DNA of 64,000 nt, taken from contig JANQKZ010000014.1 in NCBI GenBank assembly GCA_028280845.1, forward strand, positions 60,672 through 124,671. The letters run 5' to 3'. The translations under genes were made by a program, and so were the position numbers. Position 1 is the stretch's first letter, and every line of letters begins with the position of its first letter. Below, one piece after another: positions 1-64,000 of the stretch. This DNA comes from Opitutales bacterium. Lineage in GTDB: Bacteria > Verrucomicrobiota > Verrucomicrobiia > Opitutales > JABSRG01. A model generated the notes under the pieces. The model worked only from the letters and a program-made list of their open reading frames with translations, made no database searches and had not been told where the DNA came from.

Positions 1-427
1 TATGGGCGTAGTCGTGGATGGCCGTCTGAAGGGCGTCGGCGTATTTGGTGTCGACATTCTGTTTGGCCCGCATAGCTGCAATCATGATAGCATGTACGGC
101 TTTGAGCTGCTCCACATAATTGTCCATGGAGGGCTTGATGCGTTGAGCCAGAAAGTACTCTCCACAAAGGTCCTGAATTTTCTGAGCATGCGATTCTTTG
201 TTATTCACCCAGCGGACAAATTGCTGATGAGACTTGATGTCGCCCGGTTCTAATTTGGCCATTTCCACCATGGCTTTCCGAATCGTCTCGGTATGCTCAT
301 GCATGATGGTGAAGGTCGTTTCATCATCAAAAATTCCGCATGGCACCTGGCAGTGCGCCCCCAGGTGGGCGGAGGTGAGGAAAAAGGAAGCTACAAGGAG
401 AAGCAGAGTCAGAGGACGGTTTTTCAT
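1..427 (-). CDS. sodN: nickel superoxide dismutase precursor (NiSOD); C-terminal end runs off the window
   Basis: Absent from the supplied ORF track because there is no stop inside the window. Reverse-strand ATG at 427..425. Translation is MKNRPLTLLLLVASFFLTSAHLGA-HCQVPCGIFDDETTFTIMHEHTETIRKAM... The Ni-hook H-C-x-x-P-C-G-x-[Y/F] sits directly after a leader, which is diagnostic of NiSOD. Confidence 0.85.
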   Translation of the reverse strand, partial: MKNRPLTLLLLVASFFLTSAHLGAHCQVPCGIFDDETTFTIMHEHTETIRKAMVEMAKLEPGDIKSHQQFVRWVNNKESHAQKIQDLCGEYFLAQRIKPSMDNYVEQLKAVHAIMIAAMRAKQNVDTKYADALQTAIHDYAH

Positions 428-513
428 AATGATTATGGCGTTATGGTTGTGTGATTTTTAGCATACGCGGAGCTTTCAGCTTGTCCAATGCGATTCGTAA
501 AAAGGCGCCTGGG

Positions 514-618
514 ACGGAGGTCGGAAGTCGGAAGTCGGAGGTCGGAGATCGGAAGTCGGAGGACGGAGATCGGAAGTCGGAAGTCGGAGGTCGGAAGTCG
601 GAGGTCGGAGATCGGAAA
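514..618 (+). repeat. tandem heptanucleotide array, 15 units, consensus TCGGARG (locus A)
   Basis: Read directly: acggagg tcggaag tcggaag tcggagg tcggaga tcggaag tcggagg acggaga tcggaag tcggaag tcggagg tcggaag tcggagg tcggaga tcggaaa. Intergenic, between the lacI-family stop (661) and the sodN start (427). Confidence 0.95.
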
Positions 619-660
619 CCGGTGGCTGGGTCTAATTTAGAGTAAGAAGTAGAGATCAAT

Positions 661-1692
661 TTAGACCCTGCCCAGGGTTTGGCCATCTTGCCATTCGCAG
701 GGGACTAGGGTGATGAGGGGGGCTTTGGGGACGCCAAAGCTGTTGCGGTTCATGAGGTCTATGACCCGGATGGCGGCCTGCTCGCCCATATGCCTCCATT
801 GAGGGCGGACTCCGGAGTATTGGGGGGCTCCGGTGCTCATATCGGTGTAGATGAAACTGATATCCCTTGGAACCTGGTAACCCATTTTCTTCAGGTAATC
901 GTAAAGTCGTCGCACGGGAGAGATGACCACCTCCGGTTGATGTCGATCGAGCCATTCGGGCAACATCCGCTCAAACCCATCTTTTCGCTCTAACATGTTG
1001 AGAACCGGAATCTGGTCCTTTTCCGGAATGGTTTCCCGAGCCATGAGGTAGCCAGCCATGCGGCGGTAATTGGTCAGGGATTCCGGAATCGTATGGGTAG
1101 CGTAGCCAATCCGTTTAAAGCCGTGCTCGAGCGCCTTTTCAACAGCCATGCTCGACCCGGTGTAATGATCGGAATCAATCCGATGGACGATGGGGGAGAG
1201 GAGCGAGAATTCAATCCCCACACAGGCAAATTTGCTGAGATCAAATACGATGGATAACTTGCGCTCAAAAAAGTGCTCGAAGACCACGCCTCGAATACCA
1301 CGGGATTCTAAAATCTGAAATATTCGCTCCGGAGTCATTCCTGTTTCACTCAGATGATGGTCTTCTACCTCGTAACCGAGCTGTTGAGCCTGCTCGCGTA
1401 ACCCCTCGCGAAAGTTGAGCAAATTGATATGGACCGGGCGACCGTGGGGGACCCAGTGAATCAGAGCCAGGGTTTGCTGGGCGTGGCTCGGCGTGCCTTG
1501 ACGGACCTGGGCCATCAGAGCGGATATCAAGGGATTGGGCTGGTAGTTGAGCGTTTTGGCCGCCCGGAGAATACGGTCACGTGTCTTGGGGCTGTGGCCC
1601 GGCGTATTGCGCAAGACCCGGCTAACCGTCATTTTCGACACCCCTGCCGCGTCGGCAATGGTTTGCAAGGTCACCGGTTCGCGTGTTTCCAT
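661..1692 (-). CDS. LacI/GalR-family transcriptional regulator
   Basis: 343 aa. N-terminal HTH is VTLQTIADAAGVSKMTVSRVLRN, followed by a periplasmic-binding-protein-like sugar-binding fold. Confidence 0.9.
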   Translation of the reverse strand: METREPVTLQTIADAAGVSKMTVSRVLRNTPGHSPKTRDRILRAAKTLNYQPNPLISALMAQVRQGTPSHAQQTLALIHWVPHGRPVHINLLNFREGLREQAQQLGYEVEDHHLSETGMTPERIFQILESRGIRGVVFEHFFERKLSIVFDLSKFACVGIEFSLLSPIVHRIDSDHYTGSSMAVEKALEHGFKRIGYATHTIPESLTNYRRMAGYLMARETIPEKDQIPVLNMLERKDGFERMLPEWLDRHQPEVVISPVRRLYDYLKKMGYQVPRDISFIYTDMSTGAPQYSGVRPQWRHMGEQAAIRVIDLMNRNSFGVPKAPLITLVPCEWQDGQTLGRV

Positions 1693-1701
1693 CAGGGGAG
1701 T

Positions 1702-1717
1702 TTGTTACGTGTAACAA
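1702..1717. promoter_or_regulatory. candidate LacI-family operator: perfect palindrome TTGTTAC-GT-GTAACAA
   Basis: 7-bp perfect inverted arms with a 2-nt spacer. Lies 10 nt upstream of the regulator ATG, in the divergent region toward the sulfatase gene. Confidence 0.6.
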
Positions 1718-1753
1718 TTCTCCGCAAGGGGATTTTTGGCGGATAGAGGGAGG

Positions 1754-1858
1754 GTGGAAGTCGGAGGGCGGAGGGCGGAAGTCGGATGTCGGATGTCGGA
1801 GATCGGAAGTCGGAAATCGGAGGTCGGAAGTCGGAGGTCGGAGGTCGGAAGTCGGGGG
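1754..1858 (+). repeat. tandem heptanucleotide array, 15 units, consensus TCGGARG (locus B)
   Basis: gtggaag tcggagg gcggagg gcggaag tcggatg tcggatg tcggaga tcggaag tcggaaa tcggagg tcggaag tcggagg tcggagg tcggaag tcggggg. Same orientation as locus A. Sits in the divergent promoter region between lacI and the sulfatase. Confidence 0.95.
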
Positions 1859-2010
1859 GTATTTTCTGAAAACTGGGTTCTGGGGCTCCTACTTCGTTCC
1901 GCTAAGACGTAACTTCGAGGGGCGCGGCGCGGCTCTTCTGGAAGCGTAAGAGCAAGGCGAGGGAGAGGGAAAGGTTGATTGATGGGGGAGCTTGGTGCAT
2001 CATCTTGTTT

Positions 2011-3459
2011 ATGTTTGGTTTGAGGATCCTTGCTTTCTTTTTGGTGTTTGCATCTTCGCTGTTTGCTGAGGAGCGGCCGAATATATTGTTTTGTATCGCC
2101 GACGATTGGGGATGGCCGCACGCCGGAGCATATGGAGATGAAGGGGTGTTGACTCCGGCTTTTGACCGAGTGGCGGAGCAGGGGGTTCTGATGCGGTATG
2201 CTTTTGTCTCCTCGCCGAGTTGCACGCCGTCGCGCAACGCGATCCTCACTGGGCGATACCATTGGGAATTAGGTCCGGGGGCCCAGCTGTGGTCGACTTT
2301 ACCAGAGGAGTTGGAGACCTTCCCCCACTTGCTGGAAGATGCCGGGTACCGCATTGGACATTATCGGAAATCCTGGGGGCCTGGAAAGTTGGATGGAAAG
2401 TGGGAGAAGCGGCACCCTGCAGGACCTAAATATCAATCCTTTGAGCAGTTCCTCGCGGAGGGGCCCGAGAATCAGCCCTTTGCTTTCTGGTTGGGAGCGA
2501 GGGACCCTCACCGGGGGTATCGTGAAGGTTCCGGGGTCGAGAATGGGATCGATCTGGAGAAGGTACACCTCTTTGAGCACTTTCCAGATCATGAAGTGGT
2601 CCGATCGGATGTGGCGGACTATTATCACGAGGTGCAGCGATTTGATCGACTGGTCGGGCATGCGCTTGACCTCTTGGACGAACGCGGGGTCTTGGATAAC
2701 ACCCTCGTGGTCGTGACCGGCGATCATGGAATGCCATTTCCGCGGGCGAAATCCAACTGCTATGATTCGGGGGTGCGTGTTCCCTTGGCCATCCTTTGGA
2801 AGGCCGGAGCTATCCACCGGCTAGAGCCCTATGAATCGTTTGTTTCTCTGGTCGATCTGGCTCCCACGTTTCTAGAAGCGGCGGGGCTTGAACCGCTCGA
2901 GGTGATGAATGGGCGTTCTCTGCTGCCTGTGCTGCGGGGTGAGAAGGATGATTTTAATCGCAGCTACGTCATCTTCGGGAAGGAGCGGCATGTGCCGGGG
3001 CAGGAAGCTCCGGATATGGGGGGGTATCCGACCCGGGGAATCCGAACGGAGCGCTTTCTCTACCTGCGGAACTATCAACCTGATCGGTGGCCGAATGGAG
3101 GTCCCAATTGGAAACGGTCGGCCATCCCGGGAGTGTGGTATGGAGATACGGACAACGGGCCTACGAAAACCTATATAATCGAGCATAAGGACAGCGACGA
3201 GGCGCACGCGCGGTATTGGCAATGGAATTTCGGGAAGCGACCGGCGGAAGAGCTCTATGATTGTGAACTCGACCCGGGACAGCTGACCAACGTGATTGAT
3301 GATCCTGCCTACAAAAATGCGCTGCTCTACCTGAAGGGTCTGATGCAAGAACGCCAGCTCGCGAGCGGAGACCCACGGGCCGAGGGTGGTCCACCTTTAC
3401 CTGACTGGGATAATATGATTTATCTCGGGCGGGGACCCCGGCATCCGGATGCGAACTAG
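2011..3459 (+). CDS. formylglycine-dependent sulfatase (Cys-type), secreted
   Basis: ORF 1975..3459 begins at TTG. The ATG at 2011 gives the signal peptide MFGLRILAFFLVFASSLFA. Sulfatase motifs are PNILFCIADDWG and SCTPSRNAILTGR (C-x-P-x-R). Confidence 0.9.
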   Translation: MFGLRILAFFLVFASSLFAEERPNILFCIADDWGWPHAGAYGDEGVLTPAFDRVAEQGVLMRYAFVSSPSCTPSRNAILTGRYHWELGPGAQLWSTLPEELETFPHLLEDAGYRIGHYRKSWGPGKLDGKWEKRHPAGPKYQSFEQFLAEGPENQPFAFWLGARDPHRGYREGSGVENGIDLEKVHLFEHFPDHEVVRSDVADYYHEVQRFDRLVGHALDLLDERGVLDNTLVVVTGDHGMPFPRAKSNCYDSGVRVPLAILWKAGAIHRLEPYESFVSLVDLAPTFLEAAGLEPLEVMNGRSLLPVLRGEKDDFNRSYVIFGKERHVPGQEAPDMGGYPTRGIRTERFLYLRNYQPDRWPNGGPNWKRSAIPGVWYGDTDNGPTKTYIIEHKDSDEAHARYWQWNFGKRPAEELYDCELDPGQLTNVIDDPAYKNALLYLKGLMQERQLASGDPRAEGGPPLPDWDNMIYLGRGPRHPDAN

Positions 3460-3651
3460 AATTCGTGTCTATGGAAGGTGGATGGTATCTCCCTTCGCGA
3501 AAGCATTGGGATCCATGCCGCCGCCATAATAGGTGAATCGTTCGGTATCCAGATCACTGAGGGTGGATTCAGGAGGGCTCGTGATCCGATCTGATCTACG
3601 GGGGAAGCGGGGATCTGCTCAATCCCGTCGACCCGGGCGACCGGCTTTTTC

Positions 3652-4674
3652 CTACGAGAAGTCGTCGACTTCGCGGTAGGCCTCGATGAGGCGTATTTCG
3701 CCGGCTTTCCCTTTTTCCATGATGCCATGCTCCATGCCGACGATGCCGGTGAAGCCTTTTTCGTGCATGACCTTGAAGATGTTTTTGTAGTTGATCTCCC
3801 CTGTGGTGGGCTCTTTACGGCCTGGATTGTCGCCGACCTGGAAGTAGGGGGTTTCGTCCCAGCAATCGAGCATGTTGGGGATGAGGTTTCCGACGGAGAT
3901 CTGTTGGTGATAGAGATCGTTTAAGATCTTGCAGGAGGGGCTGTTGACCATTTTGCAGACGACGTAGGCATCCTGGACCCGCTCGAGGAAGAGGTTGGGG
4001 TGGTTGTAGAAGTTGAGGGGTTCGAGGACCATAACGAGGCCATGGGGTTCGAACATCCCGGCCATGTATTTCAGGTGATCGACAACGTTGAGCAATTGGT
4101 ATTCCCGGTCGAGGGAGGCGTCGATGGCGCCGGGGACGACAGTCATCCACTTGGCGTTGCAGCGTTTGGCGGTTTCGATGGCCCGTTCGCAGTGGGCTTT
4201 CAGCATGGCGCGGACACCCTCCTGGTCCCGTTCGTTTCTCCGGGGGGCAGGGGAAACAGTCCGGGTGGAGACCACGCCGTTTTCTTCGACCAGCTGAATA
4301 TCGAGGACATTGCCGGACAGTGCTCTGCTGCCGAAGGCACCGATACCGAAGGCGACGAAGACGCCCATTTCCATGCCGAGCTGATCCAACTTTTTGGAGA
4401 TGCGTTTCTGTTCGTCGAGTGGACGAAGCATCATACGATTATCCTCGAGTGCACGGAAGCCGTTATCGTAGAAGAACTGGAGTTCATCCTCGAAGTTGCC
4501 TCTTCCAACATGTTCCTTCCCCATTCCGAAATGGGGGGCATACTTGAGTTTAAACGGAGATTTAGACATGGGGCTATTAGCGGTTTCGTGTTGAGCGGCT
4601 TGGGCAGTTCCGGCAGCAACGGTGCCGAGTGCTCCTGCAGCCAGGGTAGCTTTATTGAATTCGCGACGATTCAT
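3652..4674 (-). CDS. Tat-exported xylose-isomerase-like TIM-barrel protein (hydroxypyruvate isomerase / sugar phosphate isomerase family)
   Basis: 340 aa. Twin-arginine leader is MNRREFNKATLAAGALGTVAAGTAQA. The remainder resembles the AP-endonuclease-2 / sugar isomerase TIM-barrel family. Confidence 0.7.
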   Translation of the reverse strand: MNRREFNKATLAAGALGTVAAGTAQAAQHETANSPMSKSPFKLKYAPHFGMGKEHVGRGNFEDELQFFYDNGFRALEDNRMMLRPLDEQKRISKKLDQLGMEMGVFVAFGIGAFGSRALSGNVLDIQLVEENGVVSTRTVSPAPRRNERDQEGVRAMLKAHCERAIETAKRCNAKWMTVVPGAIDASLDREYQLLNVVDHLKYMAGMFEPHGLVMVLEPLNFYNHPNLFLERVQDAYVVCKMVNSPSCKILNDLYHQQISVGNLIPNMLDCWDETPYFQVGDNPGRKEPTTGEINYKNIFKVMHEKGFTGIVGMEHGIMEKGKAGEIRLIEAYREVDDFS

Positions 4675-4853
4675 AGGCAGTTAGTGTGAAAGGCTTTTCG
4701 ATAGCTGAAAAGGAAATTGAGGCTCGCCAATTTGATGTTAAGGTCAGACGTTGAGGGTTGCTAACAAACTAAGCCCTAGACCACGTGTTCCACCCATTAA
4801 CAGTTCAGCGCAGCTGTCAATCCTCCCATTCCCGGTTAAGGGGGGCCTTGGCT

Positions 4854-5195
4854 ATGCTGTTGGCGTTGAGTTTGGTGTTGGTTTCTTTCGCGGCGTATAG
4901 CCCAGGCCTTCACGGTTGGCTGCACGGAGACCCGTCGGAGGCTGTGGCCTGCCAGGGCTATCACCATCATCATCACGCTTGTACTCACGGGGAGTCGGGG
5001 GAAGGGCCTGTTGGAGAAGAGGAGCCCCATATCTGCGGGGTGGTGCAATTGATGAATGGTGGGATGTTGTTATTTATCTTCGTTTTTTTCATTTCTATCG
5101 GACTGCTCTTCATTTTGCAGGAGCTGATCGTTAGTGCGAGTAGTGGGGCTGTTGTTCGGATAAGGGGGGCACGGGCTCCACCTGGTTTGGGTTAA
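4854..5195 (+). CDS. hypothetical His/Cys-rich small membrane protein (putative metal-binding)
   Basis: ORF 4785..5195 starts at GTG. The ATG at 4854 gives an N-terminal hydrophobic segment, then SPGLHGWLHGD, YHHHHHACTH and HICGVV, then a second TM segment. It lies immediately upstream of the TonB-dependent receptor. Confidence 0.5.
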   Translation: MLLALSLVLVSFAAYSPGLHGWLHGDPSEAVACQGYHHHHHACTHGESGEGPVGEEEPHICGVVQLMNGGMLLFIFVFFISIGLLFILQELIVSASSGAVVRIRGARAPPGLG

Positions 5196-5295
5196 GTGAA
5201 CCGAATTGAAATGCAGTCGTTCCTCCACTCGGAAAGGCCGCACCACTCTTGCATCATGCCCAGGTGTCCTGGGCGTGCCTTAACCTTAACCACTC

Positions 5296-7449
5296 ATGAA
5301 TTTATACAAACTCGCCTTTGGGCTTATATTTTTTATCTTACCCCTGGCTCTCTTTAGCCAGGACCCCTATACGCCGGTGGAGGACCTGGACCCCATGGTC
5401 GTCACCGGCAACGTTGCTCCGACGAAAAGTAGTGAAGTCATCTCCCCGGTTACCATTCTGACCGGCGATGACTTGGTTCGTATTCGGTCTAACTCGCTGG
5501 GAGAAACCTTGAATGGATCGCTTGGCATTCATGGAACCGCCTTTGGGGCCGGGGCCAGCCGCCCGGTGATCCGCGGCTTTGAAGGTCCCCGGGTTCGCAT
5601 CCTGGAAAGTGGTGTAGAAAGTATGGATGTTTCGGATACCAGTCCGGATCACGCCGTTAGCCTCGAACCCTTTTTTACCGAATCTATTGAAGTGGTCCGT
5701 GGGCCCTCCACGCTTCTTTATGGGAGTTCTGCCGTGGGAGGGGTCGTCAACCTGATCGATAACCGGATCCCGCGGGATAACTCCATTGCACCGGTCAGCG
5801 GTGGAGTCGAAGGACGCTATCATACGGTTTCCGAAGGGTATGACATGATGGGCCGATTCAATTATACCGAGCCCAACTGGGCGATTGGAATTACCGGCTT
5901 AACCCGGGACCACAAGGATTATGACATCCCCGGTTTTGCGGAATCCGTTTACCAGATGGAGGCTGAAGAGGCGGAGCACGATGAAGATGAAGACCATGAT
6001 GAAGGGGAAGAGCATGAACATGAAGCGGAGGAAGAGGTGTTCGGAACTCTCGAAAATAGCTTCGTTAAGACCGAAACCAGCTCGGTGGCCTTCTCCTGGT
6101 TTCCCTCCGAAGGCCAGCAAGTCAGCCTGGGCTATTTCATGATGGACTCTCAATACGGCGTGCCTGGTCACGCGCATCACCACCATGAAGATGAGCATGG
6201 TGACGAAGATCATGATGAGGGTGAGCACGATGAGGATGAAGACCATCACGATGAGGACGAGCATGGTGACGAGGAGGAAGAAATGGTGACCATCGACCTC
6301 GAGCAGCGGAAATGGGATGTCGAGGGCGCCTTCACATTTTCCGAAGGTTTTCTGGAAACGGTAAATTTCCGTTTTGCCCATTCCGACTACATCCACACCG
6401 AGTTCGAGGGAGATGAAGAGGGGACGGTGTTCGAACGCACGGGCTGGGAAGCCCGCCTGGAGGCCGGCCACCGCTTTTCGGAAACTGTGCGCGGGGTAGC
6501 CGGTATCCAATATATCGACTCGGACTTCAGCGCGGAAGGATTTGAGGCCTTCGTCCCGCCATCTGAGACAAGGGACTTCGGTATTTTTGTCTTGGAGGAA
6601 TGGACCCTGGGCGACTTTCGTCCTCAAGCCGGTATCCGTTGGGAGCAGCGGGATATCACTGCCAATACGGGCCAGGAATATGATGGCTCGGCCCTGAGCT
6701 ATTCCCTGGGAACCTTTATTCCCCTGGGGAGTTATTGGAACGCTGGGGTGACCTTTGCGCGGTCGGAGCGCCATCCTACGGCGACTGAGCTCTTTGCGGA
6801 TGGCCCTCATGCGGCGACCCGGCAATATGAGATTGGTGATCCCAACCTCGGGAAGGAAAAATCCAACGGGGTCGACGCCGTTCTCCGTCACTTGGGAGAG
6901 GTGTTTTCGGGACAGGTATCTGTCTTTTACAACCAGTTTGAAGACTACATCAATCTGGCACCTACCGGAGGTGAAGAAGACGAGCTGCCGGTATTTCAAT
7001 TCGAAGCGGTCGACGCCCGGTTTTACGGGGCAGAAGTTCAGGCTACCTGGCATGCGTATCACTCGCCGGAAAGCAGTCTGGACTTCACAGCCCTCTTTGA
7101 CATGACCCGGGCGGAGAATACGACCGATGATGTCGACCTCCCCAAGATTCCGCCCGCTCGACTGGGCGCGCGGGGCCGGTATTCCGTCGGTGGCTTTACC
7201 GTCGGGACCACCTTGCGCTACTCATTCGAGCAGGAAGACCTGGCGCCCTTTGAATTACCTACGGATGCCTTCACGGAATGGAATGCCGATATTGGTTACA
7301 GCTTTATCTGGGATGGTGCGCAAATGACGGCGTTCATTCGGGCAGACAATATCCTTGATGAGGAAATTCGTTTCCATACGTCGGCGATCAAAGACCTGGC
7401 TCCGCGACCGGGAAGGAATTTCAGCTTTGGATTTAGCGCGCAATTTTAG
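5296..7449 (+). CDS. TonB-dependent outer-membrane receptor with His/Asp/Glu-rich inserts (ZnuD-like metal receptor candidate)
   Basis: 717 aa with a signal peptide. The plug region is DPMVVTG...VEVVRGPSTLLYGSSAVGGVVNLI, and the C-terminal beta-strand ends in ...FSFGFSAQF. Inserts are EAEEAEHDEDEDHDEGEEHEHEAEEE (5956..6039) and HAHHHHEDEHGDEDHDEGEHDEDEDHHDEDEHGDEEEE (6169..6282). Confidence 0.9.
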   Translation: MNLYKLAFGLIFFILPLALFSQDPYTPVEDLDPMVVTGNVAPTKSSEVISPVTILTGDDLVRIRSNSLGETLNGSLGIHGTAFGAGASRPVIRGFEGPRVRILESGVESMDVSDTSPDHAVSLEPFFTESIEVVRGPSTLLYGSSAVGGVVNLIDNRIPRDNSIAPVSGGVEGRYHTVSEGYDMMGRFNYTEPNWAIGITGLTRDHKDYDIPGFAESVYQMEAEEAEHDEDEDHDEGEEHEHEAEEEVFGTLENSFVKTETSSVAFSWFPSEGQQVSLGYFMMDSQYGVPGHAHHHHEDEHGDEDHDEGEHDEDEDHHDEDEHGDEEEEMVTIDLEQRKWDVEGAFTFSEGFLETVNFRFAHSDYIHTEFEGDEEGTVFERTGWEARLEAGHRFSETVRGVAGIQYIDSDFSAEGFEAFVPPSETRDFGIFVLEEWTLGDFRPQAGIRWEQRDITANTGQEYDGSALSYSLGTFIPLGSYWNAGVTFARSERHPTATELFADGPHAATRQYEIGDPNLGKEKSNGVDAVLRHLGEVFSGQVSVFYNQFEDYINLAPTGGEEDELPVFQFEAVDARFYGAEVQATWHAYHSPESSLDFTALFDMTRAENTTDDVDLPKIPPARLGARGRYSVGGFTVGTTLRYSFEQEDLAPFELPTDAFTEWNADIGYSFIWDGAQMTAFIRADNILDEEIRFHTSAIKDLAPRPGRNFSFGFSAQF

Positions 7450-7518
7450 CAGGCAATCCAGGGAACCAAGGGAATAAATCCCGAGTCAGGGGTTCTGATC
7501 ATAGGACACTGACACAAA

Positions 7519-7680
7519 ATGAAAGAAAATAATACGAACCCAACTGACAAAGGCGTTCGCAGCCTGGCCGGGGACCGACGTCCCACGCTGGCGCGGCGCC
7601 GTAACACCCTTGGACTCAGCCGGCGATTACTCGAGCGGCGGACCGATTCGATCGGATATTCGCTGTTTGGCTTGAATTAA
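7519..7680 (+). CDS. candidate small basic protein (53 aa), function unknown
   Basis: The ATG..TAA ORF is below the ORF-track size cutoff. It encodes MKENNTNPTDKGVRSLAGDRRPTLARRRNTLGLSRRLLERRTDSIGYSLFGLN and is followed 35 nt later by a strong intrinsic terminator. There is no homology evidence. Confidence 0.3.
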   Translation: MKENNTNPTDKGVRSLAGDRRPTLARRRNTLGLSRRLLERRTDSIGYSLFGLN

Positions 7681-7715
7681 TCGTCGGTGGTGAAGCCCAA
7701 AAATTAGAAACTAAC

Positions 7716-7752
7716 GACCTTCCGGGATCCTTTCCCGGGAGGTCTTTTTTTT
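7716..7752 (+). terminator. rho-independent terminator
   Basis: 12-bp stem GACCTTCCGGGA / TCCCGGGAGGTC (one G-U pair), 5-nt loop, followed by T8. Confidence 0.85.
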
Positions 7753-7958
7753 GTGTGGGGGAGGGATACTGGCTAGTCGAAGTTTGGGATTAACAGTAGA
7801 ATCGAATTTTCAAGGGGGTAGGGCGAGCCGTTAAGGTATGCGAAATAGACATTCTGCGACTGGACGAGGGCGTCCAGCCCTACCTCTAATTTCAAATATC
7901 AGTCAACCCCAGGGGATAGGGCTGGGGGGTAAGATAAAGAATAGGCGTAAGAGAGAGA

Positions 7959-9224
7959 TTATGGGGAGAGGTAGGGGATGACCATGGGGCCTTCGGGGAG
8001 GACAGCTATGGGGGCGTGTTTTCCTAATTTCTGGACTTCGACTTGGACGGTGGTCTGGAGATCGGCCACGTATTGCATAGCAGCGCGTTCAACATCTTCC
8101 CGCGAGAGTTCACTGTAGAGGCTGACTCTGGCCTGGAGAAGAACCATGGCAAATTGCTGAATCTGCCATTGATCGAGAAAAGGGGAAGGGGCATTAAAGA
8201 CCGAATCCATCATAGATTGCGGTGATTCATTTTCGAAGATGACCCGCTTAAAGTTACCATGGTCGGGAAATCCATCGGAGCAGGCAGCAGCGGAGATGAT
8301 ATGGCCTCCCTCTTCGACAATGTGGAGGGCCGCGGTGAGTCCTTTAACGGTTTGGTAGAGGTTTTGGTCAAGGGGGAATCCGCTATTGGTCGTCAGGATC
8401 AGGGGAAAGGGCCCAGGGCAAGGAAACATGGCTGATTCTTTTGCAAATCGGCATCCGGCTGCATGGGCGGCAAGGACATCGCCGAAGAAAAACCCGGTGA
8501 TCGCTTTCTGGCGGTTCAGCGTCACATTAATGAGGAAATCGACCGGGAGCAGGGAGCCATTGGCTCGCACCTGGTCCTGTGTTGGATTGCCTACCAGGTT
8601 GCCCCAGGTGCTATGGGGATCGGCCACGACGGCGGGGCGATGGTAATGCATGATGGAGTCCAGATCGGCGATAGCAGGAAAGACCCCCTTATAACCCCCG
8701 GAGAACCCAGCCCAGAAGTGGGGTTCGATGAAGCCGAGGACGAGCCGCTTATCGGCTTCGACATAGTGGGTATTGTAGGCCACCGGATTGCCGTCCGGAT
8801 CGTGGCCGACCGGGGTCATGCTATCAGGGTCGCCGGCGTCGTGATTGACGACGGCGAAACGGTCATAGATGGCGTCTCCCAGCATGTTTCGGAGTTCCGG
8901 TTCGGTATTGGCGCGGTGGGTCCCGGTGCCGTTGATAATGGTGAATTGCTCATCGCGGACATGGTTCAGATACTCGAATAGCCAGGGGAGTACGCGCCGA
9001 AGAGGAAAGGCACGAGTTATGTCAGGAATCACGATGGCGACCCGGTCGCTGGGGCGAATGAGCTCGCGCAGGGGGGGAGATTGGTAGGGTTGCTCAAAGG
9101 CCTCGAGGCACGCCTGGTGTTCGTCGGGAACGCCAGGAACCTGTTTGGGTTCGATCAGGGTGACATTGTGGGAAGGGATTTCGATGCGGAGGTCAGTCCG
9201 GCCGTATTGGAGGAAGGTGTTCAC
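7959..9224 (-). CDS. larA: LarA-family nickel-pincer-dependent 2-hydroxyacid racemase/epimerase homolog (DUF2088)
   Basis: 421 aa, GTG start. The N-terminus YGRTDLRIEIPSHNVTLIEP...DRVAIVIPDITR and the motif INGTGTHRANT are typical of lactate racemase-like proteins. Confidence 0.75.
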   Translation of the reverse strand: MNTFLQYGRTDLRIEIPSHNVTLIEPKQVPGVPDEHQACLEAFEQPYQSPPLRELIRPSDRVAIVIPDITRAFPLRRVLPWLFEYLNHVRDEQFTIINGTGTHRANTEPELRNMLGDAIYDRFAVVNHDAGDPDSMTPVGHDPDGNPVAYNTHYVEADKRLVLGFIEPHFWAGFSGGYKGVFPAIADLDSIMHYHRPAVVADPHSTWGNLVGNPTQDQVRANGSLLPVDFLINVTLNRQKAITGFFFGDVLAAHAAGCRFAKESAMFPCPGPFPLILTTNSGFPLDQNLYQTVKGLTAALHIVEEGGHIISAAACSDGFPDHGNFKRVIFENESPQSMMDSVFNAPSPFLDQWQIQQFAMVLLQARVSLYSELSREDVERAAMQYVADLQTTVQVEVQKLGKHAPIAVLPEGPMVIPYLSP

Positions 9225-9422
9225 GGAGGGTGGATTTAGGATTTAAGATTAGGTCCTACTTTGGGTGTGTCCCCTCGAAGATAAGGGTTATGGAGAAGGC
9301 TCGCTGTCCAGGAAGTAAATCCCAGGCAATGCTCAGGGTTTTGAATATCTGAAAACTGGTATCTGACATCTGGGTTCTCCCTCAAGCGTATGATTAAGAG
9401 CAGGAGTAAGCGGATCGAGGGG

Positions 9423-10103
9423 TTAAGATTTTTGGATGGGGAGGTCTTTAAGGATGGGTTCACGGTTGAGCTTGCTTTTCAGACGGGCCAGCATGATGAG
9501 GAGGAGTTCGGCGGTGGCAAGAGTGTCTCCCTCGGCGGTGTGGCGGTTTTCAATAGGGAGGTTGACGTGGGCGCAGACTTCGTCGAGGGAAGGCGGGCGT
9601 TGATTGCCGTATCCGGTTTTTCGGAAAGCATCTAAGGTGCGCATGGCGAGGTGGGCCGTATCGAGGATCGGATTCCGGAGATGAACCTGAAAGTGGCGTT
9701 GCATGGCCTGGTTGAGCATTCGGATATCAAACTGGATGTGGTGCCCGACAATGATGGTGTTCGTGATATCGGGGATGAGGGATTGGAGGACTTCCAGCTC
9801 AGGAGTTCCCTGGTCGATTTCCGTAGAGAGCAGTCCATGAATGGCGGGCGATTCTTTGAGGTCGAGGGAGGGGTGGAAGATGACGTGGCTACGGGCGGTG
9901 TTGAGGTATAGCTTGTAATCACTGACTTTCACCCAGGCGAGGGAGACCATGCGGTCGTGTTGGAGGTCGAAGCCCGTGGTTTCAGAGTCCAACACGATGA
10001 AGGAGGAGTCCTGGATCAGGCGGGTGCGGGTCCATGACCGGAAAGTGTGCGCCAGGTAGTGGGCGAGGGGAGCGGGCGGCTCCTTTTTTTTCCACCAGAT
10101 CAT
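9423..10103 (-). CDS. DEDDh 3'-5' exonuclease (DnaQ / Pol III epsilon-like)
   Basis: Exo motifs are FIVLDSETTG (ExoI), VGHHIQFDIRML (ExoII) and HTAEGDTLATAELL (ExoIII, H-x4-D). The ATG at 10103 lies 2 nt after the upstream gene's TGA. The track ORF extends to a TTG at 10130. Confidence 0.85.
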   Translation of the reverse strand: MIWWKKKEPPAPLAHYLAHTFRSWTRTRLIQDSSFIVLDSETTGFDLQHDRMVSLAWVKVSDYKLYLNTARSHVIFHPSLDLKESPAIHGLLSTEIDQGTPELEVLQSLIPDITNTIIVGHHIQFDIRMLNQAMQRHFQVHLRNPILDTAHLAMRTLDAFRKTGYGNQRPPSLDEVCAHVNLPIENRHTAEGDTLATAELLLIMLARLKSKLNREPILKDLPIQKS

Positions 10104-10105
10104 GG

Positions 10106-12067
10106 TCAAGCGGGGCGCTGTTCCAGACAAAACTCTGCGCGAAGACTGGTCTGGAGGAGGCGTTGGATGTCGAAGGCATTGGCCAGTTGGGCGCGTTCGA
10201 GTTTGGACAGATTTTCGGGGTTGATGAAGCGTCCTGAATCTTTTTGAGCGAAACCATTTACAGTGCGCAAGCGCATGAGTAACTCATAAGCTTCCCGGCC
10301 GTAGGCCGCCACTTCGCTCAAACTTTGGGCTCTGGCTCCAATCTCATCCAGGCGGTTTCCGGTGGAGTAGTAGTGGGTTATTCGATACTTGAACGAAAGG
10401 ACCCGGGCCGCGTCACGTATGGGGCTCATCCCCCTTGCCTTAATATCAAATCGCCCCTCTTGGATTCCTTTCTTTTCGACGATGAATTTGCCCCAGAAGT
10501 TGAGTGGTGGAGGGGATTCCACGGCGTATTCGGCCATTTTACGAAGCAAGGTGGGCTGCTTATCCACATGATCAAAAATGAGGGTGCGCAAGTCGGATGC
10601 GAGCTCTGGGTGACCCGCCACGAAACGCATATCAAAGAGGGTGATCCCTCGCAGCATGGCAACTCCGTCGGAAAAGCCGGTTAAGGCCCGGATTTCCTCT
10701 TCCCATTCAAGGGTGGATCGGCACCAGCGAGGATTGGAGGCCATAACGCCTCCCTGACAACGCGAAAAGCCGGCATCGACAAGGCGTTGGACGACTTTAT
10801 TCGTGAGGCGGAGAAAGGCTTGGCGAAGGGTTTCATCGCTTTCGGCATCTCCAGTCGATTGGAAGATGAATCCATTATCCATGTCGGTTCGTAAAATCTG
10901 CTCGCGGCGGCCATCGCTGCCGACCGCAATCCAAGCCCAGGGATGGTCGGGAACGGGTTGGTGTTCCTTCTCCAATTCAAGGATCGTCAACTCGATAAGC
11001 CGCTCGACCATGGCGTCGTAAAATTCCGCGCAAATCTGTCCCATGAAGATAGAAGAGGCCCCTGCTTTTAAATAGCCGTAAACGAGGTGCTCGATATCAT
11101 CGGCCATCTCCTTGAAGCGGGCGGGCGAGCGTGCCAAACGGATTTCCCGGAGGAGGCCAGCGGGATGGTGGCCGCTTTGGGTGAGCAGGTCCTTGTGGGT
11201 TACGACGTCAAGCGCTGGTGAATTCGGTGTGCCATCCTCGGTGATACAAATCTGGCCAATCCGTTGGCGAAGCATGAGAAGGATGGCCGTGGTAGCGCTT
11301 TCATCTGGGCCGATGGTGTGGACCGGTGTCGCCATGTGCTGGGATACCGGATCGCTCTTAGGGTGGTCATCGACGATGATCCGTTTGATGAGCGCGCTCC
11401 CGCTGAGGATTCCCAAGGGGTGGCGATCTTGGTTAACGACGAGGATGGAGGGTACCCGCTTGGTTGACATGAGCGTGGCCGCTTCTTCGATATTGGCTTC
11501 CGGGGAACAGGTGAGCAGGCGATTGAGGGGCCGCATTTCGATCTTTCGGGCGCCGACCAGGTGAGCTTCGAGAATATTGGACTCCGGTCTTGCTATTGAG
11601 GCTTTCGTGCTTGGGAGGGTTACATTGCCCCCAACGCGAGTAGCCCAGAAGAGATGCCGGCGAACGTAGTGGCGAGCGGCATCGTTGGCCTCCAACAAGG
11701 GCTGCAGGATATTCCAGGGGAGGGCGTAGACCAGGCTCTCCTCCACAACATGAGCCGTGACCCGGTAGGGTTCTCCTTCAATAAAGGCGGTGAGGCCGAG
11801 GACATCTCCCTCGTCGCGGACGCCGACCATTTCCTCGCGGTCATCGACTTTCCAGATATATTCTACTCGACCGCGGGCGAGGAAGCCGACTTCGTTGCGA
11901 GGGTTTTCTCCCTGAGTCCACACGGTATCGTCCCTCGCATAAATGCGAATGATGACCTGCGCGGCAAGTTGCTCGACCTCGGTGGCTCCGAGCATGGAGA
12001 AGGGAGGATACTGCAACAACGCCCGGGCTACCCGCTTGGGAATTTGATTGGTCGAGGAAGCGTTCAC
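10106..12067 (-). CDS. cNMP-binding + tandem CBS + DUF294 nucleotidyltransferase signal-transduction protein
   Basis: 653 aa. N-terminal cyclic-nucleotide-binding fold, a central CBS pair, the NTase signature AVGSDGRREQILRTDMDNG (G-S...D-x-D), and a C-terminal DUF294_C-like helical region. Confidence 0.8.
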   Translation of the reverse strand: MNASSTNQIPKRVARALLQYPPFSMLGATEVEQLAAQVIIRIYARDDTVWTQGENPRNEVGFLARGRVEYIWKVDDREEMVGVRDEGDVLGLTAFIEGEPYRVTAHVVEESLVYALPWNILQPLLEANDAARHYVRRHLFWATRVGGNVTLPSTKASIARPESNILEAHLVGARKIEMRPLNRLLTCSPEANIEEAATLMSTKRVPSILVVNQDRHPLGILSGSALIKRIIVDDHPKSDPVSQHMATPVHTIGPDESATTAILLMLRQRIGQICITEDGTPNSPALDVVTHKDLLTQSGHHPAGLLREIRLARSPARFKEMADDIEHLVYGYLKAGASSIFMGQICAEFYDAMVERLIELTILELEKEHQPVPDHPWAWIAVGSDGRREQILRTDMDNGFIFQSTGDAESDETLRQAFLRLTNKVVQRLVDAGFSRCQGGVMASNPRWCRSTLEWEEEIRALTGFSDGVAMLRGITLFDMRFVAGHPELASDLRTLIFDHVDKQPTLLRKMAEYAVESPPPLNFWGKFIVEKKGIQEGRFDIKARGMSPIRDAARVLSFKYRITHYYSTGNRLDEIGARAQSLSEVAAYGREAYELLMRLRTVNGFAQKDSGRFINPENLSKLERAQLANAFDIQRLLQTSLRAEFCLEQRPA

Positions 12068-12229
12068 TCAGCCTATTAGGGAGAGCGAGGGGGGAAATGT
12101 CGATGCCAGGAGGAAGGGCGGTCGTTGATGGTGGAGTGGGGAATGGTCCGTGGAGCGCGGGGCTGGCCCTGCGGTCCTCCCTGTTGCTTTTTGAGGAGTA
12201 AGAGCAGGAGAAGGTGTGAGGGGCTTTGC

Positions 12230-13336
12230 CTAGTGGGCATGGGCCAATTCGTACATGTTGGCGGCCATTTTGGTTGTTTCGACCCAGGCTCGCCAGGTGG
12301 CGTGGAGTTCCTGGCGGAGGCGGCGGATCTCGATTTTGATCAATCGCTTCTGTTCCGCGGTGGCTCGTTTCAGTTCCGCATATTTCCGGGTGAGCATGGA
12401 GGCCTTGGAGTCGAAGGCGTGGGCCAATTCCTCGAGTTTCCGCTTCAGCTCCGTGGCCGTTTCATCGAGTTCCTGACTCAGATGATCAAAGATGAGCTTT
12501 TTATCTTTGTTCACGAGAATCTTTTGCAGGCGGATTTTGTCCACAGTGCGGAGGTTGGAGGTCAGGCCAATCTTGGATGCCATCCAGATAATCCACTTGG
12601 AGGGATCAAAGTGATACCAGCGAATGCCATTGCGGAAGTCGTTGGCAAAGGCGTGGTGGTAGTTGTGGTAGCCTTCGCCAAAGGTGAGCAGAGCCATGAT
12701 GGCATTGTCGACAGCGGTTAATTCCTTGGCATAGGTTTTGGAGCCCCAGGTATGCGCGAGGGAGTTGATGAACCAGGTGCTGTGGTGAATTGCGAAGACC
12801 CGCAGCACAAAGGTGGAGTAAAAGGCAGCCAGCGGATCCATGAAGAGGCAGCCGAAGAGGAATATCCCGATATTGATGACGAGCGTCAGGGCCAGAAAAT
12901 GTTTGTGCTGAAACATGACCCGGGGGTTTTGCAGGAGGTCACTTACCTGGGATTCATCCATTTCCCGTTTGTAATCAAACAACCATCCCATGTGGGCGTA
13001 GAAGAAGCCCCGGTTGATGTTGTAGGGGTCCTTGTCTGTATCGACGTGTTTGTGGTGCATGCGGTGGTCGTAGGACCAGGCCAGCGCAGACCACTGAAGG
13101 GACAGGGTAGAGGCCAGGAGGGTAATCCATTCGAAGACCGGTTGGGCATTGTAGGTCTTATGGGAAAAGAGCCGGTGATAGCCCACGGTGATGGCCAAAC
13201 CGCCAATGCAATAGGTCAGAAGGAAGGCGACGGCAGCCTGCCAGGAAAAGACAGAGATGAATGCAGGAAGGAGCGCCACTACCAGGACGTGGTAAATGGC
13301 GATGAAAGCAAAGGTATCCCAATTTTTAATACGCAT
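12230..13336 (-). CDS. acyl-CoA/acyl-lipid delta-9 fatty acid desaturase with a C-terminal coiled-coil extension
   Basis: Histidine boxes are HRLFSH, HRMHHKH and HNYHH. The likely ATG is at 13336 (MRIKNWDTF...); the track ORF extends to 13405. The last ~100 aa are heptad-like and rich in K/E/L/R. Confidence 0.85.
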   Translation of the reverse strand: MRIKNWDTFAFIAIYHVLVVALLPAFISVFSWQAAVAFLLTYCIGGLAITVGYHRLFSHKTYNAQPVFEWITLLASTLSLQWSALAWSYDHRMHHKHVDTDKDPYNINRGFFYAHMGWLFDYKREMDESQVSDLLQNPRVMFQHKHFLALTLVINIGIFLFGCLFMDPLAAFYSTFVLRVFAIHHSTWFINSLAHTWGSKTYAKELTAVDNAIMALLTFGEGYHNYHHAFANDFRNGIRWYHFDPSKWIIWMASKIGLTSNLRTVDKIRLQKILVNKDKKLIFDHLSQELDETATELKRKLEELAHAFDSKASMLTRKYAELKRATAEQKRLIKIEIRRLRQELHATWRAWVETTKMAANMYELAHAH

Positions 13337-13443
13337 AGGAAAAAAAATAGTAGTACAGCCTCTAATTCGCGGCACCACCATCGGGGCAAAGCCCGGCAGT
13401 TTCAATAGCAGATTTGGAAAAAATGAAAGGGATCCAAGCGGGG

Positions 13444-14616
13444 TTAGCGGACAATTCGGCGGAGGGGAATATTCACTTGTGATGGAGCCGGCACTCCTGC
13501 TTTGATCGCGGGTAAGAAACGAACCGTTAGGATGAGTTCCCGGATTTGTTGATCGGTCTGAGGATTTCCAGTATCTACTTGAATATCAGATATTTCCCCG
13601 AGTGCGTTGAGCTGGAAAGATACCTTTGTCCGGTCGATCTGACTCGAACTCAAGACGCCTTCAAAATGGGCTATATCGAGCGGTTCAAATAGTTGTGGCT
13701 TTCGATCCGGCCCGCTGTAGTTTGTGACGTAATACCCATATAAGTATTCGTAGGCTTCATCGTCATTCATGGGAAGCAGCTCGGTGGTGAGGCTGGAAGG
13801 GAGCTCTTCGCGGCCAGTATAGAAGTGATACTGCATTTGAACGACATTGAAGTCCTTAGGGAAATTCCCCATCCACAGGCGGACTTTTTTGGGCTTGTGG
13901 GCCTCCAGATCCCCGATGGATTTAGTCAGGATATTCAAGACGGGTTTATCGCTGTCCAGCCCGGGATAGGTAAACTGAGCGACGGCAAAGAGGTAGGCTT
14001 CTTCCATATCCGTGTCCGGGGTGACCCTAAAACTAATATAGAGAGAATCGACCAGGTCGTCGCTGAACAGGAGTTGTTCCTCCATGTCTTGAATCTGATC
14101 GCGGATTTGAAGGATGTTATCCTCGGCTTCGTTGATCTGCTCCTGGATGCCACCGGCGGAGGATTGGGTCTGAATCGGAGCTGACCCGAAAACGGCATTG
14201 CTACCGGCGCGCATCAAATAGCTCAACTGTGCTTCCCACTGGCTGCGGCGAGATTCCAGAGCCTGGATGGTGGTCAGGTAGGACTCTTCCTGGCTGGCCT
14301 TGGGCCGAACCTCGAGATCTTCGACGTGAATATACTTCGTAGAAAATTTAGGGGAGCTCTTTAGTTTCAGCTGGTTTTCGTGGCTGACCCGTTTGAGTTT
14401 TCCCTCATAGGGAATGAGGAAGCGTTCATCCTCGAAGCCCATGACGGGAAACTCTTTTCCCTCATATTCAATGTGGAGGTTGATCCCGCGGAACATCGCA
14501 TTTTCCACGGGTTTATCAAAGAGGGCGGGCTGGGGGTCATTTGAATTTGCGAATAAAACTCCGCCAAGGCTGATAGCTATGCTCAGCCCGAAGGCAATTT
14601 TCCGGTGTCTAATCAT
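13444..14616 (-). CDS. secreted hypothetical protein with a possible TonB-C-like C-terminus
   Basis: 390 aa. Signal-like N-terminus, central coiled-coil segment, and a C-terminus (...ELILTVRFLPAIKAGVPAPSQVNIPLRRIVR) that resembles the TonB C-terminal fold pattern. Confidence 0.55.
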   Translation of the reverse strand: MIRHRKIAFGLSIAISLGGVLFANSNDPQPALFDKPVENAMFRGINLHIEYEGKEFPVMGFEDERFLIPYEGKLKRVSHENQLKLKSSPKFSTKYIHVEDLEVRPKASQEESYLTTIQALESRRSQWEAQLSYLMRAGSNAVFGSAPIQTQSSAGGIQEQINEAEDNILQIRDQIQDMEEQLLFSDDLVDSLYISFRVTPDTDMEEAYLFAVAQFTYPGLDSDKPVLNILTKSIGDLEAHKPKKVRLWMGNFPKDFNVVQMQYHFYTGREELPSSLTTELLPMNDDEAYEYLYGYYVTNYSGPDRKPQLFEPLDIAHFEGVLSSSQIDRTKVSFQLNALGEISDIQVDTGNPQTDQQIRELILTVRFLPAIKAGVPAPSQVNIPLRRIVR

Positions 14617-14809
14617 GGAGGGTAACAGGCCAAATCCCTAAGACTGTGAAGCAGGATTTTTGATCCAATTGGGGTTCGGCATTAAGGTTTATTACGATAA
14701 CCCCCTGTGATCAACCTCCGGGTTAGGTGACGGACCAGTAAGCCTGGAGAGAGGTATCCCTAAAAAACCGTTGGAGCAGAGGGCAAAGGGATCTATGGGA
14801 TGATGCGCG

Positions 14810-16198
14810 ATGCGAACCCAACGATTTATCCTGTTCATCTTATGCTTGGAGTGGGGCGGCTTATGGATGCATGCGGAGATTCCCGACATGCTGGTGTTCC
14901 TCACGGATGATTTGAGCCTGAGAGATGTATCCTGCTATGGGTCCCCGGATGTCCGAACGCCGAATATGGATCGGTTGGCTGCAGCCGGGATGCGGTTTGA
15001 TCTGGCTTTTGTGGCCTCCCCCGCCTGTGCGCCCAGTCGGGCTGCCCTGTTGACTGGCCTGATGCCGGCCCGGAATGGGGCAGAGTCCAATCATACATAT
15101 CCGCATGCCCCGTATTACCCCGGCTTTATCGGGTTGTTCCAGAAGATGGGGTATGAGGTGGTTTCATTTGGAAAAATCTCCCACGGGAGACTGGAGCACA
15201 AGCAACGCTGGAACTGGGATCATCTGGAGCGGCACTATGATGCGGAAACGGTACGCGCCTTTCTGGAGTCCCGCGATCCGGCTCAACCCCTGCTCCTCAT
15301 GGTGGGCACGCCTGATCCCCATGTGCCCTGGACGGAAGATATTTCTGGAGTTGGGGAGGCTCTGGTCTTGCCCCCGTTCCTGGTGGATACTGAGGAAACC
15401 CGGCAGTATCGCCGACAGTATTACGCTGATGTGATGAAGGCGGACGCAGCCTTTGGGGCCATTTACGATCTTTTCCTGGAGTATTCTGGCGAGGCATCCC
15501 CGGTTTTGTTTTCCAGCGACCATGGAGCGCAGTGGCCGGGAGGGAAATGGACTTTGTATGATGAAGGAACTCGGGTCCCACTGATGATTGCCTGGCCGGG
15601 GAGGATCGAACCGGGATCCGTTTCCGAGGCGATGGTCAGCTGGGTGGACCTTTTGCCAACCCTGTTAGATCTGGCAGGTGGTGAGCTCCCAAGCGAGATA
15701 GATGGGAACAGTTTTGCGGAGGTCCTGGAGGGTGAGCGTGCGCATCACCGAGACGAGGTGTTTACCACCCACACCGGGGACTCCAATCGGAATTTGTCTC
15801 CGATGCGAGCGGTGCGGACCGAACGGTTTAAGTATATCCGGAATTTTTACCCGCAACACCTTTACACCACCCACATCGATCATCTGCGCAAAGTGAACGC
15901 CGGAGCCTACTGGACCTCTTGGGAGGAAGCGGCCCGGGAGGACCCTGCTGCCGCTAGCCTGGTCCTCCGGTATTACCTGAAACCGGCGGAGGAGTTTTAT
16001 GATCTGGAAAAAGACCCGGAGGAACTGAACAACCTGGCGGGCGATCCACGTTACCGGGTGCATATCCATCGCATGCGGGAACAGCTCGGGGCCTGGATGG
16101 TGGAGCAGGGGGATACCCTCCGTGTGGTGTCCGACTTTCACCGAATAGAGGATCGCCAATCGCTGTTGGATGAGCTGCAGGCCGTGGCGGAAGAATAA
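14810..16198 (+). CDS. formylglycine-dependent sulfatase
   Basis: 462 aa with a signal peptide. Motifs are LVFLTDDLS and SPACAPSRAALLTGL (C-x-P-x-R). Confidence 0.9.
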   Translation: MRTQRFILFILCLEWGGLWMHAEIPDMLVFLTDDLSLRDVSCYGSPDVRTPNMDRLAAAGMRFDLAFVASPACAPSRAALLTGLMPARNGAESNHTYPHAPYYPGFIGLFQKMGYEVVSFGKISHGRLEHKQRWNWDHLERHYDAETVRAFLESRDPAQPLLLMVGTPDPHVPWTEDISGVGEALVLPPFLVDTEETRQYRRQYYADVMKADAAFGAIYDLFLEYSGEASPVLFSSDHGAQWPGGKWTLYDEGTRVPLMIAWPGRIEPGSVSEAMVSWVDLLPTLLDLAGGELPSEIDGNSFAEVLEGERAHHRDEVFTTHTGDSNRNLSPMRAVRTERFKYIRNFYPQHLYTTHIDHLRKVNAGAYWTSWEEAAREDPAAASLVLRYYLKPAEEFYDLEKDPEELNNLAGDPRYRVHIHRMREQLGAWMVEQGDTLRVVSDFHRIEDRQSLLDELQAVAEE

Positions 16199-16226
16199 GT
16201 CGATGTCCTGTTTCAGGGAATAAACC

Positions 16227-17144
16227 TTAAGGGTTATCTTTGGTGAGCCGGACGTCGATGGGGCTGAGGGTATCTATATGTAAATCGCGTTGGGGGAAAG
16301 CGATGACAATTCCGGCTTCGCGGAAGCGCTGGTCGATGGTGAAGTGCAGGTCTGACTGGACTCGGCGCAGGTCCATGGGACGTTTGACATGAGTCCAGAA
16401 GAGAACGGTGAAGTTCAGGCAGTTATCCCCAAACTCTTCAAAGAGGACGATGATCTCCTGGTCTTTATCGATATCCGGGTGCTGCTTAGCGGCATCTTCC
16501 ATCAGGTCATGGACTGCCCTGGTGTCGGACCCATAGGCTACGCCAACGCGGACCTCACCGCGGAGTTTGGCGTCGAACAGAGTCCAATTGACTACCTTCT
16601 GTTCAAGAAAGAAGGAATTGGGAACCAACACGTCCACGCCGTTGGTCCGTCGAATACGAACGCTGCGATTTCCAATATCGGCGATCTTTCCACGTTCCCC
16701 ATCTTCGAGCTCCACAATATCTCCGATCCGGATTGGCCGCTCCATCATAATGATAAAGCCGGAGATCAGGTTGTTGATGAGGTTCTGCGCCCCGAATCCT
16801 ACCCCAATCGCGAGCCCTCCGCCGAGGACCGTGAAAATAGTGACGGGAATGCCGGCGATCGGCAGGGCGAGGAAGACCACGAGCAAGATGAGGCTGTAAA
16901 AGACCAGCCGCTGAATTAAATAGGCACTATTTGCGGTGAACTTGTCTCCCTGGCGAATGCGCTTGCCCAGTAGTGACGCGGTTCGCCGTGCGATGAAACT
17001 CCCTACCAAGATAACGAGGAGCGCGATAATGACCTGATTCAGGTAAACGGAGGTATCTCCGCTATTGAAGAGCCGAAGGTGCCACACGTCAAAAAACCAA
17101 TGCACCAGGGTTTGCAGTAGAGGATACTCTTCCAGGCTCATCAC
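16227..17144 (-). CDS. MscS-family mechanosensitive ion channel
   Basis: 305 aa. Three TM segments followed by the conserved PIRIGDIVELEDGERGKIADIGNRSVRIRRTNG beta-domain. Confidence 0.9.
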   Translation of the reverse strand: MMSLEEYPLLQTLVHWFFDVWHLRLFNSGDTSVYLNQVIIALLVILVGSFIARRTASLLGKRIRQGDKFTANSAYLIQRLVFYSLILLVVFLALPIAGIPVTIFTVLGGGLAIGVGFGAQNLINNLISGFIIMMERPIRIGDIVELEDGERGKIADIGNRSVRIRRTNGVDVLVPNSFFLEQKVVNWTLFDAKLRGEVRVGVAYGSDTRAVHDLMEDAAKQHPDIDKDQEIIVLFEEFGDNCLNFTVLFWTHVKRPMDLRRVQSDLHFTIDQRFREAGIVIAFPQRDLHIDTLSPIDVRLTKDNP

Positions 17145-17566
17145 TGCGCAATAAAGGCTTTCATAGCCTGCAGGGTTTCCGGGCTGACGTGGTGCTCAAT
17201 GCCTTCCGCATCTGCTTCTGCGGTCTGGGGAGAGACACCGAGCTGAACGAGAAAGTTGACCACGGTTTCATGACGCTGGCGGCTTTCTTCGGCCATGCGG
17301 GCTCCGGCCTTTGTCAACGAAATGGCTTTATAGGGTTCGGTATGGACCAGACCCTGCTCCTGCAACCGGCCGATGGTTCGAATGACTGTGACGTGAGAGA
17401 CGCCAAAATGCCGGGCGAGGTCGGTCACTCTGGCCTGTTGATCGGATTCGATGAGGCCGGCTATTGCCTCCACGTAGTCCTGGGCGATTTCCCGGGCATG
17501 TTGAGTGCGAATGCGTTGATGGTGGAGCGCACTGGCATTGGGCTCTTCCGGTGAGGTTGGGGCCAT
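17141..17566 (-). CDS. mntR: MntR/DtxR-family metal-dependent transcriptional repressor
   Basis: 141 aa. HTH is VTDLARHFGVSHVTVIRTIGRLQEQGLV, with a dimerisation helix RQRHETVVNFL. It overlaps mscS by 4 nt (ATGA). Confidence 0.85.
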   Translation of the reverse strand: MAPTSPEEPNASALHHQRIRTQHAREIAQDYVEAIAGLIESDQQARVTDLARHFGVSHVTVIRTIGRLQEQGLVHTEPYKAISLTKAGARMAEESRQRHETVVNFLVQLGVSPQTAEADAEGIEHHVSPETLQAMKAFIAQ

Positions 17567-17694
17567 GCTAGCATCATGATTTTAAAGTTCGGTTCTGACA
17601 AGTTACTTCCATGTGTGTCCCTACCCAGTCGCGCACTCAACGTGTTGTTCAGATGCACACATGGGCTTGACAAGGAGGCAGGCAGGCATCACCT

Positions 17695-17712
17695 TTGTAG
17701 CCTATGCTACAA
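17695..17712. promoter_or_regulatory. candidate DtxR/MntR-type operator: palindrome TTGTAGC-CTAT-GCTACAA
   Basis: 7-bp perfect inverted arms with a 4-nt spacer, about 25 nt upstream of the likely lipoprotein start (17737) of the metal ABC operon. Further inverted repeats are ATGCTAGCAT (17565..17574) and CCATGTGTG/CACACATGG (17609..17617 / 17656..17664). Confidence 0.45.
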
Positions 17713-17736
17713 TTGTGGACTGGGCGACGACCAAAT

Positions 17737-18744
17737 ATGAGGAGTAGACAGCGGAGGGTGATCCCTGGGCTGGCGATGCTGGCAGTGGCGGTTTTCGCGG
17801 GCTGCGGACCAAAGGCCCCCGAGGATTCAAGACAGGGCGAGTATCGTGTGGCGACGACGGTGGGCATGATCACGGATGTGGTGAAAGTCATAGCGGGAGA
17901 CCGGGCGGAGGTGCGCGGAATCATTGGTGAAGGGGTGGATCCTCACTTGTATAAGCCGACCCGAGGGGATGTGGTGATCCTGAATGAGGCGGACATAATT
18001 TTTTATAACGGGTTGATGCTGGAGGGGAAGATGGCAGACGTCCTGGTAAAAATGGCGACGCAGGGGAAGCCGGTCCAAGCGGTAACGGAGGTGATCCTGG
18101 CAGGAGGCGACTATGTCATGGTGGATGAGAGTGAGCACTACGATCCCCACGTGTGGATGGATGTGGGCGGGTGGATGCGAGCGGTGCCGATTGTGGTGGA
18201 GGCTCTGTCGGACTTTGATCCGGAAGGCCGGTCGGGCTACGAGGAACGGGGGCAGTCTTACCTGGACTCTCTCAAAGCGCTGGACGCTTATGCCCGGGCC
18301 AGTTTTTCCAGTATACCCGAGGAACAACGGGTGTTGATCACGGCTCACGATGCCTTCAATTACCTGGGGCGGGCTTATGGAATCGAGGTGCGGGGGATTC
18401 AGGGGATCAGCACGGAATCGGAAGCCGGGGTTCGCGATATTGAAACCCTGATCCGATTTATCGTGAAGCAGAATATTCCGGCGGTGTTTGTGGAGACCTC
18501 GGTCGCTGACAAAAATGTGCGAGCCCTCGTGGAGGGGGCGGCGGCGCAAGGGCATACGATCCGGGTGGGTGGGTCTTTGTTTTCGGATGCGATGGGCGCG
18601 CCGGGCAGCTATGAAGGCACCTACATAGGCATGCTCGACCACAACATTACGACGATCACCCGGGCCTTGGGGGGGACGGCTCCTGCTGGCGGGTTTCAAG
18701 GGAAATTAAGCGCCGGTTCCCCGGCTGGGAGGGGTGCCCAGTGA
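17737..18744 (+). CDS. metal (Mn/Fe/Zn) ABC transporter substrate-binding lipoprotein, cluster A-I (TroA/MntC/YtgA-like)
   Basis: The ATG at 17737 gives MRSRQRRVIPGLAMLAVAVFAGC, which contains a lipobox. Conserved motifs are DPHLYKP and DPHVWMD. The track ORF starts at 17704. Confidence 0.85.
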   Translation: MRSRQRRVIPGLAMLAVAVFAGCGPKAPEDSRQGEYRVATTVGMITDVVKVIAGDRAEVRGIIGEGVDPHLYKPTRGDVVILNEADIIFYNGLMLEGKMADVLVKMATQGKPVQAVTEVILAGGDYVMVDESEHYDPHVWMDVGGWMRAVPIVVEALSDFDPEGRSGYEERGQSYLDSLKALDAYARASFSSIPEEQRVLITAHDAFNYLGRAYGIEVRGIQGISTESEAGVRDIETLIRFIVKQNIPAVFVETSVADKNVRALVEGAAAQGHTIRVGGSLFSDAMGAPGSYEGTYIGMLDHNITTITRALGGTAPAGGFQGKLSAGSPAGRGAQ

Positions 18745-19535
18745 ATGCGATGCCGGCGCATCCCCCGGGAGACCCTGTGGCCTCCCATCCCTTGCAGATC
18801 CGTGATCTGACGGTAGCGTATCAGCGCAAGCCCGTGATCTGGGACATCGATTTAAAGATCGATGCGGGCCGGTTGGTTGCCATTGTGGGGCCCAATGGGG
18901 CAGGGAAGAGCACACTGCTGAAGGCGGCCCTGGATTTAATCCCCAAGTCGAGCGGAGAGGTCCTGATGTTTGGCCAATCCTATTCCCAGGTGAGGAAGCG
19001 GATAGGCTATGTTCCCCAGCGCGAGAGTGTGGATTGGGATTTTCCGGTGAGTGCTCTCGATGTGGTAACGATGGGAACTTATGGGCGGCTTGGCTGGTTT
19101 CGGCCAGTCAACCGTCGGGTGAAAGCGCGAGCAATGGAAGCGCTGGATCGAGTCGGGCTGGCAGATTATGCACACCGGCAGATCAGCCAGCTTTCGGGGG
19201 GACAGCAGCAACGGACTTTTCTGGCGCGTGCATTGGCCCAGGACGCGGATCTCTACTTTATGGACGAGCCTTTTGCGGCGGTGGACGCGGCGACGGAGCA
19301 AGCCATCGTGGCCCTGCTGAAAGACCTGAAGGCCAACCATAAAACCTGTCTCGTGGTGCACCATGACCTGGCCACTGTGCCGCAGTATTTTGATTGGACG
19401 GTGCTGCTCAATATGCGGGTGGTGGCCTCAGGGCCAACGGAGACCGTCTTTTTAGAGGCAAACCTGCGCAAGACCTATGGCGGTAAGCTGGACTTGTTGG
19501 CCCAGGCAGCGGAGGCGGTGCGGAAGCTCCAGTAA
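18741..19535 (+). CDS. metal ABC transporter ATP-binding protein
   Basis: Walker A GPNGAGKST, signature LSGGQQQR, Walker B LYFMDEP. 4-nt overlap with the upstream gene. Confidence 0.9.
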   Translation: MNAMPAHPPGDPVASHPLQIRDLTVAYQRKPVIWDIDLKIDAGRLVAIVGPNGAGKSTLLKAALDLIPKSSGEVLMFGQSYSQVRKRIGYVPQRESVDWDFPVSALDVVTMGTYGRLGWFRPVNRRVKARAMEALDRVGLADYAHRQISQLSGGQQQRTFLARALAQDADLYFMDEPFAAVDAATEQAIVALLKDLKANHKTCLVVHHDLATVPQYFDWTVLLNMRVVASGPTETVFLEANLRKTYGGKLDLLAQAAEAVRKLQ

Positions 19536-19549
19536 GCGCGATTGGACCG

Positions 19550-20926
19550 ATGGATTGGGAGCAGATCATAAGCGTATTATTTCTGCGGGATTACAACACC
19601 CGGCTGGTGGTTTTCTCTACCTTGTTGCTCGGTGTGACATGTGGAATCATGGGCGGATTTCTGCTCCTGAGAAAACGTTCATTGATGGGGGATACCTTAT
19701 CCCATGCCACCCTGCCCGGGATCGTGGGCCTATTCCTGGCCGGAGTCTTTCTGGGAAATGATGGAAAGTCCTTCATGCTGCTTCTGGTCGGTGCTGCAGT
19801 TACCGGTCTCCTGGGGTGTTGGCTTGTGCTCTTTATCCGCGAACATACCCGGTTGAAAGATGACGCGGCGATGGGCATTGTGTTGAGCGTATTTTTCGGG
19901 GCCGGGGTGGCATTGCTCGGCATGGCACAGACGCTGCCGGAAGGAAGTGCGGCGGGGCTGGAGTCCTTTATCTATGGGAAGACGGCTTCGATGGTAGCGA
20001 CTGACTTTCAAATCCTGGTGGTGGTGTCGCTGCTGGTATTGGGTATCTCCATCCTCCTGTTTAAGGAATTCAAGCTGCTCTGTTTTGACGAAACCTTTGC
20101 GCGGTCGCTGGGCTTCTCCACACGATGGCTCGACGTGTTGATGTTGGGACTGGTCACGGCCGTGACCGTGGCGGGGCTTCAGGCGGTGGGATTGATCCTC
20201 ATCATCGCCTTCTTGATTACACCGGCAGCGGCAGCTCGTTTCTGGACGGAGAAACTGGAGAGGATGTTAATCCTTTCGTCTATTCTAGGCGGGCTGAGTG
20301 GCTGGATCGGTGCAAGTCTGAGCGCCTTGTTGCCGCGCATGCCTGCGGGGGCGGTCATTGTCCTGGTGGCCGCGGGCTTCTTTGTCTTCAGCATGTTGTT
20401 CGGGACGGCACGCGGGGTGCTCCTGCGGTATCGCCAGCATCGGGAGCTCCGGTTCCTCGTCAGTCGCCAGCACTTGCTCCGGGCTCTTTTTGAAATTCTG
20501 GAAGGGCAGCAGTCCGGTGTGGATGAACTGGAGGTGACGCCAGTTCCCTATGAGGAGGTTCGGATTACGCGAACGTGGACGGATCGGGCGTTGAACAAAA
20601 CCCTGGCTCATGCCTTCCGGGATGGCCTGGTCAAAACCCGACCTACGGACGACACGATCCTCCTTTCCTCCCGCGGGCTTGAAGAGGCGGCAAAGGTGAC
20701 TCGAAACCACCGGCTGTGGGAATTGTATTTGATCGAGTTTGCTGATATTGCTACCAGCCGGGTAGACCGGGGTGCCGATCGGGTGGAGCATGTCCTGGGC
20801 GAGGAGTTGGTGCAGGCCCTGGAGGCCAAGCTGCAGACTTATCGCTGGGATGAGCAAGTCCTTGTTCCGGCCAGTCCCCACCCAATTGCGGGAGGGGTTG
20901 CCCCCTCAACGGAGGCCACTCCATGA
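19550..20926 (+). CDS. ABC-3 metal transporter permease fused to a C-terminal DtxR-like repressor domain (YtgC-YtgR-type)
   Basis: 458 aa. The first ~290 aa are a polytopic ABC-3 permease. The C-terminal ~150 aa contain ...TRNHRLWELYLIEFADIATSRVDRGADRVEHVLGEELVQALEAKL, which matches the DtxR dimerisation/metal-binding helix pattern (RKHRLAERLL...HDEACRWEHV). Confidence 0.8.
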   Translation: MDWEQIISVLFLRDYNTRLVVFSTLLLGVTCGIMGGFLLLRKRSLMGDTLSHATLPGIVGLFLAGVFLGNDGKSFMLLLVGAAVTGLLGCWLVLFIREHTRLKDDAAMGIVLSVFFGAGVALLGMAQTLPEGSAAGLESFIYGKTASMVATDFQILVVVSLLVLGISILLFKEFKLLCFDETFARSLGFSTRWLDVLMLGLVTAVTVAGLQAVGLILIIAFLITPAAAARFWTEKLERMLILSSILGGLSGWIGASLSALLPRMPAGAVIVLVAAGFFVFSMLFGTARGVLLRYRQHRELRFLVSRQHLLRALFEILEGQQSGVDELEVTPVPYEEVRITRTWTDRALNKTLAHAFRDGLVKTRPTDDTILLSSRGLEEAAKVTRNHRLWELYLIEFADIATSRVDRGADRVEHVLGEELVQALEAKLQTYRWDEQVLVPASPHPIAGGVAPSTEATP

Positions 20927-21840
20927 GTTGGTTACCGTTGGATACCTGGATCGTGGTGACCGGTGCGTTGTGCGCAGCGGCGTGCGCCCTCCTGGGCAAC
21001 TTCCTGGTTTTACGAAAAATGAGTATGATGGGAGACGCCATCAGCCATGCGGTGCTGCCTGGGCTGGCGATTGCCTTTCTCCTTACGGGGTCACGCTCCA
21101 GTATTGCGATGTTCATTGGGGCGGCGCTAGTCGGGGTGATGACGGCCGTGTTTACGCAGTGGATCGGCAAGTTCGGCAATGTGGAACGGGGGGCCTCGAT
21201 GGGGATCGTCTTTACCACGTTGTTTGCGCTTGGCCTGCTTCTGATCGTGAAAGGGGCGGATCACGTGGATCTGGATCCCGGGTGTGTGCTCTATGGGGCT
21301 TTGGAGCTGACCCCACTGGATCCCGGGTTTACCCTGAGTGGCTTTGGACTGACCCTGACGGTCCCGCGCGCCACGGCGGTGCTGTCTGGCATCTTTTTAC
21401 TCAATCTCGGATGCATCTTGCTCTTCTACAAGGAGCTAAAAATCAGCTCTTTTGATCCGGAGTTGGCCACCACCCTGGGAATCGATGCGCGGTGGATGCA
21501 CTATCTTCTGATGACCCTGGTGGCGATTACGGCGGTAGCGGCTTTTGAAGCAGTAGGGAGCATTATTGTCATTGCGATGTTGATCGTCCCGGCAGCCTCG
21601 GCCTATCTCTTGACCCACCGGTTGTCTACAATGATTCTCCTGAGCCTGGTTTTCGGAGTGGCCGCAGCGGTGTTAGGCCATATCTCCGCCATCACGGTGC
21701 CTCACTGGTTTGGGTTTTCCGATACTTCCACCTCCGGGATGATGGCCGTGGTGTCCGGAGTGCTCTTTGGGTTGGTTGTTTTGTTGTCCCCCAACCAGGG
21801 ATTGTTGTTTCGATCTCGTCGAACGGGGAAGGCAGGTTGA
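20923..21840 (+). CDS. ABC-3 metal transporter permease (second subunit)
   Basis: 305 aa polytopic membrane protein, paralogous to the N-terminal part of the upstream gene. 4-nt overlap. Confidence 0.9.
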   Translation: MSWLPLDTWIVVTGALCAAACALLGNFLVLRKMSMMGDAISHAVLPGLAIAFLLTGSRSSIAMFIGAALVGVMTAVFTQWIGKFGNVERGASMGIVFTTLFALGLLLIVKGADHVDLDPGCVLYGALELTPLDPGFTLSGFGLTLTVPRATAVLSGIFLLNLGCILLFYKELKISSFDPELATTLGIDARWMHYLLMTLVAITAVAAFEAVGSIIVIAMLIVPAASAYLLTHRLSTMILLSLVFGVAAAVLGHISAITVPHWFGFSDTSTSGMMAVVSGVLFGLVVLLSPNQGLLFRSRRTGKAG

Positions 21841-21896
21841 ATTGGAAGTTTTTTGGTCTGCTGGCGGGGTCCTACGATGGGGAAAGGAAAGGCTAC

Positions 21897-22508
21897 TTAG
21901 TGGTATCGGGTTTCTTGAAGGGCTTTGCGGATCCGGTTCCAGATGGTGAGGAGGCAGAGGAGGGAGAGGATGATGAGGAGGGGATTGGTGAACACGAGGA
22001 AGGACGGCCAGATGCCGCCGAAGGCGGCCCATGCCCCGATGACGAAGGCGCGGTCACTTTTGCCCATGGGGCCATCGTAACGGCGGGAGGCTCCGATCTG
22101 GACGGCGATGCAGCCTGTTGCCTCCGTGGTGACGGCGAGGATGGCGAAGAGCGCTGCGAGGGGAAAGCATACCCCCGGAATGAAACCGAGGGCGAGGTAG
22201 AGTGCGGCGTCGGAAAGGATATCGCCCAATTCATTCAGGAAGGCTCCGAGCTTACTTTTCTGGTTAAACTCTCGAGCCAACATGCCATCGATTGCATTCA
22301 AGGCCATGCGGATGAAGAGGACGGCCGGGTAGGCGAGAATCGCGATACGCAATTCGGGATAGGCGGCGAGGGCAGTGGCTGCGAGGATGGATAGGAAAAG
22401 CGCAAACAGGGTGACCTGGTTAGCCGTGATCCCGGCCTTCTCCAGGCGGTGACAAAGGGGCCGAAGGAGGTTCTGGAATTTTGTTTTCAGCTTGTAGATG
22501 GAAGGCAC
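21897..22508 (-). CDS. CDP-alcohol phosphatidyltransferase family protein
   Basis: 203 aa. Signature D-G-x2-A-R-x8-G-x3-D-x3-D, read as AIDGMLAREFNQKSKLGAFLNELGDILSD. Confidence 0.85.
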   Translation of the reverse strand: MPSIYKLKTKFQNLLRPLCHRLEKAGITANQVTLFALFLSILAATALAAYPELRIAILAYPAVLFIRMALNAIDGMLAREFNQKSKLGAFLNELGDILSDAALYLALGFIPGVCFPLAALFAILAVTTEATGCIAVQIGASRRYDGPMGKSDRAFVIGAWAAFGGIWPSFLVFTNPLLIILSLLCLLTIWNRIRKALQETRYH

Positions 22509-22517
22509 GTTTTAAAG

Positions 22518-22559
22518 CCGTAAGTCGGAAATCAGTAATTGGAAATCGGCAGTAGGAGG
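22518..22559 (+). repeat. degenerate heptanucleotide array (locus D, ~6 units)
   Basis: ccgtaag tcggaaa tcagtaa ttggaaa tcggcag taggagg. Same strand and phase logic as loci A/B. Lies between the cdsA stop and the CDP-alcohol transferase start. Confidence 0.6.
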
Positions 22560-22574
22560 GCGTGGGTCCGGGAA

Positions 22575-23525
22575 TTATTGGCCGAAGAAGTAGCGGACGA
22601 CGTGGTAGTAGACGGGGGCGGCGAAGCAGAGAGAGTCGATGCGGTCCATCATGCCGCCGTGGCCGGGAATGATAGTCCCATAGTCTTTGATACCTCGATC
22701 CCGTTTGATTGCTGACATGACCAGGCCACCGAAAAAACCCATGAGGCAGAGCAACATCGCCATGGCACCGGCCTGCCAGAAATTAAAGGGGGTGGCCCAC
22801 CAGAGGCAGGCCCCCACCAGGGAGGCGGAAAGTGTCCCACCAATCAGGCCCTCGGCGGTTTTATTCGGGCTGAGTTTGGGAACGACCGGGGTTTTACCGA
22901 TAGATTTGCCCCATACGTACTGGAGAACGTCTGAGACCTGGACCACGATGACCATAAAGAGCAGGAGCTTCACATTTTCGCCTTCGTAGCCATCGATTTC
23001 GAGGGTGAGGAGCCCCGGACCATAGCTGATGAAATAGACGCATACCATCAATCCCCACTGCACCTTTGAGGTCCGTTCCAGGAAGTCTTTCGTCTCCCCC
23101 GCGAGGGCTGCTCGGATTGGTATGAATATAAACGCGTATACCGGGATGAAAATGTAGGCAAACCCACCCAACTCCATGCCGATGGTCAGGTATTGCGCAG
23201 GGAGGATGAAAAAGAAGGCCCAGAACAAGGCTCGATGATCCCCCTGGCGGGTAGGGGCCATGGTAATAAACTCCCGGAGAGCTTGAAACGATATGGCTGT
23301 AAATATGATGAGGGTGCCCACTTTCCCGACCATGAGGGCGACCCCGAAGGTGGCGATCATGACCCACCATGCCTTTATACGAGCCAAGAGATTGTGATAA
23401 AACCTGGAGCTGCCATCCGGATCCAAGCGGTGGCGGAATGACCGGGCGAAAAGCGATGCGAGGGAGATCGCGACGATAACGCCAGTGATCAACAACATGA
23501 GTTCCGCATCGAATTGCAGGTTCAT
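22575..23525 (-). CDS. cdsA: phosphatidate cytidylyltransferase
   Basis: 316 aa. CdsA signature is SAIKRDRGIKDYGTIIPGHGGMMDRIDS. Confidence 0.9.
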   Translation of the reverse strand: MNLQFDAELMLLITGVIVAISLASLFARSFRHRLDPDGSSRFYHNLLARIKAWWVMIATFGVALMVGKVGTLIIFTAISFQALREFITMAPTRQGDHRALFWAFFFILPAQYLTIGMELGGFAYIFIPVYAFIFIPIRAALAGETKDFLERTSKVQWGLMVCVYFISYGPGLLTLEIDGYEGENVKLLLFMVIVVQVSDVLQYVWGKSIGKTPVVPKLSPNKTAEGLIGGTLSASLVGACLWWATPFNFWQAGAMAMLLCLMGFFGGLVMSAIKRDRGIKDYGTIIPGHGGMMDRIDSLCFAAPVYYHVVRYFFGQ

Positions 23526-24163
23526 GGGGAGGACACCTTTCGTTGAGAGACGTGGATGGAGTCCTCCACATCATCCTGGGCGAGGAGGGCAGATTTTGCT
23601 TTCTGCAAGAACGCATCTTTGTGCTCCCCAGCATCGAGGTAGAGCGGATCTCCGTAGATTAAGGTGGCGATCAAGGGCAACGGGAAGAGTTCCCCCTTGG
23701 GCAAAATGCGGAAGAGATTGTTTAGCAGCACGGGGATGAATACGGTCTCATTCGTAGATCGGGCGAGGTGGTAGAGGCCACTTTTAAATTCTCCAACTTC
23801 CCCCGTTCGACTCCGAGTCCCCTCGGGAAATATGATCAAGTTGGATCCTTCAGAAAGGACCTGTTTCATCTCCTGCATCGGGTTGTTTTCCCGAGTGACC
23901 GCGCGACGCTCGATCAAAATGGCGTGGAATACTTTGGAGGCCAGGTAGCGGCGGAGTTTGTTTTTGGTCCAGTAGTCCTTGGCGGCAATGGGGCGGGTGA
24001 TTGCTCGGACCTCCCGGGGTAGTGAGGCCCAGATGACAGGGAAATCCAGGTTACTTGTATGGTTGGAGAAAAAGACTATCGGTTTCCCCTTCGGTAACTC
24101 CGGGAATCTCCGCACCGTGCAACCGCTGAGCACACGAATCAGAACAGCGAGGAAGACAGCCAT
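23522..24163 (-). CDS. plsC: 1-acyl-sn-glycerol-3-phosphate acyltransferase
   Basis: 213 aa. H-x4-D box NHTSNLD and FPEGTRS. 4-nt overlap with cdsA. Confidence 0.85.
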   Translation of the reverse strand: MAVFLAVLIRVLSGCTVRRFPELPKGKPIVFFSNHTSNLDFPVIWASLPREVRAITRPIAAKDYWTKNKLRRYLASKVFHAILIERRAVTRENNPMQEMKQVLSEGSNLIIFPEGTRSRTGEVGEFKSGLYHLARSTNETVFIPVLLNNLFRILPKGELFPLPLIATLIYGDPLYLDAGEHKDAFLQKAKSALLAQDDVEDSIHVSQRKVSSP

Positions 24164-24392
24164 TGCTCCAACCTAACGGTTGGAAGAGGAAGTGGGAAGG
24201 ATTTAGTGTCGAGTGTCTGGTGGCTAGTGGTGGGATGCGGGGTTCGGTTTGGGTTTGTTTTGTTTTCTGTATCGAAGATGAGGAAGATGAAGGGTAAGAG
24301 GATAGGGGGAGGAATGGTTCGACAAAGTGTGGGGGAAGCGATGTGTTGATCACGGACTTTTCTTCACTAAAACCGCTACACATTTTTAGTTT

Positions 24393-25142
24393 ATGCCGGA
24401 TTCCGAAATCAGATCGGACTATGATGATATTGCAGATGCTTACCGGGAATCAAAGAAGCATAGTTTTCGGAGCGTCATTGAGGAACATACCTTGTTTACC
24501 GTAGCAGGCGATGTATCCGGATTAGATATTGTGGACCTTGCTTGCGGCGAAGGTCACTACACCCGAAAGCTCAAGGCTGCCGGAGCTGCATCCATTCTGG
24601 GCGTGGATCTATCGGCGGAGATGATGAAACTCGCCATCGAGGCAGAACAGGCAGATCCCTTGGGCTGCACCTATCTGCAGCAAGATGCCTCTACCTTGGA
24701 ATTGGAGAAGCAAGTGGACCTCGTGGTGGGTATGTTCCTGCTCAACTATGCCCGATCTTTTAATGAGCTGCTGGCATTTACGCGTAGCGCTTTCCGCCTG
24801 CTGAAGTCGGGCGGACGCTTTATTGGCTTTAATGATAATCCCTTAATGGGAGCCACGGATGTTGGATTTTACACTCAGTATCAGTTTGAGAAAATTCGTA
24901 AGCCTGATGCTATGCCTGGAGACGTCATCATCTATCGGGTGACAAATCTGGATGGAACAGTATTTGATATTATCAATTATTATCAACCACCCGAAGTCTA
25001 TACCACCGCATTCGAGGAGGCAGGCTTTGCTGATTTTAAGTGGGATGGTCCGTATTTACACCCGGATGCCCAAGGTGATCCTCACTGGGACCGCTTTATG
25101 CAATCTCCTCCCTGTAATGGGTTTACCGCGACCAAACCGTGA
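24393..25142 (+). CDS. class I SAM-dependent methyltransferase
   Basis: 249 aa. Motif I is IVDLACGEGHYTRKL. Confidence 0.8.
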   Translation: MPDSEIRSDYDDIADAYRESKKHSFRSVIEEHTLFTVAGDVSGLDIVDLACGEGHYTRKLKAAGAASILGVDLSAEMMKLAIEAEQADPLGCTYLQQDASTLELEKQVDLVVGMFLLNYARSFNELLAFTRSAFRLLKSGGRFIGFNDNPLMGATDVGFYTQYQFEKIRKPDAMPGDVIIYRVTNLDGTVFDIINYYQPPEVYTTAFEEAGFADFKWDGPYLHPDAQGDPHWDRFMQSPPCNGFTATKP

Positions 25143-26632
25143 CCGAACCCAAATCCAACGCAAGGTCTATCAGCGGAGGCGACGCCTCCTTGACCAATCT
25201 TGATCTGGCCCCGGTTCCCCTGGCGGAGCGGATATGGACGCGGTGGAATTTTGCCTCCCTGTGGATAGGTATGGCTGTCTGTGTGCCGACTTATATGTTG
25301 GCAAGCAGTCTGATCGAAGGGGGGATGAATTGGTGGCAGGCTACCCTTACCATCCTTTTGGGGAATCTCATCGTATTGATTCCCATGATCCTGAATGGTA
25401 TTCCGGGGGCGCGATATGGAATCCCGTTTCCCGTTCTGCTTCGGGCGAGTTTTGGTACCCGAGGCGCGGTGTTTGCCGGCCTGCTGCGCGCTCTCGTGGG
25501 GTGCGGCTGGTTTGGTATCCAAAGTTGGATCGGTGGCAGTGCCCTCTATCACCTCCTCCTGGTTCCGATGCCGGAACTGCAGCAGACTCCCTACCTGGGA
25601 GATTTCATTGGATTTAACTTAGCTGAGGGTCTCTGTTTCCTGGCTTTTTGGGGGCTCAATATCTGGGTTATCTGGAAGGGAATGGACTTGGTGCGCCGCG
25701 TAGAGAGTTGGGCGGCCCCCGTTCTTCTGGCTGCAGGGTTATTACTTTTTGGTTGGGCTTGGATGGAGGTAGGCTCTTTCCAAAAGGTGTTGGATGCCTC
25801 TAAGCATATTCAAGGAGATAGCTCTCAGGGTTTCGGTACCCATTTCTGGCCGAGCCTGACTGCCATTGTCGGCTTTTGGGCGACTCTCTCTCTCAACATT
25901 CCGGACTTTACGCGATACGCCCGAAGCCAGCGGGCGCACATCGAAGGCCAAACTATCGGGCTGCCCGCAACTATGGTGGCGTTTTCCTTTATCGGGATTT
26001 TTGTAACGAGTGCCACTGTTCTGATCTATGGCGAAGATATATGGAATCCAATTGATCTACTGGCCCGATTTGACACCCTTTGGGTCGTGGTCCTCTCCAT
26101 GGTGATCCTGTCGGTGGCCACGTTATCGACGAATATTGCAGCGAACATTGTGGCGGCGGCCAACGACATTTCCAATGTCGCACCAGACCGAATCGGGTTT
26201 CGCATGGGGGGATTGATTACCGGAATAATTGGTATCCTGATGTGCCCGTGGAAGTTGATTGCGGATCCCCAGGGCTATATTTTCCTGTGGCTCATTGCCT
26301 ATTCCTCGCTGCTGGGCGCAGTCGGAGGAATCATGATCGCCGATTTTTTTATACAAAGGAAGGGGGTCCTTCAGACCAAAGACCTCTTTCTGGAATGTGG
26401 AATCTATAAACGCTGGAATGGTGCGGCCTGGTGGGCTCTGGGGATCAGCCTCCTGCCCGTTCTCCCCGGCTTTTTTCACCAGGTGGGTCTCTTCGACCTG
26501 TCCGAGCGGGGGCATTTCTGGGTAAGCCTATACGATTACGCGTGGTTCATCACGCTTTCGATTTCGATGGTTGTTTATCTGGGGCTGTCCAATTTGTCCA
26601 AGCAGTCAAGTTTACCCGAACTTACCACCTGA
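25139..26632 (+). CDS. NCS1-family nucleobase/allantoin/cytosine-type cation symporter
   Basis: 497 aa, 12 TM. The N-terminal NLDLAPVPLAERIWTRWNFASLWIGM is typical of NCS1. 4-nt overlap with the methyltransferase. Confidence 0.85.
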   Translation: MTEPKSNARSISGGDASLTNLDLAPVPLAERIWTRWNFASLWIGMAVCVPTYMLASSLIEGGMNWWQATLTILLGNLIVLIPMILNGIPGARYGIPFPVLLRASFGTRGAVFAGLLRALVGCGWFGIQSWIGGSALYHLLLVPMPELQQTPYLGDFIGFNLAEGLCFLAFWGLNIWVIWKGMDLVRRVESWAAPVLLAAGLLLFGWAWMEVGSFQKVLDASKHIQGDSSQGFGTHFWPSLTAIVGFWATLSLNIPDFTRYARSQRAHIEGQTIGLPATMVAFSFIGIFVTSATVLIYGEDIWNPIDLLARFDTLWVVVLSMVILSVATLSTNIAANIVAAANDISNVAPDRIGFRMGGLITGIIGILMCPWKLIADPQGYIFLWLIAYSSLLGAVGGIMIADFFIQRKGVLQTKDLFLECGIYKRWNGAAWWALGISLLPVLPGFFHQVGLFDLSERGHFWVSLYDYAWFITLSISMVVYLGLSNLSKQSSLPELTT

Positions 26633-27644
26633 ATTGCTGGGGTCCAAAGTCTGAAAAGTCGGACTGGTAATAGGCTGTGACCTGTTCACCCGGAGGGACA
26701 ATTGCATCTACTGCGCGGTTATCCTCCTCGGTGATTTCTACGGGGAGGGCGTTGAGATAGGATTCCAACTGGTCCGTGGTCCGCGGGCCTATGATCGGGC
26801 TGGTGATTCCGGGCTGGGACATGGCCCAAGCGGTTGCAAATTCGGCGAGGGTAATCGATTTGGCATTCGCCAGCGGGATAAGGGCCTCGACTGCCTGGAG
26901 GGCTGATTCTCTGAGGCGCATGGCATGCCTCCAGTTTTGCGTGTCGGCGTAGCGGGAGTCCGATGGCGCTTGAGTCGCCTCGGTGGTGGTATATTTGCCG
27001 GTCAAGAGTCCGCCCGCGAGCGGACCAAAGGGAAGGAGTCCAAAACCATAGGTCTGGGCCATCGGGATCAATTCTCTCTCGATTCTTCGATCCAGAATAG
27101 AGTAGGGAGGCTGCTCAGTCACAAACCGATTCAGGTTTAATTCTTTGGCGGTCCATAGCGATTCGACCAATTTCCAGGAGACAAAAAAGCTGGTACCGAT
27201 ATAGCGCACTTTTCCCGCGCGGACCAGGTCATCCAGTGCCCTGAGCGATTCGTCGATGGCGACCTCTGAGCGGGGGCGATGGAGTTGGTAAAGATCGATG
27301 TAGTCTGTTTGCAGCCGCTTCAAACTGGCATCGCACTGTTCGATAATGTGCCGCCGGGAGATGCCCTCCATATTGGGATCATCATCCGCCATGGCGCCGT
27401 GGACCTTGGTCGCCAGGATGACCTGGTTGCGTTTGCCGATGCGCTTCAGTCCTTCACCGGTTATTTCCTCACTGCGGCCTCGTGAATAAACATTGGCCGT
27501 GTCCAACAGGTTAATGCCTGCCCCGATCGCACGATCGATGATCGTGTAAGCGTCTCCAGGGGAGGTTTTACTTCCAAAATTCATGCAACCCAGGGTAAGT
27601 GGGCTGACTTTCAGGCCGGTGCGGCCCAAGAGGCGGTACTTCAT
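26622..27644 (-). CDS. aldo/keto reductase
   Basis: 340 aa. MKYRLLGRTGLKVSPLTLGCMNFG..., DTANVY, and the overall AKR pattern. Confidence 0.9.
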   Translation of the reverse strand: MKYRLLGRTGLKVSPLTLGCMNFGSKTSPGDAYTIIDRAIGAGINLLDTANVYSRGRSEEITGEGLKRIGKRNQVILATKVHGAMADDDPNMEGISRRHIIEQCDASLKRLQTDYIDLYQLHRPRSEVAIDESLRALDDLVRAGKVRYIGTSFFVSWKLVESLWTAKELNLNRFVTEQPPYSILDRRIERELIPMAQTYGFGLLPFGPLAGGLLTGKYTTTEATQAPSDSRYADTQNWRHAMRLRESALQAVEALIPLANAKSITLAEFATAWAMSQPGITSPIIGPRTTDQLESYLNALPVEITEEDNRAVDAIVPPGEQVTAYYQSDFSDFGPQQFRW

Positions 27645-27870
27645 AACGGTGGGATGGGTGTGAGAGGTGAACAGGTTGTGGAGGGTGAAGCGTGGCTTGG
27701 GTGTGTAATTCGACGTGTCTATTGGATATGGGTCATATTCTCAATCTTACTTCTGCATCAAGGCGCTTGACTGAAAAGTAATGGAGGGCTCCCGGGAAGC
27801 ACTTCAGGATTGCGCTGGAAGGTAGGGGTGGTGACAGTCATGTAACCCCAAACCCTTCGATTCTATCACT

Positions 27871-29004
27871 ATGAAAAAAGGTCTTCTTCTGTTCGTATCC
27901 CTGTTGTTAGCCACGATGGCTTCCCTGAATGGTAAACCCACGGTGACGGTTTCTTCCTTCGGAGCCACCGCTGATGGAGACCCGGTCCACCTCTATACCC
28001 TGAAGAATCGGAATGGGATGTCTGCCGACATCATGACTTATGGGGGGACCGTGGTGCGGTTGATGGCCCCAGACCGGGATGGGCAGCTGGGTGACATCAC
28101 CCTCGGGTTTGATAATGTAGCCGATTATGAAGCGAAGTCACCGTATTTCGGTTGCCTCGTCGGTCGCTATGGGAATCGTATTGCCGGAGGGAAGTTCAGC
28201 CTGAATGGCAAGACCTACACCCTTGCGACCAACAATGGCACAGCCCATCTGCACGGAGGTGATGTTGGCTTCGATAAAAAGGTCTGGAAGGCGAAGCCGG
28301 TCGTCAAAGGCATGAGCGCGGGAGTCACGCTCTGGTATACGAGTGCGGATGGAGAGGAGGGCTACCCGGGTAACTTGAAGGTCAAAGTCACCTATCTCTT
28401 GACCGACAACAATGAGTTGGAGATTCGCTACCATGCGACGACAGACCAGGCGACCCCGGTGAATTTGACGAATCATATGTATTTTAACCTCCGCGGTGAA
28501 GGGGTTGGCGACATCAATAGCCATGTGCTGATGATTGATGCGGATCGGTTTACGCCGGTCGATGCGGCGCTCATCCCCACCGGTGAATTGGCTCCGGTAG
28601 CGGGTACTCCCTTCGATTTTACCACGCCGACTGCGATCGGCCTGCGGGTTGATGACGATCATGACCAGTTAGCATTGGGTGGAGGCTATGATCACAACTT
28701 TGTGCTGAACAAACCCTACGGCATGATGGGGTTGGCTGCCGAGGTCTATGAGCCCGTTACGGGACGTGTGATGCAGGTGTACACGGAGGAGCCCGGCATT
28801 CAGTTTTATGGAGGTAACTTCCTTGAAACCGATGGGGTGGTCCGTGTTGGAAAAAGCGGGGTGCCCTACAACTTCCGAAACGGATTCTGCCTGGAAACCC
28901 AACATTTTCCTGACTCCCCGAATCAGCCGGACTTCCCCTCGACCATCCTGGAGCCGGGTGGAACCTATGAGACGACCACGGTTTATCGCTTCTCTGCCCG
29001 CTAA
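27871..29004 (+). CDS. galM: aldose 1-epimerase (galactose mutarotase), secreted
   Basis: 377 aa with a signal peptide. GalM pattern is GRYGNRIAGGKFSLNGKTYTLATNNG...HLHGG, then LTNHMYFNL. Confidence 0.9.
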   Translation: MKKGLLLFVSLLLATMASLNGKPTVTVSSFGATADGDPVHLYTLKNRNGMSADIMTYGGTVVRLMAPDRDGQLGDITLGFDNVADYEAKSPYFGCLVGRYGNRIAGGKFSLNGKTYTLATNNGTAHLHGGDVGFDKKVWKAKPVVKGMSAGVTLWYTSADGEEGYPGNLKVKVTYLLTDNNELEIRYHATTDQATPVNLTNHMYFNLRGEGVGDINSHVLMIDADRFTPVDAALIPTGELAPVAGTPFDFTTPTAIGLRVDDDHDQLALGGGYDHNFVLNKPYGMMGLAAEVYEPVTGRVMQVYTEEPGIQFYGGNFLETDGVVRVGKSGVPYNFRNGFCLETQHFPDSPNQPDFPSTILEPGGTYETTTVYRFSAR

Positions 29005-29024
29005 GGATCCGTTGTTTTTAGGGG

Positions 29025-29873
29025 ATGTCCGGTGATTTGCAGGTCCGTTGCCTCAGTGCGGACGAGATGGAAACGCCGCTTGCGATGGCCCGCGAAGAAG
29101 GGTGGAACCCCGGTATTCAGGACGCCGTTACTTTTTTTCCTGCCGATCCGCATGGGTTCCTTGTGGGGGAGATAGAGGGCGAGCCGATCTGCACGATTTC
29201 AGCGGTTCGCTACGAATCCCATTTTGGCTTCCTTGGCCTTTATATCTGTGCGCCGGAGTGGCGAGGAAAGGGCTACGGGCTACGTATATGGAAACGAGCG
29301 ATGAATTGGTTGGATGGGCGTATTATCGGGTTGGACGGGGCGGTAGAGCTGCAGGATATCTACCGCCGTTCCGGGTTCGAATTTGCCTATAACCATGTAC
29401 GGTTCGAAGGAAGGTCCGGAGGCGACCCGATTGACAATCCAAGAATCGTTCCGCTCTCCACCGTCGGGTGGGAAGCGGTGGAATCTATGGACCGGCAGTG
29501 TTTTCCTGCGAGACGGACTGCCTTTCTCCGGTCCTGGATTTCCCAAAGCCAGGGAATTGGACTAGGCTTCGTGGACTCCGATACTTTGCTGGGGTATGCC
29601 TGTATCCGTCCCTGCGCAGTGGGATACAGAATCGGGCCCTTGTTTGGCCAGACCGAAGCGGTGGCCGATACCCTTTTTCAACAATTGGTTGCCCATGTGC
29701 CGACCGGTCAACCGGTTATCCTGGATATACCTAAGTCGAATCCAGCAGCCCGCGACCTTGTACAACGCTACGGCATGCAAGCCGTGTTTGAGACGGCCAG
29801 GATGTATACGGGACCGGTTCCGGAGACCCGACTCGATTGGGTCTACGGGGTGACCACTTATGAACTGGGTTAA
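29025..29873 (+). CDS. GNAT-family N-acetyltransferase (two-domain, YitH-like)
   Basis: 282 aa. The acetyl-CoA motif region is WRGKGYGLRIWKRAM. Confidence 0.75.
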   Translation: MSGDLQVRCLSADEMETPLAMAREEGWNPGIQDAVTFFPADPHGFLVGEIEGEPICTISAVRYESHFGFLGLYICAPEWRGKGYGLRIWKRAMNWLDGRIIGLDGAVELQDIYRRSGFEFAYNHVRFEGRSGGDPIDNPRIVPLSTVGWEAVESMDRQCFPARRTAFLRSWISQSQGIGLGFVDSDTLLGYACIRPCAVGYRIGPLFGQTEAVADTLFQQLVAHVPTGQPVILDIPKSNPAARDLVQRYGMQAVFETARMYTGPVPETRLDWVYGVTTYELG

Positions 29874-29968
29874 CCGTTCGGTAGATTTTGAAAAATAAGA
29901 ACATTGATCAATCAGGTCTGCTCCTTCTGACTTAATTTTTACCCCAAACCAACCACCCCCCCCTTACT

Positions 29969-31927
29969 ATGGCTATCTTAGATATCATCCTATTCGTAGG
30001 ATCAGTTCTCGGTGTGATTGTCCTCGGCATTGTCATGAGCCGAGGTGAAGAATTAGAAAGCGATCATGGGGCCAGTGATTATTTCCTGGCCGGCCGTGGA
30101 TTAACCTGGTGGCTCGTCGGGTTCTCCTTGATCGCGGCGAATATTTCGACCGAACAGTTTGTCGGGATGTCCGGAAAGGCGGCAGATTGGTTGGGGATGG
30201 CGATTGCCAGTTATGAGTGGATGGCAGCTATCACGCTGGTGGTGGTCGCGTTTGTCTTTCTTCCCAAATTGTTGAAGACAGGGATCTATACGATTCCTGA
30301 GTTTTTAGAGTACCGGTATGGTCTGCTATCTCGGGCCGTTATGGCGATTGCCACCTTGATTATCCTGGTTGGGGTGCCTACGGCGTCGGTGATTTTTTCG
30401 GGGGCCAAAGTGGTCAGTGTGGCGTTTCCAGACACCCCTGTCCTTGGGAGCTTGACCGCGATGTGCTGGATCATCGGAATCTTGGCTGCGACCTACGTGT
30501 TTGTGGGCGGGTTGAAAGCCTGTGCATGGACGGACCTGGTTTGGGGATCTGCCCTCATTGTCGGTGGGGCCATCATCGCGTATCTCGCCTTTCAGGAACT
30601 GGGGTCCCGTCCCGCAGAAGAATTGATTCTGACCAAAGTCGCGACTTCTGAAGCGACGGTGGCTGATTTGGAAGCGGCCGGGGGGTTTGAGCGCTTCAAG
30701 CTCCTCAACCAGGGAGAAGCGATGGACGGCCCGAATGGAAGTGGAGGCAAACTCCATATGAAGCGATCGAAGCAGGATCCCGAAATCCCATGGACGGCCC
30801 TGGTCCTCGGCCTCTGGATTCCCAACTTTTTCTACTGGGGGTTGAACCAGTATATTGTGCAACGGACCCTGGGGTCCAAGTCCCTGGCTGAAGGCCAAAA
30901 GGGAGTTGTCTTTGCGGCATTCCTCAAGCTGATCATTCCCTTTGTGGTGGTGATTCCAGGTATCTTGGCCTTTAACCTGTTTAGCGGCGATTTAAAGACC
31001 GAGGCGGATCGAAAGAACGCCGTGGTGATTGCAGACTTTGAGACTTCTCCCGAGAAGGTGTTCCCCTTCAGCCCCGAATTTGCGACGGTCAACCCGGAGA
31101 TGGCGCGCAGAATGTATGACCACAACCGGGCTCAGCTGGGGCCAGTCATGACGATGGAGTGGACCCCGGATGAATTTCTCGCCGAACGCAACGCCGGCGT
31201 GATTGCGGAAGCGTCATCAAAGAACATTCCTTCGACCACACCTGTGGTTGGATATGACTACGATGCTGCTTTCGGAACGCTGCTGAAAAATCTGCTCTTT
31301 CCCGGCATTCGGTGGTTTGTGTTTGCGGCCATTACCGGGGCTGTGATCAGCTCACTAGCCTCCATGCTCAACTCAGCCTCCACCATCGCGACGATGGATG
31401 TATATAACAAGTTGAGGAAGAATGCCTCGCAGCTCGAGTTGGTCAAGGCCGGACGCGGCTTTGTGGTCGCCTTTGTCCTGATTGCCTCGATCATTGCACC
31501 TACCCTGGGGAGCCCGGTCTTCTCCGGGATCTTTACCTTTATCCAGGAATTCCAAGGGTTTATCAGCCCTGGTATCCTAGCGGTGTTCCTGTTCGGCTTC
31601 CTGGTCCCCAAGGCCCCAAAATACCTCGGATGGGTTGGTATCCTGGCTAATGTTATATTGTATGGCTTTTTCAAATGGATCGGCGGACCTCTACTGGTTG
31701 AGAACGGGCTTTGGTTTTCTTCCGAAATGGCCTTCCTGGACCGGATGGGTGTCTGCTTTATCATTGTCCTGATTATATGCGGAGTGGCGACCCTCGTGAA
31801 TCCGCTGAAGGAACCGGTGAAGATGCCTGTGAATGAGCAGATGGATGTGACGCCATCCAAGACCGCCTTTTATGGCGGGATTGGGGTGGTGGCGTGTACC
31901 GTCGTCCTCTACGCCATCTTCTGGTAG
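29969..31927 (+). CDS. sodium:solute symporter (SSS/SGLT family)
   Basis: 652 aa polytopic protein. DYFLAGRGLTWWLVGFSLIAANISTEQFVGMSG is the canonical SSS N-terminal pattern. Confidence 0.9.
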   Translation: MAILDIILFVGSVLGVIVLGIVMSRGEELESDHGASDYFLAGRGLTWWLVGFSLIAANISTEQFVGMSGKAADWLGMAIASYEWMAAITLVVVAFVFLPKLLKTGIYTIPEFLEYRYGLLSRAVMAIATLIILVGVPTASVIFSGAKVVSVAFPDTPVLGSLTAMCWIIGILAATYVFVGGLKACAWTDLVWGSALIVGGAIIAYLAFQELGSRPAEELILTKVATSEATVADLEAAGGFERFKLLNQGEAMDGPNGSGGKLHMKRSKQDPEIPWTALVLGLWIPNFFYWGLNQYIVQRTLGSKSLAEGQKGVVFAAFLKLIIPFVVVIPGILAFNLFSGDLKTEADRKNAVVIADFETSPEKVFPFSPEFATVNPEMARRMYDHNRAQLGPVMTMEWTPDEFLAERNAGVIAEASSKNIPSTTPVVGYDYDAAFGTLLKNLLFPGIRWFVFAAITGAVISSLASMLNSASTIATMDVYNKLRKNASQLELVKAGRGFVVAFVLIASIIAPTLGSPVFSGIFTFIQEFQGFISPGILAVFLFGFLVPKAPKYLGWVGILANVILYGFFKWIGGPLLVENGLWFSSEMAFLDRMGVCFIIVLIICGVATLVNPLKEPVKMPVNEQMDVTPSKTAFYGGIGVVACTVVLYAIFW

Positions 31928-32072
31928 CGGAAAGGTCTGGACGGTTGAAGGCTTTCCGGGGTCGGCCTCAGCTCCAACGTATAAGAACCAGCTTATGGAG
32001 GTGGGAACCCCGGCTTCCTTTTTTAGAGGGGCTCTGGTTTGGGCTTTTCTTGTACTATGGGAGTTTGATTGT

Positions 32073-33803
32073 ATGTCGACCGCTATGGAAATTCTAATCA
32101 ATCATCTGGGTTACCGGTCAGCCTGTCCGAAGGTCGCGATTCTTCAGGCGTGGGAGCCCTTTGAGGGGGCTCCGGTAGTGGAACTGGTGGAGGTCTCGAC
32201 CAGTGAGGTGGTCCTGGAAATGGAGGGAGCAGGCAATCAGCCGGTGGATGGTTGGACGGGTCGATGGTTTTCGTCGGTCGACTTTTCCCAGGTGGATTCG
32301 CCAGGGACCTATTACCTGGTAAGTGGCGATCATCGGTCGCCTGCTTTTGAGATTCAGGAGACGGCGGCTTTGCTGGAGGAACCGCTTTCCGATATTCTGC
32401 ACTATTTCAAGTCGCAACGCAGCGGAGGGGTGTATGACCGGCATGACCGGAAATGCCCCATTTATGGAGAGGACCGAAGCGTGGATGTACATGGGGGGTG
32501 GTATGACGCCTCCGGGGACGTGAGCAAATATCTGAGTCACCTCTCCTACGCCAACTATCTCAACCCACAGCAGACACCTATGGTGGTCTGGAATTTCCTC
32601 AAGGCTTACACCCTGTTAGCGGCTAATGGAAGGGTGTCGGATTATACCCTGGAACGTATCCTGGACGAGGCCACCCATGGCGGGGATTTTCTTGTCCGTA
32701 TGCAGGATGAAGCAGGGTTCTTCTACATGATTGTTTTTGATGTCTGGAGTAAGGATGTGAGTCAGCGGGATATCTGTTCCTACGCGACCCAGGCGGGCCA
32801 TAAATCGAATCAATATCAGGCCGGTTTTCGGCAGGGGGGCGGGTTGGCTATCGCTGCGCTGGCCGCGCTATCTCGTTTCCCCAGTCATGGGGATTACCCG
32901 GCCTCCACTTACTGGGAGTGTGCAGAGAAGGGATATCTTCACTTAAAGGAACACAACGAAGCTTACCTGGATGATGGCAAAGCCAACATCATCGATACAT
33001 ATTGTGCGCTCCTCGCCTCGGTTGAGCTGACGAAGGCGGCGAAGAACCCGGACCAGCAGTCCTTTTACCTGGAGGAGGCCCGGGTGTGGGCCTCCGAGCT
33101 CATGTCTTATCTGCACGAGCATCCGGATTATGGGGTATTGTGGATGGCTAATTCTGAGGGCACCCGACCCTATTTCCATGCGACGGAAGCCGGGCTTCCC
33201 GTTCTCGCCCTGATGGAATACCTTTCCGTTGAACCTGATGCTGAACGGAGAGGCCCTATCTCAGTGGCCTGCAAACGGTCTATTCAGGCCGAAGTGTCCA
33301 TGACACAAGCGGTTTGGAACCCCTTTGGATATGCCCGACAGGTGACGCAGTCCCTAAGCGGGGTGCGTCAGGCGGCGTTCTTTGTCCCGCATGCCAACGA
33401 GAGTGGCTATTGGTGGCAGGGGGAAAATGCGCGGCTGGCGTCCCTGGTTTCCATGGGCATGCTAGCGATAGGCACGCTGCGCCTTGATCCGGCTACGGCG
33501 GTAGAAATCCAGCGATATAGCACGCAGCTATTGGATTGGATTTTTGGTCTCAACCCATTCGATACCTGTATGCTGGATGGGCATGGGCGCAATAATCCAA
33601 GCTATTGGCCAGAGGCCGGATACTACAACGCCAAGGGAGGAGTCTGTAACGGGATCACATCCGGGTTTGAAGATGAGCAGGATATCGCCTTCAAGCCGGA
33701 ACCTCATGACAAGGATCCGATGCAGAATTGGAGGTGGGGGGAGCAGTGGATTCCCCATGCGGGGTGGTTGTTCCTGGCGATCGTGGCGTGGGAGCTTAAG
33801 TAG
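32073..33803 (+). CDS. GH9-like glycoside hydrolase with N-terminal Ig-like domain, no signal peptide
   Basis: The ATG at 32073 (MSTAMEILINHLGY...) avoids overlap with the SSS gene; the track ORF starts at 31872. HYFKSQRSG and HGGWYDASGDVSKY resemble the GH9 QRSG / GGWYDAGD blocks. Confidence 0.7.
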   Translation: MSTAMEILINHLGYRSACPKVAILQAWEPFEGAPVVELVEVSTSEVVLEMEGAGNQPVDGWTGRWFSSVDFSQVDSPGTYYLVSGDHRSPAFEIQETAALLEEPLSDILHYFKSQRSGGVYDRHDRKCPIYGEDRSVDVHGGWYDASGDVSKYLSHLSYANYLNPQQTPMVVWNFLKAYTLLAANGRVSDYTLERILDEATHGGDFLVRMQDEAGFFYMIVFDVWSKDVSQRDICSYATQAGHKSNQYQAGFRQGGGLAIAALAALSRFPSHGDYPASTYWECAEKGYLHLKEHNEAYLDDGKANIIDTYCALLASVELTKAAKNPDQQSFYLEEARVWASELMSYLHEHPDYGVLWMANSEGTRPYFHATEAGLPVLALMEYLSVEPDAERRGPISVACKRSIQAEVSMTQAVWNPFGYARQVTQSLSGVRQAAFFVPHANESGYWWQGENARLASLVSMGMLAIGTLRLDPATAVEIQRYSTQLLDWIFGLNPFDTCMLDGHGRNNPSYWPEAGYYNAKGGVCNGITSGFEDEQDIAFKPEPHDKDPMQNWRWGEQWIPHAGWLFLAIVAWELK

Positions 33804-33856
33804 GAAATCAGAAATCAGAAATCGGAAATCAGAAATCGGAAGTCGGTGGTCGGAGG
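33802..33856 (+). repeat. heptanucleotide array (locus C, ~8 units; TCAGAAA grading into TCGGAGG)
   Basis: aggaaa tcagaaa tcagaaa tcggaaa tcagaaa tcggaag tcggtgg tcggagg. Starts inside the GH9-like stop codon, in a convergent intergenic region. Confidence 0.85.
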
Positions 33857-33973
33857 ATCTCCGCTTCCGTTGTCGTTACGTCGTGCCGAGACAAGTCGCT
33901 CCGTGATGCTGGTGGCCTGGAGCGTTGTCGTGATAACGGCGGCTAGCGCCCGGAGCACATTTTTGTTCTCATA

Positions 33974-35341
33974 TCAACCATTCATGAGGTACCCCTCTCG
34001 ATAGGGTTTAGTGAGGAAAGCATTGGCGGATTCCAGATTCGTTACGAGACCATTGGCGCCGTCATAGGTGAGGGTGGGCCGTTCGCCCATTTCTCCTTCG
34101 CCTTCACCGGCGCGGAAGCCGACGAGGCCGAGGCACATGGTTTCGATCATATCCGCACTGTATTTAAAGTTACAGGCAGTGTTCATGGGGTCGCCATTTC
34201 TGCAAGCGGCGGTCCATTGCTTCTGGAAGTGCTCCAAGGGGGGCTCCAGCTCGTCTTCGGATGGGGGATCGAAATAGGTCAGGTCGGCCTGTGCACCGTA
34301 GGGATAAAGAATGCGATTGCGAAAATCGGCAATGATGAAGCCACGATCTCCCTTGAACCATGCTCCATGGCCGATGGCATTGAGGTTGACCCAGTCGAGG
34401 GGGGATTCGGGCATGGCGCCGCCCTGATACCAAGTGACCCGGATATCTTCGCGCCAGTCATTGGCGGGGAAGATATAACTGGCTGACATGTTGACCGGGG
34501 TCACATCCCGGTTGAGGGATTCGGGAGAGGCGACAGAGATGCTGGTGGGGAGCTCGGCGTCGATGACATTCCAGACGAGGTCCATGGTATGGCTGCCCAT
34601 ATCCCCGATCTGGCCGACACCCCAGTCCCAATACATATTCCACTGAAGGCAGTTCAGCCCGACCTTGCCCTTAACGTACTCGGGGTGGAATGGACGATAG
34701 GGGGAGGGTCCGAGCCAGAGGTCCCAGTTTAGTGTATCCGGAGGTTGGATACCGGCGAGATAGCCGGGTTTAGGGATTTGCCGGTTACCCCAGACAGCTA
34801 CATCTCTCAAGTCGCCGATGGCGCCCCCATGAATCATTTCCCGCAAGCGGCTGAAGTTGGGATGGGCATGGCGCTGCATGCCGACCTGGGTGGCCAGCTT
34901 GTCCTTCTTCTTCATGTAGGTTTCCCGAACGATGCGAGATTCTTCGACAGTGATGGCAAGGGGCTTCTCCATAAAGCAATGGAGGTCGCGATTGAGGGAC
35001 CAGTTGGCGATGAAGGCGTGGTGATGATCCGGGGTGCAACAGAGGACAGCATCGAGGCCCGGATGGTCCAGGGCCTTGCGCCAGTCTTCGTAGACTTTGG
35101 CCTTGGGGAATTCCTTCACTGCGTAAGGCAGGTTCTTCTGATTGACTTCACAGATGGCGACCACATTTTCGTCGTGCAATGTGGCGTAATGCGCCTTGGC
35201 CCGGCCATAAGCGCCGATTAAGGCGATATTGAGCTTATTGTTGGGGCGATTCTTTCCGAACAGGGTCCCGGTAGGAAGAATCATGAGCCCAGCACCGGTA
35301 GCACTGGCACGTTTGATGAGTTGTCGACGGGTAATAGCCAT
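33974..35341 (-). CDS. Tat-exported Gfo/Idh/MocA-family oxidoreductase
   Basis: 455 aa. Twin-arginine leader is [23 protein letters not shown]. Rossmann region is [14 protein letters not shown]. Confidence 0.85.
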
Positions 35342-35420
35342 GAGTGTGGAGGCAGATTGGGGTTATTAATATGAACTTGGTAGTCCACGAAACTAGGTTC
35401 AGGTTCCGATATAAACAAGT

Positions 35421-37694
35421 TTACTTTCCGCTCATTGCGTAGAGGTAGCCATAGAGGAGGATTTTCTGGCGCGCAGACTGTTGGGGGGTGGTTTCGCTGT
35501 TGGGAACACTATACCGGCTGTTCCAGAAGTGTTCCCCCAGTGGCCAGAGGAGCTTATCGTCGGGATAGTTGCGTTTGATGTACCATTCACAGCGGTGAAT
35601 ATCGTCGGAATCTTTCCAACCGTCCCGCATCATATAGGGAGTCCATCCGGGAGTAAGTCCGGGCGCTCCATCCCGCCGACCGGGCGCAAAGGTTTGAGTG
35701 ACGCAGCGATCCCCCAGGCCAGTCATGAGCACCAGGCCGAGGGGGTTGCGCCCCAAAGTCCACTCCGCTTCGGAATACAGGCCTTTGGCATAATAGGCCA
35801 TTGCTGCGGGATCGTCTGAAAGGTGGTGAGCAATGGCGACGAGGGACATTTCATTCATGGTGAGGGCAACTCCATCCCCATTCACCAGATCGCGAGCGGC
35901 CTTGGTGGGGCTATCTTTCATGCGGTCAACGTAACCGGTGCGCGCCTGATTCAGGATAGAGGCCTTCATATTGGCCTGCAGTTCAGGATAGGTAACTTTC
36001 TGCGGGGTGAGGATGTAAGCGGTGCTGGCATACTGTTGTCCAAATGCACGGTGGCGTCTGATGAGAGAATCAGGCCCGGAGACCACGCTCTCCACCTTCA
36101 CAATCTCTTCATACTTCCGGTCGCCGGTCAGGTTGAAAAGAAAGGCCGCCGCCGTCATGCGAAGATCGCGTCCGCGAAGTTCCATGGCCGCATCATCCAA
36201 CATACGGTTCGTTTGGGCTTCTGCCCAATTGAAGGCAGCTTGAGCAGAATCCGCGTATATCCATTGGAGGGAAGTCATCCCGGCCCGGCGAAAGCAGTCA
36301 GCCACCATGGCGCTGCCAGCGGCAACACAATAACCCTGCCAGGCGCAGGCGGCTCCTGCATAGTTTACGGTTTTGGGTGGAGTGATATTGGCAAGACCTG
36401 AGAGGTAGCCACCGTCATGATCGCGCATGCGGAGCCACCAATCGATTTCCCATAGGGCTTCATCCAGAATATCAGGTATTCCGTTATCTGTCTCAGGGAT
36501 ATAAAGTTGCCCATCTGAGAAGGCAGCAGGGTTCAGGTAGTAGGTCAGCAAAATATCAAATACACAGATGTAGTTCACCGGGCGTTGATCGTTATCATAT
36601 GCATCTGACCATCCTCCCCAAGTAGCATGGGCGACACGACCTGTGGAAGCCTCGGCGTACCAAGGCATATTGTCGGGATTGACTCCGGTAACCATATTGC
36701 GCCCGGAAATATAGACGGTGAATCCCTCTGGATCGACGCCTTGCTTGTAAAGGGGTTGGCGTGCTTTGGGGAATCCCCCCGCCGGGTCTTCTTCGCACCC
36801 CATGCGTTGGTAAAACATGCCCTGCATGGCGACCTTAAATGCCTCTTCGTATCGGTTGGGGCCAATATCAAAGGGGTATGAACTGCCCAAGCCCTCTACG
36901 ACCAGGCGGTAGGTTCCGGGCTGAGTAAAGGAGGAGAAATCGCATTGCCAGACATCGGCTCCCGTGAGGTCTTTGTCAGTTCCGGGTTCGGGCCCCTGTT
37001 TGGCATAAAATTCCACCTTGCCTGTGAAGGGGGTCGATCCCGTATCGATATTTACAAGGTGAAAGGGGGTTCCTTCAAGATGTTGGAAATCCCAAGCACC
37101 GCCGTCGCCCGCCCAAAGATATAGGTCCGCTGTCTTATGGGAGGCCGTTGCGTCGTAGCCTATATTGGAAATTTTAATCGCAGGAGACACCATCTCAGCT
37201 TCGATAAAAGTAAAGTCGATATCCAGTCGATCGGAGTTAGTGGCCCGATTGATCTTCAGGGTGTAGGTTTCGCCCGGCTTCAGATTGTGGGCAAATTTGA
37301 GGTAAATCCAATGGTGCATGGCGGGTTTGCGCTCGTCATGGCTGGCTTCCCAGACCTTGGATTTGCGGTAGACCGCAATGGGAGATCGAGCGATATCGGA
37401 TACAAGTGAATAGGTGGAGGGTTGGACGGCGACCTGCGAATCGAGCGGCTCTCCATAGGGGATGTATTGATCCTTGTCGGGGCAGAGGGACCACTTTTCG
37501 GTGTGATAAGGGCCCCATCCATTGCAGCTGCCTTCGGTGTGATCCCAGTTATACTCCACGGTGCCGTCCTGCCAGTGAATAACCAGGCTATTCGTGTCGA
37601 CCGGGCTGGCCTTTAGCAGCTTGGTTGCATTCACAGCGGGAAGACCGGCAATGAGAAATATGGAAAGGACGACTCCAGCAAGATAGCTCTTCAT
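35421..37694 (-). CDS. secreted GH9-like (alpha/alpha)6-barrel glycoside hydrolase candidate with N-terminal Ig-like domains
   Basis: 757 aa with a signal peptide. FKVAMQGMFYQRMG and WGGWSDAYDNDQRP align by eye to the GH9 QRSG and GGWYDAGD blocks but are divergent. Confidence 0.55.
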   Translation of the reverse strand: MKSYLAGVVLSIFLIAGLPAVNATKLLKASPVDTNSLVIHWQDGTVEYNWDHTEGSCNGWGPYHTEKWSLCPDKDQYIPYGEPLDSQVAVQPSTYSLVSDIARSPIAVYRKSKVWEASHDERKPAMHHWIYLKFAHNLKPGETYTLKINRATNSDRLDIDFTFIEAEMVSPAIKISNIGYDATASHKTADLYLWAGDGGAWDFQHLEGTPFHLVNIDTGSTPFTGKVEFYAKQGPEPGTDKDLTGADVWQCDFSSFTQPGTYRLVVEGLGSSYPFDIGPNRYEEAFKVAMQGMFYQRMGCEEDPAGGFPKARQPLYKQGVDPEGFTVYISGRNMVTGVNPDNMPWYAEASTGRVAHATWGGWSDAYDNDQRPVNYICVFDILLTYYLNPAAFSDGQLYIPETDNGIPDILDEALWEIDWWLRMRDHDGGYLSGLANITPPKTVNYAGAACAWQGYCVAAGSAMVADCFRRAGMTSLQWIYADSAQAAFNWAEAQTNRMLDDAAMELRGRDLRMTAAAFLFNLTGDRKYEEIVKVESVVSGPDSLIRRHRAFGQQYASTAYILTPQKVTYPELQANMKASILNQARTGYVDRMKDSPTKAARDLVNGDGVALTMNEMSLVAIAHHLSDDPAAMAYYAKGLYSEAEWTLGRNPLGLVLMTGLGDRCVTQTFAPGRRDGAPGLTPGWTPYMMRDGWKDSDDIHRCEWYIKRNYPDDKLLWPLGEHFWNSRYSVPNSETTPQQSARQKILLYGYLYAMSGK

Positions 37695-37715
37695 GTTTTA
37701 TCTGTATTGAAATTA

Positions 37716-39617
37716 TTAATACCGTCTTATCTCGACCCCCAGGTTGATTTGAACTTTGTCAAGAGCCATGCCGATAAACATGGGGTAATACCAGTTCGCA
37801 TAACGCCCCCAGACGGGGCCTTGAATTCGGGTGAAGGCGGCCTGCACCCGAGGGAGGGCCGGGCGGGCGGCGGTGCCCACTTCGGCCAGAGCGCGGGCGG
37901 CCCGGAGGGCATAGGCGGGCTCGGTGTTGATGAAATCTTCGAGGCGGGTGAGGAGGTGGTCGAGGGCATCGGTCCGGTTGGGATTGAAGGTGAGGAGGGC
38001 TTCCGCTGCGACGATAGACACGGAGGGGTCTCGATCCGTCAGGAGCTCGCTGAGCAGGGGTTCGGACTCCGGATAAAAATCAGGGCGCCCGAGCAGCCCA
38101 AGGGCGGCCCAATGGCGGACGGCATTATCGGAGGCATGGGCGAGGGTGCGGAGCTGAGTAAGTGTGGTATCGGGGTGGCTGGCGGTTTCGGCGGCCTCAA
38201 GGATGGTGTCCAGAGCATAGCGCTTTGGGTCCTGAGCCATGTCGTAAATAGAGTCATGGGCGCCTCGGCGCATCATTTCCCCTTCGGCGAGGAAGGCGGC
38301 ATCTCGGATTTCGAGGGTCCATGTATTCAATTTCTGATGGAGATCTGCTTTGATCTCAGCGTAGGCGGGATCCTCGGCCAGGTTGTTCATTTCATTCGGA
38401 TCTTCCCAAAGGTCATACAACTCCTCATGCGGTTTGGGTTGGAACATGGCCTCAATGAAGGCAGGAGCCTTTCCCGATTCCATGACTTGGCGGACTTCGC
38501 GGACGGATCCCTTGGTGTCGGAAAAGATGACCGAGTTACGCAGGTAGGGGCGAAATGGCATGTAGTTCCGGATGTAGAGGTAACGTTCATTCCGAACGCA
38601 GCGGGAGAGGTCTTCGACATCGTCAGCCCGGTCGCGGGCCCCAAAGTTATAGGCATCCAGGTTAAGTTTTTCGTAAGCCCCGCCGAGGAAGGTCTGCCCC
38701 TGGTGGGCGGGCAGCGGTGGGAGTCCGGCAAGCTTCAAGGTGGTGGCCGGCAAGTCGACAAAGCCGACTCGGGCATCGCTGGTGGTGCCCATGGCCTGGG
38801 GGGCCAGGTGGGCCCATTTTTCCGGAATGTGGACCATGAGCGGGACCTTTAGCCCGGTTTCATAGAGCCACCGTTTATAGCGGGGAAAACCGGAACCATG
38901 ATCGGAAAAGAAGAAGATGATCGTGTTATCTTTCAGTCCGTCGGCTTCGAGATCGGCCAGGACGGAACCGAAAAAGGCGTCCATGGCGGTAATCAGATCG
39001 TAGTGGTGGGCTACGATATTCCGGATACCGGGCGTGTCGGGCAGATGCGGAGGGATGGGTGCCCGGGCAGGATCATGGGGGGCGATATCATCCCCTGCGA
39101 CGTCACGGAAACTGTTGGTGTGGCCTTCATGGGTTTCCTGAAAGTTGACCACATGATAAAACGGTTGGTCGGGATCGGGGCGGTTGCGCCAGTGGGCTTC
39201 GCCGCTGTTTTCATCCCACAATCCCTCAGGAGAAAAATTATAATCCGTTTTCCGATTATTTGTACAATAGTAACCGGCTTCGCGCAGCAGGACAGGGAGA
39301 GGGTTCACTTTGGGCGATTGAGGAATTACACTGCGCAGGTTCATACTTCCCAGCGAAATGGAATAGGCCCCGGTTACGAGGGTAGAGCGCGCGGGTGCGC
39401 AGATCGGCATGGTAGACCAGGCGTTCGTGTAGCGAATGGCCTTTTGGGAAAAAGTATCGAGGTTGGGGGTGTAGGCGTATTCGTCTCCATAGCACCCAAG
39501 GAAGGGGCTCATGTCCTCACACGTGATCCAGAGGATGTTAGGCCGGTCCCGGGCAGTCCCCGAGGATACAAGGCCTAGAATGAACAGGAGTAAGAAAAGG
39601 GTGAGTCTGGGTTTCAT
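37716..39617 (-). CDS. sulfatase fused to a C-terminal HEAT/armadillo-like repeat domain
   Basis: 633 aa with a signal peptide. Motifs are PNILWITCEDMS and ICAPARSTLVTGAY (C-x-P-x-R). The C-terminal ~190 aa have repeated helical units (AVRHWAALGLLG, DPSVSIVAAEALL, ALRAARALAEVG). Confidence 0.85.
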   Translation of the reverse strand: MKPRLTLFLLLFILGLVSSGTARDRPNILWITCEDMSPFLGCYGDEYAYTPNLDTFSQKAIRYTNAWSTMPICAPARSTLVTGAYSISLGSMNLRSVIPQSPKVNPLPVLLREAGYYCTNNRKTDYNFSPEGLWDENSGEAHWRNRPDPDQPFYHVVNFQETHEGHTNSFRDVAGDDIAPHDPARAPIPPHLPDTPGIRNIVAHHYDLITAMDAFFGSVLADLEADGLKDNTIIFFFSDHGSGFPRYKRWLYETGLKVPLMVHIPEKWAHLAPQAMGTTSDARVGFVDLPATTLKLAGLPPLPAHQGQTFLGGAYEKLNLDAYNFGARDRADDVEDLSRCVRNERYLYIRNYMPFRPYLRNSVIFSDTKGSVREVRQVMESGKAPAFIEAMFQPKPHEELYDLWEDPNEMNNLAEDPAYAEIKADLHQKLNTWTLEIRDAAFLAEGEMMRRGAHDSIYDMAQDPKRYALDTILEAAETASHPDTTLTQLRTLAHASDNAVRHWAALGLLGRPDFYPESEPLLSELLTDRDPSVSIVAAEALLTFNPNRTDALDHLLTRLEDFINTEPAYALRAARALAEVGTAARPALPRVQAAFTRIQGPVWGRYANWYYPMFIGMALDKVQINLGVEIRRY

Positions 39618-39644
39618 AAGGCGATAGGCAAAAAAGAGGGGGGA

Positions 39645-41063
39645 TTACTTTCCTTCAGCTTCCCACTGTTTCATTAAGGCGATATTGCGCTCCAGGATTT
39701 CCCGTTGGCCCTCGTGTCGGCCGCCGGTATACACCGCCATGTCGGAGTCGTATTGGGCTCCTTCGGGAAGCTGCCCCTGGTCTCCCGTATCTGTGATCCA
39801 GGTATCGAGGAGGTTACGATGGGTCTTGAGGACTTCCATATAGGCGGGGTGGGCGGCCAGGTTGTTCAATTCCCATGGGTCACTGGCAAGATCATATAAT
39901 TCCTCTACCGGGCGAACCGGAGCGACCAGTGCGACCTGGTTCTCATTCAGTTTCCCCGCCTTTCCCCACTCGCGAACCGCTTGAACGATGGCCTTGTCAT
40001 CTTTGTAGCGGTTAGGCTGCAGGTGAGGGCGATCCGGATAGCCATTTCGGATATATTTAAATTGCTTTGTGCGTACACTGCGCAGCTGTTCCACGGTCTC
40101 GTCGCAGCGATCGCGGGCCGAGATAACAAATTCGCGTTGCGCGCCGGGTTCCAACACATTTCGAGCCTGCATCCAGTCGGGGATGTCGATACCGGCAAGG
40201 GCGAGGGAGATGGCGGCCATGTCAATGTGGGCGATCAATTCATCATTGATGACTCCGGCCGGGACGGCGGGCCCTTTCACGATAAACGGAATTTTTATGC
40301 CCTCCTCATAGAGAAACTGTTTCCCCCGGACATGGCTGACTCCGTGGTCGGTCATGAAAATGATTACTGTGTTGTCCAGTCTACCCGCTTCTTTGAGCTG
40401 GTCCAAAATTCGACCCACTTCGATATCTGTGTAATTGACGGTATCCAGATAGGCGGCCCAGTCCTGCAGCAGAACGGGGTGGTTCGGATAGTAAGGAGGC
40501 AAGGTAACTGCATCGGGGGCAATCAGCGCTGGCAGTTCTTGGGCCACTCTGGCATTGAGAATCCCCAGGTGATTTCTCCATTTTCCTCCGCGAAGATGGA
40601 TCTGGGCGAAGAAAGGTTGGTTTGTGGGCGCATCCGTCCAGTCCTGGGCATCGTACATGGTGCGATCCCATTCAAAATTATAATCGGTCTTTCTGTTATT
40701 GGCGGTGAAGTAGCCTGCGTCCTGGAATAATTCGGGCAGAGGTCGGACCGGGTAGGGCAGGTGGATTTTGACTTCGCCCCGCCCACTGCGGTGATGATGC
40801 GCGCCGATGGTGGTTTGATACATACCATTAATCATGGCCGATCGGGCCGTTGAGCAAACGGGAGCCGTGACAAAAGCCTGGGTAAAGGTGGTTCCATCCC
40901 GGGCCAGTTGGTCAATGACGGGAGTATCGACGAGCGCTTCCCCCTGATAGCCGAAATGAGAGGACATGTCTTCTACTGTGATCCAGAGGATATTGGGGCG
41001 GGAATCCGCCTCGAGCAGGGGGGCCAGGACGCAAGCCAGAAGAAGTAGAATGATTTGGGGCAT
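39645..41063 (-). CDS. sulfatase with a variant active-site motif C-S-T-A-R
   Basis: The ATG at 41063 gives the signal peptide [19 protein letters not shown]; the track ORF extends to 41147. Motifs are [12 protein letters not shown] and [16 protein letters not shown]. The motif codons are at 40856..40842. Confidence 0.85.
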
Positions 41064-41384
41064 GTTGTGGAGTTCTGGGTTATGGTTGAGAATAAAAAAG
41101 GTATTCTGCATTTCGATGGAGGGGTTAGCCAACGTTGAAGAACACAAGATTTAAACTATTTTTATGGGGCCGGGCTTAGTCGGAGAGATTACTCTTGGCG
41201 GTATGGGCAGTTTGACCCAGACCAGCATAGGTGACCGCCTGTTAGCGGACCTGATTCCGGATTTGCGAGCTGCCTTAAAGCCATCTCCCCGAAGTTGTCG
41301 ACCAGTCGGGCTGAGGGAATTGTTGGCGGCGTGCCGGGGTATTTCGCTGTTGCGTGAAGGGGGAGCAGCAGCCAAAACCCTTGC

Positions 41385-42704
41385 ATGGTCGAAGAAGACG
41401 GCGGTTCATTTCTCATTCATGCCCTGCGAGGGATTTTTGGAATTCTTGTGCTTCTCGGAGTTTGCTACGCGTTCAGTTCGAATCGAAAGCAAATCAACTG
41501 GCGCCTGGTGGGTGGAGGGATAGGCTTGCAGTTTGTGTTAGCCATCCTCGTGTTGAAGGTACCGTTTGTCGAGCAGACCCTTCGCATGATCTCCATGTTT
41601 TTTGTCGAGGTCCTCGGGTTTTCCGCTCAGGGAGGTGCCTTTATTTTTGGGGAATTGACCACAGATGCGGGAAGCTATGGGGCGATATTTGCCTTTAGAG
41701 TGGTGCCCTCGATTATCTTTTTCTCCGCAGTCACATCGGTGCTCTACTACTTGGGAATTCTCCAGAAATTTGTCTACGTGTTCGCCTGGATCATGAAGAA
41801 AACCATGCGTCTATCCGGGGCGGAGAGTCTGGCTGCCGCGGCCAACATCTTCCTGGGGCAAACTGAAGCTCCTCTGGTGGTGAAACCCTATATCGAGAAG
41901 ATGACCCGTAGCGAGATCCTGGCCTTAATGACGGGGGGAATGGCCACGATTGCGGGCGCGGTCATGGTGGCGTTCATTGGCTTTCTAGGTGGGGAAGACC
42001 CCGTGATGCAGGCTGAATTTGGAAAACACTTACTCACCGCTTCGCTGCTCAACGCCCCGGGGGCACTGGTGTGCGCGAAAATCCTTTTACCGGAGAGCGA
42101 GCATGTTAATGAACGGCTGGAGATATCGAAGGACCGCCTGGGCGTAAATGTATTTGATTCCGCTTGCGGAGGGACGACACAAGGGGTCGCCCTGGCTTTC
42201 AATGTAGCGGCTATGTTGATGGTGTTTATTGCCTTTATCGCCATGTTTAATTTCGTGTTGTCGAACTGGCTTGGCAACTGGACGGGTTTGAATGCCTGGG
42301 TGGCTGAAAACACAGGAGGACAATTTGAGGCCTTTTCTTTGGAATATATCTTTGGTCTGCTGTTTGCACCAGTAGCCTGGATTATCGGGGTGGACTGGGC
42401 CAGCGCGATGCAGGTCGGGCGCCTGCTCGGAGAAAAGTTGGTGCTCAATGAATTTGTCGCCTACGCCAACTTGGGGGAGTTGATTCGATCGGACTTATTG
42501 ACGGATCCTCGAGCAGTTATCATTTCCACATATGCGCTGTGCGGATTTGCCAATTTCAGTTCAATGGGAATCCAGATTGGAGGTATCGGCAGCCTGGCAC
42601 CCGGCCGTCGTGGTACCTTGAGCGAGCTGGCATTTCGCGCTTTGCTGGGCGGCACGATCGCCTGCTTGATTTCGGCCTCCATTGCCGGGGTGTTAGTGGC
42701 TTAA
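41385..42704 (+). CDS. nupC: NupC/CNT-family concentrative nucleoside transporter
   Basis: 439 aa. N-terminal RGIFGILVLLGVCYAFSSNRKQINWRLV, with CNT-family C-terminal blocks (NEFVAY, ALCGFANFSS). Confidence 0.85.
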   Translation: MVEEDGGSFLIHALRGIFGILVLLGVCYAFSSNRKQINWRLVGGGIGLQFVLAILVLKVPFVEQTLRMISMFFVEVLGFSAQGGAFIFGELTTDAGSYGAIFAFRVVPSIIFFSAVTSVLYYLGILQKFVYVFAWIMKKTMRLSGAESLAAAANIFLGQTEAPLVVKPYIEKMTRSEILALMTGGMATIAGAVMVAFIGFLGGEDPVMQAEFGKHLLTASLLNAPGALVCAKILLPESEHVNERLEISKDRLGVNVFDSACGGTTQGVALAFNVAAMLMVFIAFIAMFNFVLSNWLGNWTGLNAWVAENTGGQFEAFSLEYIFGLLFAPVAWIIGVDWASAMQVGRLLGEKLVLNEFVAYANLGELIRSDLLTDPRAVIISTYALCGFANFSSMGIQIGGIGSLAPGRRGTLSELAFRALLGGTIACLISASIAGVLVA

Positions 42705-43492
42705 CCCGTATCCCGGCCTGGCGTTTTGCGCCACATCATCGGCGTGGTTTCCGCAATGGGTCTAAAGCCCATGGGTTCGAGGATGCGTTGACTGGCGGGA
42801 AAGGCATCTACGAAGGCATACTTCACACCAGCGGCTCGCAATAGCTCCAAACGCCTCCGGACCAGGGTTCGATAGTATCCCTGCTTTCGATACGGTTCCA
42901 AGGTTCCCCCACAAAACAGTCCTGCAAATTCGTTTTCAAAATCATCGAAATCCACACGGCCAACGGCGACCGGAATACCGTCCGGAGTATGGGCCATAAA
43001 GATGGCAATGGATTTAGGATCATTCAGGAGCCGGCGGCGGGTCCATGCCCCGGCCGTATCTCCAAAAATCTTCCGGCAGAGTTGGTCAAAAATATCCCAA
43101 TCCTCCCTCGTGTGGATCTGCCGGACCGTTTCCATGGGCCTGGGAGCTTGAGGAAGCGGGGTTTCGTAGACATCGAACACCATGAAAGCTTCGGTCTGTC
43201 CCCGTTTGAACCCTTTAGATTCCAGGACCTGAACCAGGTCAGGCGGTGGGTCATGGGAATACACTTTCCATTCAAAGGATTGGTCCAGGGCATCGTAGTG
43301 ATCGGTTTGCCGTTGGATAAAGGCGTCCAGGTCTTCCTGGCCCGGATCCGCAAACAGCAGAAAGCCTGTCTCGTCGGCTTCTTTTCCGGTTGTGCGAACC
43401 ACCCCGTCGTTAATCTCCCATTCCCCCCGGGGATGGCGGCGATGCCGATCGAAGCGTTCAAGGATGGCTTCGGTGGACTCTGTTGAGTTCAT
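42701..43492 (-). CDS. GNAT-family acetyltransferase
   Basis: 263 aa. The acetyl-CoA-binding region is YRKQGYYRTLVRRRLELLRAAG. Confidence 0.7.
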   Translation of the reverse strand: MNSTESTEAILERFDRHRRHPRGEWEINDGVVRTTGKEADETGFLLFADPGQEDLDAFIQRQTDHYDALDQSFEWKVYSHDPPPDLVQVLESKGFKRGQTEAFMVFDVYETPLPQAPRPMETVRQIHTREDWDIFDQLCRKIFGDTAGAWTRRRLLNDPKSIAIFMAHTPDGIPVAVGRVDFDDFENEFAGLFCGGTLEPYRKQGYYRTLVRRRLELLRAAGVKYAFVDAFPASQRILEPMGFRPIAETTPMMWRKTPGRDTG

Positions 43493-44209
43493 CTACCTGG
43501 ATTCCTTTACCCCTTTGGAAACAGACTTTGGGATTCCCCACCAGATGCCAAAGGCAGCCCCGCAGGCTCCGCCCATGATATGGGCAAACTGGGAGATGTG
43601 ATCCTCACCAAAGGCGGATGCGATTTCCTTTCCCAGGAAGAGGACCGAGACGATAAGAAAGGTAAGTGGAATGGTGTTTTTCTGATAATTGGCAAAGCTG
43701 GTGAGTAAAATCATCATGAAGGTGATCCCGCTGGCACCCAAAAGCGTTGAATTGAAAATCAGGGTGTGGAAAATGCCGGTAATGAGGGCGGTAAGGAGGG
43801 TAAACAGGGACAGGCGCAGGGTGCCGTACTTCTCCTCGAGGAGAGGGCCGACAAGGAGAATAATGGTGAAATTTGCGAGGAAGTGGGCCCAGCTCCAACT
43901 CCCCATGGTGTAGGTGAATAACCGGATGTAAAAAAGCGGGTTCGCATAGTCAAAGCTCCCGGGCAGGCTGAACACGTCCCGAGTGGTGGCGCCGCCTGTC
44001 ATGGTGTGGAGCAGCAGAGCTACCAGAGAGAGCGCGGCATAAGTCAGGATGAGGGGGGAATTAATGTCGATACGGATCGATTCCTTTTTCCAGGGAACGC
44101 GTGTCTTAAGGGTCTTATTCCAGGATTTCCGGTATGCCTGTTTGGAGGCGAGAGTCTCCGGGGAGGGTTCGCTCGAGCCGGTTTTGGATGAGGTGGGTTC
44201 AGCGTTCAC
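43493..44209 (-). CDS. rhomboid-family intramembrane serine protease
   Basis: 238 aa polytopic protein. Catalytic GASG (LLGASGITF) and the downstream H in FAHIMGGACGAAFG. It directly abuts the GNAT gene. Confidence 0.8.
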   Translation of the reverse strand: MNAEPTSSKTGSSEPSPETLASKQAYRKSWNKTLKTRVPWKKESIRIDINSPLILTYAALSLVALLLHTMTGGATTRDVFSLPGSFDYANPLFYIRLFTYTMGSWSWAHFLANFTIILLVGPLLEEKYGTLRLSLFTLLTALITGIFHTLIFNSTLLGASGITFMMILLTSFANYQKNTIPLTFLIVSVLFLGKEIASAFGEDHISQFAHIMGGACGAAFGIWWGIPKSVSKGVKESR

Positions 44210-46514
44210 GGTCTAACATTTTATTGATGAGGTCAGTTTGACGCAAGGCGGCTTCCTTGTTGTGGACGCCAATTTGCCAGGCTTCCGGGTCGCCTACCAC
44301 ATAGGCCTTTTGTCTTCCCCGGGTGACTCCTGTGTAAATGAGGTTTCGTTGAAGCATGAGGAAGTGTTGTTTCATGAGTGGAATAAGCACCACCGGGTAC
44401 TCGCTGCCCTGGCTTTTGTGGATACTGATCGCGTAAGCCAGGTTTAGATCCGAGAGTTCGCCCTTTTCGAAATCATGTATTTCTCCGTCGAAATCGATGA
44501 GGAGGCGGACCCCATCGGGACTGATTCCGGTGATAAGCCCAATGTCCCCGTTGAAGAGGTTTTTTTCGTAATTGTTTCTGGTTTGAATGACCTTGTCGCC
44601 GATTCGGAAAGCACTTGCTCCCATACGTATTTCTGCGGGGATCGGTTTGCCTGTTCTCTGACGGAAGTGGTTCTGGGTGGGACGCAGGTGGGTCCCCCGG
44701 CTCTGGCTAAGCCCCGCGTTTTTACGTTGCCGGGCAAGTTCGATGGGGTTGAGGTGTTTCTGGAGTTCTGTATTTAAATTTTGGATACCGACAATACCTT
44801 TGTGCATGGGGGCCAGAACCTGGGTATCCCGAATAGGGTCCATTCCCAGGCGGTCCGGAATATAATCACGGACGGTTCGGATAGTTTTCTGCAGGCAGGC
44901 CTCGGGGGAATCAGCGGTGATGAAGTGAAAATCATGCCCTTCGTCGATATCTTTTGCGAGGTTGGCGGAGTAGGGGAGGCTTGTTTCGCCGTGCAGAATG
45001 CGGTGGGCCATGGAAACGATGCTGCTGGTTTCCTCCTGGCGAAATATTCGCTGCAGACGGGTGACGGGAATTTTCCCGCTGGCAATGAGGTCTTTCAGGA
45101 CATTGCCCGGGCCGACACTGGGCAGTTGATCGGAATCGCCGACCAGGAGCAGGTGAGCCTTGGGTTTGAGTGCTCGGAGGAGGTGAGCGGCCAGGCGGGT
45201 GTCGAGCATACTGCTCTCGTCGATGATAAGGATGGTGGCATCCAGGGGGTTATCGGGCCCATGAAAAAACCCGCCCTCTGAGGGGTCAAACTTCAGTAGC
45301 CGATGGATGGTGGAGGCGGGGTGGCCCGTGCTATCGGCCATGCGTTGGGCAGCCCGACCGGTGGGAGAGGCTAACTGGATCCGGGCTTTTTTTGCGGCGA
45401 GGATGCTGACGAGGCTGCGAAGGATGGTGGTTTTACCGGTTCCAGGGCCACCTGTGAGGATGGAGACTTTATGGGTGAGGGCGGTTTCCAGCGCCGTGGA
45501 TTGTTCGGAGGCGAAGGCAAAGCCCGCTTTGTTTTGGGCCCATTCGAGGGCTTTATCTACCCGGATCCCGGGCAACGAAGAGGGGGCCTTGAGCAGGCGG
45601 ACGACACATTCCGCAAGCTGGGATTCGGCCTTCGCGGTTTTCGGCAACTGGTAGTATTGCTTATCCTCACGGCGTACTTCGACCATTTCCCTCCGCCCGG
45701 CCATGGCATGCAATTCATCGACGACACGGTCGCCACCGACTTCTAACAAGGTGGTGGCCGCGGCGATGAGATCCCGGGCTGGAATCAAGGTATGGCCTTC
45801 TTCCTCCAGGTTGGAGCAAGTATGAGAGATTCCGGCGGCGATCCGGGTGGCGGATTCATTGGGCAGTCCAAGATTGCGAGCGATTTTGTCTGCAGTCTTG
45901 AATCCGATTCGATCAATTTCGCGGGCGAGACGAAAGGGGTCTTCCTGGATAATCTGTTTGGTTTCCGCTCCGTATTTTTTCACCAGGCGAACACAGTGAG
46001 CAGTGGTCACTCCATAGGTCTGGAGGAACATGAGGACGTCTCTGAACGCGCGTTGGTCATCCCATGACTTTTTGATGGAGGCAGCTCTGCCACGACCAAT
46101 GCCTTCGACTTCTTGAAGTCGCTTAGACTCCTCTGTGATCACGCGGAGGGTGTCGGCCCCGAATTTGTCGACAATGCGCTCGGCGTACTTGGGGCCGATA
46201 CCGGGGACCAGGCCGCTACCCAGGTATTTGCGGATTCCATAGACATTGGAGGGAAGGCGCGAGGCGAAGGTATCAATTTTAAACTGATCTCCATATTCGG
46301 GATGGTGGGACCACTGACCGAAGAGCTCGAGGGTTTCCCCGCATTGGACGCCAGGAAGGACGCCGGTGATGGATGTGGTGCGACTCTTAGCTCCGGCCTC
46401 CTGGAGCCGGAATTCGCCTACGGTGTAGGCATTCTCTTCATTGCTGTAGATGATTCGCTCCAGGACGCCTTGAATGCGGGCCTGGGTCGAAGACGATGGG
46501 GAAGGATGTACCAC
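44199..46514 (-). CDS. recD2: RecD2-type SF1B ATP-dependent DNA helicase (RecD-like/YrrC)
   Basis: 771 aa. N-terminal OB/HhH modules, Walker A LTGGPGTGKTT, DESSMLD, LVGDSDQLPSVGPG, and a C-terminal SH3-like/UvrD_C_2 region (AISIHKSQGSEYP). Confidence 0.9.
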   Translation of the reverse strand: MVHPSPSSSTQARIQGVLERIIYSNEENAYTVGEFRLQEAGAKSRTTSITGVLPGVQCGETLELFGQWSHHPEYGDQFKIDTFASRLPSNVYGIRKYLGSGLVPGIGPKYAERIVDKFGADTLRVITEESKRLQEVEGIGRGRAASIKKSWDDQRAFRDVLMFLQTYGVTTAHCVRLVKKYGAETKQIIQEDPFRLAREIDRIGFKTADKIARNLGLPNESATRIAAGISHTCSNLEEEGHTLIPARDLIAAATTLLEVGGDRVVDELHAMAGRREMVEVRREDKQYYQLPKTAKAESQLAECVVRLLKAPSSLPGIRVDKALEWAQNKAGFAFASEQSTALETALTHKVSILTGGPGTGKTTILRSLVSILAAKKARIQLASPTGRAAQRMADSTGHPASTIHRLLKFDPSEGGFFHGPDNPLDATILIIDESSMLDTRLAAHLLRALKPKAHLLLVGDSDQLPSVGPGNVLKDLIASGKIPVTRLQRIFRQEETSSIVSMAHRILHGETSLPYSANLAKDIDEGHDFHFITADSPEACLQKTIRTVRDYIPDRLGMDPIRDTQVLAPMHKGIVGIQNLNTELQKHLNPIELARQRKNAGLSQSRGTHLRPTQNHFRQRTGKPIPAEIRMGASAFRIGDKVIQTRNNYEKNLFNGDIGLITGISPDGVRLLIDFDGEIHDFEKGELSDLNLAYAISIHKSQGSEYPVVLIPLMKQHFLMLQRNLIYTGVTRGRQKAYVVGDPEAWQIGVHNKEAALRQTDLINKMLDRER

Positions 46515-46533
46515 GCGGATGAGCTAAGACCAT

Positions 46534-47208
46534 TCAATCGGTCTGAGCAAGTGCGGGAAGGTCGAAAACAGAGTCCTCAAGTTCATTCATTGAGGCGAAG
46601 ACCCCATCGGCGTCGGTTTCTTCTCTGAGGGCTTCTACTGAATGGGAACCGGTGCCAACGAGGTAGACCCTGGCCATGTTGACGGCCCGCGCGGCTTCTG
46701 CATCGAAAGGGGAGTCTCCGATCATCCAGGTATGGGTGGCAGGCATACCAATTTTGTCCAGGACCATTTCGGAGAAGGCTTTGGCCGGTTTGCGGAAGCC
46801 TTCCAGTCGCTCGCTTCCCTCGATGATTTTCATATAGGGTTCAAGCCCGAGGTAACGGCACACATCCTGGCTGCTTTCGTGGTTCTTGTTGGTGAAGACA
46901 CCGAGGACATACCGGTCCGTGGCGTGAAGCTTTTGAACCAGTTCAATGGCTCCGGGAAGGAGCCGCAAGCCTTCGGAAAAGTTGACCTTAAAATACTGGT
47001 TGAAAATGGGAATCGCCTCCTCGGTAAAATCCTCTTTGAGAAGCCGTCGCATGGTTACCGGAACGGAGCCTCCCACTGTGCGCCGAACGGTGTCGTAGTC
47101 TGTAGGAGGTAAGCCCAGCGTCCCCAAGGTATGCACGTAGGCCGCGTAGATCGCGTCGAAGTTGTCCACCAGGGTGCCGTCCAAATCAAATAGAATTGCC
47201 GTCTTCAT
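46534..47208 (-). CDS. HAD-superfamily hydrolase (phosphoglycolate phosphatase-like)
   Basis: 224 aa. Motif I is ILFDLDGTLVDN. Motif IV is MIGDSPFDAEAA. Confidence 0.85.
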   Translation of the reverse strand: MKTAILFDLDGTLVDNFDAIYAAYVHTLGTLGLPPTDYDTVRRTVGGSVPVTMRRLLKEDFTEEAIPIFNQYFKVNFSEGLRLLPGAIELVQKLHATDRYVLGVFTNKNHESSQDVCRYLGLEPYMKIIEGSERLEGFRKPAKAFSEMVLDKIGMPATHTWMIGDSPFDAEAARAVNMARVYLVGTGSHSVEALREETDADGVFASMNELEDSVFDLPALAQTD

Positions 47209-47358
47209 CCGGGACCGAGGTTGGCTTGGGAGGTACCGTTGGACAAGCGGGAAAATGAAAATTCGAGTGACGGTTGAGCAGGGGTTGACGCCGGGATGAA
47301 GAAAGGTCCGCTTGACCTCTAGGAGGGGTCTGTTAGCACTTGATTAGCTGAAACTTAT

Positions 47359-48501
47359 ATGCCCGTCGTCGACCAGAACCCCAAGGCCAGATTGGAATCC
47401 AATGGAAGTGTATTTCGTTTGGTCTTGTCGGGAGATTGGGTGCTTCAATCCGGTGCTCCAAGCTTTCATGAATTGAATTGGGATCCCCTGCAGGGAAAAA
47501 AGGGGGTTGGGATTCTGGAAATCAATGGTCGGGATCTTGGCCGTTGGGATACGACTCTCCTTCCCATGCTGTTGGCGGCGCATAATTTTTGCGAAGAGCA
47601 CGAAGTCTCATTGAATCTGGAAGGCCTTCCGGAGGGGATACGGCGGTTGTTCAACCTGGCCACGGCAGTTCCAGTAAAAACCGACGCCACGCATGCGGAG
47701 GACGAACCCGGGTTCTTTCGGCAGATTGGTAATTGGGCCATGAATTTTCGTCAGGGCGCAGACGATTGGTTTGAGTTCATAGGTCGTCTATTTTTAGGGT
47801 TTATGCGTCTGGCCCGAGGAAAGGCACAGGTCCGGATGCGGGACTTTGCCCTAGTGGTCGAGTCGACGGGCGCCATGGCTTTTCCCATTGTTTCGCTGAT
47901 CAGTTTTCTGGTGGGGTTGATCATTACCTTTCTCGGGATCGTGGTGCTGATCCGGTTTAATGCTGAATACTATGTATCCTACCTGGTGGGTTATGGTATG
48001 CTACGAGAGATGGGAGCTTTGATGACGGGAATTATCCTAGCTGGTCGGACTGGTGCGGCCTTTGCCGCTCAGATTGGCAGTATGAAGGTAAACGAAGAAC
48101 TGGATGCCCTGCGGGCTTCAGGCGTTGACCCGGTGGAATTCCTGGTGATTCCCCGTGTGCTGGCTCTGGTCCTGATGATGCCACTGCTCGTTATCTATTC
48201 CATGGTAGTGGGAATCATTTCCGGCATGGCGATTGCCAACGTCATGCAAAACATGGCTCCGGAGATCTTTGTGAAAGGTCTTTTGGAAGCTGTCACCCTG
48301 TCAGACCTTATGCTGGGTCTGATAAAGTCGGTTGTCTTTGGGATTCTGATCGCCATGTCGGGCTGTTTGCGGGGTCTCCAATCAGGGAACGATGCGAATG
48401 CGGTGGGGGTAGCGACTACCCAGGCCGTGGTGACGAGTATCACCCTCATTGTGGCATTCAATGCGTTGATTGATTGGATCGCCGCCATTTACAACGTGTA
48501 G
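47359..48501 (+). CDS. MlaE/YrbE-family ABC permease with N-terminal STAS-like domain
   Basis: 380 aa. The N-terminal ~120 aa are soluble; the C-terminal part is an MlaE-type 5-6 TM permease. Confidence 0.8.
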   Translation: MPVVDQNPKARLESNGSVFRLVLSGDWVLQSGAPSFHELNWDPLQGKKGVGILEINGRDLGRWDTTLLPMLLAAHNFCEEHEVSLNLEGLPEGIRRLFNLATAVPVKTDATHAEDEPGFFRQIGNWAMNFRQGADDWFEFIGRLFLGFMRLARGKAQVRMRDFALVVESTGAMAFPIVSLISFLVGLIITFLGIVVLIRFNAEYYVSYLVGYGMLREMGALMTGIILAGRTGAAFAAQIGSMKVNEELDALRASGVDPVEFLVIPRVLALVLMMPLLVIYSMVVGIISGMAIANVMQNMAPEIFVKGLLEAVTLSDLMLGLIKSVVFGILIAMSGCLRGLQSGNDANAVGVATTQAVVTSITLIVAFNALIDWIAAIYNV

Positions 48502-48506
48502 GTGCG

Positions 48507-49268
48507 ATGTCGAAGGAAGCGTTAATTCGAGTCGAAAACCTGACCATGGCCTATGGGGATTTCGTAGTTATGCGGGATCTCAATTTTGATGTGAAGCAGG
48601 GAGAGGTGATGGTCATTATGGGGGGGTCCGGTTGTGGGAAGAGCACCCTGCTGCGCCATTTGATCGGTTTGCAGGAACCGGCCAAGGGTGAAATTTATTA
48701 TGGGGATACGAATTATACCCAGTCGGACCCGGATCGGCGGCAGAAGATCAATCGTCGCTTTGGAGTGACCTTTCAGCAGGGAGCCCTATGGAGTAGCATG
48801 ACCTTGGAGGAGAATGTGGCCTTCACCCTCGAGGAGTATACGAATCTGCCTCCGGAAGAGATTCAGTCGCTAGTCCGTTCCAAGCTTTCCCTGGTTGGGC
48901 TTCGTGGCTTCGAGCAGTACTACCCGGCAGAGATCAGCGGGGGGATGCGAAAACGGGCCGGCCTGGCCCGTGCCATAGCCCTGGATCCGGATATCCTCTT
49001 TTTTGATGAACCTTCAGCGGGGTTGGATCCCCTGAGTTCCAAACGGCTGGACCAGTTAATCATGGAGCTTCGCGACAGCCTGGGGGCTACGATTGTCATC
49101 GTTACTCATGAGCTGGAGAGCATCTTTGATATTAGCGATCGGGCAATTTTCCTCGATACCTCGGTTCGGACGATCACCGCCATCGGGCATCCGAAAGCGA
49201 TGTTAAAGGATCCTCCGAATGAGAATGTGTACCGTTTCCTCAGTCGGGACGCAACGAAGCCTGCATGA
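48507..49268 (+). CDS. MlaF-like ABC transporter ATP-binding protein
   Basis: ATG at 48507 (MSKEALIRVENL...). Walker A GGSGCGKST, signature ISGGMRKR, Walker B LFFDEP. Confidence 0.9.
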   Translation: MSKEALIRVENLTMAYGDFVVMRDLNFDVKQGEVMVIMGGSGCGKSTLLRHLIGLQEPAKGEIYYGDTNYTQSDPDRRQKINRRFGVTFQQGALWSSMTLEENVAFTLEEYTNLPPEEIQSLVRSKLSLVGLRGFEQYYPAEISGGMRKRAGLARAIALDPDILFFDEPSAGLDPLSSKRLDQLIMELRDSLGATIVIVTHELESIFDISDRAIFLDTSVRTITAIGHPKAMLKDPPNENVYRFLSRDATKPA

Positions 49269-49324
49269 CTTTTTCATTTAACAATTCCTCAACTTTTCTA
49301 TTATTCACAAATTCCTGCTTCTAA

Positions 49325-50326
49325 ATGGCTAAACGCGCAAACCCAGTAACAATCGGCATCTTCGTGACCGGGGCCTTTCTCCTGTTTACCGGCCTCCTGG
49401 GTTTTTTGGGGACAGCCGGCCTCTTTGAAAAGAAGGAGCAGTTTATCCTCTTCTTTGATGAGTCGGTCAATGGGTTGAACGTGGGGTCCAGTGTGAAATT
49501 TAAAGGGGTTCCGATTGGGCGAGTGAAACGAATCTTAATTCGGGCGGAGAACCAACCTGAATCATCTTCGGCCGTTCCGGTCATTATTGAACTGGATGGG
49601 CATCGTTTGCAGCGGAATTACAATGTCGGCCTGGATTTGAGTGATCCCAATGCATTTGCCGACCAGATCGCCAACGGGCTGCGTGCCCGGTTGAATTCGG
49701 AAAGTTTTATTACCGGCCTGCTCTATGTGGACCTGGATTATATCCAAGATCCGTCTCCGCCGCGTATCGTGCAGGAAACCTTCATCTACAAGGAAATCCC
49801 GACCGTTCCCTCTACGGTCGCGGAGTTGACGCAACAAGCCTTTGAAGCCATTGCCACCTTCAGTCAGATGGACCTTGAGGGCACCCTGATCAGTCTAAAA
49901 GACCTGTTGGATTCTACTCGGACAAAGGTTGACCAAGTGGATATTCCACGGATTACTGATTCTGTAACCGGCGCTGCAGATGCTTTTACAGCCTTAGCCC
50001 AGTCCGAAGAAGTTAAACAAGCGATCATTTCGTTGGATGATACGCTGCAAGAAATTCAAGTCCTGAGTCAGTCGCTTCAGACCAACACCAATGATATACG
50101 GGGGGATCTTGGGGATTCTCTGGATGCGCTGGAAGCTACCCTGGCTGAAGCCACCAAGACCTTATCCACGATAGGGTTTGCCTTGAGTGAGGAGTCACCC
50201 GTTATGTTGGAGCTGGAGGAAATGATGAAAAATATTTCCAGAGCCGCCAATTCCACTCAAGCCCTGGTCGAATATTTGGAACGGAACCCCAAGGCCCTCA
50301 TCACCGGACGCCCCGTAAACCCTTAA
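49325..50326 (+). CDS. MlaD/MCE-domain protein
   Basis: 333 aa. N-terminal TM, MCE fold region (GLNVGSSVKFKGVPIGRVKRI), and a long helical C-terminus. Confidence 0.85.
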   Translation: MAKRANPVTIGIFVTGAFLLFTGLLGFLGTAGLFEKKEQFILFFDESVNGLNVGSSVKFKGVPIGRVKRILIRAENQPESSSAVPVIIELDGHRLQRNYNVGLDLSDPNAFADQIANGLRARLNSESFITGLLYVDLDYIQDPSPPRIVQETFIYKEIPTVPSTVAELTQQAFEAIATFSQMDLEGTLISLKDLLDSTRTKVDQVDIPRITDSVTGAADAFTALAQSEEVKQAIISLDDTLQEIQVLSQSLQTNTNDIRGDLGDSLDALEATLAEATKTLSTIGFALSEESPVMLELEEMMKNISRAANSTQALVEYLERNPKALITGRPVNP

Positions 50327-50336
50327 ACGAAGATTT

Positions 50337-50978
50337 ATGCATGCGAAGCCCCTCAGGTTAAAGGGAATGATTCTCGGTGGATTGGCCGCCAGCATTCTGC
50401 TAACCGGTTGTATCAATCTGGAACCGGTCGAAGATCCCACCCGGACTTATATTCTGAGTTCCGCGGATCTCTCCCCGATTCGTCTCAGCCGAGAAGGCGA
50501 GACGATTTCCCTTTTTATCGAGCGTGTAGAGATTCCACCCTACCTGGATGACCGGCGATTGGTTACCCGAGTTGCCCCTAATGAAGTCGAGTTTCACGAG
50601 TTTTATCGATGGGCAGAGCCCATTGCGGAGGGAATAGGGCGGACCATCGCGGAGAACCTTGATTCAATGGAGGTAGTGAAGGATGTAGGCTACCATCCCT
50701 GGCGAAAGTATGGCCGGAATGACTACCGGATTCGCCTGAAGATCTTCCACTTTGAAGCCAATGAAACCGGGGATGTCGAGTTTTCGGGAATTGCCGAGAT
50801 TTATGAGCCGGGTGATGCTCTGGTCATGGTCACGACGCGTGATTTTCGGTTTCGGTCCCCAGTCATCGGACAAGGAATGGATGGGGTTGTGGCCGCCATG
50901 AGTGATTCCCTGGCTCAGTTTTCCACCAAGCTGGCTGAGGCTTATCGGGAGCGAAGCCTGGACGACGAGCCTAATTAA
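50337..50978 (+). CDS. ABC-type transport auxiliary lipoprotein (PqiC/DUF330-like)
   Basis: 213 aa with lipobox LLTGC. It occupies the last position of the MCE operon. Confidence 0.7.
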   Translation: MHAKPLRLKGMILGGLAASILLTGCINLEPVEDPTRTYILSSADLSPIRLSREGETISLFIERVEIPPYLDDRRLVTRVAPNEVEFHEFYRWAEPIAEGIGRTIAENLDSMEVVKDVGYHPWRKYGRNDYRIRLKIFHFEANETGDVEFSGIAEIYEPGDALVMVTTRDFRFRSPVIGQGMDGVVAAMSDSLAQFSTKLAEAYRERSLDDEPN

Positions 50979-50983
50979 TCCGT

Positions 50984-51619
50984 TTATTTGTCATAAGGCC
51001 AAGAGGTCACCTCCTGGCCCGCTCCGGCTCCAGCCGAATAAATAAGAACCGGTTGCCTGATGTTTGAGGTCGTGACCGGTTGGAAGGTGTCTTCACTTGC
51101 GCCATCAATATGAGTCGCCGGTCCACTGGTTGTCAGGATCTGGCGTGCGATTTGCCCATTATAATCGGTGTCGAGTACTACGATAATGTCCGTATTGCCG
51201 AAGGCGTCTATAATGGCTTTCCCATTAAAATCCTGTTCGCTGAAGCTATGATAACTCCGTGCCTTTGAATTTAATCGCCGGTGGGGAGTTTTGAGGATGG
51301 TCGTTCCATCATAACTATACCCAGTCAGGGTTCGGTAAACATCTTCCCCGGCGTCTTCCAGAGAGAGCGCACTATCGGGGTTTCCCTCTGGCTGCCCGAA
51401 GAGTGGATAAAAGCCATAGTCGGATTTGTAGTTTATACAGGCCGTGGATAGCTGGCTGAAGAGGGCCCTGGTTTGAGTCCGTTTGGCCTGCGTGCGCACT
51501 GCCCCCACAGTCGGTATCAGTAAACCCGCCAATATGGCAATGATCGCGATAACGGCCAGGAGCTCGACGAGGGTAAACCCCTTCGCCCGGGACTTCGGGT
51601 AAGGTAAGAGTAAGCGCAC
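50984..51619 (-). CDS. prepilin-type N-terminal cleavage/methylation domain protein (T2SS pseudopilin-like)
   Basis: 211 aa. The class III signal is KGFTLVELLAVIAIIAILAGLLIP. Confidence 0.85.
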   Translation of the reverse strand: MRLLLPYPKSRAKGFTLVELLAVIAIIAILAGLLIPTVGAVRTQAKRTQTRALFSQLSTACINYKSDYGFYPLFGQPEGNPDSALSLEDAGEDVYRTLTGYSYDGTTILKTPHRRLNSKARSYHSFSEQDFNGKAIIDAFGNTDIIVVLDTDYNGQIARQILTTSGPATHIDGASEDTFQPVTTSNIRQPVLIYSAGAGAGQEVTSWPYDK

Positions 51620-51713
51620 ACCTACAGGGTGAAAGCCGGCGGCTTCCGGTTCAACTGCAAAGCAATGCCGTCACGGGGATGTAAAGGAAGGGGTGGACTA
51701 GGTTTTGCCATAA

Positions 51714-51746
51714 TTGCAATGCAAATAATGCAATTACAATGCAATT
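51714..51746. promoter_or_regulatory. cluster of TGCAA-containing direct repeats (AATGCAATT x2, spaced 11 nt) inside an AT-rich island
   Basis: ttgcaatgcaaataATGCAATTacAATGCAATT read directly. It lies in the divergent region between the prepilin-like gene and the sigma-28 gene. Confidence 0.4.
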
Positions 51747-51899
51747 TCATATCTATATATGAAGAGTAATGGGGTGAAAATTTAATTCAAAAAAATATAA
51801 TATTTATAATCAGCGACTTACGTATTTTTGAAATTGGGTTGGCATTATGCATGCAACAGAGAGGGCAAACTTTTCTTTAATCTCTAAAGCACACACACT

Positions 51900-52640
51900 A
51901 TGAAACCTTTAGTTGAACCCACAGCCCAAGCGGAAGTCCTCGATCAGGCGGCCTTAGTTGAACAATTTTTACCTTTGGTCCACGCGGTCGTGGGCGGAAT
52001 GCGCAACCAGCTTCCTCAACATGCGGATCTTGAGGAACTGGCGAGTGTAGGGGTTACCGGCCTGATGGCAGCGATCGAAAAATTTGATCCTGAGCAACGC
52101 AATACGTTTGAGGGGTATGCGGTATTGCGGATTCGTGGAGCGATTCTGGACGAGCTGCGCCGGATGGATGCCATGCCCCGGACGGCCCGCCATAAGTGGC
52201 GTAAGCTCCAAGGCGTGGTGGCTGATCTGGAACAACGCAAGGGTCGGGCTCCGACCGAGGAAGAGGTGCGTGTTGAGCTTGGGCTGACCCCCAAAGAATT
52301 CTCCAAATTCCAGCGGCAGACCCATAATCTGAGCTTTTTCTCGCTAGATGGAGGCGCTATCGACGGTGACGAGGATGCCGGAAACTTCCACGATCTGATT
52401 GCTGATGAAAATCAGCCGATTGGCTCGGATCTGGCAGAACATAAAGAGCAGCTCGCCTTGCTGGCGGATTTCTTGGAAGCACTTCCGGAGCGCCAGCAAA
52501 AAGTCCTCGCTCTTTATTATCATGAAGGCCTTCGCCTCAGCGAGATTGCAGAGATCTTTGCAGTGACGGAAGCCCGCATCTGTCAAATCCATACCAAGGC
52601 CCTGGGCTCCTTACGGAAGCTCATGGAAAATGTAGATTGA
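51900..52640 (+). CDS. fliA: FliA/WhiG-family (sigma-28) RNA polymerase sigma factor
   Basis: 246 aa. Region 2 is GLMAAIEKFDPEQRNTFEGYAVLRIRGAILDELR. Region 4 is LSEIAEIFAVTEARICQIHTKAL. Confidence 0.85.
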   Translation: MKPLVEPTAQAEVLDQAALVEQFLPLVHAVVGGMRNQLPQHADLEELASVGVTGLMAAIEKFDPEQRNTFEGYAVLRIRGAILDELRRMDAMPRTARHKWRKLQGVVADLEQRKGRAPTEEEVRVELGLTPKEFSKFQRQTHNLSFFSLDGGAIDGDEDAGNFHDLIADENQPIGSDLAEHKEQLALLADFLEALPERQQKVLALYYHEGLRLSEIAEIFAVTEARICQIHTKALGSLRKLMENVD

Positions 52641-52692
52641 GCGAAGTTTTCCCATCCCATCGCGGACACAGTCCGCGAACCCGTATCCTCCG

Positions 52693-52726
52693 GGCCGCTC
52701 TCCATGTGAGAGCGGCCTATTTTTTT
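52693..52726 (+). terminator. rho-independent terminator
   Basis: Perfect 10-bp stem GGCCGCTCTC / GAGAGCGGCC, 5-nt loop, then TATTTTTTT. Confidence 0.85.
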
Positions 52727-52812
52727 GGAGGTTGATGGCGCCGTCCGGTTCCAGCGCTTCATGTCGTTCGCAAACCCTTGACAGGGCAGGGGTGAAGCGG
52801 GTTGAAGACAGC

Positions 52813-53604
52813 ATGACCGAAATGGTGGAGACCCAGGACTATCGAACTTCTGAGCGGAAGGTGAGCGGATTTGCGCGGCAATTCCCGAGTATTGCCTTTT
52901 ACCGGAAGCTGGGGTGGATCGTGTATAGTGCGCGCAACCTGGCCCTGAAAGGGGGATATAACCAGGAGCGATGGATTCGCAGCTCAGAAACGGTAATAGA
53001 AGCGATGGAAGACGTGGGAGGGCGCTTTGAGGTTGAAGGGTTGGACGCATTGCCTCCACACGATGGCCCTTGTATATACCTGGGGAATCATATGAGTACG
53101 TTGGAGACTTTCACTTTACCTTGGATTTTGCGAAAACGCCATCCACTGACCTACGTGATTAAGAAAGACCTGACCGAGCTACCTGTTTTTAAGCACGTGG
53201 TGTTGGCCAGAACTCCGATCGTGGTGGGCCGGAAGAGTCCTCGGGAAGACCTTACCTTGGTGCTGAAGGAAGGAGAGGCCAAAATAAAGGCCGGGTATTC
53301 GATCATCATCTTTCCGACGACGACCCGGACCCTGCATTTTGACTCATCGGCCTTTAATACGATCGGGGTCAAGTTGGCCCGGCGGGCGGGAGTTCCGGTC
53401 ATCCCCCTGGCCTTGAAAACAGACGCCTGGCGTTCCGATGGCTGGCCCATTAAAGATGCCGGCAAAATTGAACCGCATCAGACGGTCCACTTTGCGTTCG
53501 GTCCGCTGATGGAGGTTGAGGGAAATGGCAAGGTCACCAACGACGCAGCTCGCGACTTTATCGTAGAAAAGCTTCGTAGCTGGGGGACCGAGATCCGTTC
53601 ATAA
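52813..53604 (+). CDS. lysophospholipid acyltransferase (PlsC-like) family protein
   Basis: ATG at 52813 (MTEMVETQ...). Acyltransferase block is YLGNHMSTLETF (H-x4-E variant), followed by IIIFPTTTRT. Confidence 0.65.
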   Translation: MTEMVETQDYRTSERKVSGFARQFPSIAFYRKLGWIVYSARNLALKGGYNQERWIRSSETVIEAMEDVGGRFEVEGLDALPPHDGPCIYLGNHMSTLETFTLPWILRKRHPLTYVIKKDLTELPVFKHVVLARTPIVVGRKSPREDLTLVLKEGEAKIKAGYSIIIFPTTTRTLHFDSSAFNTIGVKLARRAGVPVIPLALKTDAWRSDGWPIKDAGKIEPHQTVHFAFGPLMEVEGNGKVTNDAARDFIVEKLRSWGTEIRS

Positions 53605-53632
53605 AAAAAAGCCGGAGTGCAGGCACTCCGGC
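53603..53632 (-). terminator. rho-independent terminator for the DUF481 gene (possibly bidirectional)
   Basis: Inverted repeat GCCGGAGTGC / GCACTCCGGC (53611..53632), followed on the minus strand by T8 (the A8 at 53603..53610 on the plus strand). Confidence 0.8.
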
Positions 53633-53667
53633 AGAAGAATGAAGGAGGGAACTATCCCAGGATGGGC

Positions 53668-54711
53668 CTAATCAAAGTTGAGAATGAGGGAGGCGTAGTA
53701 GCGCATATCCCAACTTTCAAACCCGACGGCGGGCTCGCTGTTGTATTTATTTGAGATTCCCAGACCCAGGGACCACCACTTGCTCGGCAGGGGAATTTCG
53801 AAGTCGGTTACATGATTAATGAGGAAGTTACCGAAATCGGAGGTGGCCGGATTGAAATTCAACTCTGTAGCGACGGACCAATAATCATTGTGGGTATATT
53901 TGTGGCTGAGGCCGAAATCCAGAGTCAGGTCATCCTCTGAGATGCTGTCGAGAAAGGTTTGATGGCGGTAAGCGGTACCTACCCGACCCGTCAGGTTATG
54001 GTTGTCCTGATTGATGAAGCGATAGGTTGCCCCCCCACCAGCGGTAGCCCGGAAGTCGAGGTTTTCAAACTCGTCTTTTTCACCTTCGGCCCGGACATAC
54101 CAACCCAAGTCCCCGACCACGAACGATTCATAACGCACACCGCCAACGGTCTCATCATCCGTTTTGACGCCCTCTACCTCGGCTGTGAAGTAGGATCCGT
54201 AAAAGAGCAGGGTGTCGTCGGGACCTTTTAGGGTAGCGCTTCCTCGCAGGCCAAAGCTATTTTCTTCCACATTTCCGGTCTTACCCGCAACATTGCCGGA
54301 AAGGGAGTAAGACCATTTCCGACGCAGGTTTTCTTCGGCCGCGATGAGGGGATCTTTGTCGCCGACATTCCAGGACATGACTACGCGGTCCATAGTGGTG
54401 CTCATGGTGCCGTCATCATTGATGATCTGCATTTCACCATCCGCCCTGGCTTTAACCTGGCCTGACATGGTGTTGCCACTGTCAAGGCGAACGAAGACGG
54501 GATCTTGCGTCTCGAAGGTCACCACTTCTGCAGTGTCAATTTCGAGCGTTCCGGCATAGGACGTTTCGAGTGTGATTTTTCCATTTTCAATCCCCTTGAT
54601 GGTCCCAACAAGCTGGGCTCCATCCCTGGTGGAAACCATATCGGCACCGGCGATAGTTGGAATAAGGATCCACGCCAGGACCGTTACAATTCGATGTGTG
54701 AGTATAGTCAT
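53668..54711 (-). CDS. outer-membrane beta-barrel protein (DUF481/YdiY-like) with an N-terminal soluble repeat domain
   Basis: 347 aa with a signal peptide. The C-terminal two thirds show alternating beta-strand patterning and aromatic-rich strand ends. Confidence 0.6.
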   Translation of the reverse strand: MTILTHRIVTVLAWILIPTIAGADMVSTRDGAQLVGTIKGIENGKITLETSYAGTLEIDTAEVVTFETQDPVFVRLDSGNTMSGQVKARADGEMQIINDDGTMSTTMDRVVMSWNVGDKDPLIAAEENLRRKWSYSLSGNVAGKTGNVEENSFGLRGSATLKGPDDTLLFYGSYFTAEVEGVKTDDETVGGVRYESFVVGDLGWYVRAEGEKDEFENLDFRATAGGGATYRFINQDNHNLTGRVGTAYRHQTFLDSISEDDLTLDFGLSHKYTHNDYWSVATELNFNPATSDFGNFLINHVTDFEIPLPSKWWSLGLGISNKYNSEPAVGFESWDMRYYASLILNFD

Positions 54712-54748
54712 AGGGGTTAAACGTCGTTATGAATTCGGAGTTAAGTAT

Positions 54749-54782
54749 AAAAAAGAGCCCCGGCCACTCAAGGCCGGGACTC
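54749..54782 (-). terminator. rho-independent terminator downstream of ilvB
   Basis: Stem CCCGGCC / GGCCGGG extended by GAG/CTC, then a T-run on the minus strand (A6 at 54749..54754 on the plus strand). Confidence 0.7.
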
Positions 54783-54796
54783 AAATAAAACAGGGC

Positions 54797-56587
54797 CTAC
54801 TTCCCGTTGGGTTTAATGAGGATTTCCTTGGCCGATTTACCCTGCTGGATCATGGGCAGTACGTGCTCGGTATATGGCACAATGACGTCGAGCAGGTAGG
54901 GGCCGTCGTAATCGAGCATTTCCTGGATGGCCTCGCGCAGCTCTTCCTTCTTATAGACCCGCCGAGCCTTCACTCCAAAGCCTTCGGCCACGGTAATGTA
55001 GTCGGGGTAAATGCCGTCGAGGTTTTCCGGGCTGCCGATATTGTCGGGGTCGCCGAGGATGGTCTGAGCGCGGCAGCTTTCATAGAGGAGGTCTTCCCAC
55101 TGGACCACCATACCCAGGTGCTGATTATTCAGGATCATGGTTTTGGCATGGATCTGTTCCACCTTGGCCGTCGCCAATTCTTGAACATTCATCAGAAAGG
55201 AGCCGTCACCGTCGATGTTGATCACCTGGCGGTCGGGGAATGCGACCTTGGCGCCCAGGGCGGCAGGGAGACCGAAGCCCATCGTGCCGAGTCCGAGCGA
55301 GCTGATATAGGTCCGGGGTTCGTTAAAGTTGTAGAACTGAGCCGCCCACATTTGGTGCTGGCCGACGCCAGTGGTAATGATGGCATCTCCCATGGTTTCC
55401 TCGTAGAGTACCTGAACTGCTTCCTGAGACAGAATATGTTTGGATTCGTCGTAAGCGAAGGGATGCTCCTTCTTCCAGGAATTGAGGGTGCTATACCATT
55501 CTGTGTATGGCCTTTTCCGGTAACCGGACTCCTTGATCAAGGTGTTCAGGCGTCCCAGGGCATATTTGATGTCGGTATGGATCGGAAAGTGGGCTTTCTT
55601 GTTCTTGTTGTGCTCCGAGCGATCGATGTCGAAATGGACAATGTAGGATTTCGGGGCAAACATTTCTACCTTGCCGGTGATTCGGTCATCGAAGCGAGCA
55701 CCAGCGCATATGAGCACATCGCTTTCGCACACGGCCCAGTTGCCCGCGACGGATCCATGCATTCCGAACCAGTAGAGGGATTGCGGATGATCTGCGGGAA
55801 AGGCTCCGAGGCCCATGAGGGTCGAGGCCACGGGAAGGTTGGTCAGCTGGGCAAACTCACGCAATTCTTCGTGGGCATCCCCACTGATAATTCCTCCACC
55901 GATGTAAAGGACGGGACGCTCGGCGTTGGTAATGATTTCCAGGATTTTGAGCAGGTCCTCGTCGGGTGCATGAGGTGGCTTCTGGAGACCTGGCAGATCC
56001 AGTTCGGCGGGGAACACGGGCTCCCAGATCTTTTGTTGAACATCTTTGGGGATATCGATTAGCACGGGGCCGGGACGTCCGGAGGTGGCAATGTGAAATG
56101 CTTCTTTGATGATGCGGGGAAGTTCCTCGGCCTCGAGTACCAGGTAGGAGTGTTTCACCACTGGCAAGGTCATGCCATAGACGTCTGTTTCCTGGAAGGC
56201 GGTTTTACCGATGAATTGTTGATACACCTGGCCGGTGATAGCGACGAGGGGAGTGGAGTCCATCCAGGCGTCGGCGATACAGGTGATGAGGTTGGTGGCG
56301 CCTGGGCCACTGGTGGCCATGCAAACTCCGGCCTTGCCGGTGGTTCGCGCGTATCCATGAGCCATGAAGCCGCCACCCTGCTCAAATCGTGGCAATATGG
56401 TGCGGATGTCCTTTTCGCGCTTCACCAGAGCCTGGTGCAACTCCATGGAAGCACCGCCAGGATAGGCAAATACAACGTCCACTCCCTCACGGATCAGGGC
56501 CTCGACGAGCACATCTGCACCTTTCATAGCCGGCAGCTTTTCGTCTTGGGGTGGGAAATCAACAACAGGTTTGGGTTGCGTGGACAT
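54797..56587 (-). CDS. ilvB: acetolactate synthase (acetohydroxyacid synthase) large subunit, biosynthetic type
   Basis: 596 aa. The ThDP enzyme pattern is [31 protein letters not shown], and the TPP motif [16 protein letters not shown]. Confidence 0.95.
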
Positions 56588-56726
56588 GGGATGGATTGGG
56601 TTTGTGTGATGAATGAAATGAAGTGAGGGTGGAGCGAAGTACAGCGAACAGGCTAATCCGGATCGGGGAGTTTCCGAGTCGGGGCAACCTGCATGCTAAG
56701 GTAGGAAGATATGCGCAAGTTGCCCC

Positions 56727-56840
56727 TTAACCGCTTACAACGACGGCTACGAGGACATCAATAATACCAACAACCACCAGGCTCACCAGGGGGAGATCTC
56801 CGGCAGTTCGAATCACAGATGGTTGTTGTAAGTGGGTCAT
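56727..56840 (-). CDS. candidate ilvB leader peptide (37 aa, Val/Ile/Leu-rich)
   Basis: Minus-strand ATG..TAA encodes MTHLQQPSVIRTAGDLPLVSLVVVGIIDVLVAVVVSG. The stop codon abuts the hairpin GGGGCAAC-N30-GTTGCCCC (56726..56681), and the ilvB ATG lies 139 nt downstream. It is below the ORF-track cutoff. Confidence 0.45.
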   Translation of the reverse strand: MTHLQQPSVIRTAGDLPLVSLVVVGIIDVLVAVVVSG

Positions 56841-56915
56841 CAGTTGACAGAGTTGCTTTTCAGAAAGCGGTCCTTACGCTACAAGGATAGCAAAGACGGT
56901 CAATCCGGAAAAACG

Positions 56916-57725
56916 ATGCCACGAATTTTTTTCATAGGAGATATTGTCGGCCGACCCGGTCGGGACATCATAACCAATCACCTCTCCGCGCTCCGGGAAG
57001 CATACCAGGTGGACTTGGCCGTGGCAAACGGGGAAAATGCCGCAGGGGGTTCCGGGATCACCGGTAGTATTGCGGCACAACTGTTGAAGGCGGGAGTTGA
57101 TGGTATCACTTTGGGCGACCATTGCTGGGATCAGAAGGAATGGGCAGCGGAGATTGATCACTATGAACAGGTGTGCCGCCCGGCCAACTTTCCCAGGGCT
57201 CAGCCCGGTCGATCGAGCCTGGTCCTGGATGGTCCTGATGGATTCCGATTGGGGATAGTCACAGTCCTTGGGCGACAGTATATGAAGGTGCATACGGAGG
57301 ATCCGTTTGCCTGTGCGGACCGGATGTTGGCCGAGCTGGAAACCCAAGGAGTAGCCCATGTGCTGGTCGAGATTCATGCAGAAGCGACGAGTGAGAAGGT
57401 GGCTATGGGTTGGCATTTGGACGGGCGTGCCATCGGCGTGATTGGCACGCATACACATATTCCGACGGCAGATCTCAAGGTTTTACCCCAGGGAAGTGCC
57501 TATCAGACAGATGTCGGGATGACCGGGCCCTACCGATCAGTTTTGGGCCGTGACGTGAATGCGGTGTTGGGGAAATTTCGTGATGGAATGCCAAGGCGTT
57601 TCCCCGTAGCCGAACAGGACGTAAAACTCTGTGGCTGTATTCTCGACTTTGATCCTGAAGCAGGGCGAGTGTTGGCTGTCGAACAAGTAATCTACCCCTT
57701 ACCAGCTGTAGTGGAAGACCCATGA
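56916..57725 (+). CDS. ymdB: YmdB-family metallophosphoesterase (2',3'-cyclic-nucleotide phosphodiesterase-like)
   Basis: The ATG at 56916 gives MPRIFFIGDIVGRPGRD...NGENAAGG. The track ORF starts at 56832. Confidence 0.85.
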   Translation: MPRIFFIGDIVGRPGRDIITNHLSALREAYQVDLAVANGENAAGGSGITGSIAAQLLKAGVDGITLGDHCWDQKEWAAEIDHYEQVCRPANFPRAQPGRSSLVLDGPDGFRLGIVTVLGRQYMKVHTEDPFACADRMLAELETQGVAHVLVEIHAEATSEKVAMGWHLDGRAIGVIGTHTHIPTADLKVLPQGSAYQTDVGMTGPYRSVLGRDVNAVLGKFRDGMPRRFPVAEQDVKLCGCILDFDPEAGRVLAVEQVIYPLPAVVEDP

Positions 57726-58126
57726 TCCGAGGAATGCTAGTTATCCTGGTGGCCAGCACGGGCCTGGCAGGCTTGACCTATATCCTGGTCCCTCCCAAAA
57801 ACTACGAGGCGGATCCGATCTACCGGACCTATTCCGATGTGAGCTCAATCGAGGGGGAAATCCTGTGGGTTGACGCCCGGGAGGAGGAGGCTTTTGTGGA
57901 GCAACATTGGCCGGGTGCGATCCTGCTGAATGAGGATGGGTTTGAGGACCAGATCCCCGCCTTCCTGGAAATATGGAATCCGGATATGACTGTCCTGGTC
58001 TACTGTGAGCTGGAAGGTTGTCATCGATCCCTCGCGGTGGCGAATCTGCTCAGAGAAGATTTTCAGATTGCTAACGTTTTCGTGCTGCGGGGTGGGTGGA
58101 CCGAACTCCGCCCTTTGATGCCATAG
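57722..58126 (+). CDS. membrane-anchored rhodanese-like domain protein
   Basis: 134 aa. N-terminal TM, then a rhodanese fold with the active-site loop YCELEGCHRS. 4-nt overlap with ymdB. Confidence 0.75.
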   Translation: MIRGMLVILVASTGLAGLTYILVPPKNYEADPIYRTYSDVSSIEGEILWVDAREEEAFVEQHWPGAILLNEDGFEDQIPAFLEIWNPDMTVLVYCELEGCHRSLAVANLLREDFQIANVFVLRGGWTELRPLMP

Positions 58127-58139
58127 CCTGCCCGTGCGG

Positions 58140-60191
58140 CTAATACTCGATAGCGATGGCCGTATGCCCGGTCATCTCGGGAATAACCATGCTCACTTTG
58201 CCTGAGTCCGCTTTCAGGTCGAGTGGGATTCCGGATGGAACGAGGTAGGCCCGTTTGATATCTAGGGGAAGATTGAGACTGACCGGAATGTTATGCAGGG
58301 GGATAAGGTCCTCGATCACCTGGACTTCGCCGCGTTGGATGGGGGTGGCATAGAGCAGATGCAACACATAGCGCCGGTCATCTGGTTGGTGTAACAAGTT
58401 GATCCGTCCCATGCTGGGAAGCTCCACTTCTACTAATGGATCGGTCCGAAGCAGAGCGAGGCCGTTGAAGAAGAGCTCCCGATGCAGGCGCATTCCCTGG
58501 GCCCGGTATTGAAGATCAAGATCGTGGGCAAGGAGGATCACGTTGTCCTTCCGGATCGCCGCAGGATGGGTGGCCGCTTCCAGGCGGTAGGGGGTGTTGG
58601 CGTGCGAGGAAAAATGGCGTAGAGTTCGGGAGAAAAAGGGTTCATGAATCCGGGCGAGCACTTCGGTATCCGGATGGGGGTTCAAACGGAGGGCCGCTCG
58701 ATAGTTCAGGAAGGGGGAGTCTACGATCCGTGCTCCCACCGCCGGAAGGGCCACGGTGTAATCAATATCGTAGTTTCCACGCCCCAGTAAGTCCGCGCCA
58801 ACATTTACAATGGGGTTCCCGTTATGCAGGAAGCCCTCGCCGAGAAAGAGGAGTTTGCCTCCATTGGCATGGTACTGGCGAACCTTAGCCAGGTCGGCTT
58901 CGAATAACCCACCACTGGTGATGATAATAACATCAAACTCCGACCAGTCCTCCCGGGTATTGACAACATTAAAGTTTACCTGTGTTTCGAGCAGCATCCG
59001 GGTGGTTCCCTCAAGGGCGGACAGATCGCCTCCGAGGTATAGACCGGTGCTGGCAGCATGGTCCGCCCCGATGCCGTAGCGTTCAATTTGCTCCACATAT
59101 TCGAAGGCGTGGCCGATGCTCTCATAGGTTGCCATTTCCATGATACCGGAAGGGTGGAGTTGATCGCCAATATTTACATTGGCCCCAAAGGCCACCATGG
59201 TAGCTGCCTCATACCACAGGGCATCCTTGTGTTTAAATCCGCCAAACTCGCCCCAGGCCTTGTGGAACTTTCCGCTCATAGCGATGATGTCCTTGTCCAG
59301 ATTGGCAAAATATTTGGAACGCCACGGGAAGAGATCGTAGCCTCCCCAGGCAGTGGGTAAGTCTTCTAAGTCATATTTGGAATTAAACCGGTAAAATTCG
59401 TATTGATACTGGTTCAGTTGCTCACTGTTAAAGTTGGCGGTGGTGCCGTTGAAGAAAACGGAGGCTTCGGGGTTTATCCGACTGACCAGTTCCGCGGTAG
59501 AGTGGAGAAAGGCTTCATACTTTTCGCGATGTCGCTGAAAGACCGCGTGATCGTCGGTAGGGTCGACTCCGTGGGCTTCAAAATCATTCAATGCCCAGTC
59601 ATTGTAGTTGATCCGAAATGGGGTGATGATATCGAACCAGAGGCCATCCACCTCGTAGTTCTCCAGGATTTCTTTTACCTGCTGGTGAATCTGGTCTACG
59701 TAAGGACCCTCAGGGGGGAGATAGTACCATGCATATTGGGGCAGGGGGTCATCGAGGCCGCGCCCCTTGATACGTTCCTCGTGGGGGGAGCGTCCATCCT
59801 TGTTGATCAACCGCCACTCCGGGTGGAGTTCGGCATCGCGGACGGACCATCCGACGGTGAAGTACAATTTCACCTTCACCCCGATTTCCCGGCAGGCATC
59901 GATCTGGGCTCCCATCAAGTCAAAGTCCAGGTGAGGATGCATGGCTCCCACCTCGGTGGGGTAGTAGCTCCACCCGTGATGCCCTTTGGCAAACAGGTTA
60001 ATGGCATTCACATTCCCAGCGAGCAAAGCCTGCTGGAATTGTTCCTTGTCAAAATGGGCCCCAATATCCGTGATCTCCTCGGAGGTGTGGAAATCGAGGT
60101 GAATCTGGCGAGTGCCTTCCTGATTGGGGGAGTGTTGGTCAGCAAGGATTAAGGAGGAGGTCAGCAGCAGGGGTATGAGGAATGGTTTCAT
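58140..60191 (-). CDS. secreted putative glycoside hydrolase (GHL6-type TIM barrel plus GATase1-like / beta-galactosidase-trimerisation-like domain)
   Basis: 683 aa with a signal peptide. HLDFHTSE...NLFAKGHHGWSYYPT is typical of the hypothetical glycosyl hydrolase 6 family. The family call is made from memory. Confidence 0.5.
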   Translation of the reverse strand: MKPFLIPLLLTSSLILADQHSPNQEGTRQIHLDFHTSEEITDIGAHFDKEQFQQALLAGNVNAINLFAKGHHGWSYYPTEVGAMHPHLDFDLMGAQIDACREIGVKVKLYFTVGWSVRDAELHPEWRLINKDGRSPHEERIKGRGLDDPLPQYAWYYLPPEGPYVDQIHQQVKEILENYEVDGLWFDIITPFRINYNDWALNDFEAHGVDPTDDHAVFQRHREKYEAFLHSTAELVSRINPEASVFFNGTTANFNSEQLNQYQYEFYRFNSKYDLEDLPTAWGGYDLFPWRSKYFANLDKDIIAMSGKFHKAWGEFGGFKHKDALWYEAATMVAFGANVNIGDQLHPSGIMEMATYESIGHAFEYVEQIERYGIGADHAASTGLYLGGDLSALEGTTRMLLETQVNFNVVNTREDWSEFDVIIITSGGLFEADLAKVRQYHANGGKLLFLGEGFLHNGNPIVNVGADLLGRGNYDIDYTVALPAVGARIVDSPFLNYRAALRLNPHPDTEVLARIHEPFFSRTLRHFSSHANTPYRLEAATHPAAIRKDNVILLAHDLDLQYRAQGMRLHRELFFNGLALLRTDPLVEVELPSMGRINLLHQPDDRRYVLHLLYATPIQRGEVQVIEDLIPLHNIPVSLNLPLDIKRAYLVPSGIPLDLKADSGKVSMVIPEMTGHTAIAIEY

Positions 60192-60224
60192 AAAGATTGG
60201 GTATACAGGGGTGTCTTACAACAG

Positions 60225-60746
60225 GTGGATGGGAGAGGGAATCTAATTCAGAGAATTTGCTTCGGGCTTGCACCCGCAGTTGAATCATATGCTCATGGTA
60301 AGGTGAAGGCTTCACCGGTGAGCATCCTTACAATCAGTGCCCGCATCATTATCGCCCTGGTGTTCTTATTGTCTGGGGTTTTAAAGCTAGTCGACCTGCA
60401 TGGGTTTCTTGGATCTGTCAAACATTACGAGCTCTTTGGGGATGGTCTGCTTGCGCTGAGCATTAGCTATACGATTCCATGGATCGAAATCCTGGCGGCT
60501 TTGAGCCTCTTCTGGAAACCTATGCAAAGGAGCGGATGGGCTATCCTGGCCGGCCTGTTGTTGGCCTTTCTTGCACTGAACCTGTTTGCCTGGGCCCAGG
60601 GCTTACCGGGAGATTGTGGCTGCTTCGGGAAATGGGATGTTCTTGGGAAATCTCATTCAGGTCAGTTTCTTCGGAACCTGGTTTTTCTCTATATCCTATG
60701 GTTGGGGAGACCATGCCCACTCTTGGGGAATGTTCGAAAAGAGTGA
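60225..60746 (+). CDS. MauE/DoxX-family redox-associated membrane protein
   Basis: Four TM segments with RIIIALVFLLSGVLKL and the GDCGCFG motif. The start is uncertain: GTG at 60225 or GTG at 60303. Confidence 0.7.
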   Translation: MDGRGNLIQRICFGLAPAVESYAHGKVKASPVSILTISARIIIALVFLLSGVLKLVDLHGFLGSVKHYELFGDGLLALSISYTIPWIEILAALSLFWKPMQRSGWAILAGLLLAFLALNLFAWAQGLPGDCGCFGKWDVLGKSHSGQFLRNLVFLYILWLGRPCPLLGNVRKE

Positions 60747-60794
60747 CCGCTTATACCGGGGAGGGGATGACGGAAGCCTGATCGATTGCGATCC

Positions 60795-61664
60795 TTACTC
60801 CTGCTTCGGGTTCCGGGTTTCCGGCTTCTTGCCAAAAGGTTTGGCGATCAAGTGATGAGGGCTGAGTTTTTCAATCTGTTGCACCAGATGAACCGGGGTG
60901 AGGGTGACCTGTTTGAGGATTTTGCCGGGGTTGATTTTAAGACCGGCGTTGATGAACAGTAGCAGAACCAGTCCAATTCCGACCCCTGCCGCGACGACTT
61001 CCCAGAAGAAGGAGGGTGGTTTATCTTCCAGTCCACTGGGTATATTCATACCCAACATAGAGCCAACCAGGGTAAGGGGAACGAACAGGGCAACCAACCA
61101 GTTCAAGCGCTGTTGCTGAAGGGCCATCTGGAGGGAGAGCTCGGCCTGTTGCTCAGCCTTCTTCGCATTAAGAAATTCCAGGCCGGCCTTGGTCTCATTC
61201 ATCAGAATTTCGGCTTCCCGCTCGAGGACCTGAGCCCGATCCCGCAGGTCGATGAGATCAGCCTGGCGGGGCACCTGGTCCACCGCACTCTGGAGCGCGT
61301 TGTGGGCGTTTCGAAGAGCAATCCCAATAGGGAGGACTTTCATATAAACCGTAAAGTACTGCTCGGAAGAGTTGGCCTCATCCATGAGCCTGCCCAGCCA
61401 TTCCACTTGGTCTTCGTAGCGGTCAAACAAGGCTTCCGGTTTATTGGAATCGCCCTCGGGCGACCATTTCCACTGCTTCTTGGAATTGCGGAAATACAAG
61501 ACGGATTGGCGATCAGGCGATCCCCCATCCGGAGGATCGTGGAGGACGACAAACAGATCGTGCCCTTCCGCCAGAGCCCGTTGCTTCACCAGCTTCCCGG
61601 CCAACCGTTCGATCAGGGGTTGGGGAGCGTTCCACAATGGTGGGATTTCGAAGGAATCCGACAT
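60795..61664 (-). CDS. atypical CorA-like protein (GMN motif, two C-terminal TM helices, unrelated N-terminal domain)
   Basis: 289 aa. LVALFVPLTLVGSMLGMNIP is followed by a second TM segment. The N-terminal ~190 aa are helical/coiled-coil with no motif I recognise. Confidence 0.55.
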   Translation of the reverse strand: MSDSFEIPPLWNAPQPLIERLAGKLVKQRALAEGHDLFVVLHDPPDGGSPDRQSVLYFRNSKKQWKWSPEGDSNKPEALFDRYEDQVEWLGRLMDEANSSEQYFTVYMKVLPIGIALRNAHNALQSAVDQVPRQADLIDLRDRAQVLEREAEILMNETKAGLEFLNAKKAEQQAELSLQMALQQQRLNWLVALFVPLTLVGSMLGMNIPSGLEDKPPSFFWEVVAAGVGIGLVLLLFINAGLKINPGKILKQVTLTPVHLVQQIEKLSPHHLIAKPFGKKPETRNPKQE

Positions 61665-61788
61665 GCTGCATTTTTACTGCAGTTGCCCTCGAGGTCACGG
61701 CGAAATTTGGGATACCGGATGATCTTTTTTCCGCGATGTGACTGTCTTTGGACCCTCTAGCAGGCCATGGAGTCGTTCCTCCACACTT

Positions 61789-62865
61789 TCACCAGGCCTT
61801 TTGCCATCCGAGGGTCAGGATCCAATCGGTTTCGAGTTGGGGACCATCGAGGTCCTGGTGGATGGGGACTTCCCATTCCAGGGCTAGTCGGTGACCTTTG
61901 AAGGGGCCCTGGGTCGCCATGAGGTTCAGGCCCAGACCGAGGTCCAGGCGCTGGCCACCGCGGAGCTCCGGCTGAGCGGTCGGGACACTGCGGATTGGGG
62001 CTCCGGGCATGGGGCGGGTGGCAATACGGCTGTCTTGTCCATCTATTGCCCCCCAGTCGGTTCCAGTAAACCGGATGGAAGCGCTGAACCCATCGGTAAA
62101 CGGTTTTGCTACCCAGCCGGTGAGTTTTACCTGGTTCCCGAGCGTGTAGTCCGCATCGTTGGAGCCGAGGCGAATTTCACCGCTGAGTTGGGCACCCCAG
62201 GACCACTTGGGGGCAAACCCACGGTAGGTGATGCCGGGAAGCACATCCCAAGTGCCGGAGCCGGTTTGCATCGGGTACGGTAGCGTCCTTACCCCGGGAT
62301 TATTGGGGGGGACAGGAATGAAATCTTCCTCGTCGATCGACCCTGTAGGAATACTCAGTCCGAGATTGAGCAATACCCGGTGGGATTCGTCATCGGTCTG
62401 GAAAACCTGGTAGAGGGCAGAAACCCGTGTATCTGAAAACCCACTACTTTTGGTGGTAAACTGGGTGCCGCCAATCATAGGAATGGCATCGGAAACCAGG
62501 TGATCCATGGATAGGTCGACCCAATTGAGCATCGCCATGAGCGTTATCTTGTCTGAGGGAGCAAACATGACCCCGACCATATGCATATCCATGCGCATCT
62601 CCAGGGGAGCTACGGCGAAGCGGGAGTCCACAGCGGGCGGGGCGAGGAAATCGGCCGGCTCGACGGAGTCAGTCCCGATTCGGTTTCCTTCCATTTGCAT
62701 GGACATGAAACGGTAGGAGGCCATCCATTCTCCTTTTTGGTGAGAATGGTCGCCCATGACCCCGATGGGTGCATGGCCATCAATACGGGAATAGTGGGCA
62801 GTCAGATGTGAGGGCAAAACAGCTGAAGTAATTAGCGAAGAAATAATAAATAGATATTGATTCAT
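61789..62865 (-). CDS. outer-membrane beta-barrel transporter (MetA-pathway / 'transporter' family-like)
   Basis: The ATG at 62865 gives a signal peptide (MNQYLFIISSLITSAVLPSHLTA). HAPIGVMGDHSHQKGEWMASYRFMSMQMEG is the characteristic N-terminal block of that family, and the C-terminus is ...LTLGWQKAW. The track ORF extends to 62958. Confidence 0.6.
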   Translation of the reverse strand: MNQYLFIISSLITSAVLPSHLTAHYSRIDGHAPIGVMGDHSHQKGEWMASYRFMSMQMEGNRIGTDSVEPADFLAPPAVDSRFAVAPLEMRMDMHMVGVMFAPSDKITLMAMLNWVDLSMDHLVSDAIPMIGGTQFTTKSSGFSDTRVSALYQVFQTDDESHRVLLNLGLSIPTGSIDEEDFIPVPPNNPGVRTLPYPMQTGSGTWDVLPGITYRGFAPKWSWGAQLSGEIRLGSNDADYTLGNQVKLTGWVAKPFTDGFSASIRFTGTDWGAIDGQDSRIATRPMPGAPIRSVPTAQPELRGGQRLDLGLGLNLMATQGPFKGHRLALEWEVPIHQDLDGPQLETDWILTLGWQKAW

Positions 62866-62978
62866 TGGAGGAAAGGGTTGGGACATAGGATTACCGGGAC
62901 ATACCGGGGCACGGTTGAGGCGGCAGGTCATACGACCTGGCAGGGTTCGGGGGTTCATCCACCCCCGTCAGGCTAACT

Positions 62979-63380
62979 TCAAGCCGCCTGCTTGGGAGGA
63001 GGCGGTTCCTCGCCGGAGATCCATTGCCCGGCGATTTCCTGATCACTGACCACCGCTTGTCGGCGAGGGTTCGGGGGCCACAGTCCATCCACCCGGCCAT
63101 TTAAATCACTCAGGAGCCATACCGGCTTCCAGAATAGCAATCCTGGGGTGTCATGATCTCTCTGGACCTGGTCTACGATAGAGCAGAGCTCACAATTGAA
63201 GTTACCTCCGAGATTGTCCTCCATCATCGCAATAAAGGATTGGATCCGGGAATCATGGTCACTTGTTCCGGTGTCAGCTTGGGTCATCCCAATCCATGCC
63301 CAGCTCTGAAGGAGCAAGGAGGGAAGTTGAGTAGCCCCGATCGTGGCGACCAATGCTAAAACTAAACCGAAGGTGCGCAT
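62979..63380 (-). CDS. hypothetical small exported/membrane protein with a C-x-x-C motif
   Basis: The ATG at 63380 gives MRTFGLVLALVATIGATQLPSLLLQSWAWIGM...NFNCELCSIV (133 aa). The longer track ORF (to 63662) would overlap the Zn-peptidase gene. Confidence 0.45.
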   Translation of the reverse strand: MRTFGLVLALVATIGATQLPSLLLQSWAWIGMTQADTGTSDHDSRIQSFIAMMEDNLGGNFNCELCSIVDQVQRDHDTPGLLFWKPVWLLSDLNGRVDGLWPPNPRRQAVVSDQEIAGQWISGEEPPPPKQAA

Positions 63381-63495
63381 GAAGCGGGAACATGATTTCG
63401 CATGTCCTCCCCATGGGGCAAGATCGATCTTAAAAAAAGGGGCGCAGTCGTTCGACAAGACTGCACCCCAAAAAGGTATAGGGCTGGCAGAACTT

Positions 63496-64000
63496 TTACC
63501 GGCGGGCGGCCAGGAAGTAGTAGACCATCCAAGCCAAGCTGGAGATAAAGGCCGCCACATAAGTCCACGCGGCCGCATCGAGGGTTTTGCGCACTCCGAC
63601 GAGCTCATCTTCACCAATGATGCCCAACCCAACCAGTTCCTGCTTGGCACGTACACTGGCATCGAACTCCACCGGCAGGGTAATAAGTTGGAACAGGGTC
63701 AATACCGCATAACAGATAGCGACGACCATGAACACTTGCTGAAAAGGGAGGAAAAAGATTCCAGCAAACAAGCTGATAGGCAAAATCTGGGAAGCAATAT
63801 TAGTCACCGGTACGAGAGCCATCCGGGCTTGCAGCATGGAATAGCCAACTTTGTGTTGGATAGCGTGCCCGGCTTCGTGGGCAGCTACCCCCAAGGCGGC
63901 GAGACTGGTTCCCCGATAGTTCTCTTCACTGAGCACCAGCCGCTTATGAGTGGGATCATAGTGGTCAGTGAGGCGACCTTGGGTGGCTACAATCTGAACG
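63496..64000 (-). CDS. membrane zinc metallopeptidase (YugP / Zn_peptidase_2-like); N-terminus outside the window
   Basis: The reading frame is open to the window edge. HExxH is in AAHEAGHAIQH, followed by C-terminal TM helices. Confidence 0.75.
   Translation of the reverse strand, partial: VQIVATQGRLTDHYDPTHKRLVLSEENYRGTSLAALGVAAHEAGHAIQHKVGYSMLQARMALVPVTNIASQILPISLFAGIFFLPFQQVFMVVAICYAVLTLFQLITLPVEFDASVRAKQELVGLGIIGEDELVGVRKTLDAAAWTYVAAFISSLAWMVYYFLAARR

Follow-up and report, generated by a model that had tools for sequence, protein, structure and literature searches.

A valine-rich leader peptide and a hairpin at its stop codon precede ilvB in a clade of Opitutales: a probable valine sensor with a non-classical output

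In E. coli, ivbL encodes the leader peptide of ilvBN and is a classical case of ribosome-mediated transcription attenuation: a terminator hairpin ending in a U-tract lies behind the leader, and a competing antiterminator is present. Other leader systems, such as tnaC of E. coli and mgtL of Salmonella, are Rho-dependent. Attenuation of ilvB by a uORF (upstream open reading frame) has been described as common, with the Corynebacterium ilvB-II, ilvB-OMG, and Leptospira ilvB motifs as examples (PMC10272879), and attenuation by the leader of M. tuberculosis ilvB1 has been shown by 3'-end mapping and terminator deletion (PMC13236596). In Mycobacterium, the cys leader peptides have no terminators, and a Rho-dependent reading like that of tna was proposed for them (PMC1262725). 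A leader-like ORF does not guarantee attenuation: in Streptomyces coelicolor, mutations in the candidate regulatory codons of the ilvB leader were reportedly without effect (work cited in PMC1262725). Control of ilvB by a uORF is a textbook mechanism that is increasingly seen as widespread, and our search of collections and literature turned up no record of it in Verrucomicrobiota. Our full-text literature search found no paper in which leader peptides, attenuation, and Verrucomicrobia are brought together.

Here we describe a candidate from this phylum. It lies in the window, by which we mean the whole 64,000-nt stretch of DNA from an Opitutales bacterium that we analysed. The main parts are:

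54797..56587, minus strand: ilvB, biosynthetic acetolactate synthase large subunit, 596 aa (TIGR00118; TPP_enzyme N, M, and C domains)
56727..56840, minus strand: leader ORF, ATG to TAA, 37 codons plus stop, encoding MTHLQQPSVIRTAGDLPLVSLVVVGIIDVLVAVVVSG
56736..56795, minus strand: Val-rich putative regulatory segment, codons 16-35 of the leader ORF, with 9 Val, 2 Ile, and 4 Leu in 20 codons
56681..56726, minus strand: predicted hairpin B, with arms GGGGCAACUUGCGC...GCAGGUUGCCCC and a pyrimidine-rich loop, starting at the first base after the leader TAA

Like ivbL, this leader is a short ORF just before the gene for the large subunit of acetolactate synthase, it has Val runs near its C-terminus, and it would presumably sense charged tRNA through ribosome stalling. 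Unlike ivbL, it is followed by no U-tract, shows no alternative pairing between leader and hairpin, and has no sequence similarity to its E. coli counterpart. In other words, it resembles an ilvB leader-peptide attenuator but lacks the terminator that defines the classical ivbL type. The leaders of Corynebacterium ilvB-II (PMC10272879, PMC11857589) and M. tuberculosis ilvB1 (PMC13236596) also share features with the window: a uORF rich in codons for branched-chain amino acids (BCAA) within a long ilvB leader, enrichment that is conserved while the sequence is not, and a logic that may be common to both, in which the footprint of a ribosome at the stall codons is set against that of a ribosome at the stop codon. 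However, the actinobacterial leaders carry a Rho-independent terminator, mapped or predicted, that includes a U-tract, together with a defined antiterminator, whereas the window has neither, and the phylum differs. The ilvB-OMG and Leptospira ilvB motifs (PMC10272879) are, like the window's leader, lineage-specific BCAA-codon-rich uORFs with at least three consecutive Val codons, but their structures are unrelated and give no Rfam match to the window. More broadly, the covariance models of Rfam 15, among them amino-acid leaders, ilvB-associated motifs, T-box, and the ppGpp riboswitch, gave 0 matches in 56300..57100 at E-values up to 10, and at the gathering score they gave 0 matches in the whole window and 0 in the loci of nine relatives.

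In the Mycobacterium cys leaders (PMC1262725), tnaC, and mgtL, as in the window, the regulatory codons are near the stop codon of the uORF, there is no intrinsic terminator, the untranslated spacer is pyrimidine- or C-rich so that Rho could load there, and the presumed signal is the position of a ribosome at or near the stop codon. The differences from tnaC are that its ribosome stalls at the stop codon and blocks a rut site, whereas in the window the conserved element beside the stop codon is a hairpin, the gene is biosynthetic, and dependence on Rho is putative.

The leader ORF and its surroundings occupy a 328-nt intergenic region between ilvB and a divergent upstream gene. (That gene encodes a YmdB-type metallophosphoesterase and starts at 56916.) The product of ilvB scores 691 bits against TIGR00118, for which the cutoff is 538. 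The stop codon of the leader ORF is at 56729..56727 and the ATG of ilvB is at 56587, 139 nt downstream. A preliminary description of this DNA had already placed a 37-codon ORF on the ilvB strand 139 nt before the ATG, and both the coordinates and the peptide (MTHLQQPSVIRTAGDLPLVSLVVVGIIDVLVAVVVSG) were identical when we reread them. Its count of 15 Val, Ile, or Leu among the last 19 residues needs correction: there are 13 among those 19, and 15 is the number for the 20 residues 16-35. This segment contains the runs VVV, II, and VVV, and the final Val run ends two codons ahead of the stop. Counting both strands, the window has 850 ORFs of 15-70 aa. Of these, only the leader ORF has at least 7 Val in any 20 residues (it has 9), and only the leader ORF has at least 13 Ile, Leu, or Val in any 20 residues (it has 15). 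This enrichment is far beyond chance. No Pfam-A family matched any of the five leader peptides searched at E-values up to 10, and no NCBIfam family matched the window's peptide.

A promoter for the leader and ilvB can be predicted from resemblance to the consensus:

56898..56903, minus strand: -35-like hexamer TTGACC, predicted leader/ilvB promoter (consensus resemblance only)
56876..56881, minus strand: -10-like hexamer TAGCGT, 16 nt past the -35-like hexamer

A strict promoter scan made no call at the -35-like hexamer (56898..56903). Upstream of the leader start, at a distance of 54-73 nt, TTGACC or TTGACG recurs in six of the seven relatives with a leader described below, as it does in the window (for L168, the upstream sequence was not included), and in the window and those relatives it is followed after 16-18 nt by a TA-rich hexamer. 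At the matching spacing, the -10-like hexamer is TAGCTT in L165 and TAGGTT in L169. It is plausible that transcription would start near 56869, which would give a 5' UTR of about 30 nt before the leader ORF.

We compared the window with 178 retrieved loci. (They carry labels such as L161; all the relatives are from metagenome or read-set assemblies, and the named ones are labelled as MAGs.) Among the matches listed, the closest named relatives of ilvB were from Opitutales and Puniceicoccaceae (Verrucomicrobiota), and the matches that pattern scans of genome and metagenome contigs listed had at most 74% identity in ilvB and no Val-rich leader ORF. A protein search then gave closer relatives of ilvB (75-83% identity), whose contigs we compared. 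A small ORF is present at the equivalent site, on the ilvB strand, in all seven of the distinct lineages with the closest ilvB retrieved (76-83% identity). These equivalent ORFs are all Val-rich, and their peptides end as follows:

L165, C-terminal end of leader peptide: ...RVSVVVVAGVVGLDA, then stop
L161, C-terminal end of leader peptide: ...VVPVVRSSVQVVVA, then stop
L169, C-terminal end of leader peptide: ...VADVVGVLGVAVVVRA, then stop
L164, C-terminal end of leader peptide: ...VLPVVRLLVGVRSSRRVVV, then stop
L166, C-terminal end of leader peptide: ...LSLVVTVVLLLTSVRVLVVM, then stop
L168, C-terminal end of leader peptide: ...LLPVVVSVVVVSVA, then stop
L170, C-terminal end of leader peptide: ...ALEGVVVVTVDVVS, then stop

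In a neighbour-joining tree of ilvB, these seven relatives and the window form a single clade. Their leader ORFs end 96-293 nt before ilvB. There was no such leader ORF in the Coraliomargarita/Lentimonas-type, Cerasicoccus, and Opitutaceae relatives that we compared. Across all compared loci, the 450 nt before ilvB contain 22 such ORFs on the sense strand, versus 73 in a remainder that is about 25-fold larger. A second verrucomicrobial clade (L011, L092) has Val/Ile-rich ilvB leaders of its own, as do loci from Latescibacterota, Acidobacteriota, and Alphaproteobacteria, and the leaders from those three groups come with terminators.

The leader peptides of the window and its relatives are 31-42 residues long and cannot be aligned. 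Each has 8-11 Val, mostly in the C-terminal half; a run of Val comes 1-6 codons ahead of the stop. Because the count of Val is kept while the counts of Ile (0-3) and Leu (1-7) vary, valine, and not isoleucine or leucine, is the conserved signal. The preliminary description had proposed a candidate BCAA leader peptide before ilvB and had suggested checking related genomes for the ORF and its bias. Both are there (an ORF in seven of seven lineages, with 8-11 Val each), so the claim of a leader peptide stands but should be narrowed from BCAA to valine. The constraint also acts on codons. In the last 20 codons of the leader ORFs from ten loci, GT dinucleotides are distributed over the three codon phases as 80:11:1 (9:2:0 in the window alone), and all four synonymous Val codons are used. 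As GT is locked in phase while the synonymous Val codons vary, what is constrained is the identity of the codons in one frame and not the sequence of the RNA.

Hairpin B begins at the base after the TAA, in agreement with the preliminary description, which had a GC-rich hairpin adjoining the leader stop. In the DNA, its arms are GGGGCAAC...GTTGCCCC, with the 3' arm 30 nt further on. The predicted energy is −23.2 kcal/mol (z = −3.97), a value that none of 200 shuffles reached. The loop has 16 unpaired nt in the minimum free energy (MFE) fold, there are 30 nt between the perfect 8-bp arms, and GACUCGG follows. The window contains the arm pattern a single time, against an expectation of 0 from shuffles. 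We considered whether hairpin B might be a dispersed repeat and rejected this, as it has a single copy in the window and the pattern was found only in L165 among the 178 loci.

A hairpin abuts the stop codon in five of the seven relatives, where it begins 0-1 nt past the stop or includes it:

L165: stop-abutting hairpin with arms identical to those of the window's hairpin B and a different loop
L161: stop-abutting hairpin with arms GGGCUGGCG/CGCUUGCCC
L169: stop-abutting hairpin with arms GAGAGGUUG/CAACCUCUC
L166: stop-abutting hairpin with arms GGGCUCGCC/GGUGAGCCC
L168: stop-abutting hairpin with arms GGCAAGCGG/CCGCGUUGCC

The z-scores at the six loci, including the window, range from −2.1 to −5.3. 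The five simple hairpins have large, pyrimidine-rich loops, in which the MFE folds leave 12-22 nt unpaired. The hairpin of L170 lies about 12 nt further upstream, which places its 5' arm in the last Val and Ser codons, and it is weak (z = −0.84). These stems were compared from individual folds and not with a covariation tool (owing to differences in loop length, the hairpin region could not be usefully aligned with MAFFT). A hairpin that keeps one position while its sequence differs points to a structural function linked to the stop codon.

Hairpin B is not followed by anything like an intrinsic terminator. A terminator scan of 56300..57200 found no terminator-like site, and the longest run of T between the leader stop and ilvB is 3, which bears out an earlier remark that no U-tract follows the hairpin. 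This is not a trait of the whole genome, because canonical terminators occur elsewhere in the window, including one just past ilvB:

54755..54782, minus strand: canonical intrinsic terminator directly 3' of ilvB, with an 11-bp stem (9 GC pairs) and then TTTTTT

Owing to this terminator (54782..54755), ilvB is predicted to be monocistronic. Further canonical terminators are at 53632..53611 (after the next gene), 52692..52718, and 7716..7744. Nor is it a trait of all Val-rich leaders: a canonical terminator (a strong hairpin plus a U-tract) follows the leader in L164, which is an Opitutales MAG inside the clade, and in L011 and L092, which are from more distant Verrucomicrobiota. In these three loci the Val-rich leader ORF, which ends 87-129 nt before ilvB, is like that of the window. 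In contrast to the window, they have a terminator with a U-tract and no stop-abutting hairpin of the B type, and the segment at the end of the ORF can pair with the 5' arm of the terminator, the classical arrangement (−16 kcal/mol in L164, −13 in L011, and −22 in L092; these are duplex energies with no shuffle control).

What lies between hairpin B and ilvB is unusual in composition:

56563..56670, minus strand: C-rich, G-poor spacer and ilvB start region, rut-like, with 33 C and 5 G per 78 nt, predicted to be unstructured

For its excess of C over G, the spacer ranks within the top 0.2-0.5% when all 78-nt windows of both strands are compared, and its value of 0.36 is tied for the highest of 40 long-ORF starts (mean 0.03). 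This rut-like composition is what would be expected of a Rho loading site. However, the highest C content at the ilvB start is that of L164, a locus with a terminator, and leaderless relatives also have C/A-rich starts. Because L164 and the leaderless relatives share it, the skew is not specific evidence for Rho, and we rejected it as a marker of terminator-less leaders. Alternatively, the skew may be a simple feature of translation initiation.

We also folded the region with the ribosome mimicked by a 30-nt footprint that covered either one of the Val runs in turn or the stop codon. Constrained folding had been suggested earlier for this DNA, and the footprint-masked MFE folds revealed no conserved switch. 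The ilvB start region was unpaired in all folds, free or constrained by the ribosome. Because it is always open, a translational on/off switch by sequestration is unlikely.

We propose that the leader ORF is a functional valine-sensing uORF for ilvB and that its output is non-classical and is read through hairpin B, with a Rho-type factor as the likeliest effector. We would put the probability of this reading at about 0.6. The sensor part is well supported by the sequence comparisons: a Val-rich leader whose occupancy by ribosomes would report the supply of charged tRNA-Val. The leader ORF very probably gauges valine supply through the speed of the ribosome. In the proposed mechanism, transcription would start about 30 nt upstream of the leader ORF and ribosomes would translate the 37 codons. 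If charged tRNA-Val were scarce (and in this genome perhaps tRNA-Ile and tRNA-Leu too), the ribosome would stall in the Val-rich second half, and a ribosome stalled at an upstream Val codon would leave hairpin B folded. If valine were replete, a ribosome at the stop codon would cover about 12 nt downstream and melt the 5' arm of hairpin B. The folded hairpin would be the ON state, and melting it would lead to premature loss of the transcript within the 139-nt spacer. The effector would most likely be factor-dependent, probably Rho-type, termination in the C-rich spacer. We propose a Rho-type effector by elimination: a U-tract is lacking, the ilvB start is not sequestered in any fold, and the excess of C over G in the spacer is extreme. 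The model predicts that breaking hairpin B (GGGGCAAC changed to CCCCGUUG) would make ilvB expression constitutively low and that a compensatory change in the 3' arm would restore it.

A more specific version of this proposal, which we consider less likely than not, is that one clade of Opitutales has a terminator-less attenuator, in which a stop-abutting hairpin, the only RNA element that is conserved, gates abortion of the transcript by Rho or another factor in a C-rich spacer, and that the terminator module has been exchanged. A terminating ribosome would melt this hairpin, one stalled on Val codons would let it persist, and the difference would decide the fate of the transcript. If this is true, then a terminator output would have been exchanged for a ribosome-gated, factor-dependent one inside one clade, because L164 keeps its terminator. 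The sensor is ordinary, and it is this putative clade-specific swap of a terminator for a stop-abutting hairpin that is noteworthy. The clade is a natural comparison, as closely related genomes combine a similar putative valine sensor either with a canonical terminator or with nothing more than a stop-abutting hairpin. It would allow tests of how the output module of an attenuator is replaced in evolution, and of whether leader peptides drive factor-dependent termination of biosynthetic genes beyond the model phyla.

The main alternative to factor-dependent termination is an effect on mRNA stability or processing, which we consider unlikely. The stalled ribosome and/or hairpin B would alter the fate of the mRNA rather than its transcription: for example, the ribosome could block an RNase that scans from the 5' end, or hairpin B could remain after processing as a 5' stem-loop that protects the mRNA. 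A stable hairpin at a fixed and conserved position, with no terminator, is consistent with this, and differences in mRNA half-life are compatible with an ilvB start that is always open. However, nothing in the sequence points to it directly, and it leaves unexplained why the hairpin starts exactly at the stop codon.

A second possibility is classical attenuation by an intrinsic terminator, with hairpin B as a terminator that needs no U-tract. We think that this is very unlikely, although hairpin B is GC-rich and stable and although L164, L011, and L092 have a true terminator behind a similar leader. First, the genome's own terminators are canonical, with long GC-rich stems, loops of 4-6 nt, and six to eight T's in the window, whereas hairpin B has a large loop. 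Second, no antiterminator was found among the leader codons. Their pairing with either arm of hairpin B was no better than in shuffles, so no segment of the leader is specific to either arm, and there is no support for the leader codons as an antiterminator of the kind suggested by the ORF-end pairing in the terminator-bearing L011, L092, and L164. Third, the sign would be wrong, because a terminating ribosome blocks hairpin B and a starved, stalled ribosome permits it. Expression of ilvB would then drop when valine is short.

Third, the leader might act by translational attenuation, as with ermC: the G/U-rich Val codons or hairpin B would sequester the ilvB start unless a ribosome stalls. The compositions are complementary, in that the Val half of the leader is G/U-rich and the ilvB start is C/A-rich. 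However, duplexes between the two were no better than dinucleotide shuffles at ten loci (z from −1.7 to +2.1), the ilvB start was unpaired in every fold as described above, and it is 139 nt from the leader stop. This makes the reading highly improbable.

Fourth, the leader ORF could be the relic of a decaying classical attenuator that has lost its terminator and regulates nothing. The main point in favor is L164, which is nested in the clade and has kept a canonical terminator, a sign that the output module may be replaced or lost over time. On the other hand, the window and the six terminator-less relatives have kept the frame, the start codon, and 8-11 in-phase Val codons despite flanks that cannot be aligned, and most of the terminator-less relatives have retained the stop-abutting hairpin. 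Because these features of the ORF persist while the flanking sequence has diverged beyond alignment, ongoing selection is indicated, and there is very little reason to favor a relic over the valine-sensing leader that we propose.

Finally, we give almost no credence to a chance ORF, which is excluded because the leader ORF is unique in the window and recurs in seven related lineages, or to a small hydrophobic membrane peptide unrelated to ilvB control (the preliminary description had offered a small single-TM protein as its alternative), because only the window's peptide has a hydrophobic C-terminal half of about 20 residues while the orthologous Val-rich parts are interrupted by Arg, Ser, Gln, and Asp (for example ...VVPVVRSSVQVVVA, ...VRLLVGVRSSRRVVV, and RVVPVVRSSVQVVVA), which excludes a conserved transmembrane helix, and because neither sequence nor length is conserved and there is no Pfam or NCBIfam match.

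Several other structures are predicted around hairpin B:

56727..56749, minus strand: weak hairpin A (UAGCCGU...GCGGUUA) in MFE folds, whose 3' arm holds the leader stop codon
56663..56677, minus strand: small hairpin D (UCGG-AAACUCC-CCGA), directly after hairpin B, a predicted fold without shuffle comparison
56642..56698, minus strand: alternative hairpin C, with hairpin D inside it and with the 3' arm of hairpin B as one of its strands (GCAGGUUG pairs with UAGCCUGU)

L165, L169, and L166 likewise have a predicted hairpin where the ORF ends (folds without shuffle comparison), and a short second hairpin after hairpin B is predicted in L165, L161, L169, and L166. Hairpin C is predicted only if the 5' arm of hairpin B is occluded (the whole fold with a ribosome at the stop codon has −24.4 kcal/mol). 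In the window, the freed 3' arm of hairpin B might also refold into hairpin C when valine is replete. There, hairpins B and C cannot form together, and L168 has an analogous pair, but there is no counterpart in L165, L161, L169, or L166. We therefore rejected hairpin C as a conserved 3:4 element, as it is absent from four of the six loci with a B-type hairpin.

Two other candidates were rejected. Pairing of the N-terminal half of the leader ORF with its Val half, as a conserved "protector," had z = −2.2 in the window but was not reproduced in the relatives. A pseudoknot between UUCC in the loop of hairpin B and GGAA downstream, judged by eye, occurs in the window and L165, whereas L166 and L169 lack it. 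As for annotation, the small ORF and the hairpin would be better labelled as a regulatory leader than as a hypothetical protein; in two of the relatives, gene callers have already called the small ORFs at the leader site.

In the window, ilvB (acetolactate synthase large subunit) is a stand-alone gene, and neither ilvN nor ilvC adjoins it. Its surroundings are as follows:

54755-54782, minus strand: strong canonical intrinsic terminator, directly 3' of ilvB
53668-54711, minus strand: gene for a DUF481 protein, the next same-strand gene after ilvB
54572-56062, plus strand: long ORF of 496 aa, antisense to ilvB
56093-56626, plus strand: long ORF of 177 aa, antisense to ilvB

The pairing of ilvB with the DUF481 gene recurs in most of the Opitutales relatives that we fetched. 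The most likely explanation for the two antisense ORFs is that they are not genes but shadow ORFs of the ilvB reading frame. (As an aside, the gene start at 27644 on the minus strand has a C>G skew of 0.36 over −60 to +18, which equals the extreme value of ilvB; it is the single other long-ORF start in the window with a skew that extreme.)

In two relatives that carry the Val-rich leader upstream of ilvB, an automatic gene caller annotated the leader ORF as a hypothetical protein:

L165 locus, 1610-1771: leader ORF, 53 aa
L169 locus, 261-389: leader ORF, 42 aa

Neither of these annotated ORFs matched Pfam, and ilvB leaders of this kind enter databases as anonymous small proteins.

In three Solirubrobacterales-type loci (L033, L043, and L048), a hydrophobic ORF of 58-63 aa (for example, ...LVFLVAAWLLLGVIVHVV...VVWALRILL) lies about 1.0-1.5 kb upstream of ilvB, and two Thermoleophilaceae loci (L039 and L063) have a similar ORF of 56 aa, with the offset computed for the first three loci only. 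In contrast to the ilvB leader, this ORF is conserved in sequence, which suggests that it encodes a real small membrane protein.

Leaders followed by terminators are found in other groups. In two more distant Verrucomicrobiota, the Pedosphaerae-like leader regions are:

L011 locus, 2790-2865: leader region
L092 locus, 2226-2331: leader region

Both peptides contain the motif G(S)DAVG. A terminator of textbook form (AAAAACCCACGGCUGG...CGGCUGUGGGUUUUUU) has a 5' arm (CCCACGGC) that is complementary to the codons of this motif (GCCGUUGG). The conservation of the motif in these peptides is probably due to the antiterminator RNA. In each of five further loci (L014, L064, L076, L080, and L159), a canonical terminator comes after a small ORF rich in Val/Ile, 87-116 nt upstream of ilvB; these loci come from Latescibacterota, Acidobacteriota (Bryobacterales), an alphaproteobacterium, and one metagenome contig.

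The Coraliomargarita/Lentimonas-type relatives (L172-L175 and L081) lack the leader, and their ilvB 5' region is of a distinct type from the leader-bearing kind. They share a promoter-like block, GCTTGATTT...(T/G)(A/G)CTGTCTTT, about 85-110 nt upstream of ilvB, which is followed by a short hairpin and then by a C/A-rich start region.

Finally, in the leader-bearing relative L168, the spacer between the leader and ilvB is 293 nt (1708-2000 of that locus). It holds tandem CTTTGA(A/C)C repeats as well as a long inverted repeat (GTCAGAATTCTGAAGGCAGAA ... TTCTGAATTCTGCC), and these repeats are possibly an inserted element.
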